Positions 1 through 64,000 of a DNA stretch of 64,000 nucleotides are shown here, piece by piece. The stretch comes from Octopus vulgaris (lineage: Eukaryota), in NCBI GenBank assembly GCA_951406725.2, contig OX597815.1, positions 47,306,001-47,370,000 on the forward strand, given 5' to 3'. Both the position numbers and the translations under genes were made by a program. The notes under the pieces were generated by a model. That model was not told the origin of the DNA and ran no database searches. It saw only the letters and a list, made by a program, of their open reading frames with translations. Numbering within the stretch: the stretch's first letter is position 1; each line of letters opens with the position of its first letter.

Positions 1-118
1 TAAGTGCTGGGCTTACAAAGAATAAGTCCCGGGGTCGATTTGCTCGACTAAAGGCGGTGCTCCAGCATGGCCGCAGTCAAATGACTGAAACAAGTAAAAG
101 AGTAAAGAGTAAAGAGTA
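1..118 (+). mobile_element. 3' end of CORE-type octopus SINE
   Basis: GGGGTCGATTTGCTCGACTAAAGGCGGTGCTCCAGCATGGCCGCAGTCAAATGACTGAAACAAGTAAAAGAG plus (TAAAGAG)n tail, matching the full copy at 40412-40865. Confidence 0.9.
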
Positions 119-524
119 ATACTGAATTATTGCTTCAATTATGTTGACTTGTGTGCGGAAAAATAAAAGTTACTATTAAATGTGTGCTTGTTGTTGTTAC
201 TCACTCACACGCAGCCTTACATGCATACCTACTAAGCAACACTTCTTGATCATACGGTTCTGCTTGCTCCCACATGGCGGACAGAAGGAGATCCTGGAAT
301 CCAGGTGGTTAGCTCAGTCAGTACTTTTGCACAAGCAGGGTATCGAAATGTATAGAGAGGAACACTGCTTCAGTAGAATCATGGAATATATTTGATACTA
401 GTACCCCCATTCTTTTGTTTATATATACGTGTGTATGTGTGCGTGAAGTGCATGTGTAGAGATCAACAGATAGGTTGGTACGTGTACAAGTATATAGATT
501 AACAGATAGACTGAAAGACAATTA

Positions 525-698
<174 letters not shown>

Positions 699-1596
699 AA
701 ATAATAAGTAAAAGGACATGAAATTCAAGCATGAAAATCTTTTTTTATTTCGCATCGTCGGTTATATTCATACATTTGACGGAATTAATATACGATGTTA
801 AATTCTTTGATCTAGGGTACAGCAGCCTTTGCTAATTTGTTCTTAATGAATTGAATATAATAAATATTACGCTTTGTAAGCAGTGAATTAACTTCCTCAA
901 ACACAAACCAACTTTATATCGCATATAGCATTCTATAGAAGGTTGTTATTGCTACTGTTGTTGTTATTCCTTAGCACCTCGTCAGCTTCGATTGAGCAAA
1001 GACGTTACTATCGGCAGCATCTTTCATTTTCGACCCTCCCAAGTCACAACGAAATTTATTTCAATACAGGAATTCCCATCAAGGGTCTTGCAAACTAAAC
1101 ACAAAAACAATCTAATTTATTTGGCCATATATGTTTCTAGGACGGTATTTTTTAATTTGTCAGTTTTTTTCCAGACATCACAACATGATTCCAGCGACAT
1201 TTGTTCACTATTTTAAACGGGTCGGGTAACCGTACAAAACTCGCTTGCTGGCTTTTATCACAGCAATATTTGTAATGAACGTTCTTTCGGAAGAATAATG
1301 CTTAGTTTGTTTAATTTTACAAACTGACATATGATATTGGACCTCTCTCCAAGAACACTTCAGAAAAGTGAATCCTACCGTATTCTCGGGTTCATCAACT
1401 AAGGGAGGTGTTTGGTTGCTGTAAATTGCGCAGAAATCCTCCACACCTATCTACTTTTTATCTATTCTCCTCTCTTTCTATATATATACAAACTTACTGT
1501 TAAGAAAAGTCGGGATGCGTGGCGTTCAGCTATTCCATAAATGAAATATACATTAAATTCTACAAAACGTAGACGTAGGACAGACACGATGACCCT

Positions 1597-1663
1597 AATG
1601 CTTCATCAGTTATCGACCAAAAATTCTAATATCCAATTTCATGCCTTTAACGATAAGACTGGG
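1597..1663 (-). ncRNA. Permuted hammerhead-like motif, copy B
   Basis: Minus strand: CCCAG-UC-UUAUCG-uuaaa-GGCAU-GAAA-UUGGA-(16 nt)-CGAUAA-CUGAUGA-A-GCAUU; stems I and III pair, stem II decayed. Confidence 0.45.
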
Positions 1664-2223
1664 AACTTCGTATAGCGGTGGCACCTGCAAGATTTGTGTA
1701 CAATTAGGGCTCAAGCAAATAAAACAATACAGGGTGGCCGTACGAAAGTAAACAAATGTAATTTCAAACGATAGTTGAAGACAATAAATCACGCCTTTCG
1801 GCCAAACATGATTATGATTGGTAACGCCTGGAAGAAAACCTCAAATAGATATAAAATCAAAATTACTAAGAGAAGAGAAAAAGTTCACTAGCACTCTGGG
1901 CATCCGGTGGCGAAAAGCAGAAGATAGAAAATCAGTCAAGGATCACGTCTGGGCAGCAGACATAAAGGAAGGAGGGTGAGAGGAGAGAGAGAGAGAGAAC
2001 AGAAGGAAGGGAGAAAGTCTACAGTTAAGTGCGAAAAGACGAGAGAGAGTGAGAGAGGAAGTGGGAATGCTAGAAAAGGAATATTAGGATGAACGAGAAA
2101 GAGAGAAAGAAAAATAGAGTCGCAAAAAATATATACAAACTTACTGTTAACAAAAGTCGGAATAGTTATTCCATAAATGCAAAATGCTACCAAACGTACA
2201 CGGAGGACAGACACGAGGACCCT

Positions 2224-2290
2224 AATACTTCATCAGTTATCGACCGAAAATACTAATACCCAGTTTCGTGCCTTTAACGATAAGACTGGA
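2224..2290 (-). ncRNA. Permuted hammerhead-like motif, copy A (best)
   Basis: Minus strand: UCCAG-UC-UUAUCG-uuaaa-GGCAC-GAAA-CUGGG-(16 nt)-CGAUAA-CUGAUGA-A-GUAUU; GUC triplet, 6-bp stem I, 6-bp stem III, stem II 4 of 5 pairs. Confidence 0.55.
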
Positions 2291-2751
2291 AACTTCGTAT
2301 ATCGGCGTCACCTGCAAGATTTGTGTAGAATTAAGGCTCGATGTACATTATACATACCGACACCAACATCTATTAATCATTCAAACTGCTTTTTTCTTGT
2401 ATAATGAAAGTAATCATACAATTACAATTCCGAACAGTTTATTCTGTTGTTGCAACATATCTTGCTTCATGGCTGGTCAGACTTAGGCTTAGAAAGAATG
2501 AGGAGTAAAATTACTACATCCTCCCTGCCCTTCAGACCCTGTAGAACATTGAAGACCTGACGGCTGAAGGGACAGAGGGCTGCTCCAGCGTTCGGTTGCT
2601 TCTCATTATCCTTGAGTAGCTAAGAGCAATATGAAATGAAGCACAATATTCATAAACACGACGCACCGCCCGGTTCAGGAGTTGAACACACGATTTTATG
2701 ACAACGAGTCGAACATCATAGCAACTAACCACTACTGAAAAAGTAGATATT

Positions 2752-2825
2752 ATCACCAACAGGGTTCGAACTCAGTGCCTCCCGATTAGCTGACGGCAGT
2801 GATAAACCCTATTCCGAGAAGACAG
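2752..2825 (-). mobile_element. tRNA-derived SINE head (degenerate)
   Basis: Minus strand has a B-box-like GAGTTCGAACC about 45 nt after a weak A-box-like segment; not a functional tRNA. Confidence 0.4.
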
Positions 2826-3130
2826 TGACACATAATCAATACCCGACTATAGCACTAATAACTGAAAAATTCATATTCTACACACCACAGTTGCTACCCA
2901 TTGATACAGCACATGCTTTACTCAATCACTGTCCGACGCTGAACTACATAACATCAATCAGAGAATATTTATGAAATATAATTACCTTTCAACAAGATAA
3001 CACAACACATTAATCCTACACACATATATACTTCAATATAAATGTTTTTTAAATATATTTAATCAAAGAATATTGGTTGAATACAGGATTCAATGCATGT
3101 ATAGAGTCTAGAATTTATTATAATTCTAAT

Positions 3131-3176
3131 GGCAGTTACTTCAAAGTTTCGCCATTGGTGGCTACTTCAAGTTGGA
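3131..3176 (-). ncRNA. Degenerate type I hammerhead remnant
   Basis: Minus strand: UUGAAGU-A-GCCA-ccaa-UGGC-GAAA-CUUUGAAG-UA, followed by an ATAATAAAT tail like the 11.5-kb element; core and stem I mutated. Confidence 0.45.
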
Positions 3177-3345
3177 AGAAAGAAGCCAGTTTCAGTGAAA
3201 AGTCGAACTTGCCGTCAATAGAAGTATCATATTTCTAGGCACAGAGATACTTACATACAAGCACATTCATACATAGGTTTATATGCATATATATACAAAC
3301 ACATATACACACCTAGCTACATATCTATCTATCCCTTCTCTCTTC

Positions 3346-3404
<59 letters not shown>

Positions 3405-3792
3405 GATAGCGGAAGAGACAGACATAGAGAAAAACAGAGAGATATAGATAGACACACACACACAAGAATGTCTAAATGACGGTGTATTTACAGAGTTCGT
3501 TTGTTCAGTGAGCGTATTTATCATGCTCGCTATGTATCATATTTGACTCCTATTAACGCGTCGGTATCTTAGAATATATGTATAGATGATAACTTTATTA
3601 ATAAGTAGCGACAAGTTCAGTTCAATTGGTGTCATATTCTTATCACGCTCTTCGCGAAACTTACAGACTAATCAACAGTGATTTTAATGGGCCATACACT
3701 ACATCTGAACAACTAATTAAACTCTTGACAAACTGTTCAGATTTTACTGCACGGATGCAATCTTAGGAAGAGCTACTGCTGAATAAATTGCT

Positions 3793-3856
3793 ATGAACAC
3801 AGTCACAGCTTGTTTCAGCTGTGATGATGTGCTAATGGTAAATTCTAAATTTCCAC
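3793..3856 (+). CDS. Candidate first coding exon of an unidentified host gene (MNTVTACFSCDDVLMVNSKFP)
   Basis: Non-repetitive sequence, ATG preceded by an in-frame stop, strong donor CAC|GTAAGT at 3857, phase 1. Possible upstream acceptor CTTACAG| at 3667. Confidence 0.35.
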
Positions 3857-4439
3857 GTAAGTAGTTTGGAATTGTTTTACAGACTCAGTAAATTGTGTAA
3901 AAGTTATCTTCACCAATTAGGTTAAGAGAAATAGCTGATAATCAGGGTAACCATTCAGGATAAGTTGTTGCCGTAGATGCTTTTGTTCTTGTTGTAGGCG
4001 CTGTAATTGTTGTAAGTGTACTTATTGTTGCAGGTGTGGTTGTTGTTGTGGGCACTGTTGTTGTTGTAGGAGTGGTTGTTGTTGTGTAGTTGTTTAGACC
4101 CAAGTCAGAGTAGCGGGTAGTTGTTATTTAGCTTCATGTCAATCCTAATCAAAACGTATCTACGACTAAAGACTTTCTACCCATGGCTGTCTCATCTTTT
4201 AAGGCATGTCTGAACCCAGACAAAATTATCCAATTTGTCCTTCTTGAAAATATATCACGCGTGATTTTAGATACATTTGGCTAATGTTTCTTTAAGGGTT
4301 ATTATATATCACATAGAGGTTCATCATAGATCTTCATATCTGTTTGCTGATCTGCGTTCAATTCACAGGTACAGACAGGAACTATAAATAGCTTCTTTCT
4401 AAAACTATCAGTTATTTAAACACTTTGGTAAAATACTAT

Positions 4440-4930
4440 TAGTTTCAAATTTTGGAACGAGGTCCGTAGTTACATTGACACTAGTGCTCAACTGGTACTT
4501 ATTCTATCGGCCTCTAAAGGGTGAAAGGCAAAGCAGACCTCGGCGAAATTTGAACTCAGAACGTGCAGACGGACGAATTGCCGCTAAGCTTTTTGCCCGG
4601 TCTGATGTGCGTAATACTTCAACTTTTAAATAAATTGATATAGCTATATTTAAACACTGTTTCTCTTATATTGTATTTCACGTATTATAGTATGAATACA
4701 CATGAACATATAAAATCTCTTAATGTAATAATAGATATTAAAACTCCATTCTACTATAGACACAGGGCTTGGAATTTGGTGAGAGGGCCAAGACGATTAC
4801 ATTGACCCCAGAGTTCAACTAGCATTTACTTTGCCGTTCTCGAAGTGATGAAAGGCAAAGTCAATCCCTGCGGAATTTGAACTTAGAACGTAAAGAGATA
4901 CGAAATGCCGCTGGGTACGTCCGAATCTGC
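4440..4930 (-). mobile_element. Two Meta/MESC-type SINE copies
   Basis: Reverse complement of GTTCTGAGTTCAAATT...GACTTTGCCTTTCATC at about 4520-4565 and 4845-4890. Confidence 0.75.
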
Positions 4931-5307
4931 CGACACATGAAGAAGAAATATGAAACTCATCGTTTTGAAAATCTGCTGCATACCGCGCATATGAGGAGTC
5001 ATTATAGGATGGCAAATATCAGTACGGATCAACGACAGATCATTAGCTATTCTTAAAGTCAATAGCCCGAGTGCATTTGGCAGATGAGGTACAACATGGT
5101 GAAGCAAGAGTTACCAGAATGGCTAGTGCTAATGAATCAAGTGGGTTATGAACACATTCTCATCGGAAAAAAGAATTCATTTTCCTGTGACGAACACAAA
5201 CAGCGATTAGCGTATTCACGTTCGCATCTGCCGGAAGTATTAACATATTGTATAGAATGTCACTGTTCAATGGTGCTTATGACGATTTATGGTTAACATA
5301 CACACGT

Positions 5308-5520
5308 GTGGCAAGCTGGCAGAATCATTAGCACACCGGACAAAATGCGTTGTGGCATGTCGTCTGTCTTTGCGTCCCGAATTCAAATGCCACCGATGTC
5401 GATTTGCCATTAATCCGTTCGGAATTGATAATATGACTACTATTTAAACGCTGAGGTCAATGTAATCGATTAGCGCCCTCACAAAATTTCAGGCCGTGTG
5501 CCTACAGCGGGAAGGATTAT
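5308..5520 (+). mobile_element. Meta/MESC-type SINE (diverged)
   Basis: GGCAAGCTGGCAGAATCATTAGCAC head; similar to 43935-44160. Confidence 0.7.
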
Positions 5521-5832
5521 TCACTCACGTACACACATGCACACTCATGTGTGTGCGTACGTGCATATACATGTGTGCGTGTGTGCATGTGTGTTTGCTT
5601 GAATACACACACACACAACTTATGTGGTTGTAGGCAAACAAACTTCGAGCTCTTTCTTGATTTCTGATTGCTTTAAATTCCTACTGAATGAAAGCGTGCT
5701 GCGAACTGGTATTCACAGTTCAAACAGGATACTTTTCCTCTCGGTGTCCTAACATTGGTTGGAACATCCTGGAACAGAATTCTCTTCATCTTTTACAGTA
5801 TCCATGTTTCAGGCAGCTGTTCGGAAAAGAAC

Positions 5833-5893
<61 letters not shown>

Positions 5894-7009
5894 TCCATAC
5901 ACACATAACATTCACATACACATACACCAAACACACACACACACACACACACATATGATAACAATAATATATACACATTTGTGTGTGTGTGTATGTGTAT
6001 GCGTGTGCGCATGTGTGTGTGTGTATGTATGTATGTGTGCGTGTGTATGTGAAGTATGAATATGAGTATGTTAGTAATAAAGGTCATATTATTGCTTACC
6101 GCACCTCTGTTTAATGGAAAATTTTGATATTCTCAAAGGCGACAATTTATACCCGCTGCACGCATATACACACGCACGCACACACATATTTGTATGTATG
6201 TACGTATTCAGCCACAAGTACATTGAAACGTTAGCTGAAATATTACATTTAAAATATTAAATAAAACGTTCAATGTCTGAAATAAAATATTCTAGAGCAT
6301 TTCTCATTTTCTCTAGAATCCTGTTTTTGACAGTTATACATAAAATGTCGAAATATCACATATCAGAAACTGAAAGATACGGCTCAATTACAGGTTGGGA
6401 AACATTCACTATAAAACGCTTAAATGTCAACAGTTTATTTTGACTGTTCAGTGGAAATATTCTGGACTCTGTTTAGCTAGAAGTTTAGAATATCAAACTT
6501 TTCTATATCCACTCCTATTTCAGAGTCATAGTTATTTGTCTGAATAGGGTGCTAGTTTACGGGTTAAAGGGCCAATAGATCGAGTACTATTACTTGCATT
6601 GCGATGTATATACGTGGGACCATGCGCATTAATGTTTTTTGTGCTAACAGAGTTCCCATACGAAGAGAAAATCAGCAGTTTTGATTGCTATTCTAACATT
6701 TGCGAATAATTTTGAATAAAGCAACAGGGAATATTGAATACTACTGCAACAAGACAATTAGTCGAGAGGTTATTTTCTTTGTTGTTGTTGCTTTCATTCG
6801 TGCGTTTATTTACGGGAAGGTTGTGCGTATAACATACCCCTTTTATATGTGAACGAGCAAAATGCCCCCCCGTCCAATGGACGGTGCTGAGTTATCAAAC
6901 ATTTAACCAAATTTTCTCGAAACAACTTGTCCGACCGTCCAATAAGCCTCCTCTTTGAGAAACACTGATTTAGCCTAAATTCGAGACACCAGCAAAAGAA
7001 GAAATAAAG

Positions 7010-7236
7010 ATAGACTTTTTTTCTATTCCAAGAAAAACAATTTTACAAATGCACGTTCCCACGGCTTTATCGATCGCATCCTCACCTGGAATCGATTTTT
7101 GCAATTTTTTCAAGACTTATACACGCCCTGATACCGTCGGTATCTACATATCAAATTTGAGCGCAATCGGATGGAGGATGCCCGAGATCCTAGAAGACAC
7201 ACACACACACACACTGAACGGATTTTATATAATAGA
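7010..7236 (-). mobile_element. 5' part of non-autonomous Helitron-like element
   Basis: Minus strand starts A|TCTATTATATAAAA then (TG)n and CCGATTGCGCTCAAATTT, the same 5' architecture as 63229; 3' CTAG end not found. Confidence 0.5.
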
Positions 7237-7734
7237 TATACAAGGGGGAAATTGATCTCAATCTTAACACTGTGCTGTATCCGTTAATAAAATAATTCAC
7301 ATTGATCCAGTCCATTCACTTGAAAATGTGTACCAGCAATAGCTTGTAGTTGACTCAAAGACGAACTGCCGTCTCCTTCTGGGAAACATCTCGTACTTTC
7401 AGTCTCTTACATGTGCAATCCGGGATTAACTGCTTCATGATAATCATGTTGGCTTTAGACTGACAGCTATTTGTACTATACGCTTATATTTTCATATTTT
7501 AATTGGTTTATTGAATTCAGCCATTAGATCTCAGCCATACTGCGGCACTTCCTTTAAACGCTTGAGTCGACAAACAGACACTAGTTCTTGTTACATTACA
7601 GAATGATATCAATTTTATCGGCATCTATCGACGGAACGCTAAGTTACGGGAAATAAAAACGCAATGGTGTTTAAACTGGTGTAAATAGAAATATATGCAC
7701 GTTCACACATTCATATATGCAAGTATGATATACG

Positions 7735-7792
<58 letters not shown>

Positions 7793-7875
7793 GGTCCCGG
7801 GTTGATTCGGGGTTAACCACAGTAAATAAGGTACTCAATACATAGCAGAGTAAAATTAATTTATTATATAGAAGG

Positions 7876-7926
7876 AGCTTCTACAGGACTAGAACTGTTT
7901 CATTCAAGAGAAATCTTCAGGAAGCT
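7876..7926 (-). ncRNA. Type I hammerhead ribozyme (left arm)
   Basis: Exact reverse complement of 11433-11483. Confidence 0.75.
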
Positions 7927-8523
7927 AGTTAACAAGAATTGTATTGGCATTTATACATTTAGGCAGGTTTAAAGGGGTGTTGGTGGGGGACTTTTTGGGG
8001 GTAGGCATAGTGCAAAATATCATACTTGGGGGAGTGGTCAAGGAGTCAGTGTTAAATTAGATAGAAGAATAAATAAAAAATAAAAAAAATAAAAATATAT
8101 ATATATATAAAAAAAGGGGGGAATAGAGTTTTAGGTAAATAAGGAGATTCTCACTTATACCTATGCACATATGTATACATATATACACACGCATACAAAC
8201 ATATATACATATACATACACACATACATACACACACATATATATATACATATATATACACTTACACATACATATACATATCTACACATACACATATATGT
8301 ATACATACACACACTCACATGCATACACGTATACACACATGTATATATACACACACACGACCACACATACATATACACACAGAAAAATATATATACACAT
8401 ACACACACATACTCACATACACGCATACACACACAAATCCACACACACACATGCACACACAGCACACTAGTCCCTATATACACATATATACACATACACA
8501 CATATATACACACACATACATAT

Positions 8524-8589
<66 letters not shown>

Positions 8590-8654
8590 TAAACATATGT
8601 GTACCTATGCATACCTACACATACACACATAAATATATATATACATACACACAT

Positions 8655-8740
<86 letters not shown>

Positions 8741-9009
8741 GTATATATGTATATATATATATACATATATGTATGTGTGTGTGTATATGTGTATTATGTG
8801 TGTATATGTTTATATATATGTATATGTATATGTATATGTATGTGTGTGTGTATATGTATATATGTGTATATATATGAGTGTACGCGAGTATGTCGATGTA
8901 TATGTAGGTATGTAGAGTTATGTGTATGTGCAGGTATGTGAGTGTAGATACAAATTGTAGATGTGTATATATATGTATGTGTATATATGCATGTATATAG
9001 GTATATGTA

Positions 9010-9056
<47 letters not shown>

Positions 9057-9139
9057 CCGAGTATGTAGAGATATAAGTATGTGCATGTGTATATATATGT
9101 GTGTATATATATGTATGGGTATGTGTTTGTGTATGTATG

Positions 9140-9188
<49 letters not shown>

Positions 9189-9593
9189 ATGTATGCATAT
9201 ACGTATGTATGTATGTATGTACATGTGTATGTATATATGTGTGTAAGTGTGTGTATATATGTAAATGTAAGTGTGTGTGCTTGTATGAGAATGTATGTAT
9301 GTTTGCACACATGTATATATGTGTGTGTATGTGTATGTGTATATATATGTATATGTATATATGTATATATGTATATATATATATATGTATATATATATAT
9401 GTATATATATGTGTATGTATATATATGTGTATGTGTGTGTGTGTGTATACATGTGTGTATGTGTATGTATGTATGTATATATATGCGTGTGTATGTGTAT
9501 GTGTATATGTACATATACGCGTACGCTCGTGTGTTTATGTATATGTAGGTACGTAGAGTTATCTATGTGTGTATTTATATGTACATGTGTAAG

Positions 9594-9632
<39 letters not shown>

Positions 9633-10103
9633 ATGTGTGTGTGTGTATATATATATATGTATGTATGTGTGTGTGTGTATATATGTGTGTATATATATAT
9701 ATCTACGTGTGTAAGTTTATATGTATGTATCCGTCTATATAATAGGTAACTGCACGTACATATACTTAATATTTATTATTTATTATTTATTTTGAGTATG
9801 CATGTATGAATAACTGCGCGTATATATATTTTACTATTTACTTATTTTTTGAGTATGCATGTAAGTATGAATATTAGGAGGCGCGTGTGTGTGTGTGTAT
9901 GTGTAAGCATAGATATATGTATACTTTTACGCATGGGTGTACTTATGTGTATATATGGACGCGCGCATGTGTGTGTGTGTGTATGGGTACGCATGTACAT
10001 GTGTATGTGCGTGTATGAGTATATGAGTATGTATGTGTGTGCGTATATTTGTATATGTATGTATGTATATGTATGTGTGTGTATGAATATATATGTATAT
10101 ATG

Positions 10104-10136
<33 letters not shown>

Positions 10137-10387
10137 ATAGATATATATATGCGCGTATATATATGTATGTATGTGGGTGTGTGTATGTGTATAAATGTAT
10201 GTATGTATGGATGTATGGATGTATGTATGTATGTATACGTATGTATGTGTATGTGTGTATATGTATGTATGTGTATGTGTGTATATATGTGTATATGTGT
10301 GTATATGTGTATATGTGTGTATGTATGTATGTGTATGTATATATGTGTATATATATGTGAATATATATATATATATGTATATATATG

Positions 10388-10418
<31 letters not shown>

Positions 10419-10827
10419 ATTTGTATGTAGGTGTACGTGTATGTGTGTGTATTTATATTTATTGGTGTATATGTATAGACTAGCCTTCTAAGAGTGTAGA
10501 CATGAATCTGTAGGTACGCGTACGTATGTGTATATACGTGAATGTATGTAGATGTATGTATGTATGAATATAACGCGTGCGTGCGTGTATGTGTATGAGT
10601 GTACGAATGAGTGAGTGTACGTGCTAAAGAGTGTGCGTGAGTGAATGAGTGCTTGTTTTCCAGTAGACAGATAAATGGACTGGCTGTCATAGCCAAGATG
10701 TTTGTGACCAAGCGGCCAAAGATAACAAAAGTAATAAACGAAGATAATAAAATTAAAATTAGGGGATGGGTCTGTATTTGTATGTGTATATATATATGTG
10801 TGTATGTGTAGGTATGCATAGGTACAC

Positions 10828-10875
<48 letters not shown>

Positions 10876-11432
10876 ATGTATATGTATGTGTGTGTATATA
10901 TGTGTGTATGTGTATATATGTGTATATAGGGACTAGTGTGCTGTGTGTGCATGTGTGTGTGTGGATTTGTGTGTGTATGCGTGTATGTGAGTATGTGTGT
11001 GTATGTGTATATATACATGTGTGTATACGTGTATGCATGTGAGTGTGTGTATGTATACATATATGTGTATGTGTAGATATGTATATGTATGTGTAAGTGT
11101 ATATATATGTATATATATATGTGTGTGTATGTATGTGTGTATGTATATGTATATATGTTTGTATGCGTGTGTATATATGTATACATATGTGCATAGGTAT
11201 AAGTGAGAATCTCCTTATTTACCTAAAACTCTATTCCCCCTTTTTTTATATATATATATATTTTTATTTTTTTTTTTATTTTTTATTTATTCTTCTATCT
11301 AATTTAACACTGACTCCTTGACCACTCCCCCAAGTATGATATTTTGCACTATGCCTACCCCCAAAAAGTCCCCCACCAACACCCCTTTAAACCTGCCTAA
11401 ATGTATAAATGCCAATACAATTCTTGTTAACT

Positions 11433-11483
11433 AGCTTCCTGAAGATTTCTCTTGAATGAAACAGTTCTAGTCCTGTAGAAGCT
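11433..11483 (+). ncRNA. Type I hammerhead ribozyme (right arm)
   Basis: AGCUUC-CUGAAGA-U-UUC-ucuu-GAA-U-GAAA-CAG-uucuaguc-CUG-UA-GAAGCU: 6-bp stem I, intact core, GUA triplet; U.U at 10.1/11.1. Confidence 0.75.
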
Positions 11484-11497
11484 CCTTCTATATAATA

Positions 11498-11534
<37 letters not shown>

Positions 11535-11891
11535 GATTTTATATTCATTATAGATATAAGGGGTTATTTTTCTTCTACTGCAAAAACTCTTTTGGCTACA
11601 ACATGCACTAAAATTTATTCTGTGGACATTTTTAATACGTAATCGTTTTTTTTTCGCTCCAGAGACTTTTCAGTAATATGTGATTTTTGCCTCTTATCTT
11701 ATGTGTAAAACTCACCTAGTGAAGATGTACACTAATTTTTTATCATAAACTTGTTATGTGCATATGTGAAAACATAGTTTTGTGCTTCGTCAAATAATTT
11801 AGTGCGTTTTCTACCCTTTTTACTTATCTTACATACATACACATGCACGCACACCCACACGTACGTACATACACACACATATATATATTTA

Positions 11892-11924
<33 letters not shown>

Positions 11925-14900
11925 CTAACTGTATGTATATGTGTGCGTGTTTGTTGTGTGTGTGTGTGTGTGTATGTATGTGTGTGTGTGTGTAAAAAAG
12001 AGAGAGTGAGAGTTTTAGCAAATAATCTTTTCATTCGCTAATTCCCATATTTCTTCAGAAACTGAGTTTGCAGAACATTTCTTCACCACTCAAAAGTCAA
12101 CATAAATTTGAACCAAAAGTGAGAATCACAGACGTTAGGAAGAACAAATCCATTACTTTCTCAGGATTGTTTCATTTTATTCTATACTATTTATTTATTT
12201 GCCTTCGGTTATGTACAACATATTTCTTTTTCCAATCTTTCTAATTTTAACTGTTTTGTTTAATAACAAGAGCGATCCCAGGTGCCTTGAGGGTGATATG
12301 CGTGTTCTGGTCCTACACAAGGTTTTGATATCGTTCTGCTTGAGTGTATATGCATGGAAGATCACCATGTGATAATCCGTGACATCAGGAATACGCCTCA
12401 TAATATTTGTTTTCTTTGCTTCCTAACAATAATACTACTTGTGCTTATTATTAAAGTTAAATTTCATGTTTTAAGTTTATATGTGCATGTATTTGTAGTG
12501 TGTGTTTATATGCATGTGTGTGTATGTGCATGTGTGTGTGTGTGTGTCTTCGTGCGTGTGTATACTAAAATATATCTTGTGTAAGATTTGTGAATTGATA
12601 TATATTCTCTAATTACTTTTACTCTTCACGAAATGAAAATTTATTAGGATGCTTGCACAGTGTTGATATTTGAATACATTCACGACCAAAACACAATCTG
12701 AATATCATAATCTTGATGTTAATTCTTAACTGATTTGTATGCATGTCCAGAAGTAGTATCATGCTGATATTATTGTCACATTACAATAGCTAAACATAGC
12801 AAAAAAGTTAAGAAGATACTCATATAAAATGCCTTTTTTCCCTTATAATAATTTTCAGTGGATCAATCGTTACAAATAAGATACATGCTAACAAGTTGGT
12901 CTGTGAAACTACACAATACCTTTCAGACAACACACTCAAACATCCTTGTCACTTATAGGAATTATTCATATATCTATGACAACAGTCCAAGCAGATGACA
13001 TGTCTTGATTCATACCAGAAATCTAATTATTTCTTAAAAAAACTTGATGCGTTTTCTTTTTAAGCAGATGCTTCAAAAATTATATTCTGTCAAGAAAATT
13101 CATGTATAGTTTCTCATGTTTTCCTTGCGTGAAGTTTTGGGGTGTAATCTCTGCTAGAAATGTTGGATTCCTTCAGAGACCTTCACACGATGTATATATG
13201 TGCAATCCTTCTTTCGTTTGCCTTAATATATTTCAGGAAATAAGTGAAAATAAGCTTCCAGCCTCTGTGAACTTTTATCTTATTTCTTAATACCAGATCC
13301 GTTATTTATATACACTCCAACGGATGGTGTGAAGTGAGATACACCGAAGAAATACGAGCGGAGGATATATCACTAACTTCTGAATGACATTTTCTGTTTT
13401 AGATAGAAGAAACAGAATTGACTTGAAGGTTTGTACTAAAGAAGGCTTTGATGAAAAGTTTCGTTTGAAACTAATTCGTGTATGACCATAATCGATAAAT
13501 ATTAATCTTTCTAGTTATGACAGAGGTGTACTATAATAAGTTATGTAGACCTTTGTATCAGGAGTGATGCAAAGATGAAATATTTATTTCTAATAAAGAC
13601 AAAACCAAATCTAATTCAAGCAACAATAGTTGGTAATATGTTATCAGGGTCTTCTCATTGAAAATGTATGATACTTTAGGTGCGGTAAAAATTTTGCATC
13701 TGGTATTTTATTTGGATGTTGCTCTTGTGATATAGATAAAGTATGTACGAAACAAATTACTGTAACCGATCCATTGAATAAAATCTTTAAAAGTGGTGCG
13801 CTAGTATGGTTCCAGAATAATGGCTGAAACCTCTAAAAGTAATCAAAGACTACAAGGACGTATAAGTTGAAGTGTTAAATTTAAAATCGTTCCACTATCA
13901 ACATACACTAAACAAATTCTGACATCAAATTTCACAAACACCCAAATGAAACGGTCTTGACACTCGACACGAATATAAATAATCCTCAAGAAGAGGATGT
14001 CTTTTATCATATTTGAGACTGAGTTAATCCATGAAGCCAAAATAAACAAGGCTTCAGCATGATCCATCGACTTGCTTGCAAAAATATCTATACCTCCGTC
14101 AGATTATTCTCAATCGCCTTAAAAAGAGAAAGTACACACTGTGCAACTTATTTCCAGATGGCCTTAAAAGTGCAGGATAGTCAAGGCTGTACTACTTTTG
14201 ATCATGAATCAGTTAAGATAGGGCTAACCCGGAGCTAAATAGCAATCTAAAAACTCGGGCCAAATATAGGACCCTTAATGGGTTGCTCAAACGGAAAATA
14301 ACAGTAGCTAAGTAGCCATAAAACCCCACTCTTAAGAATAGAATGTGGAATGTGTCCAGAGGATACTGTAGTCTTGCATTCATTATAATTTAAAGAAAGA
14401 CGTAAAAATCACTGTTTCACCGTCTTTCGTCACAATTCTTCTCAACTTGGCTGACCTGAAAGTTATACGAGAACATAAACAACCACCATCATGACCATCA
14501 TCGACACCAACAACGCAACTGATTACCTAAATCTTATCCAATAATCCGAATACAGCTAGATTATGAGTAAAATAAAAAAAAAACAGCGATAAATACCACT
14601 AGCAACAACAATAAAAGACGAAATTCATAGAAACATAAATGTGATATGTATTCATCACCTCCTCAATTGAAATATAAGACATGTCGAGGCAAATATACAC
14701 GAGAGCATCGCATTAATGATAGATCTGTTAATTTTAGTTTATTTAAATATAAAGCGTAATTGCGAACTGGATTCTGATTCTGATGGGATTGTCTGAATAC
14801 AGGATCAGTGTTGTGTTGAAACATGGCAACTACTTTTAGTGTTATTTATGAGTTACTTTGACCAGTTCAAAAACGTGATAGTTGCTTAGAGTATCAATTA

Positions 14901-15255
14901 CCTAAGAAGCGTGCTTGGCTTTCGATTTTTGTTTGAGGGCGATGCATAATCCCAGAGGAAGATCAGTTAAAGAAAAATAATACTTTTACACTCGTCGTTC
15001 CAATTGAAATTCTTGGAAAACAATAGCGATATATAAACATACGTACACACATACAAACACACATGTATGTATATGTTTATGTGTGTGCTTTTCTATGTAT
15101 GTTGTGCGCCCGCGTGCGCGCATGCTTGCATGCATATAAACACTGAAATGCAAGCACACACACATATATGTTTAGAGAGTCAGAGTCAATTCAATATCCG
15201 GAGAGAGAAAGAAACGAGAATTTAATTATGCTTGCACATATACATACATGCATAC

Positions 15256-15320
<65 letters not shown>

Positions 15321-15344
15321 TGTATATATATATGTGTATGTATA

Positions 15345-15428
<84 letters not shown>

Positions 15429-15429
<1 letters not shown>

Positions 15430-15850
15430 TTTTATTCTTTTATTTGTTTCAGTTATTTGACTGCGGCCATGCTGGACCACCGCCTTTACTCGAACAAATC
15501 GACCCCAGGACTTATTGTTTGTAAGCCTAGTACTTATTCTACCGGTCACTTTTGCGCAATGGCTAAATTCCGGGGACGTAAACACTCCAGCACCGGTTGT
15601 CAAGCGATGGTGAGGGGGACAAACACAAATACACACGCATACACATACACACACACACATAGACACACCCACGCACACATATATATATATACGACGGGCT
15701 TCTTTCAGTTTCCGTCTATCAAATCTACTCACGAGGCTCTGGTCGGCCCGAGGCTATAGTAGAAGACACTTGCCCAAGGAGCTAGGCAGTGGGTTTAAAC
15801 CCTGAACCATGTGGTTAGTAAGCAAGCTACTTATCACACAGTCACTCCTG
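15429..15850 (-). mobile_element. CORE-type SINE, near full length
   Basis: Reverse complement of the 40412-40865 copy. Confidence 0.9.
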
Positions 15851-15871
15851 ATATATATATATATATATATA

Positions 15872-17148
15872 CGAGGAACGTTCAATAAGTAATTCCCATT
15901 GACCAACTTGCAATTGTTTGATCTAGCTGAAATTTTGCATGTGCAATTATTTATATACCTATAGATTAAGTGGCAAATTACAGCTCTGAACTAATTGTGG
16001 TTTCTGATTTACAGGTGTTTGAAATGAGTCAAGTGTGAAATGGAGCCTGTTGAGTATCGAGCAGTGATCCGGTTTTTGTATTTGAAAGGACGCACACCAC
16101 GGAAGTCTTTTGATGAAATGAAAGTAACTTATGGTGATGATGCCCCATCATATGACCTTGTAAAACGCTGGCATCGTGAATTCAATCATGGTCGGAACTC
16201 TGTGGAAACAGCTCCCGGATCTTGTCGCCTCCCTTCTGCCATTGATGAGGCATCTGTCCGTCAAGATGAGGCTGCCATTTTGGAAGATCAACGCATAACT
16301 ATTCGCCAAATAGCCCATGAGGTCAAGATTAGTACCGGGTCTGTGGAAACTATCATTCATGACCATTTGCATATGCAAAAGGTGTCTACCAGATGGATTC
16401 CCAGGTTGCTCACACCTTTCCAGAAGCAAGAACGCGTCGAGTGCTTGAGGATGAATTTGGAGATGTGCCAAGAAGATGAGTCAAATTTTTTGAAAAGACT
16501 GATTACACAGTATGAAACCTGGGTCCATCACTATGATCCAGAGACCAAAGCCCAGTCAATGCAGTCGAAGCACCGTGACTCACCTCCTCTAAAGAAGGCA
16601 AGGGTGCAGCCCTCCGCTGGCACGGTCATGCTCACAGTCTTCTGGGACCAAGACGGAGTAGTGATGACAGATTTCCTGGAAAAGGGTACCACAATTACAG
16701 GAGCCTATTATGTTTCACTTTTGAGGAAATTAAGAGAAGCTATCAAAATCAAGAGGCGGGGCAAGATCAGCAAAGCATCCTCCTCCTGCAGGACAATGCT
16801 CCAGTCCACAACTCGCGCGTCGCCAGATCAGAAGCACAGGCATGCGGCTATAACCTCCCCCCTCCTGACTTTGCACCCTCTGATTTTCACCTCTTCCCAG
16901 CCATGAAGTTGTTTTTGAAAGGAAAGCGTTTCCCAGATGATGCAGCCTTGATTTCTGAAGTCACGTCGTGGTTGGAGGACCAAGCTGGGGTCTTCTACAT
17001 AAACGGTCTCCAGAGCTGCATCAAAGGATGGGAGAAATGCGTAACTCCGGGTGGTTCCTATGTATAAAAAGACTAATAACTGTGCCAAGTTTCGTTGCTC
17101 TACTGCTATGGGAATTGGGTCATGGGCATTACTTATTGAACGCCCCTC

Positions 17149-17149
<1 letters not shown>
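15872..17149 (+). mobile_element. Full-length mariner transposon (D,D34D; irritans-like), inactive
   Basis: 27-bp TIRs CGAGGAACGTTCAATAAGTAATTCCCA / TGGGCATTACTTATTGAACGCCCCTCG, TA flanks, 1278 bp, inserted in (TA)n. Confidence 0.95.
16040..17076 (+). pseudogene. Mariner transposase pseudogene
   Basis: HTH N-terminus, WIPRLL, ITQYETWVHHY (first catalytic D changed to Y), YDPETK. Frameshift near 16775 before LLQDNAPVH, disruption before PDFAPSDFHLF, premature stop near the C-terminus. Confidence 0.93.
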
Positions 17150-17193
<44 letters not shown>

Positions 17194-17195
17194 TA

Positions 17196-17571
17196 TTCTT
17201 TTATACTCTTTTATTTTCTCTTATTCGTTTCAGTCATTTGACTTCGGCCATGCTTAAGCATCGCCTTTAGTCGAGCAAATCAACCCCAGCACTTACTCTT
17301 TGGAAGCCTAGTACTTACTGCATCGATCTCTTTTGCCGAACCGCTAAATTACGAGAAGGTAAACACACTAGCATCGGTTGTCAAGCAATGTTGGGGGACA
17401 AGCACAGACGCACAAACACATACATACACCTATATATATATATATGCATACATACGGCAAGGCTTTAGTCGACCCGAGGCTATAGTAGAACCCACTTGCC
17501 CAAGGTGTCACGCAATGTGACTGAACTCGGAACCGGTTGGTAAGCAAGCTACTTACCACACAGCCACTCCT
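17196..17571 (-). mobile_element. CORE-type SINE (internal deletion)
   Basis: Reverse complement of the SINE tail and head motifs. Confidence 0.85.
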
Positions 17572-17731
17572 ATTAGTGTGTGCATGCATGCACGTGCGTA
17601 TGTGTGTGTACGCACGTCTACATATATGTGTGTACATATATGTGCAAGCTTATATTACGTAAATAAACACATGCACCATACAGAGAAGAATACATGCAGC
17701 CACCAGCCAGCTACCCAGCCAGTCAGCCAGC

Positions 17732-17809
17732 CAACTCGTGTTCCACATCTCCTTTTTTAAATATATATATATATATATATTTAAAAAAGGAGATGTGGAA
17801 CACGAGTTG
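17732..17809. repeat. Perfect 78-bp palindrome centred on (AT)n
   Basis: CAACTCGTGTTCCACATCTCCTTTTTTAA-(AT)10-TTAAAAAAGGAGATGTGGAACACGAGTTG. Confidence 0.97.
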
Positions 17810-17811
17810 TG

Positions 17812-18131
17812 ATATATAAAAAAGGAAATGAAGAAAATGCTGACAAAATAATTTAAGTAATTTAAGTAATTTAATTAGGTAAAGTTCTTTTTACCGGTTG
17901 CGCATTTGTTATGCTTATCAAAAGATGTTTTTTAAGAGTGATAGAGTTACTTTCTGATAGATTTTTTCCTCTTATCTGATAAGAGGAAAAAATCTATCAG
18001 AAAGTAACCCTATCTCTCTTAAAAAACATCTTTTGATAAGCATAGCAAATGCGCAACCGGTAAAAAAGAACTTTCACCTAATTAAATTACTTAAATTACT
18101 TAAATTATTTTGTCAGCATTTTCTTCATTTC

Positions 18132-18142
<11 letters not shown>
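17812..18142. repeat. Approx. 330-bp near-perfect palindrome (1-nt centre at 17977) carrying a dead HHR in each arm
   Basis: CCTCTTATC-T-GATAAGAGG centre; arms differ by a few substitutions/indels; right arm UUGAUAA-GCAU-agcaa-AUGC-GCAA-CCGG-UA at 18033-18062. Confidence 0.9.
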
Positions 18143-18171
<29 letters not shown>

Positions 18172-18174
<3 letters not shown>

Positions 18175-18828
18175 AATGGTTCAATTAACCGTCACATTTG
18201 CACCTACTGGGGACCTGAGAATCCGCATGTTAATTTACCAGGTGTTACAGTGTGATGTGGCTTATCATCAAGAGGATTAATTGGACCATTCTTTTTTGAC
18301 GCTACTGTGATTGGTCCCGTTTACTTGTACTTGCTGCAACAGTCTGTCATGACAAGCATTAGAGAAGACTTTGAAGATGAGGTGTTTTATTTTCAGCAAG
18401 ATGGGCACCCCCACACTACCAGCGCCATGTTACATTCTTCCTTCTGCCAAACAGATGGATTGGTGAAAGGGGTTTCGTTGAATACCCTCCGTGTTCACTA
18501 AACCTCTCACCACTAGACTTTTTTTTATGGAGATACCTAAAAGACAAAGTCTACGCTATGAAATCTGCAACAATCGCTGATTTGAGGGCAGCCATTGAAA
18601 CAGAATGTACACAAATACCAAACAAATTGTTTCGTGATGTTTGCGATTCCATTGCTTTGCGTTGTCAGCAGTGCCTGAACCAGAACGGACGTCAGTTTGA
18701 AAACAATCGCTGACAAAACAATAAAATAATGTCTGTAGATTCTATTAAATATTGAAAATGAAATGTATTTTACTAAACACATATTTTACGATTATTTAAA
18801 GTGTGTATACATTTTTGGGGACACCATG
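18172..18828 (+). mobile_element. 3' half of Tc1/mariner-superfamily element, rosa/DD41D-like, decayed
   Basis: Translates across stops/frameshifts to [56 protein letters not shown]; right TIR ends TTGGGGACACCATG|TA. Confidence 0.85.
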
Positions 18829-18854
18829 TATATATATGTATGTATGTATATGTG

Positions 18855-18975
<121 letters not shown>

Positions 18976-19158
18976 ATTTTGTTTAATATATTATTATTAA
19001 TATCAGGAAATAGATATTATAAAATTCTTCAGAAAGATATATACGTGTGTAAAATAATTGTTGTATTAAAAATATCAATATATATAAATATATGTAAATA
19101 TGTATGAGTGTAAATATATAATAATGACATTTTAAAAGTTTCGAATTAAGTTTTTAAA

Positions 19159-19252
19159 GCATCTTACGATCGTTTCGCAGAATTGCTGTCTCTATAATGG
19201 AATCCTATATTGATAAACATTTATAGACAACTCTTCTGCTCTTCAGAGATAT
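19159..19252 (-). ncRNA. Type I hammerhead ribozyme with extended stem II
   Basis: Minus strand: AUAUCU-CUGAAGA-GCAGAA-(51 nt, partly paired)-UUCUGC-GAAA-CGAUCG-UA-AGAUGC; intact core, G10.1-C11.1, palindromic ACGAUCGU stem III, GUA triplet. Confidence 0.8.
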
Positions 19253-19655
19253 AAAATGTGAAATTTGTATAATTTATCGAATGGTAGTTTTTTTTAAAAT
19301 ATGAAGTAATATGGGAAAATGGTGTTTGTTTGAAATATAAAATAAAATTTAAAATTACTGCTTTTGATTTTGGTAAGTACACTTTTGTATGAGAGTCTTT
19401 AAATCCATATATGCTGCCTTAGTAATTCTTCTGTAATAATCCATAATAGTTATGTGTAAAATCCATTATACAGTCTTGTATTCCAAATATAGTTCATAGA
19501 CTTAGAAAATATGCAATAATGGAATCTTGATAAGCATTTATAGATAACTCTTCTCAGAAATATCAAGCTCTGAAATTTTTATAATTTAACGAATGGTAAT
19601 TTTTTTAAATTATGAAGTAATATAGGAAAATGGTGTTTGTGTGAAATATAGTAAA
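19194..19655 (-). repeat. Diverged direct repeat (offset about 320 bp), pLTR-like, overlapping the HHR
   Basis: ATAATGGAATC...GAATGGTA...GAAAATGGTGTTTG at 19194-19345 and 19516-19655. Confidence 0.75.
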
Positions 19656-20059
19656 AAAAAAAAATATGTGTGTGTGTGTGTATATGTATACACACACACA
19701 CACACATATATATAAATATATATTTATATATATATATATATATATATATACATAATATATACACACACATACATATATACAGAGAGAGAGAGAGAGAGAG
19801 AGCGACAGACAGACAGGCAGACGCACATACAAATAGCTAGCTAGCTAGCTAGATAGATAGATTTACATGATGCGTTTCCAGTTTCTGTGTACTCACACAA
19901 ACTTTTGATCGGCGAAAGGCTATAGTGGAACGCACCTGCCCCAGGTGTCATGCAGTGGGATTGAACCCGGAACCATGTGGTTGGAACGCGAACTTCTTAA
20001 CCACACAGCAATGTCTATGCGATTGTCTAGTTTAGTCAGGTTACGTTAATGTTTTTCTG

Positions 20060-20255
20060 TGCAGTATTTATCTGTGTTGTTAATGGAAACCAGATTAACA
20101 TGGTCTCATTGGAAGATGTATTCGAGGTCTCCTCTATTCAGGGAGTCAGCGTAGGTTTGATGCAAGGAGCCTAAACAATTTACTCCTGATAAACTTAGGG
20201 AAAGATGAACGGTGGTGTCATTTGCGTAGAAGTGGATTTTGTTGAATGTGACGGA
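20060..20255 (-). pseudogene. LINE (CR1/Jockey-group) RT fragment
   Basis: IHFYANDTT (YADD-like)...DLEYIFQ*DHVNLVSIN resembles the DL..I..W...NL..FN motif. Confidence 0.6.
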
Positions 20256-20534
20256 TATATAGATAGACAGATAGATCGATGTAGGTATAGATATAAATAC
20301 GTACACACACATACAGATAAGGAAACGATGATTTGGATAGATGGATGTTTAGGTATAAAAATAGAATGATAGAATACTTCATAGCTAGTTAGATAAATAT
20401 GCAGTGACATATACAGAAAGCTGGTTAATATAATACACAGTTAAATATAATCAACTTAGCTCATACACTCACTCATACAGTCAGCCCCATATGTATGTGT
20501 GCGTGAGTGTACATACATACTCACATAGATACCG

Positions 20535-21300
<766 letters not shown>

Positions 21301-22329
21301 AGTTATATTGCTAGATAGAAGGATAGATAAAAATGAAAGTGTGTGCAGAAAGAAATGGATATTTGAGGAACGTAAATTGACCTTCCGATAAGGGAGATTG
21401 TGTCTTGCTAAGTCGATTTGTCAGTTGTCATGAGAAAATGAATTCATCTCTGTCTGCTTGTTTCATCCCGGGTCAGTTTTCGCTGACACTTTAGCCAGCC
21501 ACTTACTCCTGTGCAGCATCTTGAGTATCTATCAGCTACAGGCAGCAGTAACAACAACAATCATTACCCACCACTACCACCAATAGCACAACCGCCTTCA
21601 ACTACAACAACAATCATAGCAGCGGCAGCAGCAGTTATTAGCAAAAGTAACATTGACGACAAATGGTAGTAATAATAATGGACAACAGAAGCAAATACTG
21701 TGTAGCAATGTAAGTATCATAATACACAATAACATAACCTATCGCATCACACAGCAAAGACCACTTTCCCCACACCAACACCACCACCACCACCACTGCA
21801 CAAGGAGTAGTAAGAACAGCAATGCTTGCTGGATTCATTGATATATGGAATAATGTTACCTTGTCTTTCGCTTCTGCATTTTATCATAATGCATTACACA
21901 GGAGCTTAAATAACAAGGAAAAACTATATTAGTTGTGAGAAAGTAAAACTGCAAAAACAAAGGCAAAAAAAAAAAATAAGGGAGAAAGAAAATGTAACGC
22001 AATTTTCCTAATGAACCACTGTGGTTCTCTGATTTCTATTAATTTCGTGAACTATGCATTGCTGATATTTAAAATATACAAGAGCATGCTCACAGAATTT
22101 AGCATTTTGTTGTTACCCGAGTTCAGCTAATTCATCGGGTCACGACAGACGCGTTGACGTCGTAACACCCTCTCTACTAATCCTTTCAATAATATCAAGT
22201 GAGCTCGAGGATGATAAAGATGAAGATGATGATGATGATAATGATGATGATGATGATGAGGAGGAGGAGGAGGAGGTGGAGGAGGTGGAGGAGGATAATG
22301 ATCCTTTCTACAACAAATTTTGGACGATA

Positions 22330-22660
22330 GTTGGCTACATGGACCCAAGTATTCAGCTGGTACTTATGTTATTGGCTCCGAAAGAATGAAATGCAATGTC
22401 CACCTGGGCAGTAGTTGAACCCAGAACGTAGAGACAGACGAAATGCCGCTAAAAGTATTGCCTGGCGTTCTAACGATTCTACCAGCTCGCCACATTAACA
22501 ACAACAACAACAACAATAATAATAATACCAACAGCAACAACAACAACAACAATAATAATGAGAAGAAGAAGAAGAAGAAGAAGAAGAAGAAGAAGAAGAA
22601 GAAGAAGAAGAAGAAGAAGAAGAAGAAGAAGAAGAAGAAGAAGAAGAAGAAGAAGAAGAA
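22330..22660 (-). mobile_element. Meta/MESC-type SINE followed by (AAC)n(AAT)n(AAG)n trinucleotide tract
   Basis: Reverse complement of GGCGAGCTGGTAGAATCGTTAGAACG ends at 22492; repeats 22497-22660. Confidence 0.75.
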
Positions 22661-22914
22661 ATCAATTTAGTTGACGGATTATTATTTGACTGTTAGTTAT
22701 TCCTGGGATACGAAATCAATAACATAATGTTTAAGAGCTCCTACACTCGCTTATCCATAAGCAGATTTCAATTAAAATTTGGTGGTACTAGAGCAAAAAT
22801 GGGTAGGGCTGTAGTTTACACAGAGAGCAGAGTTTATGTGCCTTGCCTTTGTGTACGAAGAGCCAGATCTAAAATGGTATACGCGGATTGTCGGCTACCA
22901 GTGACTTGAGGTTT

Positions 22915-24045
22915 ATTAACAAAGCATACAACAGTAAGTTAGTTCACTTGCCCTGTCGATGGATACTACATGTTGGATTATGTGTAGTTTTTCGCGGAAG
23001 CTGAGCTGGCAATTGCGTGTGTCAGTTGAGTAAGGGAGGGGGGCCTGTCAGTGATACTCCGTTCATTCTGGGGAAATCATTGCGATGGTCTCGGAGTCTC
23101 CAGATGAAACGAGATAGGGAGGTGAGATTTTCCTTATCTAGGCATCGGAAGGGGTGCATAAGGTGTGTATGCTTTCCCTTGAGATTCATGACTGCCATGC
23201 CCATGTAGTGCCTTGTAATATCATCAGATTGTGTGAAGGTGCTTCCTAGTGGGTCGTTTGCAGTATTTCAGTAGTTACAGTGGATTAGAGGATGTGTAGG
23301 TGTGTGTTTACATCCATTATAGCGTGCAGTGTTATCTAAGCAGGATTAACTGACATTAAGATCGTTGGGGTGTTTAAGAATTTATAATACTTATGAGTTC
23401 TAAGGAAATGCTTTTTTAAGTATCATGAAGAAGGACCTAGCTATGCTGGTTAAAACTTCTAGGTTATATGGAGGGTTGAACTAGTTTATCTTACTCTTCG
23501 AACGCTCTTCGGACTCGGAGGTGAGCGTCGGGTATCCTCCTTCAGGTACAAACTTCTCACTCAACCCACTCCCCGTTAACGCCTTTCTATAAAGGGATGC
23601 GCTGCTGTTGAAAATCTCTCAATCCGCTGATTCCTTAGAGGCTCTTCTACTTATACCTCAGGCTAGGTTTCTTAATATAGCTGGTGATATAGTTGGAGTT
23701 TCTGTGGATGTAAAGATTTTGTATTGGATTTCTTGTAAGAGTAGTGCTTGCCCATCTCCAAGTTTCAGGCTTCATCCAAGAAGTCGACATTTGTCAAACT
23801 GGTGCTAACTGTTAGATATAAGCAAAACTCTTTGAAGTTCTTTATCTTTCCTGAACCTGTCATACGAACGGCTGCGCCGTTCATTTGACTTGAGCTTTAT
23901 TGAATGTCCTTATATAGGTCCGAGTTATGGATAGGTTACGCGCTTATTTAGGGTATCCAGGATAAATAATGCTAAGAATTTGGCGATCTCTGACCCGTCG
24001 TTGCTTCCCATAGATACGTCGAACAGTGGGTCCCTTCTTCACTCT
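22915..24045 (-). pseudogene. Decayed Penelope-like retroelement ORF (RT, linker, GIY-YIG endonuclease)
   Basis: Minus-strand segments: DPLFDVSMGSNDGSEIAKFLALFILDTL (24023-23950), YIHRNSN, KIN*FNPPYN (WFNPPY motif), KENLTSLSRFIWRLRD, YSTDTRNCQLSFREKLHII..RASEL; many stops/frameshifts. Confidence 0.85.
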
Positions 24046-24866
24046 GTAGGTGCCATCGTGAACGGATATTGACTTCCTAGTTTTCATAATGATTCTCATA
24101 TATAAAGATCACTGATGTTAATGAATTGCCTATCAAAATCTAAAGCATTCAGGAGTCGATGTCTTGTTTAAGATCAAGTATTTTTGAAATTATTTCTCAT
24201 ACGAGCCGAAATTCTTAAAGTAATACTTATCCCTAATTATTAGTATATTAATATTAAAATAAGTTTAAGATACATAGTTAAATTAATACCCACGTAATTC
24301 AAGTAGCGATTATTTTAAGGATATGTTATAAGGAAAATATCATACAAATCAACAACTGATTTTATTCTAATAGTATGTACGGGAGATAACTGCGAACATA
24401 TTTTTCCCTTATTAGAATTCCTTAGTAAAACATACTTCACAGCCCTTGTCTAAATAGCAATGAGATAAAGTCTGAGTAAATAGATAACACTTCCAACTTA
24501 GGAAATGTTAGAGACAGAGAGACAGTGATTGGTTTAATTCTCACACCAAGCTACACGTATTACCATCATGAGACCAAATTTTCACTGCAAAATTAGAAAT
24601 ATTTATTCATCTCCCTCTCTTTTTTCTCTTTCCTTATACCTCACTAGCTCTTTCGCGCGCGCGCACGCACGCATACATATAAACATACACACACACACAC
24701 ACACACGACACATGTATATATCCTTCTGATGATTTTATAATTTATTCTTATTTCCGAAAACCTTTAACCTATTATGTTATTCTGTTTACTCAATACCTTC
24801 CTGCTATCATCTTTCTTTCGCATCCGTCCACTATCTCTTTCTTTACCACTCACCACTGATATACAT

Positions 24867-24992
<126 letters not shown>

Positions 24993-25604
24993 CCTGTATT
25001 TTTGTTTCTTGCCTATTACATTTATTCTATTCTCCATTTCTTTCCGCACTTTGTTTTTCTTGCATGCTATTTCCGTCGATCTTATAATAGCTAACTTTCT
25101 TCTTTCCTTCCTCATTCTGCACCGACCAAGTCTTTTGTTTGCCTACCGTCCACAAATTACTCTATACGCAATATTTCTTCTTACCTCTTCGATACCATTT
25201 CTTTACTCAACTCGGTAGCTCACTTCCTTTGTATCCATCGAGTCATGGTTTCATGTATGTATGTATGTATGTATGTATGTATGTATGTATGTATGTATGT
25301 ATGTATGTATGTATGTATGTATGTATGCATGCATGCATGTAATTATGTATGTATGTATTTATGTATGTGTGTGTATACACACACACACACACACACATAT
25401 ATATGTATGTGTATGTACGTATGTATGTATATATATATATGTGTGTGTGTGTATATATCTACAAACAAGTGTATACACATGTTCTTGTAGACCTATAAAC
25501 TCAAGGATACGTATGTGCATATATATACATGTATATATTTGTCCGTATATGCGTACATATATATGCATACACACACACAAACAAGCTAATACACACATAC
25601 ATGC

Positions 25605-25667
<63 letters not shown>

Positions 25668-26039
25668 TATGTACGTGCGTGTAGAAGTGTTAATGTTTGT
25701 CTGTGTTTGTATAGAATCTGCTTTCCCAATTTCCAAACTTTGCTGTCACTGAACAGGACTGTTGTAAGGGTGTCTCATTCCATAAATGTCAGACCAATTA
25801 TTACTGGATACCCAAGAAGATCATTCGACCAAGAATTGTTTCCACTAGTTGCCCAAAATGTCGACATGCAAATTAGGGCCAAGAGTTGCACGCAATCTCT
25901 TTTAACAGTACAAGAAACCTTTTCTCCAAAGCAAGTGTTTTTACTGAAACAAAAGCGATTCCATAAATGGTTACCTTATACTATACTTTGTCGTAAATGT
26001 GCATGTGAGACGTTAATAAGAATGAAGTTTATGGCAATT

Positions 26040-26083
<44 letters not shown>

Positions 26084-26666
26084 ATATATATATATAAATA
26101 TATACACACATATATATATGTATATATATATATATATATGTATATAGATGTATATATATATAGATATATATGTGTGTGTGTGTGTGTTACATAGTTGTAT
26201 GCACTCACACACAAATACACAGAAAAAGTATATATAAATAAGCACATACACACATACATAATGAACTAAAGAAACCATAAAGTACGAATGCGTATCAAAT
26301 GATACATTTTATTCCCTTTCCACGATTTAATAATACACACTCACACACACATATATGTATATATATGTGTGTATATATGCTTTTATACACACATACATAC
26401 CTATATATATTTATATATACATAGATTAATGTATGCTTGTGTGTGTGTCTGTCCAAGTATTTATGTATACATTCAAATAATTCCTTCCTCCTGGTCACAG
26501 CATCTTAAATTCCACTTAGAAGTATTTTAAGTTTAATGCAACTCTATAATGCTTTGTTTCTCTTTCTTTCTCTTCACATTTTCATTCGTTTATTTTCATA
26601 TTTTAGTTTTCAATCGTTGATATGGTTTATATAACCTGAACAGATACCTACATATATCTACATACA

Positions 26667-26716
<50 letters not shown>

Positions 26717-26754
26717 CAGTGAACATTTTCGAATTTAAATATTTGAGTGTGTGT

Positions 26755-26975
26755 AAGGCGGTGAGCTCGCAGAATCACTATAACACCGGGCTAAATGCTT
26801 AGAGACATTTAGTCCGTCTTTTCGTTCTGAGTTCATATTCCGTCGAGGTTGACTTCGCCTTTTATCCTTTCGAAGTCGATAATGTAAGTGCCAGTTGATT
26901 ACTGGAGTCGATGTAAATGACTTCTGCCCTTCCCCAAGAATGCTGGCCTTGTACCAAAAGTTTGAGACCAAGATA
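26755..26975 (+). mobile_element. Meta/MESC-type SINE
   Basis: AAGGCGGTGAGCTCGCAGAATC head and GTTCTGAGTTCA...GACTTCGCCTTTTATCCTTTCG domain. Confidence 0.8.
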
Positions 26976-27066
26976 TAAGTGTTTGTGAATCGAGAAATCG
27001 CATGCGTATGTGTGCTTATACCCATGAAAGTAAAACCACAATCATGAATGCAAATACACAGATGTA

Positions 27067-27280
27067 CGAGAGATGCTGAAAAGTTCCGGTTTAGGGTAAA
27101 AGAAAACACAAGAGGATCAGTTGAACTATTTTGCCAACAAATTCTCCCCTCAGATTTTTGCACCCTTATTGCAGCGGTCCTTCAGTTTTTCCAAGTTTTG
27201 TAATAGAACTCTGAAGATTGGTCCACCAAGCACGCCTTCCGTGATACCCTAAGAGCCAGCATCTTTTCAGCACCCCTTCG
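27067..27280. mobile_element. Mariner-derived MITE
   Basis: TA|CGAGAGATGCTGAAAAGTTCCGG...CCAGCATCTTTTCAGCACCCCTTCG|TA imperfect TIRs, no coding capacity. Confidence 0.8.
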
Positions 27281-27845
27281 TATGTGTATGTGAGTATGTA
27301 TATGTGTGTGTATTGCATGTGCATATATATGTAAATACACTTACATACATGCGTACACAGATACACGTATATAACAGGGGATAAACAGCGATAATTCAAT
27401 TAAGGTATACGATACGTAAAATATTCAATATCGGCTTCGACCATGAGTATTCCGTTGTTGGAATACTCGTCGGAATACTGCTTATTCCAAGGATACGTCT
27501 GATCTTAACATAATTCTCAGGCAAAATTAGCGTGACACTGTATAGCCAGTTACGCTAATCCTTGCGCGCGCACACACACACATAAATACAAGGGTATTCA
27601 TAAATTATCTTTACAATTTCTACAAGCATCGCTAGATGTACTCTATTCAACCAATGGAGCCCACGTGGAAGTGTTCTAATGCGTGTGTGAGTGTGTGTGT
27701 GTGTATGTGTGTGTGTGCGTTAGTGATTCGGCAAAAGTGGTCGATAAAATATGTACTGGAGACATTCTTTCGACTATAATTCTTCAAGGAATTACCTTAG
27801 TATGGCCCCAGTCGAAAGACTAAAAGGAAAGATAAAAGATACTTT

Positions 27846-27918
<73 letters not shown>

Positions 27919-28101
27919 CGAGAGCGAGAGAGAGAGTGAAAGAGAAAGAAAGCAAGAGAGAAAGAGAGAGAGAAAATGAATTCTTCCCCGTGCACTGAAA
28001 TGGTTGATGCCAGCAGAGTCTTAAAATACACTTCAAACATGCAAGTTTTATAATTTATTAATGTTTGGTTTGTTTCTCTCTGTATTATATATGTGTGTGT
28101 G

Positions 28102-28178
<77 letters not shown>

Positions 28179-28244
28179 AGCGCGCTAATCTGTGCGTCTC
28201 TATTAATGTATGTTTGTGTTTTCGTGTGTTACAGTTAGTGTTTT

Positions 28245-28291
<47 letters not shown>

Positions 28292-28668
28292 GAGAGAGAG
28301 AGAGTATTTGATCGTGTTCTGTGTTACTGGATAACACAGGTTTTATTCTGACTAGTCAGTCCTCAAAATCTTCTGATTATCAAAACTAGATGCACTCTAA
28401 TCAAGAATAATGAGTAAATCCTCTTGAGTAAATTAGAAAGCGAAACGTAATATATCGCTATAGATAACAGATGCCTTAATATACAAATGATGGAATGGTC
28501 ACGACATGATGCGGTGCTTGATCAGAGATGACCCTGAGGTTAAACACTACCAGCAACTACAGGAGAACATACTACTGCACGTTTAGCTTCATAATATGTC
28601 GTCGTCGTCAGCTTTATCTCCTACCCGAAAATTTAGTTTCTTCTTTGTTGAACATTTCCTTTATGCAG

Positions 28669-28750
28669 ATGGCGTTGATGACTCAGTTGACCAATTCTTG
28701 CATAGAAGAGCTGAAGTCAATGACAGCATGGTAGTGTTGGTGGAGAACAG
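28669..28750 (+). CDS. Candidate internal exon (xGVDDSVDQFLHRRAEVNDSMVVLVENx)
   Basis: Polypyrimidine acceptor TTTCCTTTATGCAG|, 82 nt with a single open frame (phase 1 in, phase 2 out), donor CAG|GTATGT. Confidence 0.5.
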
Positions 28751-28820
28751 GTATGTTTTTTTGAGCCTTTCCCTCCTTTCGTTTGCTTTCTTCCTTTTCT
28801 CCTCTGGTGATTTCGAGGTT

Positions 28821-30009
28821 TTTGTATACGGCGGTCAGATATGATTTGAAGGAGATTTAGCAACTATTTATAGCAAATCGAGAGACTATCTAGATGGCCT
28901 ACCTCGTTGATTCACGTATCGTATGTATTTTTGTTATCGCTATTGTCACTATTTTTAAGTCCTAAAATGTCGATGAGCGAAGTGACCACTCTTTCTTCAT
29001 ATTTATGAAGTGATGGAACACCGCCACTTGGCACGGTCTGATGCTCGCTCCTTGTCGCGGCGGAGGGACTTGCGTGGGCCAATGACTCTGAGGGCGATGC
29101 CGTCGGAAGTTCTAAACTCCCGTTCTAAACTTGGCGGAAAGATCGAAGATGATGACACAGACTGAGCGAGACCCACAAGGCCCGAACAGTGTAACAAGCG
29201 GATGATACCTGCAACAAATCTTATAATACGATAGGAAAACAAAACAGCATGGAAAATCCAGTGTCAACAACATATTCAATGTCAAGCTAATACGGGGCAA
29301 TGACGAAACCACGTACTGGTTTCTCACTATACTAGAAATAGCAGCTAAATTTTCTTCCAGAGACTCTAGCTTTTTTTAGGAACAACACATGTAATAATAC
29401 AGTCCCTGATATAAAAATAGAAGGAATGACTGTGACAAGAGTTCCTTTGATCATAGATCTGCCTAATCAAAGTTAACTTTTATTTCAACAACAACAACAA
29501 AAATATCAAAACATACAATACACAACTAAATATGGCGCCTCGGCGTAGCTGCTCGACATTTTTGAAATATCTCTCTGACTAAGACATACCGCCATTAAAG
29601 AAATATAGGATAAGGTAGTGTTGATTGTATAAGAAAAGTTTCTCTGGTTGGAGCTTGGTGAATTTTCATTAAAAGTGTGCTCCATTTAAACTAATTTCTG
29701 CTAAAATAATAACGTATGCTAGATAAAAGGCGAATAGAGAGCTTTTACCATGCTTTCTATTTACAAGAAACTACAGCTAAATCTACCCCATAAAATCTTA
29801 AAAAGGAAGGATACACTGAATAAATAAATATGAAGAAAGTGCGGTCACTTCGTTCATCGATAACCTAGGACTTAAAGATAGTAACAATAGCGATAACAAA
29901 AATACATACGAAACGCGAATCAACGAGGCAGGCCATCTAGATAGTCTCTCGATCTGCTATAAATAGTAGTTAAATCTCCTTCAAATCATATCTGACGGCT
30001 GTATACAAA
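28821..30009. repeat. Inverted repeat, arms about 185 bp (28821-29006 and 29824-30009), spacer about 820 bp
   Basis: TTTGTATACGGCGGTCAGATATGATTTGAAGGAGA... mirrored by ...TCTCCTTCAAATCATATCTGACGGCTGTATACAAA, with scattered mismatches. Confidence 0.9.
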
Positions 30010-30176
30010 TAAAATGCGCACAGGATAGTATAATTAGCGATATACTATGAGTGAAAACGAATATCAGGATGGGCATGGCTGGAAAGTTTTTAAACATAAG
30101 TCTAATGAATCGAAGATCTACGACAGTTTTGACCCTCACAATGCAAATGTTATAAACTTATTTCATTAACTTAATA

Positions 30177-30699
<523 letters not shown>

Positions 30700-31518
30700 C
30701 AAAGTTACAATGCACTTTCAGATTATTATTGTTGTAGTTTAGCTCGAGGTAAATCTTGACTGAGTAAAATTACAAACCAAGATGTTCTGTACTTGAATGA
30801 CCAATCAGTATTTTTCTATACCTTGTACTCGCTAAGGCAGGCATAACTGAGGGGTCAAGAAATGTCCTTCGTGACCATGAGCAGCACTACAGTTGATCTC
30901 ACTGCAGGATATCTGGAACAAGTGCATGCGTCTACAATAGTATCGGATTACTGATAATCTCGTAAGTGAATTTGGAAGATTGGATAATATATAATCTCAT
31001 CTTCAAATGTCTGACATTGATACACTTGTGTCATGTTGACCAAACAGTTGATCGAACAAGAGAAAAACCCTACTACAAATTTCACATAAAAATCGGCCTT
31101 ATCGAGTACTGTATTGTCCTATGAGAACGATTAATACTTTAAATGGTATTATGATGTGTAATGGAATTTGGTTGCTATTTCTAAGTGGTCAGACAACTGG
31201 ATAATGGGCTCATCACTTTAGTTTCAAGGTATGCAATTATTAAACGAACAATGAAATATAACGGATTTCCTGTAAAATACGCCAGAGTTTAACGTATATA
31301 AACGTATATATATAGCCCTGTATGCTATGCAACTGCTATAAGAAGTAATACAACGTATTACTTAACGGAATATCATATATTTAGTAATTATAAAACTTAC
31401 TGAAATGTATGTCGTTTTACTGCATGACATTATACATACTTACAAATGCACACACAGACACGCATACACACACACACAAAATCACACACACATCACACAC
31501 ACATACATACACACACAT

Positions 31519-31567
<49 letters not shown>

Positions 31568-31658
31568 CCTATAAATAAATATATATATACGTATATGTAT
31601 ACAAATGTATGCATGTATCCCATATATACATAAATCTATCTATCTATCTATCTATCTA

Positions 31659-31707
<49 letters not shown>

Positions 31708-32377
31708 TTAATAGAATGTATTATATATATGTATAATGTTATATATATATATATACATATATATATTATGTGAAAATATATAAAATTATACATATAAATA
31801 TATACACAAATATATTTATATAGATATTTAAATGTGTATATATATAAATTCATATATAAAATTATGCATATATATATATATATATATGGAAAAAGTAGTG
31901 ACGGTACAGAGCAATAATAATTCAACATACTGCAATTCGTAACATCCAAAAGTAAGTACATTAAGAATACATAATATTTTTCTATAGTTAATGTAATTCT
32001 ATCAAAACCAACATTCTTTAAAATAGCCAACTTTAATGAAATGATAGAAACAATATATAATATAAAAACAAAACTTATACAACGTACGTATATTGCATGA
32101 CTGAATATCATGATTATATTCAGGTGAAGGGATCCAATAATGTCGAAAGAATGAAATGAGGGGAGCAGGGGGGAAGTGGGGAGAGGTGGTTTGAAAATCG
32201 TATATAGAATCTTCGAATTACAGAAAAGGAATTATGATGCACAAAAGAAATAAAATATAACTTTTCAAACTGTAAAATATGAATGGTATTTGTAGCAAAA
32301 AAAAAGGAAAAATCAAAAAATTAAAAATAAACTCATTCATATAGACTTACAAATGCACCCGCACATACAAATATGAG

Positions 32378-32492
<115 letters not shown>

Positions 32493-32720
32493 ATTATGCC
32501 ATAGACATACAGAAATATGAAAACAGGACTAATGTTTGCATGCATATACACACATGCACGTGTACAAGTTCATACACACACCTATTCATATGTATACATA
32601 TTTATATATATATATTTTATATATATATATATATATACATACATACATATATATATACACACAAATATATATACATATATATAAATTCATACATATATAT
32701 ATATATGTATATATATATAT

Positions 32721-32753
<33 letters not shown>

Positions 32754-33039
32754 TCACACATGCGTACATACATATAGGTATGTACATATATTTAGACGTA
32801 TTAGATGTATATTGAGAGCTAGATAGGTTGTTTCTCGACATGTCACATCACTTCTCTTTATAGTGTGGAATCAATTTTTCAGGCAACAACAGAAAGTACA
32901 TTTTAATAGAAAGGTAAACTAACAGTACACAAATAATACTTTTCCCAGCAAATATTTTTCCAGTGAGCAATACGAAATAATGATACATATACATATATAT
33001 ATACATACCTACAAACATACACACACAAACACACACACA

Positions 33040-33092
<53 letters not shown>

Positions 33093-33682
33093 AACCAAGA
33101 TATATTTATCTAAACTTCATTTAACTTTATAGGAAAAGAAATTTTTAAATCGTTATCCTGTATTATTAAGACAAGATTGTCTAAAACAAGCTTCGTTGTA
33201 TCCTGTCAGAGTTATCGATGCTGCCCAGAGTTTTGATAAGTTATCCATTAACTTTTTGAGCTTTTTTCACATCTGTAATCCTTTATTGAAGACACCTCAT
33301 CACATACGTATTAAATTTATATCAGAAATAGAACTTAGGACATAATTTCTTGCTTTCGTTGTTTCTCTCTATTTATTTTATGCACACGCGCTCGCACATA
33401 CCTATACATAACTGTAAATATATGTGTGGTTGTTACATCCGTAATCAACGTGTGTGCATTGTGCTTTCGATATTATGTGAATATATACTCACACACACGT
33501 ATATATGTGTGTGTATGTGCATGTATGTGCTTATATATATATGAAGCTAAGAAAATCAAGAACGTTTGTACATGAAAAAATTAATTCTATATGAATTCTA
33601 TGAACTTATCCAACTGGAGAAAACATGTAAAGGAAGTTAAGACAATAAAACGAAGTTTCCGCATAGTTTTCCTTTCGATATA

Positions 33683-33958
33683 GGCGCAGGAGTGACCGTG
33701 TGGTAAGAGGCTTGCCTCCCAACAATATAGTTTCGGGCTTGGTCCCACTACCTAGCACTTTGGGCACGTTTGTACCCCCACTACCGCTTGACAATGCTAG
33801 TGTATTTACGTTTCCGTAAATTAGCGGTTCGACAAAAGAGGCCGATAGAATAAATACTAGGCTTACAAAGAATAAGTCCAAGGGTCGATTTGCTCGACTA
33901 AAGGCGATGCTCTAGTATGGCCGCAGTCAGATGACTGAAACAAATAAAGGAGAATAGA
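33683..33958 (+). mobile_element. CORE-type SINE (internal deletion)
   Basis: GGCGCAGGAGTGACCGTGTGGTAAG head and standard tail. Confidence 0.85.
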
Positions 33959-34189
33959 AGAAAAAAGTATAATACAGGAATCCTCATGGTGTTCTAAATA
34001 CCTGGAACTGGTTATTTGCGGTAAAATATAATTTTAAGTTGAACTACATAACCATATATATGGGTAGCACTGGACAAATATGGTATTTTACACCTTTTAC
34101 CCTAAGAGAGAATCTTTTCTCCACGGTAACTGCAATGAATTTTCCATTAGAAGCTGAAATATGCCACAAATCTTTTAAGTAACCTAAAA

Positions 34190-34642
34190 TGGTATGTATG
34201 TAGTATATATAAACACATCTACATACTCATACACATTTCGTTTGATAAAAATTCTAAGTATCTGACTCATGGTGATTTTATGCATAAGAAATTAGTAATT
34301 GTCGATGAATTCATGTATTTATGTTTCGTTTCTCTGTTTGTTTTTTTCGTTGTTCGAACAAAATTCGTGTCTATGTTTTTGTTTTCATGTTTTCATTTCT
34401 CATTGTGTTCAACGTTTTTTTTTTATGTCCTGTACCCATATATACGTGTATATATACATATATATGTAGGTATGAACATATATGTATGTATATATGCATA
34501 TATTTATATATTATTTATATTATTATTATATATATATATATTCATGTATATATATATATACACACATATATATGTTTGTGCATGTGTTTATGTATGTATA
34601 TGTATATGTTTGTATTGTACATACATATACACAAACATATAA

Positions 34643-34688
<46 letters not shown>

Positions 34689-34839
34689 ATGTATATATGT
34701 ATGTATATATATATATATATATATATGTATGAGCAGGCATTTATAAATATATAAATACATATACATTTATAATGTATATGTGTGTCTTAACGCATGTCCG
34801 TCTGTGTCTTTTCATCTTTAATTAAATCTGCACGAACTT
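34190..34839 (+). repeat. Approx. 650-bp duplicated block, copy 1 (copy 2 at 39300-39949)
   Basis: TGGTATGTATGTAGTATATATAAACACATC...AAATCTGCACGAACTT near-identical at both sites; contains a decayed permuted HHR-like motif (34265-34318). Confidence 0.92.
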
Positions 34840-34870
34840 ATGCCTATATGTTGCTTGGCGCTGATAATGC

Positions 34871-34932
<62 letters not shown>

Positions 34933-35370
34933 TTTGTGTGAATACACATTCATGCATACATCCATATATGTAACTAGTAACTATATACATATCTAAATAC
35001 AATCCTATATATGATAGGCCCTCCTATTTTATTCGATGTGTGAACCTCCGATTGCTCCATTATTGGGACATCTACCTCATTAAATCACTGAGTATTCCAC
35101 AGTCGCTGGTATTCTTAATGTTATTCTCAATAGAATCAACCCTTTCAGCCGGCTTTGACACAGTTTCTGTTTGTTTAACTTTACTTACAAGTCTTAGGCT
35201 GTCCAGAGAAGGTTGTAGAAGATGCAATGACTGAAGACGCTGCACAATAGGATCGAGACAGTATGGGTGCAATGTGACATAGTTATTCGCTTAACTATGC
35301 TTGTGTTTCCCGTCATATGTGCATACACACACACATATGCACACACGCACACACATACATGTATATATAG

Positions 35371-35454
35371 ATTTAAACTGAAGAAGATGCTACGCAAGTG
35401 ATTGATAAATTGTTTTACTTTCTTGAATAATGGTCTGAAATATGTGTATTAAAT
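35371..35454 (+). ncRNA. Type I hammerhead-like motif with extended stem II (partly decayed)
   Basis: AUUUAA-a-CUGAAGA-AGAU-(44 nt)-GUCU-GAAA-UAUGUG-UA-UUAAAU; similar to the GAAACAUAUGUA motif at 37.4 kb. Confidence 0.55.
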
Positions 35455-35699
35455 TAATTCAAAGCATCAATATCGGGTCTGGATTTATTACGATATGTTA
35501 TACGACACCAAGACATAACAAGCTACCCTATCATTACTTCTTTTACACTTTTTATAACAAAGATTTGGAGTGACTTGGAGTACTGGACCGGTGTCGAAAA
35601 ATTCCCAAAGTGCATTGCTTCTAAGTATAATACTACACACACACACCTAAAACACACATACACACACACACACATACATGAACGCACACACACACACAG

Positions 35700-35742
<43 letters not shown>

Positions 35743-36409
35743 CACACACGTTCGCAGGCAGCTGAAGTAAGTAACAACCAAGTAGTTCTTTGTCAGTTTT
35801 GATTATATGCACATCAGTTCTCTGATCCACGAGTGTATTTTATCATTGAAGGAAAGTACTAGTGGGTGAGTATTCCACTAACATTTGATCTCTAATATAA
35901 TTCTGACACAGAATGAGCGTGGTACAGTATGTAATATGAATACATGTTTAGACTACAAGCAGAATCTCTCCATACAGTCTTCATAGAGCTGACGTCACCA
36001 ACAGGGGTTGAGTGAAACCGAGGTTCTATGGTACATATTTGCCCAAGATGCTATGTCAGGCAATCACTTAGAACTCGCGATCTCATATTTGTAAACTGAA
36101 CCTCATTTCCATTCCGCCATTGTAAAAAGTTAAAGATAAATTTAATTTAGTTAACCCAAAGTTGAAATTTAACTGGATGCAAATATACTCTACTTTTTTT
36201 CTTTTCGAACGCAATAAAGTGAAGAAGACTAATTCTGTTGAACAAGTCGATAGACTAAACCTGATGACCCGTATATTTGACAGCAAATTTGACTACTCTC
36301 TGTCTAGAATTATTTCGTAGGAAAATCTACCGATGTTTCCTTAAACTTGCTTTATAACAATAACCACATTTTTAATATTTAGAAACAATTATCTACATAT
36401 TTATATATC

Positions 36410-37210
<801 letters not shown>

Positions 37211-37219
37211 AGATATACA

Positions 37220-37750
37220 GGCGCAGGAGTGGCTGTGTGGTAAGTAGCTTGTTTACCAACCACATGGTTCCGGGTTCAGTCCCACTGCGTGGCACCTTGG
37301 GCAAGTGTCTTCTACTATAGCCTCGGGCCGACCAAAGCCTTGTGAGTGGATTTGGTACACGGAAACTGAAAGAAGCCCGTCGTATATATGTATATATGTA
37401 TATATTTAACAAAATAAAAACATGATGCAGAGGACTTAGCAGTACATATGTTTCGGGCCTTTATTAGACGGTTTATAACAATGCATAATTGATGTAAATA
37501 TGTGTCTATAGCCTTCTTCAGCCGCGTACAATTACTTCTTCAAGGACATAAGTTTTACGTTGGGGTTGCAAATCCTCATAGTCGCGTACGACAGAGCGAG
37601 GCACCAGAACAAAATCAAAGCGTCCATCTCGTTTCTCACTCGATATATGGTATATACAGGATATCTGGTATATACAGGATATCACCTACACCACTAAATG
37701 GTATATACAGGTGCTTACAATTATCAAGTATCCACCCTGAATTTATATAA

Positions 37751-37782
<32 letters not shown>

Positions 37783-38010
37783 TATATGCGTCTGTGTGTT
37801 TGTGTGTCTGTGTTTGTCCCCCGAACATCGCTTGACAACCGATGCTGGTGTGTTTATGTCCCCATAACGTAGCGATTCGGCAAAAGAGACCGATAGAATA
37901 AGTACTGGGCTTACAAAAAAGAATAAGTCCCGGGGTCGAGTTGCTCGATTAAAGGCGGTGCTCCAGCATGGCCGCAGTCAAATGACTGAAACAAGTAAAA
38001 GAGTAAAGAG
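37220..38010 (+). mobile_element. CORE-type SINE split by an approx. 350-bp HHR-bearing insertion in its internal microsatellite
   Basis: 5' half 37220-37385, 3' half 37790-38010; foreign sequence 37405-37750 between TA-rich tracts. Confidence 0.85.
37439..37525 (-). ncRNA. Type I hammerhead ribozyme with extended stem II
   Basis: Minus strand: GCGG-CUGAAGA-AGGCUAUAGAC...GUCUAAUAAAGGCCC-GAAA-CAUAUG-UA-CUGC; palindromic ACAUAUGU stem III, GUA triplet. Confidence 0.72.
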
Positions 38011-38093
38011 TATACGTATAAATATTTATATGTGCGTGCGTGCGTGTGAGTATATATGCATACAAATGCACATAAATATGTGTGTATGTATGC

Positions 38094-38145
<52 letters not shown>

Positions 38146-38881
38146 ACACCACATACAAACATACATACGTACATATATACATACATTCATATATACACAT
38201 ACACACACATATATATATATATATATATACACATTTATATGTGCGTGTGCGTATATGCATTTGTGTTTTGCTGTGTGACTACCTAAGCATATCAGTCAGT
38301 CTATGTAACCATTTATTCACTGGCAGCGTCTAATTTCATATACTTATGTCGGAGTTCATTTACGTATATTAAGTATGTGTCAGCGTTCTAAGTTAGTTGT
38401 GTCAGCCTCCCTGACCAGGCATTCGCGTGTCTCTGTCTCAAGTAATACAATAATGCAAATGGAGGTTATTGTTGAAGGTCAAACAGAAAAAGCCTTTTAC
38501 CTTGCTCGACAAACGATACAGAGGACTGGACCTGCCCTGAAGCGCTCTTCTTTCAAGAGTGATTAATATTATATAGTTTTACATAGGGAAGAATGCCAGC
38601 ACTATCCAATTTATAGTAATTACGCAAGTCCTTAGGGAATCCATTTGCTGTCTATCATGATCATCTGCCGTTGTTGTGGTTCTCTTAGATACGTTCCTTA
38701 ACATACACAATAGCCTTGAAGAGAATTCTCCTTACATTCATTCAGGGAATGCTGATGTTGTTTAAGTGCTAATTTCGCCTTGTTTTTAGTGCATTTGCTC
38801 AGCTTTCATATTTCATAACATACTTGTACTCATAGATCCATACACACGCTCACTCACACACCAGCATATGTATATAAGTAT

Positions 38882-38934
<53 letters not shown>

Positions 38935-38993
38935 TATATAATATATATATATTATATTATATTATATAATATATATATATATATATATATGTA

Positions 38994-39284
38994 GGCGCAG
39001 GAGTGGCGATGTGGTAGGAAAGCTTGCTTACCAACCACATGGCTTCGGGTTCAGTCCCACTGTGTGTGTATGTGTTTGTGCATATGTCTTTGTGTGCCTG
39101 TGTTTGTCCCCCTCACATCGCTTGACAACCGATGGTGGTGTGTTTACGTTCCTGTAACTTAGCGGTTCGGCAAAAGAAACGATAGGCTTACAAAGAATAA
39201 GTTCTGGGGGCGATTTGCTCGACTAAAGGCGATGCTCTAGCATGGCCACAGTCAAATGACTGAAGCAAATAAGAGAATAAAAGA
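38994..39284 (+). mobile_element. CORE-type SINE (internal deletion)
   Basis: Head GGCGCAGGAGTGG and standard tail. Confidence 0.85.
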
Positions 39285-39299
39285 ATATATATATAAGTA

Positions 39300-39949
39300 T
39301 GGTATGTATGTAGTATATATAAACACATCTACATACTCATACACATTTCGTTTGATAAAAATTCTATATAACAGTATCTGACTCATGGTGATTTTATGCA
39401 TAAGAAATTAGTAATTGTCGATGAATTCATGCATTTATGTTTCGTTTCTCTGTTTGTTTTTTTCGTTGTTCGAACAAAATTCGTGTCTATGTTTTTGTTT
39501 TCATGTTTTCATTTCTCATTGTGTTCAACGTTTTTTTTTTATGTCCTGTACCCATATATACGTGTATATATACATATATATGTAGGTATGAACATATATG
39601 TATGTATATATGCATATATTTATATATTATTTATTTATATTATTATTATATATATATATATTCATGTATATATATGTATACACACATATATATGTCTGTG
39701 CATGTGTTTATGTATGTATATGTATATGTTTGTATTGTACATACATATACACAAACATATAAATGTATATATATATATATATGTGTGTGTGTGTATGTAT
39801 ATATGTATGTATATATGTATATATATATATATATATATATGAGCAGGCATTTATAAATATATAAATACATATACATTTATAATGTATATGTGTGTCTTAA
39901 CGCATGTCCGTCTGTGTCTTTTCATCTTTAATTAAATCTGCACGAACTT
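39300..39949 (+). repeat. Approx. 650-bp duplicated block, copy 2
   Basis: See 34190-34839; decayed permuted motif at 39381-39434. Confidence 0.92.
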
Positions 39950-40411
39950 CTTTAAATATGACTTAAAAGTGAGTATCAGAGAGGCGATAAACGTTCCTCA
40001 CATCAGCAATGAATACAAACGAATCTTGAGTATATAAAGAACTAAAACCTTCAGTTTTGCCAAAAGCTTGGTGCCGGAAGAGAGCGTGCGTTCGGATATG
40101 AAGATAGTCACGGTTTTCAACCACCGACTTACACTTGAGTTGTATTACTTCTTTGAGGATCGTTATCAAAACTACGTGAGATTGCACGCACGCGCACATA
40201 CACACACTTTTATTTTCTCTCCCTTTCTGTCACTCTCTCTTTCTTTATTTCCGTCTCCCTACCTCCGTCTCTCATTCACTCTCTTTCTTTCATTATCTCT
40301 TTCTCGCGTGCTGTTTCTCTGTCTCTCTGTCTGTCCCTGTCTTTCTATCTTTCTCCCTCCCCGCACATGCACATATAATCGTAAACTTGAATTATTATTC
40401 TATTCTATATA

Positions 40412-40574
40412 GGCGCAGGAGTGCCTGTGTGGTAAGTAGCTTGCTTACCAGCCACATGGTTCCGGGTTCAGTCCCACTGCGTGGTACCTTGGGCAAGTGT
40501 CTTCTACTATAGCCTCGGGCCGACCAAAGCCTTGTGAGTGGATATGGTAGACAGAGACTGAAAGAAGCTCGTCG

Positions 40575-40632
<58 letters not shown>

Positions 40633-40865
40633 GATATGTGTGTGTGTATATGTTTGTGTGTCTGTGTTTGTCCCCCCCAACATCGCTTGACAGCCAATGC
40701 TGGTGTTCTTACGTCCCCTTAACTTAGCGGTTCGGCAAAAGAGACCGTCAGAATAAGTACTAGGCTTACAAAGAATAAGTCCTGGGGTCGATTTGCTCGA
40801 CTAAAGGCGGTGCTCCAGCATGGCCACAGTCAAATGACTGACACAAGTAAAAGAGAGAGTAAAGA
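40412..40865 (+). mobile_element. Full-length CORE-type tRNA SINE (octopus OR-like) with internal (TA)n(TG)n
   Basis: tRNA-like head with GGTTCAGTCC B box, CORE-like CCTTGGGCAAGTG, LINE-like 3' tail ending AAGTAAAAGAG. Confidence 0.92.
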
Positions 40866-41075
40866 TTACCTATCGAAAGTGTAGAGTATACATATTTTGG
40901 ACATAGTAAGGGAAACACCATTTTTGATTTAACTGTTTATTTTATGGACAGTAAAACAAATTAAAAACTGTCCTAGTCTTTATATTTGTGTTCATATGCA
41001 TTACGTATTACTGGTACTACGTCATTTTGTCCTCTGTGCTTTCTTTTAAAAAAAAATATATTAAGATATTTTATA

Positions 41076-41560
41076 GGCGCAGACGTGGCTGTGTGGTTAG
41101 AAGCCTGCTTCCCAACCACACGGTTCAGTGTTCAGTCCCATTGCATGGAACCTAAGACAATTGTCTTCCACTATAGCCACGAGCCGACCAAAGACTTCTC
41201 ATTAGATTTGGTAGGTGGAAGCTGAATGAAGCCCGTTGTATGTGTGTATGTGTGTGTGTCATTATGCCTGTGTTTGTCCCATACTATCTCTTGATAATTG
41301 GTGTCGGTGCGTTAATATCATAATGACCTAGCGGTTCGGCAAAAGATATCGACAGAATAAGTGCCAAGTTTTAAAAAAATAATACTTGAGTCGATTCATT
41401 CGACTAAAAATGTTCTTGAAGGCGTTGCCGCAACATCTCCGCAGTATCGGTGCAGCATTGCCACAACATCGTTGCAGCATCGCCGCAGTATTGCCGCAGC
41501 ATCGCCGCAGTATTGCCACAGCATCGCCTCAGTCTCATGACTGAAACAAGCGAAAGATAA
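41076..41560 (+). mobile_element. CORE-type SINE with 11-bp minisatellite expansion in its tail
   Basis: SINE consensus; GCAGYATYGCC-type units at 41421-41535. Confidence 0.8.
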
Positions 41561-41589
41561 ACGACAAAAAGATAAGTTAAAAGATAAGA

Positions 41590-41790
41590 TTTCTATTCCT
41601 GGACCGGACGATGCGTTGTGTTGTTGAGCAAAACACTTCATTTCACGTTGTTCCAGTCCAATCAGCCGGTAAAATTAGTAATCCTGCGACGGGACAGCGT
41701 CCCGTCCAAGTGGGGAATACATACGCCATAAAACCGGGAAACCGGGCCGTATGAGTCGGTGTATGACTCGAGAAGGTAACTTTACTTTAA
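41590..41790 (+). mobile_element. Second CORE-like SINE family, 5'-truncated
   Basis: TTGAGCAAAACACTTCATTTCACGTTG CORE-like segment; ends GTAACTTTACTTTA. Confidence 0.6.
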
Positions 41791-42149
41791 GGTCATGTTG
41801 CCATTCTGAAATCAAGGTTAAAACCCGCTCAAGGTTAAAACCCGCTCTGAAAATCATAATTCTGGGTAGAAGAACCGTAGAATAGTGAAGCATCGTCTAA
41901 AACAATCATATTTGCAGAGCTAAACCACCACCATGTCAAGCTTACATCAGCCAAATTGGTTCGTCGTGAACTCTATAAAGCTGCATACCTCGAGAGGGCT
42001 GAAATTGCTAATCCTCTCTCCCATACTCAATCCCATTGGTAAGCAGAAAAAATGGCGTGTATATTATCAGAAGTGGTCAGTGGCTCAATGAAACAATCAT
42101 CAATCACTTTTTCCCAGTTTAGGGCGAGTTTATAACTGGAGACACCTCA

Positions 42150-42390
42150 AATAAGTTTCCAACAATGAGTGTTTGGCTCCTACCGTTATTTGGCCAGCCA
42201 TATCACGGAATTGTCTTGGAGTTTTAATTGGTCATCATGGCAGACTTATCGCCAAGAATTTTTATGACCATCTGCATCCTATTCTCCGAACATTGTTCCC
42301 TGATGACCGTGCAATCTTCAGGGACGACAATGTATCGATTCACAGAACTTAATTTATTCGAAAGGTTGCACGAAGTGAACAAAAGTGAAA
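42150..42390 (+). pseudogene. Tc1-like transposase fragment
   Basis: DHLHPILRTLFPDDRAIFRDDNVSIHRT resembles Tc1 FQDDNAPIHR. Confidence 0.6.
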
Positions 42391-42394
42391 TTAT

Positions 42395-42720
42395 CCACTT
42401 GGTTAAAATTTACAGAAAAACAAAAGACGAAGACAGGTGTATGAACAACAAGCAAGTGTATTAGTCTGACGCTCGGGAAAGTGAGAAAGTCTCTTACGTT
42501 ACGAGCCTATGCTCTTCAACAGAAGAGAAGATAAACAGAGAGATAAAAAAATAAATAAGCCTGTGGAGTTAGCGCTCAAGCATGGCGGCTGGTTGGGAAA
42601 AAAATTTGGCAGGAGAGGTTGAAAGAAAGGGAGAAAATAAAATCTTGGTGATCACAATACGAAGGTGCGCGTGCGTATAAATCTGAACTTGTAATCGGGA
42701 TAGAGACAATGCAGTTTTCT
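42395..42720 (-). mobile_element. Penelope-like pLTR fragment with decayed minimal HHR (42489-42530)
   Basis: Minus strand: CUCUU-CUGUUGA-A-GAGC-auag-GCUC-GUAA-CG-UA-AGAG followed by a T-rich tail. Confidence 0.55.
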
Positions 42721-43019
42721 CAATAGTCGAGCATGGGTATTCTCTTTTCACTTGTATGTATGTATGCATGCATGTATGTATGTATGTATGTATGTATGTA
42801 TGTATGTATGTATGTATGTATGTATGTATGTATGTGTATGTATGTATGCATGTTTGTATGTATGCATGCGTATATGTATGAAAGTCTGAAGATCTGCACT
42901 TAAACTGAAGATAAACTGAGACCAATTTTAAGCAGTTGACTTAGTGAGTTTAACATTGCATTTTTTGACAAAACCTTGCTTGAAAATCTAATCCTTTTCT
43001 TTATTTTTCAGGTAAATAA

Positions 43020-43519
43020 CGACCTGATTGGACCACAGAAAGTCATGGAACAACAGAATCCTTCCGTCATTTTTTCTTTTTGACGCGCACCGGGCACACT
43101 ACCAATAACATGATTTTGCACCATGCCCTGGGTCAAAAGCAGCACAGGCCTTCCTTGATGAGAAGGTGCCATTTTTGTGAGGATCAACAGCTGGCCGAGT
43201 AATAACCTAGATTACAACTTTTTATGGGGCGTACTTCAAGCAAGGACCAATTCTTTACTCGAGCGTCAACAGTTTGAAGACCTGCCTCGTGCACATGATA
43301 GGCAAAATCAAAAGGGCGGAGGTTGCAGTAGCTGCAAAAAAATTTCGTTTTCGTGTGAAAGCAATAATTGGCCAAACGAGCGGCCATATTGAGTGATAAA
43401 TGTTTTTGTTGTGATAAATGTTACATTAAAATTATATTTGTCTACTACCATTATTTTAGTATTTATAACCAGTTTTGTGCCTTGTAAAAATTGTCACAAT
43501 TTATCCTCAAGATCCTGTA
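43020..43519 (+). mobile_element. maT/DD37D-like transposon 3' remnant
   Basis: WPSNNLDYNFLWGVLQARTN; ends CACAATTTATCCTCAAGATCCTG|TA (TIR-like). Confidence 0.55.
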
Positions 43520-43934
43520 TGTTTTGAGTATTTATATATATTTATATACAAATACGCGAACGTATGTAAGCATTTTCAATTGTTTGTATGCATGTAAGTT
43601 TGTCTACTTTATGTAGTAAAAGATCTGTATTAACAAAAAACACTTCTGACAAAAGAAAAAAGACCGTCACTAGCAGCATTATAATTTAAAATATGCTCGA
43701 TGGCAGAATTTTTGGAGTGATGAACAAAATGTCATTGTGCTATTTCGTTATATCATCTACGTTCGTAGTTCAACCCCAGCATTTAATTTGACATTCACAA
43801 ATTCCATGTAATAAAACAAATGACTTTAACACGTTAGCGTCAGTAGTTCCTATCCTCCACCGTACCCGAGATGTAGAATGTGTGACTTCTTCTGTATGTC
43901 ATTAGTAATCATAATTATTGGTATTTCTTTGACG

Positions 43935-44311
43935 AAGGCGGCGAGGTGGCAGAATCGTTAGAACGTTAGAATCGTTAGAAATGCTTAGCGGTATTTCGCC
44001 CGTCGCTACGTTCTGAGTTCAAATTCCGCCGAGGTCGACTTTGAATTTCATCCTTTCGGGATCGATGAAATAAGTACTAGTTACGCACTGAGGTCGATGT
44101 AATCGATTTCCCCTTCCTCCAAATTTCTGGCATTGTGCCCATAATAGAAAGGACTATTACTAAGGCGGCGAACTGGCAGAATCGTTAGCAAGCTGGACGA
44201 AATGCTTAACGGTGTTTCGCCCATCACTACGTTCTAAGTTCAAATTCCTCCGAGGTCGATTTTGCCTTACATCCTTTCGGGGTCGATAAATTAAGTACCC
44301 GCGAAACACTG
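43935..44311 (+). mobile_element. Two tandem Meta/MESC-type SINEs
   Basis: AAGGCGGCGA(G/A)..GGCAGAATCGTTAG heads at 43935 and 44162; GAGGTCGA.TTTG..TT.CATCCTTTCGGG.TCGAT.AA.TAAGTAC central domain. Confidence 0.88.
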
Positions 44312-45259
44312 TGTGTGTGTGTGTTAATGAATCAGAATTAAGGACTCAGCCAGGCCATAATTTGAATAAAAATAAACATTATCGAAATAAATTATAGGTT
44401 TATTGAAATTACCTCTACTTTGAGAGATAGTTAAACATATTCCTAGAGACAATTGAAACAAACTCTGGTTGAGAAGAGGGGATAAAATATTAATAAGTTC
44501 GTTCTTATCGAGCTGTGAATGATATATTTAGAGTGCACAGCTTACGAAGCGTAAGCTGCACAGCTTCCGGGAGAATTTTCTCCCGGAATTGTTTCTGCAG
44601 CGGAAAGTTTTCACATGTGCGAAAGAGCTCGATCGTGTTAAATTAAACTTTACACAAATACATCTGTATATAAATATAGGACTACAGTTTTCAACGTGAC
44701 CTTTCCTGATTTATGACGATAAAGCTGAAATGACGGAAATTTGGCCGCGTTATCTAGTAGGTCGATAGCCCGTTCCGACAAATTTTCCTTTTGACTCGAA
44801 GCAAACCCTTTTGTTGTTTATTTATTTATTTATTTTTTTTGTATTCTTAGCTCAAATATAGTCGAACAAAACTTTGATGAAAGTCATTCTGCTCGCGACG
44901 ATCCCATTATTTTATATACGAAACTATAATTATTCATTATAGCTTTTATATCAGATGTTAAGTTGTGATTTGTTATTATGGTGGGTGCTTTTAGCTCCCT
45001 GTTTAACAAATTTGTCTTTTTGTGAGTAATGCTCTTTTAACCTTTTCTTCCCTACCTTCTCCCCTTTAACCCCCTGCGTAACCTTCCCTTTGTCCTATAG
45101 TTTGTATTTCACATTTTCAGAATGATAGTAAATGTAATAGGAGCGGTCGTCTTTAGAAATACTGTTTTTAATTAGAGAACATTACGGAAGAAGAGTTTTC
45201 GGTTACATATCCACATATCGTCACGATATCAGCATTATTAGATTATTACAGAGTGTTGG

Positions 45260-46250
45260 GGCGGCAGAATCGTTTGTGGATTGAACAAAATGCTTTGCGA
45301 TATTTGTTCCGATTATTTTTCTAATGTTGCTTTTCATCCTTCTGGTTCAATAAAATAAAATACCAGCCTAGTATTGGTGCTAATATAATCGGCAAACCTC
45401 CTCCCCTCAAAACTGTTTGTCTCGTGCCTAAATTAGAAGCAACTGATATTATTTGATACAATTTCTTATTATTTGGTGATACTGCATTATTGATATTCTT
45501 ATTGATTATCGAAAAATGAAATCCGGACCATGAAGGTTTCAAACACAGAATTGTGGAATACACGAGTTATCATCATAAGTAATCCAATCCATCCTTTTTA
45601 CATTAATAATTAAATGCAATATAAATCCCACACCATAAAAAAAAATTAAAACAAAAATAACGAAAAGCAAAAATTAAGATTCATAATAACACATCCACGG
45701 ATAAATGAAAATATATATAAGTAAATACAAAAAAAATATTAGATAAACAAGTGAACATTAAAAATGAAGTTTTGACGAATAAAGTCACGTCTAGTTTTAA
45801 TAATTGTGTTTGGTAAAATGTATATGCTGGTTGAAATGTAATGAATTACACGTTTGAAAGATCTTATTCAGCCTTTTGGAAAATATCGGATTATTTAAAA
45901 TCTTGGAGTGGTCATAAGGAACGGTGTGAAGATGGCATTACAATAGATCGTTGTTATTGTGTTTTGTTATTTTAGTATTAATTTTGTTGTTTCATTGTGG
46001 TTTTATAACACTACTGTTTTTATTACTTTCCTTATTAAGGCGGCGAGCTAGTAGAATCGTTTGGGCGTCCGAGTATACAAAAAATAGCTGCGGTATTTTT
46101 GTTCGCTCTTTACCTTCTCAGTTCAAATTCCACCAACGTTGAATTTACCTATTATCTCCCCGGTGTCGATGAAAATACAATATCAGTAAAATATTGGAGC
46201 CGAGAGTCACGTCTAACTGACACCTTTAAAAATGACTGGCCTTGTACCAA
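45260..46250 (+). mobile_element. Two further diverged Meta/MESC-type SINEs (45260-45450; 46037-46250)
   Basis: Head and central-domain similarity. Confidence 0.6.
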
Positions 46251-47059
46251 AAATTACTTTTCCTACTATAAGTATTGTCATTATGGTGGTAATGATTGTT
46301 GAATTGACAGTATGATGAATGATAAGGGGTTGATCCCGATATTTTCGGTCATCTTTATCCCTTAATCATTTATGGGGGCCTCCGATACAAGAGGATGAGA
46401 CCGATTATATTATCTGTTATCTGCACGCTCGAAGATTTGCTGCAGGTTCGACACTGCTATCAGGTTCGAGAACTCTAAGGTCCTGTTGGCAGTGTTAAAT
46501 TAGGGAGTGGATTGTATCTACTATCCACGATAATCACGAGGGGATTTGAACTCAGATCACAAAGAGACGGAATAAATACTGCAAGGTAGCATAATCAACG
46601 TTCTACCGTTTCTGCTAATCTGTTTCCTTACAAGCAGTGATTTATTTATCGGTCCCGGAAGAATAAGTAGTGTTGATGGCCGAGTCAAAATTGAAACAGA
46701 ATTGACAAGGTGTCAGAATAAATAGCATAAGGTATTTCATCTAACACTCTGATTAATCTGCCTATTTGCCGCCTGCTGCTGCTAGCCTGTCATCATCATT
46801 GTTGTTATTGTTGTGGTCTTCTTCTTCCAACCAGGACTTACGCCATCGGCCACAAAGAATAATCTCTAATTCGAGCCTACTCTAAGTTACTAAGAGTGCG
46901 TGTGGCAACTTGAAGATCCACCCACCACACGCGATAGACTGGCGGTTGCACGGGCGCGAAAGCTACGTGGTTATCCTCATTCCGTAAACGGTGGCTTTTA
47001 ACGGGTGGAGAGCTGAACCATCATGGGATACAGAGGATTCGTAATCTAGACTAGAGTCT

Positions 47060-47298
47060 GAAATTTTACCACACCATAGTGGGTTACACCAGGGTTACTC
47101 TGCTTTGTGGCAGAAGTAGGAAGAAAGAGCGAGAGAAAGTTGTGGCGAAAGAGTACAGCGGGGTTCGCCACCACCCCCGTCGCCGGAGTCTCGTGGAGCT
47201 TAGGTGTTTAAACACTCACAATGCCCAGACCGGGAATCGAAACCGCGTTCTTACGACCGCGAGTCCGCTGCCTTACCACTGAGCCATTGCGCCTCCAC
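47060..47298 (-). mobile_element. tRNA-derived SINE of a third family
   Basis: Minus strand: GTGGAGGCGCAATGGCTCAGTGGTAAGGCAGCGGACTCGCGG...GGTTTCGATTCCCGG with A and B boxes, followed by a non-tRNA body. Confidence 0.8.
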
Positions 47299-48573
47299 AT
47301 TGTTGTGGGCGATGTTGGTGTCTTAGAAGGAGTAGAATATAAGAGTAGAAGTATAAAAATAGCCATAGAGGAATTATCAGAAATTATTCATGGCATCGTT
47401 GCTGTTGCTGCTTTACCAAATCTCAGTCAGGTTTGCGAGGACAGTCCGGTAATTATTGAAGGCATCGGAAAATTTCCTAAGAACGCCTTCTATTAGAAGA
47501 ATTCATAGTTAAGTACACGTTATCGTACTTTGAAAAAGTGAGCCGAAAATAAGTTCTCGTTAATTGAAAGTGTAACACTAATAAGAATAATGTCGTTAAA
47601 GTTAATAACATATTATTCTCCGGGTAACGGAGAAAATTCTCAAAATTTCAATTAGCAAGAAATTTAATTTAGAGATACATGCAATGGCCACCACTCAAGC
47701 ATATGAGCCAATAATCGCAATGAAACAATTACGCAACAGATACACTAATACATATTGACTACATACATTTGACGAAGTGGACGTGCTTTGAACAAAAAAT
47801 ATAAAATAATGTGGAACTGAGTCAACATATTAAATACAGCTTCGACTAAATGTATTAAGTGGTGCTTTTTATCATATGTTCAGCCACTCGTATATGAATG
47901 ATCACGTGATATATATATATATATATGTACACACATGATGCGCGCACATACACACACCTATATACACAGACATCAGCATATCCATGTATATGTAAACATA
48001 TATATATATATATATATACATACACACATATATCTATACGTGTGTCTATGTGTGTGTGTGAGTATATATATGCATATATGTATGTATATATATATGCGTA
48101 TATATGTGTAGGTTTACATATAATGAATATGGCAATAAGAGAAAGATTTGTATGTGAAACACTCATACACACACATACATACATATATACATACATATGC
48201 ATATATATATATATCTATCTATATATATATATATATGTACATGCAAATATACATACATATGTGGATATGTGCATATATGAAACTCTAATTAGTTCATTAT
48301 AAGGAATTAACATTCACCGTCACCTTACTAATTTCTAAATTAAAACAAATATTCTGTTACCAATTCTATGTAACACTTGAAATTTCAAGAATATATAATA
48401 TTCCTCCTTCAGTCGACATAAAAATTATTTGCCTATCCGTAGTAAAAGATTATAAATCTTAATGGTGCTAACAGCAAATGTATTTATAAACCACAAGATC
48501 CGTCAGTTCGGTGCGTGATATCATTACACTCAAATATATATGTATACATACAAACATATATATATATATATAT

Positions 48574-48626
<53 letters not shown>

Positions 48627-49167
48627 CATATATATATATATACATATATATACATATATATATATATGTGTGTGTGTGTGTATGCGTGCGTGTGTGTGTG
48701 TGTTCTTTCTTTATGACTTTATTAATTACTTGTTAGTTCATATTAGCAACCTTCTCATACACACGAATAGGTTTACATTTTCATTTCATTAAGGGTTTGA
48801 AGATAAATAACCACTAATTTTTCGCCTCTACAAGTTTTTCTTAAGGCTAAGGTTTATGTGGAAGAGTATAGAGAAGGACAACAGTTTTTAATTAGTCGTT
48901 CGGAAGTATAATTGATGATTTTAATCTCACGGCTAAAACAATGGATAAATGACAAGTATAATGACTATATTTTACGCAATGAAAAATATTCTAAATTGTT
49001 AAAGGATCGTTAATATTTCCATAGTTTTTTCTTACTTTTCGTTGATGTATAACCTAACGTAGATGCTACTTACGAGTCCTTAATTTTAAATCTACCTTCC
49101 AGTCATTCCACGTGCATCTGTGTGTTCACGTACGCGTGTGCATGTATATATATATATATATATATAT

Positions 49168-49210
<43 letters not shown>

Positions 49211-49565
49211 TGTGTGTGTGTGTCTGTGTGTGTGAATGTGGGAATTATATTTGGGCTTTAAACCTGGAGTTTGCCTTACAAAGCCCATCTGCAGGAATTG
49301 GCAATCAGACACTATTATAGAACAAGAAGGGAACGATTTACAGATGATATATTTGAAAATCCGTAAATATCGTAGAATTCGTATAAATATTGGTTTCAAA
49401 TTTTGGCACAAGGCCAGCAAGTTTAATCTTTTTTAATGCTGTTTTCTCATTCCTTATTAATGATTTATATTATGTTTGTAACTGCAGCATTTTCATGCAT
49501 ATTAACGTCGGTAGGGCTCCTTGGTTTCATTTTTAGAATAAAGTAGATTGTAGCATTAGCATTTT

Positions 49566-49865
49566 TTTCTTTTACTAGTGTCAGCGCGAGAGCTGTAGCC
49601 ATGCCGGGGCACCGCTATTAGTTTTGCCACTTTCAATACTTGGAGCCAAAGGCGACATGTTAGAACATCTCGCATTTGGTAATGAGCGAGTTTGGTGTTG
49701 TTGCCCTCATCTGCGTAAGTTCATCCGGAACTCTTGACAAGAAGAGATCTAGTTTTGTTTTGACAACAGCTACATCTACTCTAAGTATGTCTCTCCGGCT
49801 TTCTGAGACGATATTGAAGAATTCTGGGCCTTTGAAACCCATGCAACATTTTTTGTACAACGTAT
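49566..49865 (-). mobile_element. 3' end of a CR1-group LINE including 3' UTR
   Basis: GFKGPEFFNIV..RDI..VD....KTKLDLFLSRVPDE..MRATTPNSLI C-terminal motif; UTR ends like the SINE tail. Confidence 0.75.
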
Positions 49866-50456
49866 CAAGGAAACAGAATTAATAATCTTAAAATCGTTTT
49901 ATTAACTTTATTACCTCCAAAGTACTTTCACTACTCAATTCACAGATTCTGTGCCTGACCGAGTGTTGGGTTTGGTTGATTAATATAATTTTCATTGTTA
50001 ATATTCAAGTTTTATTCATTGTTAATATATCTTGAACTCATGTTGTTTATTTCTATCTAGTTTTGGTTTGTGCTCTTGACTATAACGTTGTAAAGTTACT
50101 TGTTAAAATGTATGGTCAACAAATAGAAAGTGTTGTACATGTGTGTCTGTCCGAAAGAACCAATACATCTTAATGGTTGCAACATTGTAGTTTACTTTGG
50201 AATTCGTATACTACCATAGCCCTGCATATAAGCAGCTTGACAAATAGAGATCAACAAATGAAGTTATTGAAAGCAATAAATATTGAAGTCGATATGATGG
50301 ACATTTAGTCGATCATGTTGACTCATTGAAATAAATGTCTTAGCATGACTTAACTCCAATTGCTTAAATCGTAATAAAATGAAAAAGCGCACATATATTT
50401 ATGTATATTATTTTAATCTATTGGTTTTAGTCATTGAAGCTGAATACACGCACAGA

Positions 50457-50520
<64 letters not shown>

Positions 50521-50850
50521 CTATCTATCTATCTATCTATCTATCTAACTATCTATCTATCTGAGGCTTATATATTGTTGTAGAGAATTAGTAATAATGG
50601 CACACCCTTTCCACGTGACGGATGGAACAAGCTAATCACTATAAGTTAAGAGAGCTACGTGAAGTACGAGAGTACGTAGCAGCCGGCTCCTGGATTGCTA
50701 TTTTGTTTGAAGGCTTCTGCTCAGAATTTTGAACTGTTGAAATTGCTGGAATTTTTGTCTAATTTGTTGCTGTTTGTTAAAAACACAAAGCTTGTTCAGC
50801 AAACTTGTTTTTTGTTGTATTTTTTCTCCTCTATTTGGAATAGAAAGAGT

Positions 50851-51382
50851 ATGTCTGAAGTGGACGTGGAGTCCGAGGAACACGACCAGGAAGCTAGGCG
50901 TCTGTAGCTGGAAATTGGAACATGGCGAAGACAGTGAAACAGCTGGAAATGCGAGGAGTTATCATTGAGCGGGAAGCATTATGTGAATGCATGCAATTTA
51001 CAGAAAGGGAGGGGCTGAGCGCAAAGTTGACTCCTCCGGAGGAAACAACTGGTGGAGTGAGAAGAAGAACGGTGATGTACAGGACACTGTATTTGCTGAA
51101 GAAAATTATCGCAATAGCACCGGAGGATGCCATTAAAAATGCTTGGACACAATAAGACACGCCATCTTGTACACCAGAGGTAGGAGATACAGTACAGTGG
51201 AAGTAAGATTTGCCTCTGAAGAGGTGGCATTTAAGCACTCCACTGTACCAATAAGGACTCAAGAATGGCTGCTCCTGCCAACTTACCGACAGAAGTGAGA
51301 GGGATATGGATAGTGGCGGCTATACTCACCGGAACAAAGGAAGAGCCAAAAGTTGTGCAGGCAACTCGAACACAACAATTAA

Positions 51383-51385
<3 letters not shown>
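50851..51385 (+). pseudogene. Probable decayed LINE ORF1 (gag-like) N-terminal fragment
   Basis: Purine-rich coding-like sequence with stops/frameshifts: RRTVMYRTLY..TRGRRYSTVEVRFASEEVAFKHSTVPIRTQEWLLLPTY; truncated by (TA)n. Confidence 0.4.
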
Positions 51386-51442
<57 letters not shown>

Positions 51443-51636
51443 TATATATTATATATATTATATATTATATTAATTATATTTATATTATTTGTTATTCATG
51501 TATTGGTTTATGTCTATCATTGTTTGAGTTGCATAATAGTGGTTTTATCTCTAATTCATATTTTATATATTTATACTGTGAAATTTGATTTAATACTAAA
51601 TAGAATTTTTCCCTGTAAGTTGGGAGCTATACTCCC

Positions 51637-51739
<103 letters not shown>

Positions 51740-51768
51740 GTAAAATTTTCAGTGAAAAAAAGCTTATA

Positions 51769-52050
51769 GTTCAACACACGTTAGAAGTGTCTGAACATAG
51801 AGAAAAAAAAAAGACGACAAGGACTACATCAAATATGCTGGTAGAGTAAACAGGGACTGCAAGAAGTTTAAACTGGACGAATTAACGAATAGATATGTTC
51901 GAATGCCTGACTTTTACGCAGGGAGTTACTGCTGAAAAGGATGCAGAAGTTAGAACAAGAATTCTCGTTAAGCTGGAACATAACCAGGATGTAACCCTAC
52001 AGCAAGTGTCACAAGAATGTGAAAGGAGAGCTAAATTAAGACACGACACA
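51769..52050 (+). pseudogene. Gypsy (Mag/K02A2.6-like) gag fragment
   Basis: FNTR*KCLNIEK..DYIKYAGRVNRDCKKFKLDELT..MFECLTFTQGVTAEKDAEVRTRILVKLE..LQQVSQECER. Confidence 0.75.
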
Positions 52051-52843
52051 TTTTCATCTTTCTTCCTCCCACTCCCAGCTTCTGTATCTCCCTGATAGAG
52101 GGAAATGGACTGAACCAAGGTTAGATGCCCAGAACATGTTTGTTAACACCGCAAATTTAATTATTTACTGTTGGTACCCTATTCTTTGTCACAGCATTCG
52201 GGCTCAGGTTCATGCACATAATTTATGATATATATTTGTTTGATGAAGTAATTATTATTCTATTTCCAATTTGTGTAACATACACACACACACACACACA
52301 CACACACGTGTGTGTGTGTGTGTGTTGTGTGTTTTAAATACATAGCTATATTTCGATGAAAGAGAATATATATTTATTCCATCCATAACAACACGGGTCA
52401 TGTACTAGTACAGATATATATATATCCGTGTAAATGTGAGTTTGAAATAATACATACATGAATTCGTACATATGTACACAGACATACATATATGCGTACA
52501 TGCATAAATATAATTGACTTATTTCATCCTCTCTCTGTATCTATGCATCTATCTCCTATATAGCATTTTGCTAAGTAGATTAAATTTAGTGTATCCATAT
52601 TCTATTGTCACTTTATATTGCTCTTTATATTAATTTTTTTTACTTCTGTTTGTTTTATCTTACATATATAATAATATCTCACTATTATCCATAACTCCAG
52701 GCTTCTCTTTAACGTCCACAATTTCTTAATATGTTTCGTGCAAATTGTCTACTAAAACGAATATATTCTAGCACGTTTATAATAAAAGTCAATAAAAAAC
52801 AACACTGAATATGTTCTCAAATATTACTTTACACACACGAACA

Positions 52844-52939
<96 letters not shown>

Positions 52940-53105
52940 AACACACACACTCACACACACAGATACAGACACATGAAATAAACACATTTTAATATCAATT
53001 CAATTATTTTATATGTATAAAATATCAGCGGAAGATTCTGTTTATTTTAAGCAAGCTTGAAATTGCTTATGTCACAAAACTTCGTATTTATGAAACAGTA
53101 GCGAG

Positions 53106-53745
53106 GTGTCACGTTTTTACTCGGTCTGTAAGAAAAAGCAACCAAACTTTCATCAAATCATTTTGTCCCGCTTGAAAAGTATGAAGGACATAATGAATAA
53201 TGTGTTCTTAATTAAGGAATCTGAAAATTATAGACGCGATGGCTATGGCCTGAACAAACAGGTTAGATTTCTATCTCACACTGAAGACAGAGTCGGATCT
53301 ACCATTACTAATTGCATATTTTTATGAACTACATCTTCCATGGACTACTCTACCAACAATATGAAGCAATTCCGAGCCCCCAAAACAGCTGTCGGACTTG
53401 TAACACCATTTTGTCTCCCCTTAAATTTTCTGTGTCTTTATTCTCTGTGCAACTTTGCCCTTTTAGTATATAAATATCTACATATTTTGTACTATTATCA
53501 CCTGAATAATTTCAGCTTTTTCTTTCTATGTTTTTACACGTATACATCTAAGCGGTTTTATTTTTTTTATTTGCACAATTGTCTCCAACTTAAATATTCA
53601 CCTCTATTGAACCATCTTACATCGTCTCTTACGAAGGCATATCCATAATATCCCAGAAACAGCTGTAAGTCTATATCTATGTTTTCTTTATAAAGGTCCT
53701 GAAAACTACTCACAGCTTTGGTTTTGTTATCTCATTTTATTTAAC
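53106..53745 (+). mobile_element. Penelope-like element 3' end: GIY-YIG C-terminal remnant (GYGLNK) plus pLTR with decayed HHR at 53624-53671
   Basis: GUCU-CUUACGA-A-GGCAUAU-ccaua-AUAUCCC-A-GAAA-CAGCUG-UA-AGUC; palindromic ACAGCUGU stem III. Confidence 0.6.
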
Positions 53746-53921
53746 ACACACACACACATATATATGCATATATATGTATGTATGTTTATATATATATATA
53801 TATGTATGTATGTTTTATATATATATATATATATGTATATATATGTCTATATGTATATATATATATATATATATACATACATACATACATACATACATAC
53901 ATACATACATACATACATACA

Positions 53922-53954
<33 letters not shown>

Positions 53955-54292
53955 GAGATTAACCGTGCTTCCTCTCGAGTCGATTTCAAATGCCGGCTAA
54001 CCCTAACGGTTCTTATGTGGGACTCAAATTAACAATAAGTTGTTAGACTCTGGTAACCTTTCTCACTGGGTAAATCCGAAGTGCTTGTTCAGGATTGCAT
54101 ATTATGTTCTGTAGAGTAAGAAATAGTATAAGGAGAACGGAGATTTTTCAAATCGATAGTTCTATTTAACAATTATAACTGTTGAATAAGATCATGAATG
54201 TGAAATTATGGATGTGAAGTTATCGTTATTAATACCGTGTATGTGTGTGTATATGTGTGTGAGTGTGCGTGTGTATGTTTGTATATATATAT

Positions 54293-54333
<41 letters not shown>

Positions 54334-54759
54334 TATATATATATATATTCAATCAAAGCAATTAAGATTCAAGTAACTTCCAATGAATTTACTTGAATGT
54401 GGTACTTAACTTAGATGCACCAGAAAAACTATATGGTGTTATCCATACAGTAATGTGGGGTGATTATATATATAATAATATATATTTCTCGTATATATAT
54501 ATATATATATATCTTCCCAAATAACAATTCATAGAATCTTGAAGCTCAAAACGATTCTCTATCGAATATGTTTTCGGTTATTTATCCTTAGCTGGATTGT
54601 GTTAAGTGGTGTGATGAAGCTCCTCGGATATTGTTTTGTTTACCGTATTTCTCAAGCAGTGCATTATCGCACTAATACGATTGCTATGACTACCTATGAA
54701 ACTATTAATTTTATTTTATACAAACACACACCACACACGCACGCGCACGCGCACACATA

Positions 54760-55127
54760 TCTTTTCTTTTATTCATTTACTTGTTTCAGTCATCAATCAT
54801 TTGATTGTGGTCATGCTGCAGCAGCGCCTTTTGGTCCAAGATATAAACTCATGGACTCATACTTTATAAGCCTGGTGCTTATTCTATCGGTCTTTTCTGC
54901 CGAACCGTTAAGTTACAGGGACGTAAACACCAACATCGGTGGTCAAGCACTTGTGGTGGTGGTGGTGGTGGTGGGACAAATACGGGCACGACCACATACA
55001 TAAATATATACATATATAAGCTTCCTTCCCAACCACATGGTTTCCGAGTTCAGTTCGACCTGCATGGCACCTTGGGCTAGTGTCTTCTAATATAACTTCG
55101 AGTCGATCAAAACCTTGTGAGTGGATT

Positions 55128-55192
<65 letters not shown>

Positions 55193-55200
55193 ATATATAT

Positions 55201-55242
<42 letters not shown>

Positions 55243-55490
55243 TGTGTGTGTGCATGTATCTATCTATGTGTATATATAATGTATGTATATATTTGTGTAT
55301 GTCTGTGCTTGTCACCCCATCATCGCCTAACAACCGATGTTTGTGTGTTTACGTACCTGAAACTTAGCGGTTCGGCAAAAGAGACCGATAGAATAAGCAC
55401 TAGGCTTACAAAGAATAAGTCCTGGGTTCGATTTGTTCGACAAAAGGCGGTGTTCCAGCATCGCCGCAGTCAACAGAAACAATTAATAGA
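54760..55490. mobile_element. Two CORE-type SINE copies (54760-55000 minus; 55020-55490 plus)
   Basis: Similarity to the SINE consensus. Confidence 0.8.
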
Positions 55491-55512
55491 AACAGACATC
55501 ATATATATATAC

Positions 55513-55581
<69 letters not shown>

Positions 55582-57179
55582 TGTGTGTGTTTGTGTGTGT
55601 GTTTGTGTGTGTCTGTGTGTGTATGCATGTATGTACATTCTTTCTCCCATTCAGGCGCAGGACAAAATATTTTGTGTTTTTTGTTTTCGTCGTGTACAAT
55701 ATATGCACACGTCACCCCTACTGGAACTTTCTGGACTAACTTTCTCTCAACTCAGTTGTAGGGTGATATGATCAATATACTCGTAACAAATGCCAAATCC
55801 TTGTCCATGCGGATACCTTCCCTAAACTAGATCCCAAGCATCGTAACAGGAGCGCTAGTCCATCGACTCACGGTGCTGGCCGGTGTAGTTTTGATTTCCG
55901 ATTTAAGCCTACCGACTCGCTGTTGTTAATACATTTTATACCCCTTAATCGATTTCTGTTGTGTTTGATACTACTACCGCGACGTCGTCTGCGTGTCCCG
56001 ATCCGGCTCACTCACGTTCCAGTTCGAGTGCAATGCTCTACATCATATCTTGCTCCCACAGCGATAGCTCAGAGCCAAGTCGTTTAGATACAATGATAGA
56101 GGGCACTCTTCATAGAACTAGAGCATGATTTAAAAAACCATCCCGATAATTATCATTTAGTATCGCGACTGAGCTAATGCTGCTGTACACTGACATGATG
56201 AACCAAGATCTGGAATCGGAAATGAAACCATCTAGATTAATATCAGCTGCTAAGTAAGTACGATCGACCTCATAATGTAGTAAAATTTTTTTGGAGATTT
56301 ATATATTTACACAAACGTTGTAGATTTATCTATTTACAAATACAAAATGTGATATTAAGCTCAAAAATACCGAAGCAGAAAACAAAATATATGAACACAA
56401 AGAGTATTTGTTTTATCTTAACAGATGAATAAATGAATAGACAAGGGAGAGAATATTTGAATATATGATATACTAAAGAGAGAGGAAGCAATAATTAGAA
56501 GGTTGAGAATATATAATGAAACATGGAAGGAAGATTTCCTTGACATTTTTGAACAAAGAAATAGAAGCGCGATTGAAAAATGCATGAGATCATAATTAGG
56601 AAGATTCAAATCGAAAATAACAATTTGTGAAGAGAAAACGATAATAAATCAGAACGAAAGACAAATGGAGATTGTCAATATAAAGATGTGATATTATAAG
56701 GAAGACACTTGGTGGCAGACAAGTGGAAGGGAATGGTAGAGAAAGGTGGAATCGCAAAAAAAGAATAGGTTTCGTTTAAGAGAAATGGTATCTTGATGAC
56801 AGAAATTTGTAGGAATGAGTACTTGTGAGAAAGAATCAAATAGTGAAACTATGATAGAGAGATAGAAATTGAGTAATTACTTCGTTGAGCGCCCTCACAC
56901 ATATTCGCTACCGCAGTACCAATCCCAAGGGGCTGGTTTTACCCACACTGGAAAGAACATGCCTAATCAGAAGATTATAGTTACCCGTTATAAAAGGTAC
57001 TGTAAAAATGTGTGAAACATTCATCAAGTTTGTAATAAAATTCTCATGTGCAATGCCAATCATACTCGTTCACATATGTATATACATACAATGATACACA
57101 CACACACACAGACATACACACACACGTTCTCGCATACATAATGACACAAAGACACAGGCAGACACACATGCACGTGTGT

Positions 57180-57277
<98 letters not shown>

Positions 57278-57604
57278 ACGAAAGAGAGTTGTTGCTCAGG
57301 GAGTGATAATCGTTTCTAAGTATATCCTTCTTTTCTCTTTGGAAAATGTTTTCCAAAGAGTGAAAAGAGATAGAAGAGCACACCTCCTATTGCATATAAT
57401 TCTTTTATTATTATTCTTTATTATTATCATAGTAGCCGTGTATGATATCATTTCCTCCTCATTTGGAATCTTAAGCAAGCACTACTTGAAATTTTCGAAT
57501 TATTTTATCAAAGTTAATTTGTAAAGAACTAAAGTTAAAGTTAACGACGATCGGTTTTTCCTTTATTACAGTGTAGAGTTATATATGAATATATATATAT
57601 ATAT

Positions 57605-57645
57605 AGATAGACTGATAAACAGACAGACTGACAGACAGATAGATG

Positions 57646-57719
<74 letters not shown>

Positions 57720-57792
57720 AAGATAGATAGGTAAATAATTAGGTAGATAGATGGATAGATAGGGAGATAGATAGACAGACAGGCAGATAGAC

Positions 57793-57868
<76 letters not shown>
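57605..57868. repeat. (GATA)n/(GACA)n microsatellite
   Basis: Direct reading. Confidence 0.97.
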
Positions 57869-57870
<2 letters not shown>

Positions 57871-58504
57871 GAGAGAAACATTCATATCTTATGCAGAAGC
57901 TTATGAAATTCAAATATAAAGACAGGACGACATAACATACGCATAAACAGACGAGAGAAAGAAGTCGATTGAACAAAACAAAGTAAAAAACAACATAGAA
58001 AAATGAAGACACAAATAAACAAGAAGATAAATAAGGAAACAATATAGGTGAAACGGTGCAAAGAGAAATCCGATGGGTATCACTGATCATGCAAAATGCT
58101 AATAGATACGGATAAATGTATTTGGCGAAGACTGAAAGGTAGCCATATTGAAAATGATTAGGACGGCATTGTGGATGATAACAAGATTGTGCTTGGTATT
58201 TTTACACACCGTTTGTAGAAATGTTACTCCGAACTCGGCGGATACCGCCCAGCATATTGAAGGCAATTATGCAAATTTTCACAGTATAGGAATGATGTGA
58301 TCTTAAAGGAAAATGTCTATGGAATATCGATGCTGTTATTTCATGTCTTTATCAGTGAATATTAGAGAAATTTTGATTGCTGCAATAAGGTTATTATGGT
58401 GGTCAGAAATACAACAATCTCTCTCTCTCTGTATCTGTTTGTTTGACTCTCTCTCTCTCTCTCTCTCTTCACCTTCCCTATTCCTCTCTCTATATATGAT
58501 ATAT

Positions 58505-58720
58505 TCTTTCTTTTATTCTTTTAATTGTTTCAGTCATTTGACTGCGGCCATGCTGGAGCATCGCCTTTAGTCGTGAAAATCGACCCCACGACTTATTTTT
58601 TGTAACCCTAGTACTTATTCTATCGGTCTCTTTGCCGAACCGCTAAGTTACGGGGAACGTATACACACCAGCATCGGTTGTCAAGCAATGTTGGAGGGAC
58701 AAGCACAAACACACAAACGT
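58505..58720 (-). mobile_element. 3' half of CORE-type SINE
   Basis: Reverse complement of the SINE tail. Confidence 0.85.
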
Positions 58721-58758
58721 ATATGCACACATGCATACACACACGCACGCACACACAC

Positions 58759-58819
<61 letters not shown>

Positions 58820-58852
58820 TAAACACACATACACACACACATATACTGATAC

Positions 58853-59499
58853 ATAATTTCATGCCTTTAACGATAAGACTAGGAACTTCGTATATCGGCG
58901 GTACGCGCCGAATTTGCGGAGTATCAGGGCATGAGCAAAAAAATTGGGTGGATGTACGAAAGTAAACAACAGGAATTTGAAACGATAGACAAAGACAATA
59001 AATAAATAAATAGATAAATAAATAAATGAATAAATAGAGCCATGGAGCCAAAAATGAGAATGATGGATTAACACCTGCGAGAAATCCTCAAATGGATTTA
59101 AAGAACAGAACTGAGAAGAGAAAAAAATGTTTGACCAGTACATTAGGCTTCCAGCGGCAAAAAGTCAGAAGATACAAAAGCAGTCACTGGTCACGTGTAG
59201 GTAGCAGATAGAAGGGGACAAGAGGAAAAGAGTGACAGAGAGAGAGGGGGGAGAGGAGGAGAGGGAGAAAAGGGGAAGAAACGGAGAAAGTCTACAATTA
59301 AGTGTAAGAAGATGAGAGAGAGGGAAGGGGGAAGTTGACTTGCTAGAAAACGAATATTAAGACGAAAGAGAAAGAAGGTAAAAGTCGCAAAAATGTATAC
59401 AAGCTTACCTTTAACAAAAGTCGGGATACGTGGGGTTCAGTTCATCCATAAATGAAAAATGCATTAAATACTACAAAACGTACACGTAGTACAGACACT
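58853..59499 (-). mobile_element. Diverged, circularly permuted monomer of the 627-bp unit at 1481-2339
   Basis: AATTTCATGCCTTTAACGATAAGACT...AAAGTCTACA.TTAAGTG...AAAAGTCGGGAT.CGTGG...ACAAAACGTACACG..G.ACAGACAC collinear with 1635-2214. Confidence 0.85.
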
Positions 59500-60022
59500 A
59501 ACTAGAACCTCAATATCCCAATAAACAGAAACTGAAAGAAGCCCGTCACATACATATACATATACATAACAAAACTATGAAACTTCGTTTCGGCAGGACT
59601 GTTTTGTGACTCACGTGGTAGGATTTTGGAGGGAAATACGAATTCGCTTGTCTATATAAATGTGGATATGCTAGTGGACTTTTGTATCTTTCGATGACGC
59701 TTGATAGAAGGTATAAGAGGTAAGTTTTTCCTAGCATTTCTAGATTTATGGGAAATATCATGTTGATAAGGAAATGAACTTTACGATTCTAATCCAGAAA
59801 CGTGCGTCCATAATTAATCCGTAGACTGTGTGGTTTCGTTGTTTTTCTTCTTCTTTTGCCATATGTGAGTTACAAATATTGTGGTTTGTGGAGACTTATT
59901 TTTGTAGTAAAAGAAATAGTAGTCCTTTGACTGTTATTTCTAATATTTTCGGTATGTGGTTTAAGCAACTTGTTGCAAAAAACCCTTATTGTTATATATA
60001 TACATATGTATATATGCATATA

Positions 60023-60054
<32 letters not shown>

Positions 60055-60068
60055 CATATATATATACA

Positions 60069-60122
<54 letters not shown>

Positions 60123-60125
60123 TAT

Positions 60126-60613
60126 GAAATTACATGCTGTTGAAAACACTCTTTTATCTACCGTCAATATAAATCGTACTATATATGTGTGTGTGTGTGT
60201 ATATAGTCTTTTATTTGTTCCAGTTATTTGACTGTGGCCATGCTGGAGCACCACTTTTAGTCGAACAAATCGACCCCAGGATTTCTTCTTTGTAAGCCTA
60301 GTACTATATATATATCTGTATGTGTTTGTGTATTTGTGTTTGCCCCCCCCCCCCCATCACTTGACAACCGATGTTGGTGTGTTAACGTCTCAGTAACTCA
60401 GCAGTTCGGCAAAATAAACTGACAGAAGAAGTACTAGGCTTACAAAGAAGAAATCCTGGGGTCGATTTGTTCGACTAAAAGTGGTGCTCCAGCATGGCCG
60501 CAGTCAAATAACTGGAACAAATAAAAGACTATATACACACACACACATATATAGTACAATTTAAATTTATATTGACGGTAGATAAAAGAGTGTTTTCAAC
60601 AGCATGTAATTTC
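60126..60613. repeat. Inverted duplication of a SINE 3' end plus flank (arms 60126-60305 and 60430-60613)
   Basis: Arms are near-perfect reverse complements and share private SINE variants (AAAAGTGGTG, AATAACTGGAAC). Confidence 0.93.
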
Positions 60614-61169
60614 CCGTATATCCAAATAAGGAACAAACAAAAAAAGAGAGAATAAGACTCATATTTTAGTGCACAATTCACTTGGTTGGAATGCGCAGAA
60701 TGGTATGTCCCTGCTTGCATATGGAAAACAAAAGAAGATTTTACAATGCAATTGGATTATATAATTTACATTACATAAAGAACATTCTTTGTTAATCAAA
60801 TGCAGGAAAGATTATGTAACCAAATATTTTAGAAAGAAACTAGTCTTCTTGTTATATGTATGAGTGTGTGTATGTGCACGCGTGCGCCTGTCTGCGTGTA
60901 TGTATACTTGTGTATATGTCTGCATATGAGACTACATCACAAGTTATTGCACAAACAAAGAACAAAAAGTGTACTCAATACCCATTGCAAAGTTATATTT
61001 ATTGCAAGATGAAAATCTCCGTAACTTTTACTCCGTGTTTCCCCAGTACACAGTAACTAAACTCGCACTGCTACAGAAGTTTTCATCCCTCCTCCGTTCT
61101 CTCTCTCTCTCTCTCTTTCTCTTTACATGCGCGCTCGCACACACATATACTTTGATAGGTTTCGGCCAG

Positions 61170-61659
61170 TATTGACCGTGGCCATGTCTATCTTAATAGC
61201 ACCACGTGACCATCGGCCATCTTTCTTTTCCTCACGTGACCATCTTTCTTTCCTGCACGGACTTCTCCTATATCTCTCTTCTATCTTTTCTCTTTTCAAA
61301 GAAAATATTTCTCTCAGCCTTCACTGCTTTCCTCTCGTTCGGGTCTAACGATACTCCATGCTTGTTTTCGTTCGGTTTCCCTGTATATCTCCATTGTCCT
61401 GTTCTTGTTCTTAACTTTGCCCCTCCATAAATCCAAAATTTTATTTTGGTATTTATGGGAGCAACTGTCTTCGAAGACTCATATTGTCGTTGATTGATCG
61501 AAATGGGGAGTAGATAGACAGCCGACAACTGATGAAGGGTCGTTCTGTGTAATCTTTGTATTACTTGTATTGTTCTCCATTTTTAAATCGTTATTTCTGT
61601 ATTTAACTCATTTGTTTTTTCGGATGTCATGTTGTTACTGTTGGCGACGTCCTGTACCA

Positions 61660-61660
<1 letters not shown>
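61170..61660 (+). mobile_element. Penelope pLTR-like fragment with permuted HHR-like motif at 61477-61541
   Basis: CACGTGACC boxes, CT-rich body, then ACUCA-UA-UUGUCG-uugauuGAUC-GAAA-UGGGG-(14 nt)-CGACAA-CUGAUGA-AGGGUC, T-rich tail ending GTCCTGTACC, then (TA)n. Confidence 0.6.
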
Positions 61661-61699
<39 letters not shown>

Positions 61700-61707
61700 G
61701 TGTGTGC

Positions 61708-61750
<43 letters not shown>

Positions 61751-63228
61751 AAGTATTAGGGTTCTGGTGGCTGTCCTACGTGTACATTTTCATATATATA
61801 TATATATATATATACAAAAATTCTATAATTATGAGTATAATTATAACTAGGGTTCAGCAAAATTTGCTCCACCACATACCGAAAATTAGAAATAGCAACT
61901 AAACTACTATTTCACTAACGATCCTGCTGTACTCTTTCTGTACTTTTTCTTCAGCGGGGCCGCCTCATTTGAAGGCTAAAACAATGCGAATCGCATTGTG
62001 ACCAACGATGTGCAGCAACATCTGATAGCCTGGTCGGTCACGGTGAATCACGGTAAATATATATATATACTAGCCACCGAACTTAAACTTTCCCTGGTAT
62101 AATAATACCTAAAACGCTAATAATCACATGAATTAGCTATATTTTCATGTTTTGAAGAAATTGCTTTAAAAAAGTCCTGACAATCTTCAATTCGGTCGGG
62201 AATACTAATGAATTCAGAACTATTGCAACCAAAGAATTCGGAAGCTGGTTCGACTTGGTCTTCATAAAATTGCACAGAAAAGAGAAATTAAAATACTTAG
62301 ACTCTGAAATATAATTTGACGTTTTGTCATTTTTTCTAAAAATATGCCCATACCCATTTCTTTTAAAATATAAAATACTGTACTAATTTATATAAACGTA
62401 TTACTTTTTTTTTATCAGTAACCGTCTGCACTATCTATTGCAGCGCTTGGGGTTATTCAATATGTTTTGTGTTGCCTAAGAATATGGAAAGAATTTGAAA
62501 AATGTTCCATAAATCAGAGATGTTCATTTGGAAAAGATATTCGTCTATCATAAACTTTCTGTTATCTCGATGAAAAATTTGTCTTGAAGCTTTGGCTACA
62601 AACATATATTCATCTTACAGACACACACACACACACACACAAACGTCATGCTTATTATAAGCTCATACAGAGAGAGAGAGTGGAGGAATATAAAGCTAAT
62701 TGCGTTTCTGCCAGTTTAATTTGTAGTAGAAATCATAAACAAAAAGAGTGACAACTGAATAGACAACTAGATAGAACTATGGGGCACGATGTAAGAGGAA
62801 AGAGAAGGAGGACAGAAAGAAAGAAAAAAGGATGGAAGGAAGTAAGAATGAAAATAAGAAAGAATAAGGAAAGGCTAAAAGAAAGAAAGAAGTAAAGGAA
62901 TTAGATGTCTCAGAAGTTTTCAGAAAAGAATAGAGCGTGTGAGATGATGTTTGGTTTTATCTATGAAACAACTATGAAATGTTAAGACAATTTAATTAAA
63001 AGTAATTCATAGTTTATTTAATACTGAACAATACATATAATTAATGCATCGTCCATAGCAACAACAATATGAATAGGTAATTAATATTCTGTTTTGTTTG
63101 TTTCTTTTTTTGCGTGTGTTTATTCTTTGCTCAATTATTGTTTACTTTGACTTGTCACATAACCTTATAACTTTTTAAGACTATAGCTCAAAACGGGAAG
63201 TATTTCTTAATTCTTTTTAGTTGCCATA

Positions 63229-63528
63229 TCTTTATATATAAAACTGAAGTTGTGTGAGTGTCTGTTTCCTACGATTTAGATTCCTAACTACTTCCACATT
63301 TTGCGGTGCAGTTTAACTAAAAGCGGGTATCTTATAGTCGTGATTCATATCGAGCCCTTCTTGGTATTAGCGCGCGTCTACGATGAGTCTACGATTTTTT
63401 AAAAATTACCATCATTTTTCCCCATTTTTAATGCATTTTTTGTTATTATATAAGGGAAGTAACTCTCTAAAAATGCTTATATAGTTATTTCCCTTACAAA
63501 CCCGAGCAACGCCGGGCGATACTGCTAG
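63229..63528 (+). mobile_element. Complete non-autonomous Helitron (300 bp)
   Basis: A|TCTTTATATATAAAA 5' end; subterminal hairpin CCCGAGCAACGCCGGG; 3' CTAG|T. Confidence 0.88.
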
Positions 63529-63529
63529 T

Positions 63530-64000
63530 CCAGTATGTAGGATATAGGTGATCGTGAACCTGCCACAATTCTCTGTTCTTTGTTTTCTGTAGCACTTCCA
63601 ATTCCTGATGTTTTATGCTTCTTTCTTCCAACCAGTTCGTCAAGCTTGAATCCATATCATCCTTCTCCTTCTGCTTCCTTTCTCTTCAATCTTACCGGTC
63701 GGTACTAAATTCCCTTATCACCTGGCCAATAATTCTCAGTTGCTTGGCCCTTATTTCACCAAGCAATTTCCTGTTTACCACAGCCCGAGTCACCACTTCT
63801 TCATTAGACACTTTGTCCGCACTGTCCTCAATATTCTCCTTAAGAACCATTTTTCACAGCCCATCAAGCACGCCCTCATTCCTAAAATTGGTTACAATAT
63901 AGGCTCTGCAAGATTTGAGGTCTTTCTCATGTAGATCTAGGTTACTGAGTTCTTCAAGTACCACATCGGGTCTTACTTTATCGAAGGCCTTTGAATAATC
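63530..64000 (-). pseudogene. RTE-clade LINE fragment (RT motif joined to C-terminal region by deletion)
   Basis: DYSKAFDKV..LEELSNLDLHEKDL; WFLRRILR..KVSNEEVV..LLGEIRAKQLRIIGQVIR; ELEVLQKTKNRELW. Confidence 0.82.

Follow-up and report, generated by a model that had tools for sequence, protein, structure and literature searches.

An opened hammerhead core at the 3′ end of Naiad-type elements in Octopus vulgaris: a six-helix fold predicted to cleave itself

One of the questions raised by the analysed Octopus vulgaris DNA (the window, 64,000 nucleotides in all) is whether a hammerhead-like motif with its strands in a permuted order can still be a ribozyme. The preliminary description had placed this motif at 61477..61541, with a weak stem II (GGUC/GAUC) downstream of CUGAUGA, and had taken it for an independent, divergent copy of a motif found in a repeat at 1.5-2.3 kb. 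Our answer is that it belongs to a six-helix fold at the 3′ end of Naiad-type elements, and likely also of short non-coding derivatives, which contains the full hammerhead core in a non-circular order that is open between A9 and G10.1. From sequence comparison, we regard this fold as likely self-cleaving, with a probability of about 0.7.

The motif itself is real. The core letters and coordinates at 61478-61535 were confirmed in the window, and so were the AUA triplet, the compensatory changes in stems I and III relative to the 1.5-2.3 kb repeat and the spacing of 10 nt between stem I and GAAA, which is equal in both; the linker, given before as 14 versus 16 nt, is 15 versus 17 nt by our count. 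The extent first proposed does hold the core, but the feature starts 58 bases earlier, at 61419, and its helices P0, P5 and P4 had been missed. The window copy belongs to a repeat designated here as family B, a Penelope-like, non-coding unit of about 720-750 nt with (TA)n at its end; the 1.5-2.3 kb repeat is family A. The features are as follows.

61203..61660, plus strand: family B copy, 5′-truncated, with 81-86% identity to other top copies over query 44-499
61419..61424, plus strand: P0 5′ strand, whose partner is the tail directly after CUGAUGA; one mismatch in this copy
61425..61458, plus strand: P5 hairpin, between P0 and stem II with zero unpaired bases on either side
61459..61464, plus strand: stem II 5′ strand, with G10.1 at 61459
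61465..61470, plus strand: P4 5′ strand, of the helix linking the far ends of stems II and I
61478..61489, plus strand: block S, with the stem III 5′ strand (CUCA-U, 61478-82), the AUA triplet (H17 at 61483) and the stem I 5′ strand (UUGUCG, 61484-89)
61494..61507, plus strand: block G, with the stem II 3′ strand, GAAA (61500-03) and the stem III 3′ strand (UGGG, 61504-07)
61516..61521, plus strand: P4 3′ strand
61523..61535, plus strand: first half of block C, with the stem I 3′ strand (CGACAA, 61523-28) and CUGAUGA (C3-A9, 61529-35)
61536..61541, plus strand: P0 3′ strand, which begins immediately after A9
2219..2337, minus strand: family A copy with the same architecture, the upstream copy of a partial tandem
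1592..1710, minus strand: family A copy, the other member of that tandem, at a distance of 627 nt

By hammerhead numbering, the predicted cut in the window copy lies at 61483/61484. Compared with the family B consensus this copy has two helix-breaking changes, at 61420 (P0) and at 61497 (stem II, C to A), and an intact core; it is probably an old, decayed insertion with reduced predicted activity. In family B a 12-nt palindrome at 61467-61478 overlaps P4 as well as the linker that leads to stem III, and could compete with P4; the other families did not show it. An inverted pair of a common short repeat lies closely upstream of the element, at 60226-60534 (L001 467-954 self-match).

The position of stem II is revealed by the consensus sequences. 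The GGUC/GAUC helix depends on a private change of the window copy, as 61497 is C in the family consensus. The 3′ strand of stem II, which stands before GAAA, pairs upstream of block S: GAGCAA/UUGCUC in the family B consensus (30 copies) and GUGCC/GGCAC in that of family A (46 copies), with a G-C pair adjoining GAAA in both. Stem II is restored with this upstream partner, GAAA and the stem III pairing are kept, and P4, P0 and P5 are present in both consensuses. From 5′ to 3′ the order is P0, P5 hairpin, stem II, P4, stem III, NUH, stem I and a short linker, followed by stem II′, GAAA, stem III′, P4′, stem I′, CUGAnGA and P0′. The blocks stand in the non-circular order S, G, C, and block C is interrupted, with the chain open between A9 and G10.1. 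Contrary to the hammerhead rule, stem II does not follow CUGAnGA within 0-2 nt; stems I, II and III with covariation, and the G10.1-C11.1 pair, were all found.

The octopus genome of 2.8 Gb was searched for further copies. Family B, a dispersed repeat, gave 4,438 candidates (40 scored and 30 fetched), and family A gave 778, its consensus being drawn from 46 copies. The pattern CGAAA-N18-32-CTGATGAWGG had 6,533 matches in the genome versus 37 for the reversed control pattern, and with other N7 letters the numbers were 6,764 versus 1,461. When 802 loose matches at the collected loci were clustered, 18 clusters had at least three members (533 matches fell into smaller ones and were left out), and eight of the 18, with 208 copies, have the split layout; the other ten are different repeats. 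CUGAnGA, GAAA, G10.1-C11.1 and A15.1-U16.1 are kept in 8/8 consensuses, CUGAnGA and GAAA having been required by the search itself. The NUH triplets of the eight families are AUA, GUA, GUC and GUU. Upstream stem II has 5-6 bp, P4 4-8, stem III 5-6 and stem I 5-8, while P0 has 5-7 bp except in family G, the autonomous Naiad family, where it has 3; the stem I-stem II linker measures 1-5 nt in all eight, and in six of them P5 abuts P0 and stem II without an unpaired base. Over 30 family B copies the core letters diverge less than the body (7/299 versus 318/4956), and all 11 core letters are intact in 20 of 30 BLAST-picked copies.

Several comparisons show that the upstream strand is the partner of stem II. 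Its helix of 5-6 bp is Watson-Crick in 40/40 consensus pairs, against 13/40 for the bulged downstream register proposed in the preliminary description. When another family's strand was used as a control the helix search gave 2.6 bp, versus 5.4 bp for a family's own strand, and shuffling the upstream window gave p values of 0.003-0.055 per family. In a MAFFT alignment of 21 copies, 90% of cells pair versus 39-45% in slid registers; upstream stem II is 94% paired, with double changes in 4/5 pairs, and the downstream register is 69.5% paired, mostly by G-U. In the same alignment 21/27 pairs of five helices change on both sides, a tool count from which P4, with its two registers, is excluded, and which lends no support to family G because its two rows are misaligned in the 5′ half. 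Across the eight families double-sided changes are seen in all six helices, although the families are related, so these represent few events and the counts are inflated, and the helix registers were chosen from the same consensuses.

One possible option is that the active form is an ordinary type-SGC hammerhead, with a weak stem II whose strand follows CUGAnGA with one A bulged, and that the upstream strand and P0 act as an off-switch. A G-U-rich downstream helix of 3-4 bp can be drawn in 6/8 families, and its first pair is G-C in 8/8. Yet it shrinks to 1-2 bp in families A and G, it opens with a C-C mismatch in 30/32 copies of the metagenome family described below, and it is weaker than the upstream helix by 1.5-10 kcal/mol and competes with P0, which also accounts for the G run. 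We therefore hold this option to be quite improbable. The possibility that short motifs match by accident in a decayed repeat was considered as well, given that the Rfam hammerhead models had no match at E up to 10 (61200-61655) or at E up to 1 (six other copies). It is refuted by the covariation across families, by the excess over the control pattern and by the metagenome pairing, and we give it practically no weight. In the Rfam scan of the whole window, microsatellite-driven miRNA matches were seen among the 150 of 517 rows listed.

Another question regards the element that carries the fold. A place near the 3′ end of a Penelope-like element had been suggested, and this was right; the lineage is Naiad, and not the Penelope type with canonical hammerheads. 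Family G resembles, by eye, the 3′ ends of Naiad_Obim and Naiad_Ovul. A reverse transcriptase (RT) remnant was reached by walking upstream at locus L149, and the family G motif lies 640-2421 nt behind RT remnants at 11 of 50 loci examined, some of them overlapping. At L221 a GIY-YIG piece that resembles the Naiad_Ovul N-terminus by eye is found upstream of the RT, and the RT of a family G element matches RVT_1 with an E value of 2e-4, below the Pfam cut-off. The (TA)n target, the partial tandems and the inverted 5′ copies met here are Naiad traits. A control scan for canonical hammerheads behind ten GIY-YIG matches found neither hammerhead kind. Motifs resembling hammerheads in canonical order, with an extra A before the stem II hairpin, were noted by eye at L073, L092, L098 and L034. 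L067 and similar loci hold Penelope-like elements of a young family with a C-terminal GIY-YIG, in which 781-aa open frames are numerous. About 19 kb past the window end, at C2:47388735-47389270, there is a Naiad RT remnant, with no motif behind it within the flank covered.

Families A and B are non-coding units of 620-750 nt that occur in tandem and inverted copies. No open frame was tied to families B-F or H at loci L071-L120, and for family B no RT-like frame was seen among the output listed, the 30 top copies having about 600-700 nt of upstream sequence in common. Both families are likely non-autonomous Naiad derivatives. Their independence, as first proposed, probably does not hold: the layout is conserved and the letters have diverged, but a short 5′ head is common to both and a weak similarity extends over the motif, so that they probably are anciently diverged relatives.

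The tandems suggest that two copies might be needed, with strands swapped between repeats in the manner of the hammerhead dimers of other Penelope-like elements; partial tandems with spacings of 627, 752 and 898 nt exist, and Cervera and de la Pena (2014, PMC4209133) put forward dimer action for the minimal hammerheads of Penelope elements. The reason for such dimers is absent because stem III, of 5-8 bp, is complete within one copy, and the link between A9 and G10.1 would still be broken in a dimer, which makes this a very improbable account.

The layout is found in other animals as well. Of the 54 published Naiad consensuses (Craig et al., 2021, File S5, PMC8557442), 53 were read by eye over their final 350-420 nt, and 10/53 ends, from a ctenophore, cnidarians, cephalopods and one crustacean, have the split layout. 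These are Obim, Ovul, Esco (stem II imperfect), Amil, Aacu, Anas and Bfor, together with Naiad-2_Movir, Naiad-3_Chem and EuTe, in which P0/P5 would lie beyond the displayed part. Six nematode ends (Naiad-1_Nbra, -2_Nbra, -3_Nbra, Hcon, Hpol and Asuum) resemble by eye intact type-CSG hammerheads with the P4 (stem I-II) helix, and in 37/53 neither layout was seen by eye within the displayed part. Naiad-1_Movir and Naiad_Mley have 3′ ends that resemble twister ribozymes. Bivalve and hemichordate Naiads and Naiad-2_Chem have one or two other conserved motifs in the 3′ slot, without hammerhead letters, which are possibly another self-cleaving RNA.

A pattern made from the Acropora consensus matched at least 120 metagenome stretches, of an animal, coral-like family, and 32 of these extend back to P0. 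In the 32 copies P0 is paired in 225/256 cells, P5 in 178/192 and stem I in 177/192; upstream stem II is paired in 179/192, downstream stem II in 53/192 and stem III in 237/256, and these stem II and III counts stand for pairing and not covariation because the pattern fixed their 3′ strands. Double changes in P0 and in stem I separate two subfamilies, one with 15 copies and one with 14. No RT was found within 1.2 kb upstream of the metagenome copies.

Does the RNA cut? In three RNA runs labelled as a related species (about 6 in 100 of each sampled), family B reads appear on both first-mate strands, and their starts and ends, which come from many copies, do not pile up at the cut. Loose read ends at 61483, seen in 2/3 runs, were discarded as a sign of cleavage, as they have one consensus in common that looks like a single inverted genomic copy. 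The 5′ truncation points of the elements are not clustered at the predicted cut either, with 3/108 within one base. One explanation is that the fold is real but does not cut now, being a hammerhead-derived recognition signal for the Naiad protein or a transcript-stabilising element. This would fit the lack of a pile-up and of a truncation excess, the opened core, which has no tested precedent in the parts of Eckert et al. (2023, PMC10085705) cited here, and the position near the 3′ end, a natural site for a signal bound by protein. Against it, the stems vary freely among eight families and several phyla, yet the catalytic letters and an NUH triplet persist in all of these, and nematode Naiads have, by eye, an intact type-CSG hammerhead in the same slot. 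We consider a non-cutting fold unlikely, though it is the most probable of the alternatives.

A self-cleaving RNA could work as follows. P0 and P5 would stack end to end and thereby bring the strand that departs from A9 close to the one that arrives at G10.1, as a stand-in for the lost backbone link. P4 may act as the contact between stems I and II, and the RNA would be cut after NUH. P0 could close only once the core has been transcribed, and the cut pieces would stay paired through P0, stem II, P4 and stem III. If one copy after another in a tandem transcript were cut, unit-length RNA would be set free for retrotransposition; the processing of tandem transcripts to unit length is also the role hypothesised for the hammerheads of Penelope-like elements.

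We find it reasonably probable, in a wider sense, that in Naiads, across a range of hosts that runs from ctenophores to cephalopods, there is an active hammerhead of undescribed topology, with the core opened at A9/G10.1 and held by a two-helix junction. Together with the nematode CSG forms these would be genome-encoded, non-circularly permuted ribozymes of animals, with more than ten thousand copies in the octopus genome, and the Naiad 3′ end would be a slot for interchangeable self-cleaving RNAs. Naiads were reported to be without canonical hammerheads, some having unexplained ‘HHR_core’ or ‘HHR_half_core’ marks, and to target (TA)n (Craig et al., 2021, PMC8557442, in the sections cited here). 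If the cutting predicted here is true, this would be the ribozyme that they were reported to lack, and a possible answer to how they thrive seemingly without one is that the descriptors are blind to a scrambled hammerhead. The scheme of six hammerhead permutations assumes that the core blocks cannot be interrupted; the split layout, with covariation behind it, breaks this assumption. It also suggests a route between the CSG and SGC forms inside one element clade. Non-circular permutations, known from contigs of metatranscriptomes and metagenomes, are now placed in animal genomes, and in high copy number. For ribozyme switches, a core that can be entered from within would be a new handle.

Dimeric Penelope-associated hammerhead variants have reportedly been described by Lunse et al. 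In the open literature, taken apart from those variants and from the supplements of Eckert et al., no description of the split layout or of permuted hammerheads in Naiads was found. The comparisons with known systems that follow refer to the sections cited of each source. The Naiad clade agrees in its (TA)n target, in having copies in tandem and in inverted arrangement, and in heavy 5′ truncation, while families A and B, unlike those Naiads, are short and non-coding (PMC8557442). The minimal type I Penelope hammerheads are alike in their terminal-repeat place, in the kept G10.1-C11.1 pair and in a core that departs between 9 and 10.1, where an extra base is tolerated; what sets them apart is their circular type I order, the single base added there, a very small palindromic stem III and their action as dimers (Cervera and de la Pena, 2014, PMC4209133). 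The core insertions listed by Perreault et al. (2011, PMC3088659) do not go beyond one or two nucleotides, and according to Eckert et al. (2023, PMC10085705) no known hammerhead has more than 1-2 nt inserted next to CUGAnGA. The pseudoknot-containing hammerhead also combines a hammerhead core with an added helix and an altered connectivity, but its G10.1 comes directly after A9, unlike in the split layout (PMC11300833).

The closest relatives are the SGC and CSG ribozymes, which cleave (Eckert et al., 2023, PMC10085705). Type-SGC (HRIMA-1) likewise has S, then G, then CUGAnGA, and a helix joining stems I and II, with a stem I-to-II linker of about 3 nt compared with 1-5 nt here. Its block C is intact, with stem II after CUGAnGA, whereas in the split layout the strand of stem II, together with its P4 partner, stands at the 5′ end and P0/P5 are inserted; its source is metatranscriptomes and not genomes of known organisms, whereas the octopus layout is genomic. 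Type-CSG, with two examples, has the identical circular strand order, P4 included, but its block C is unbroken and it has neither P0 nor P5. When the ends of CSG are joined and the chain is opened after A9, the layout seen here is obtained, and the split layout may thus be regarded as a fourth opening, this one within block C, of the SGC/CSG class described by Eckert et al. (2023).
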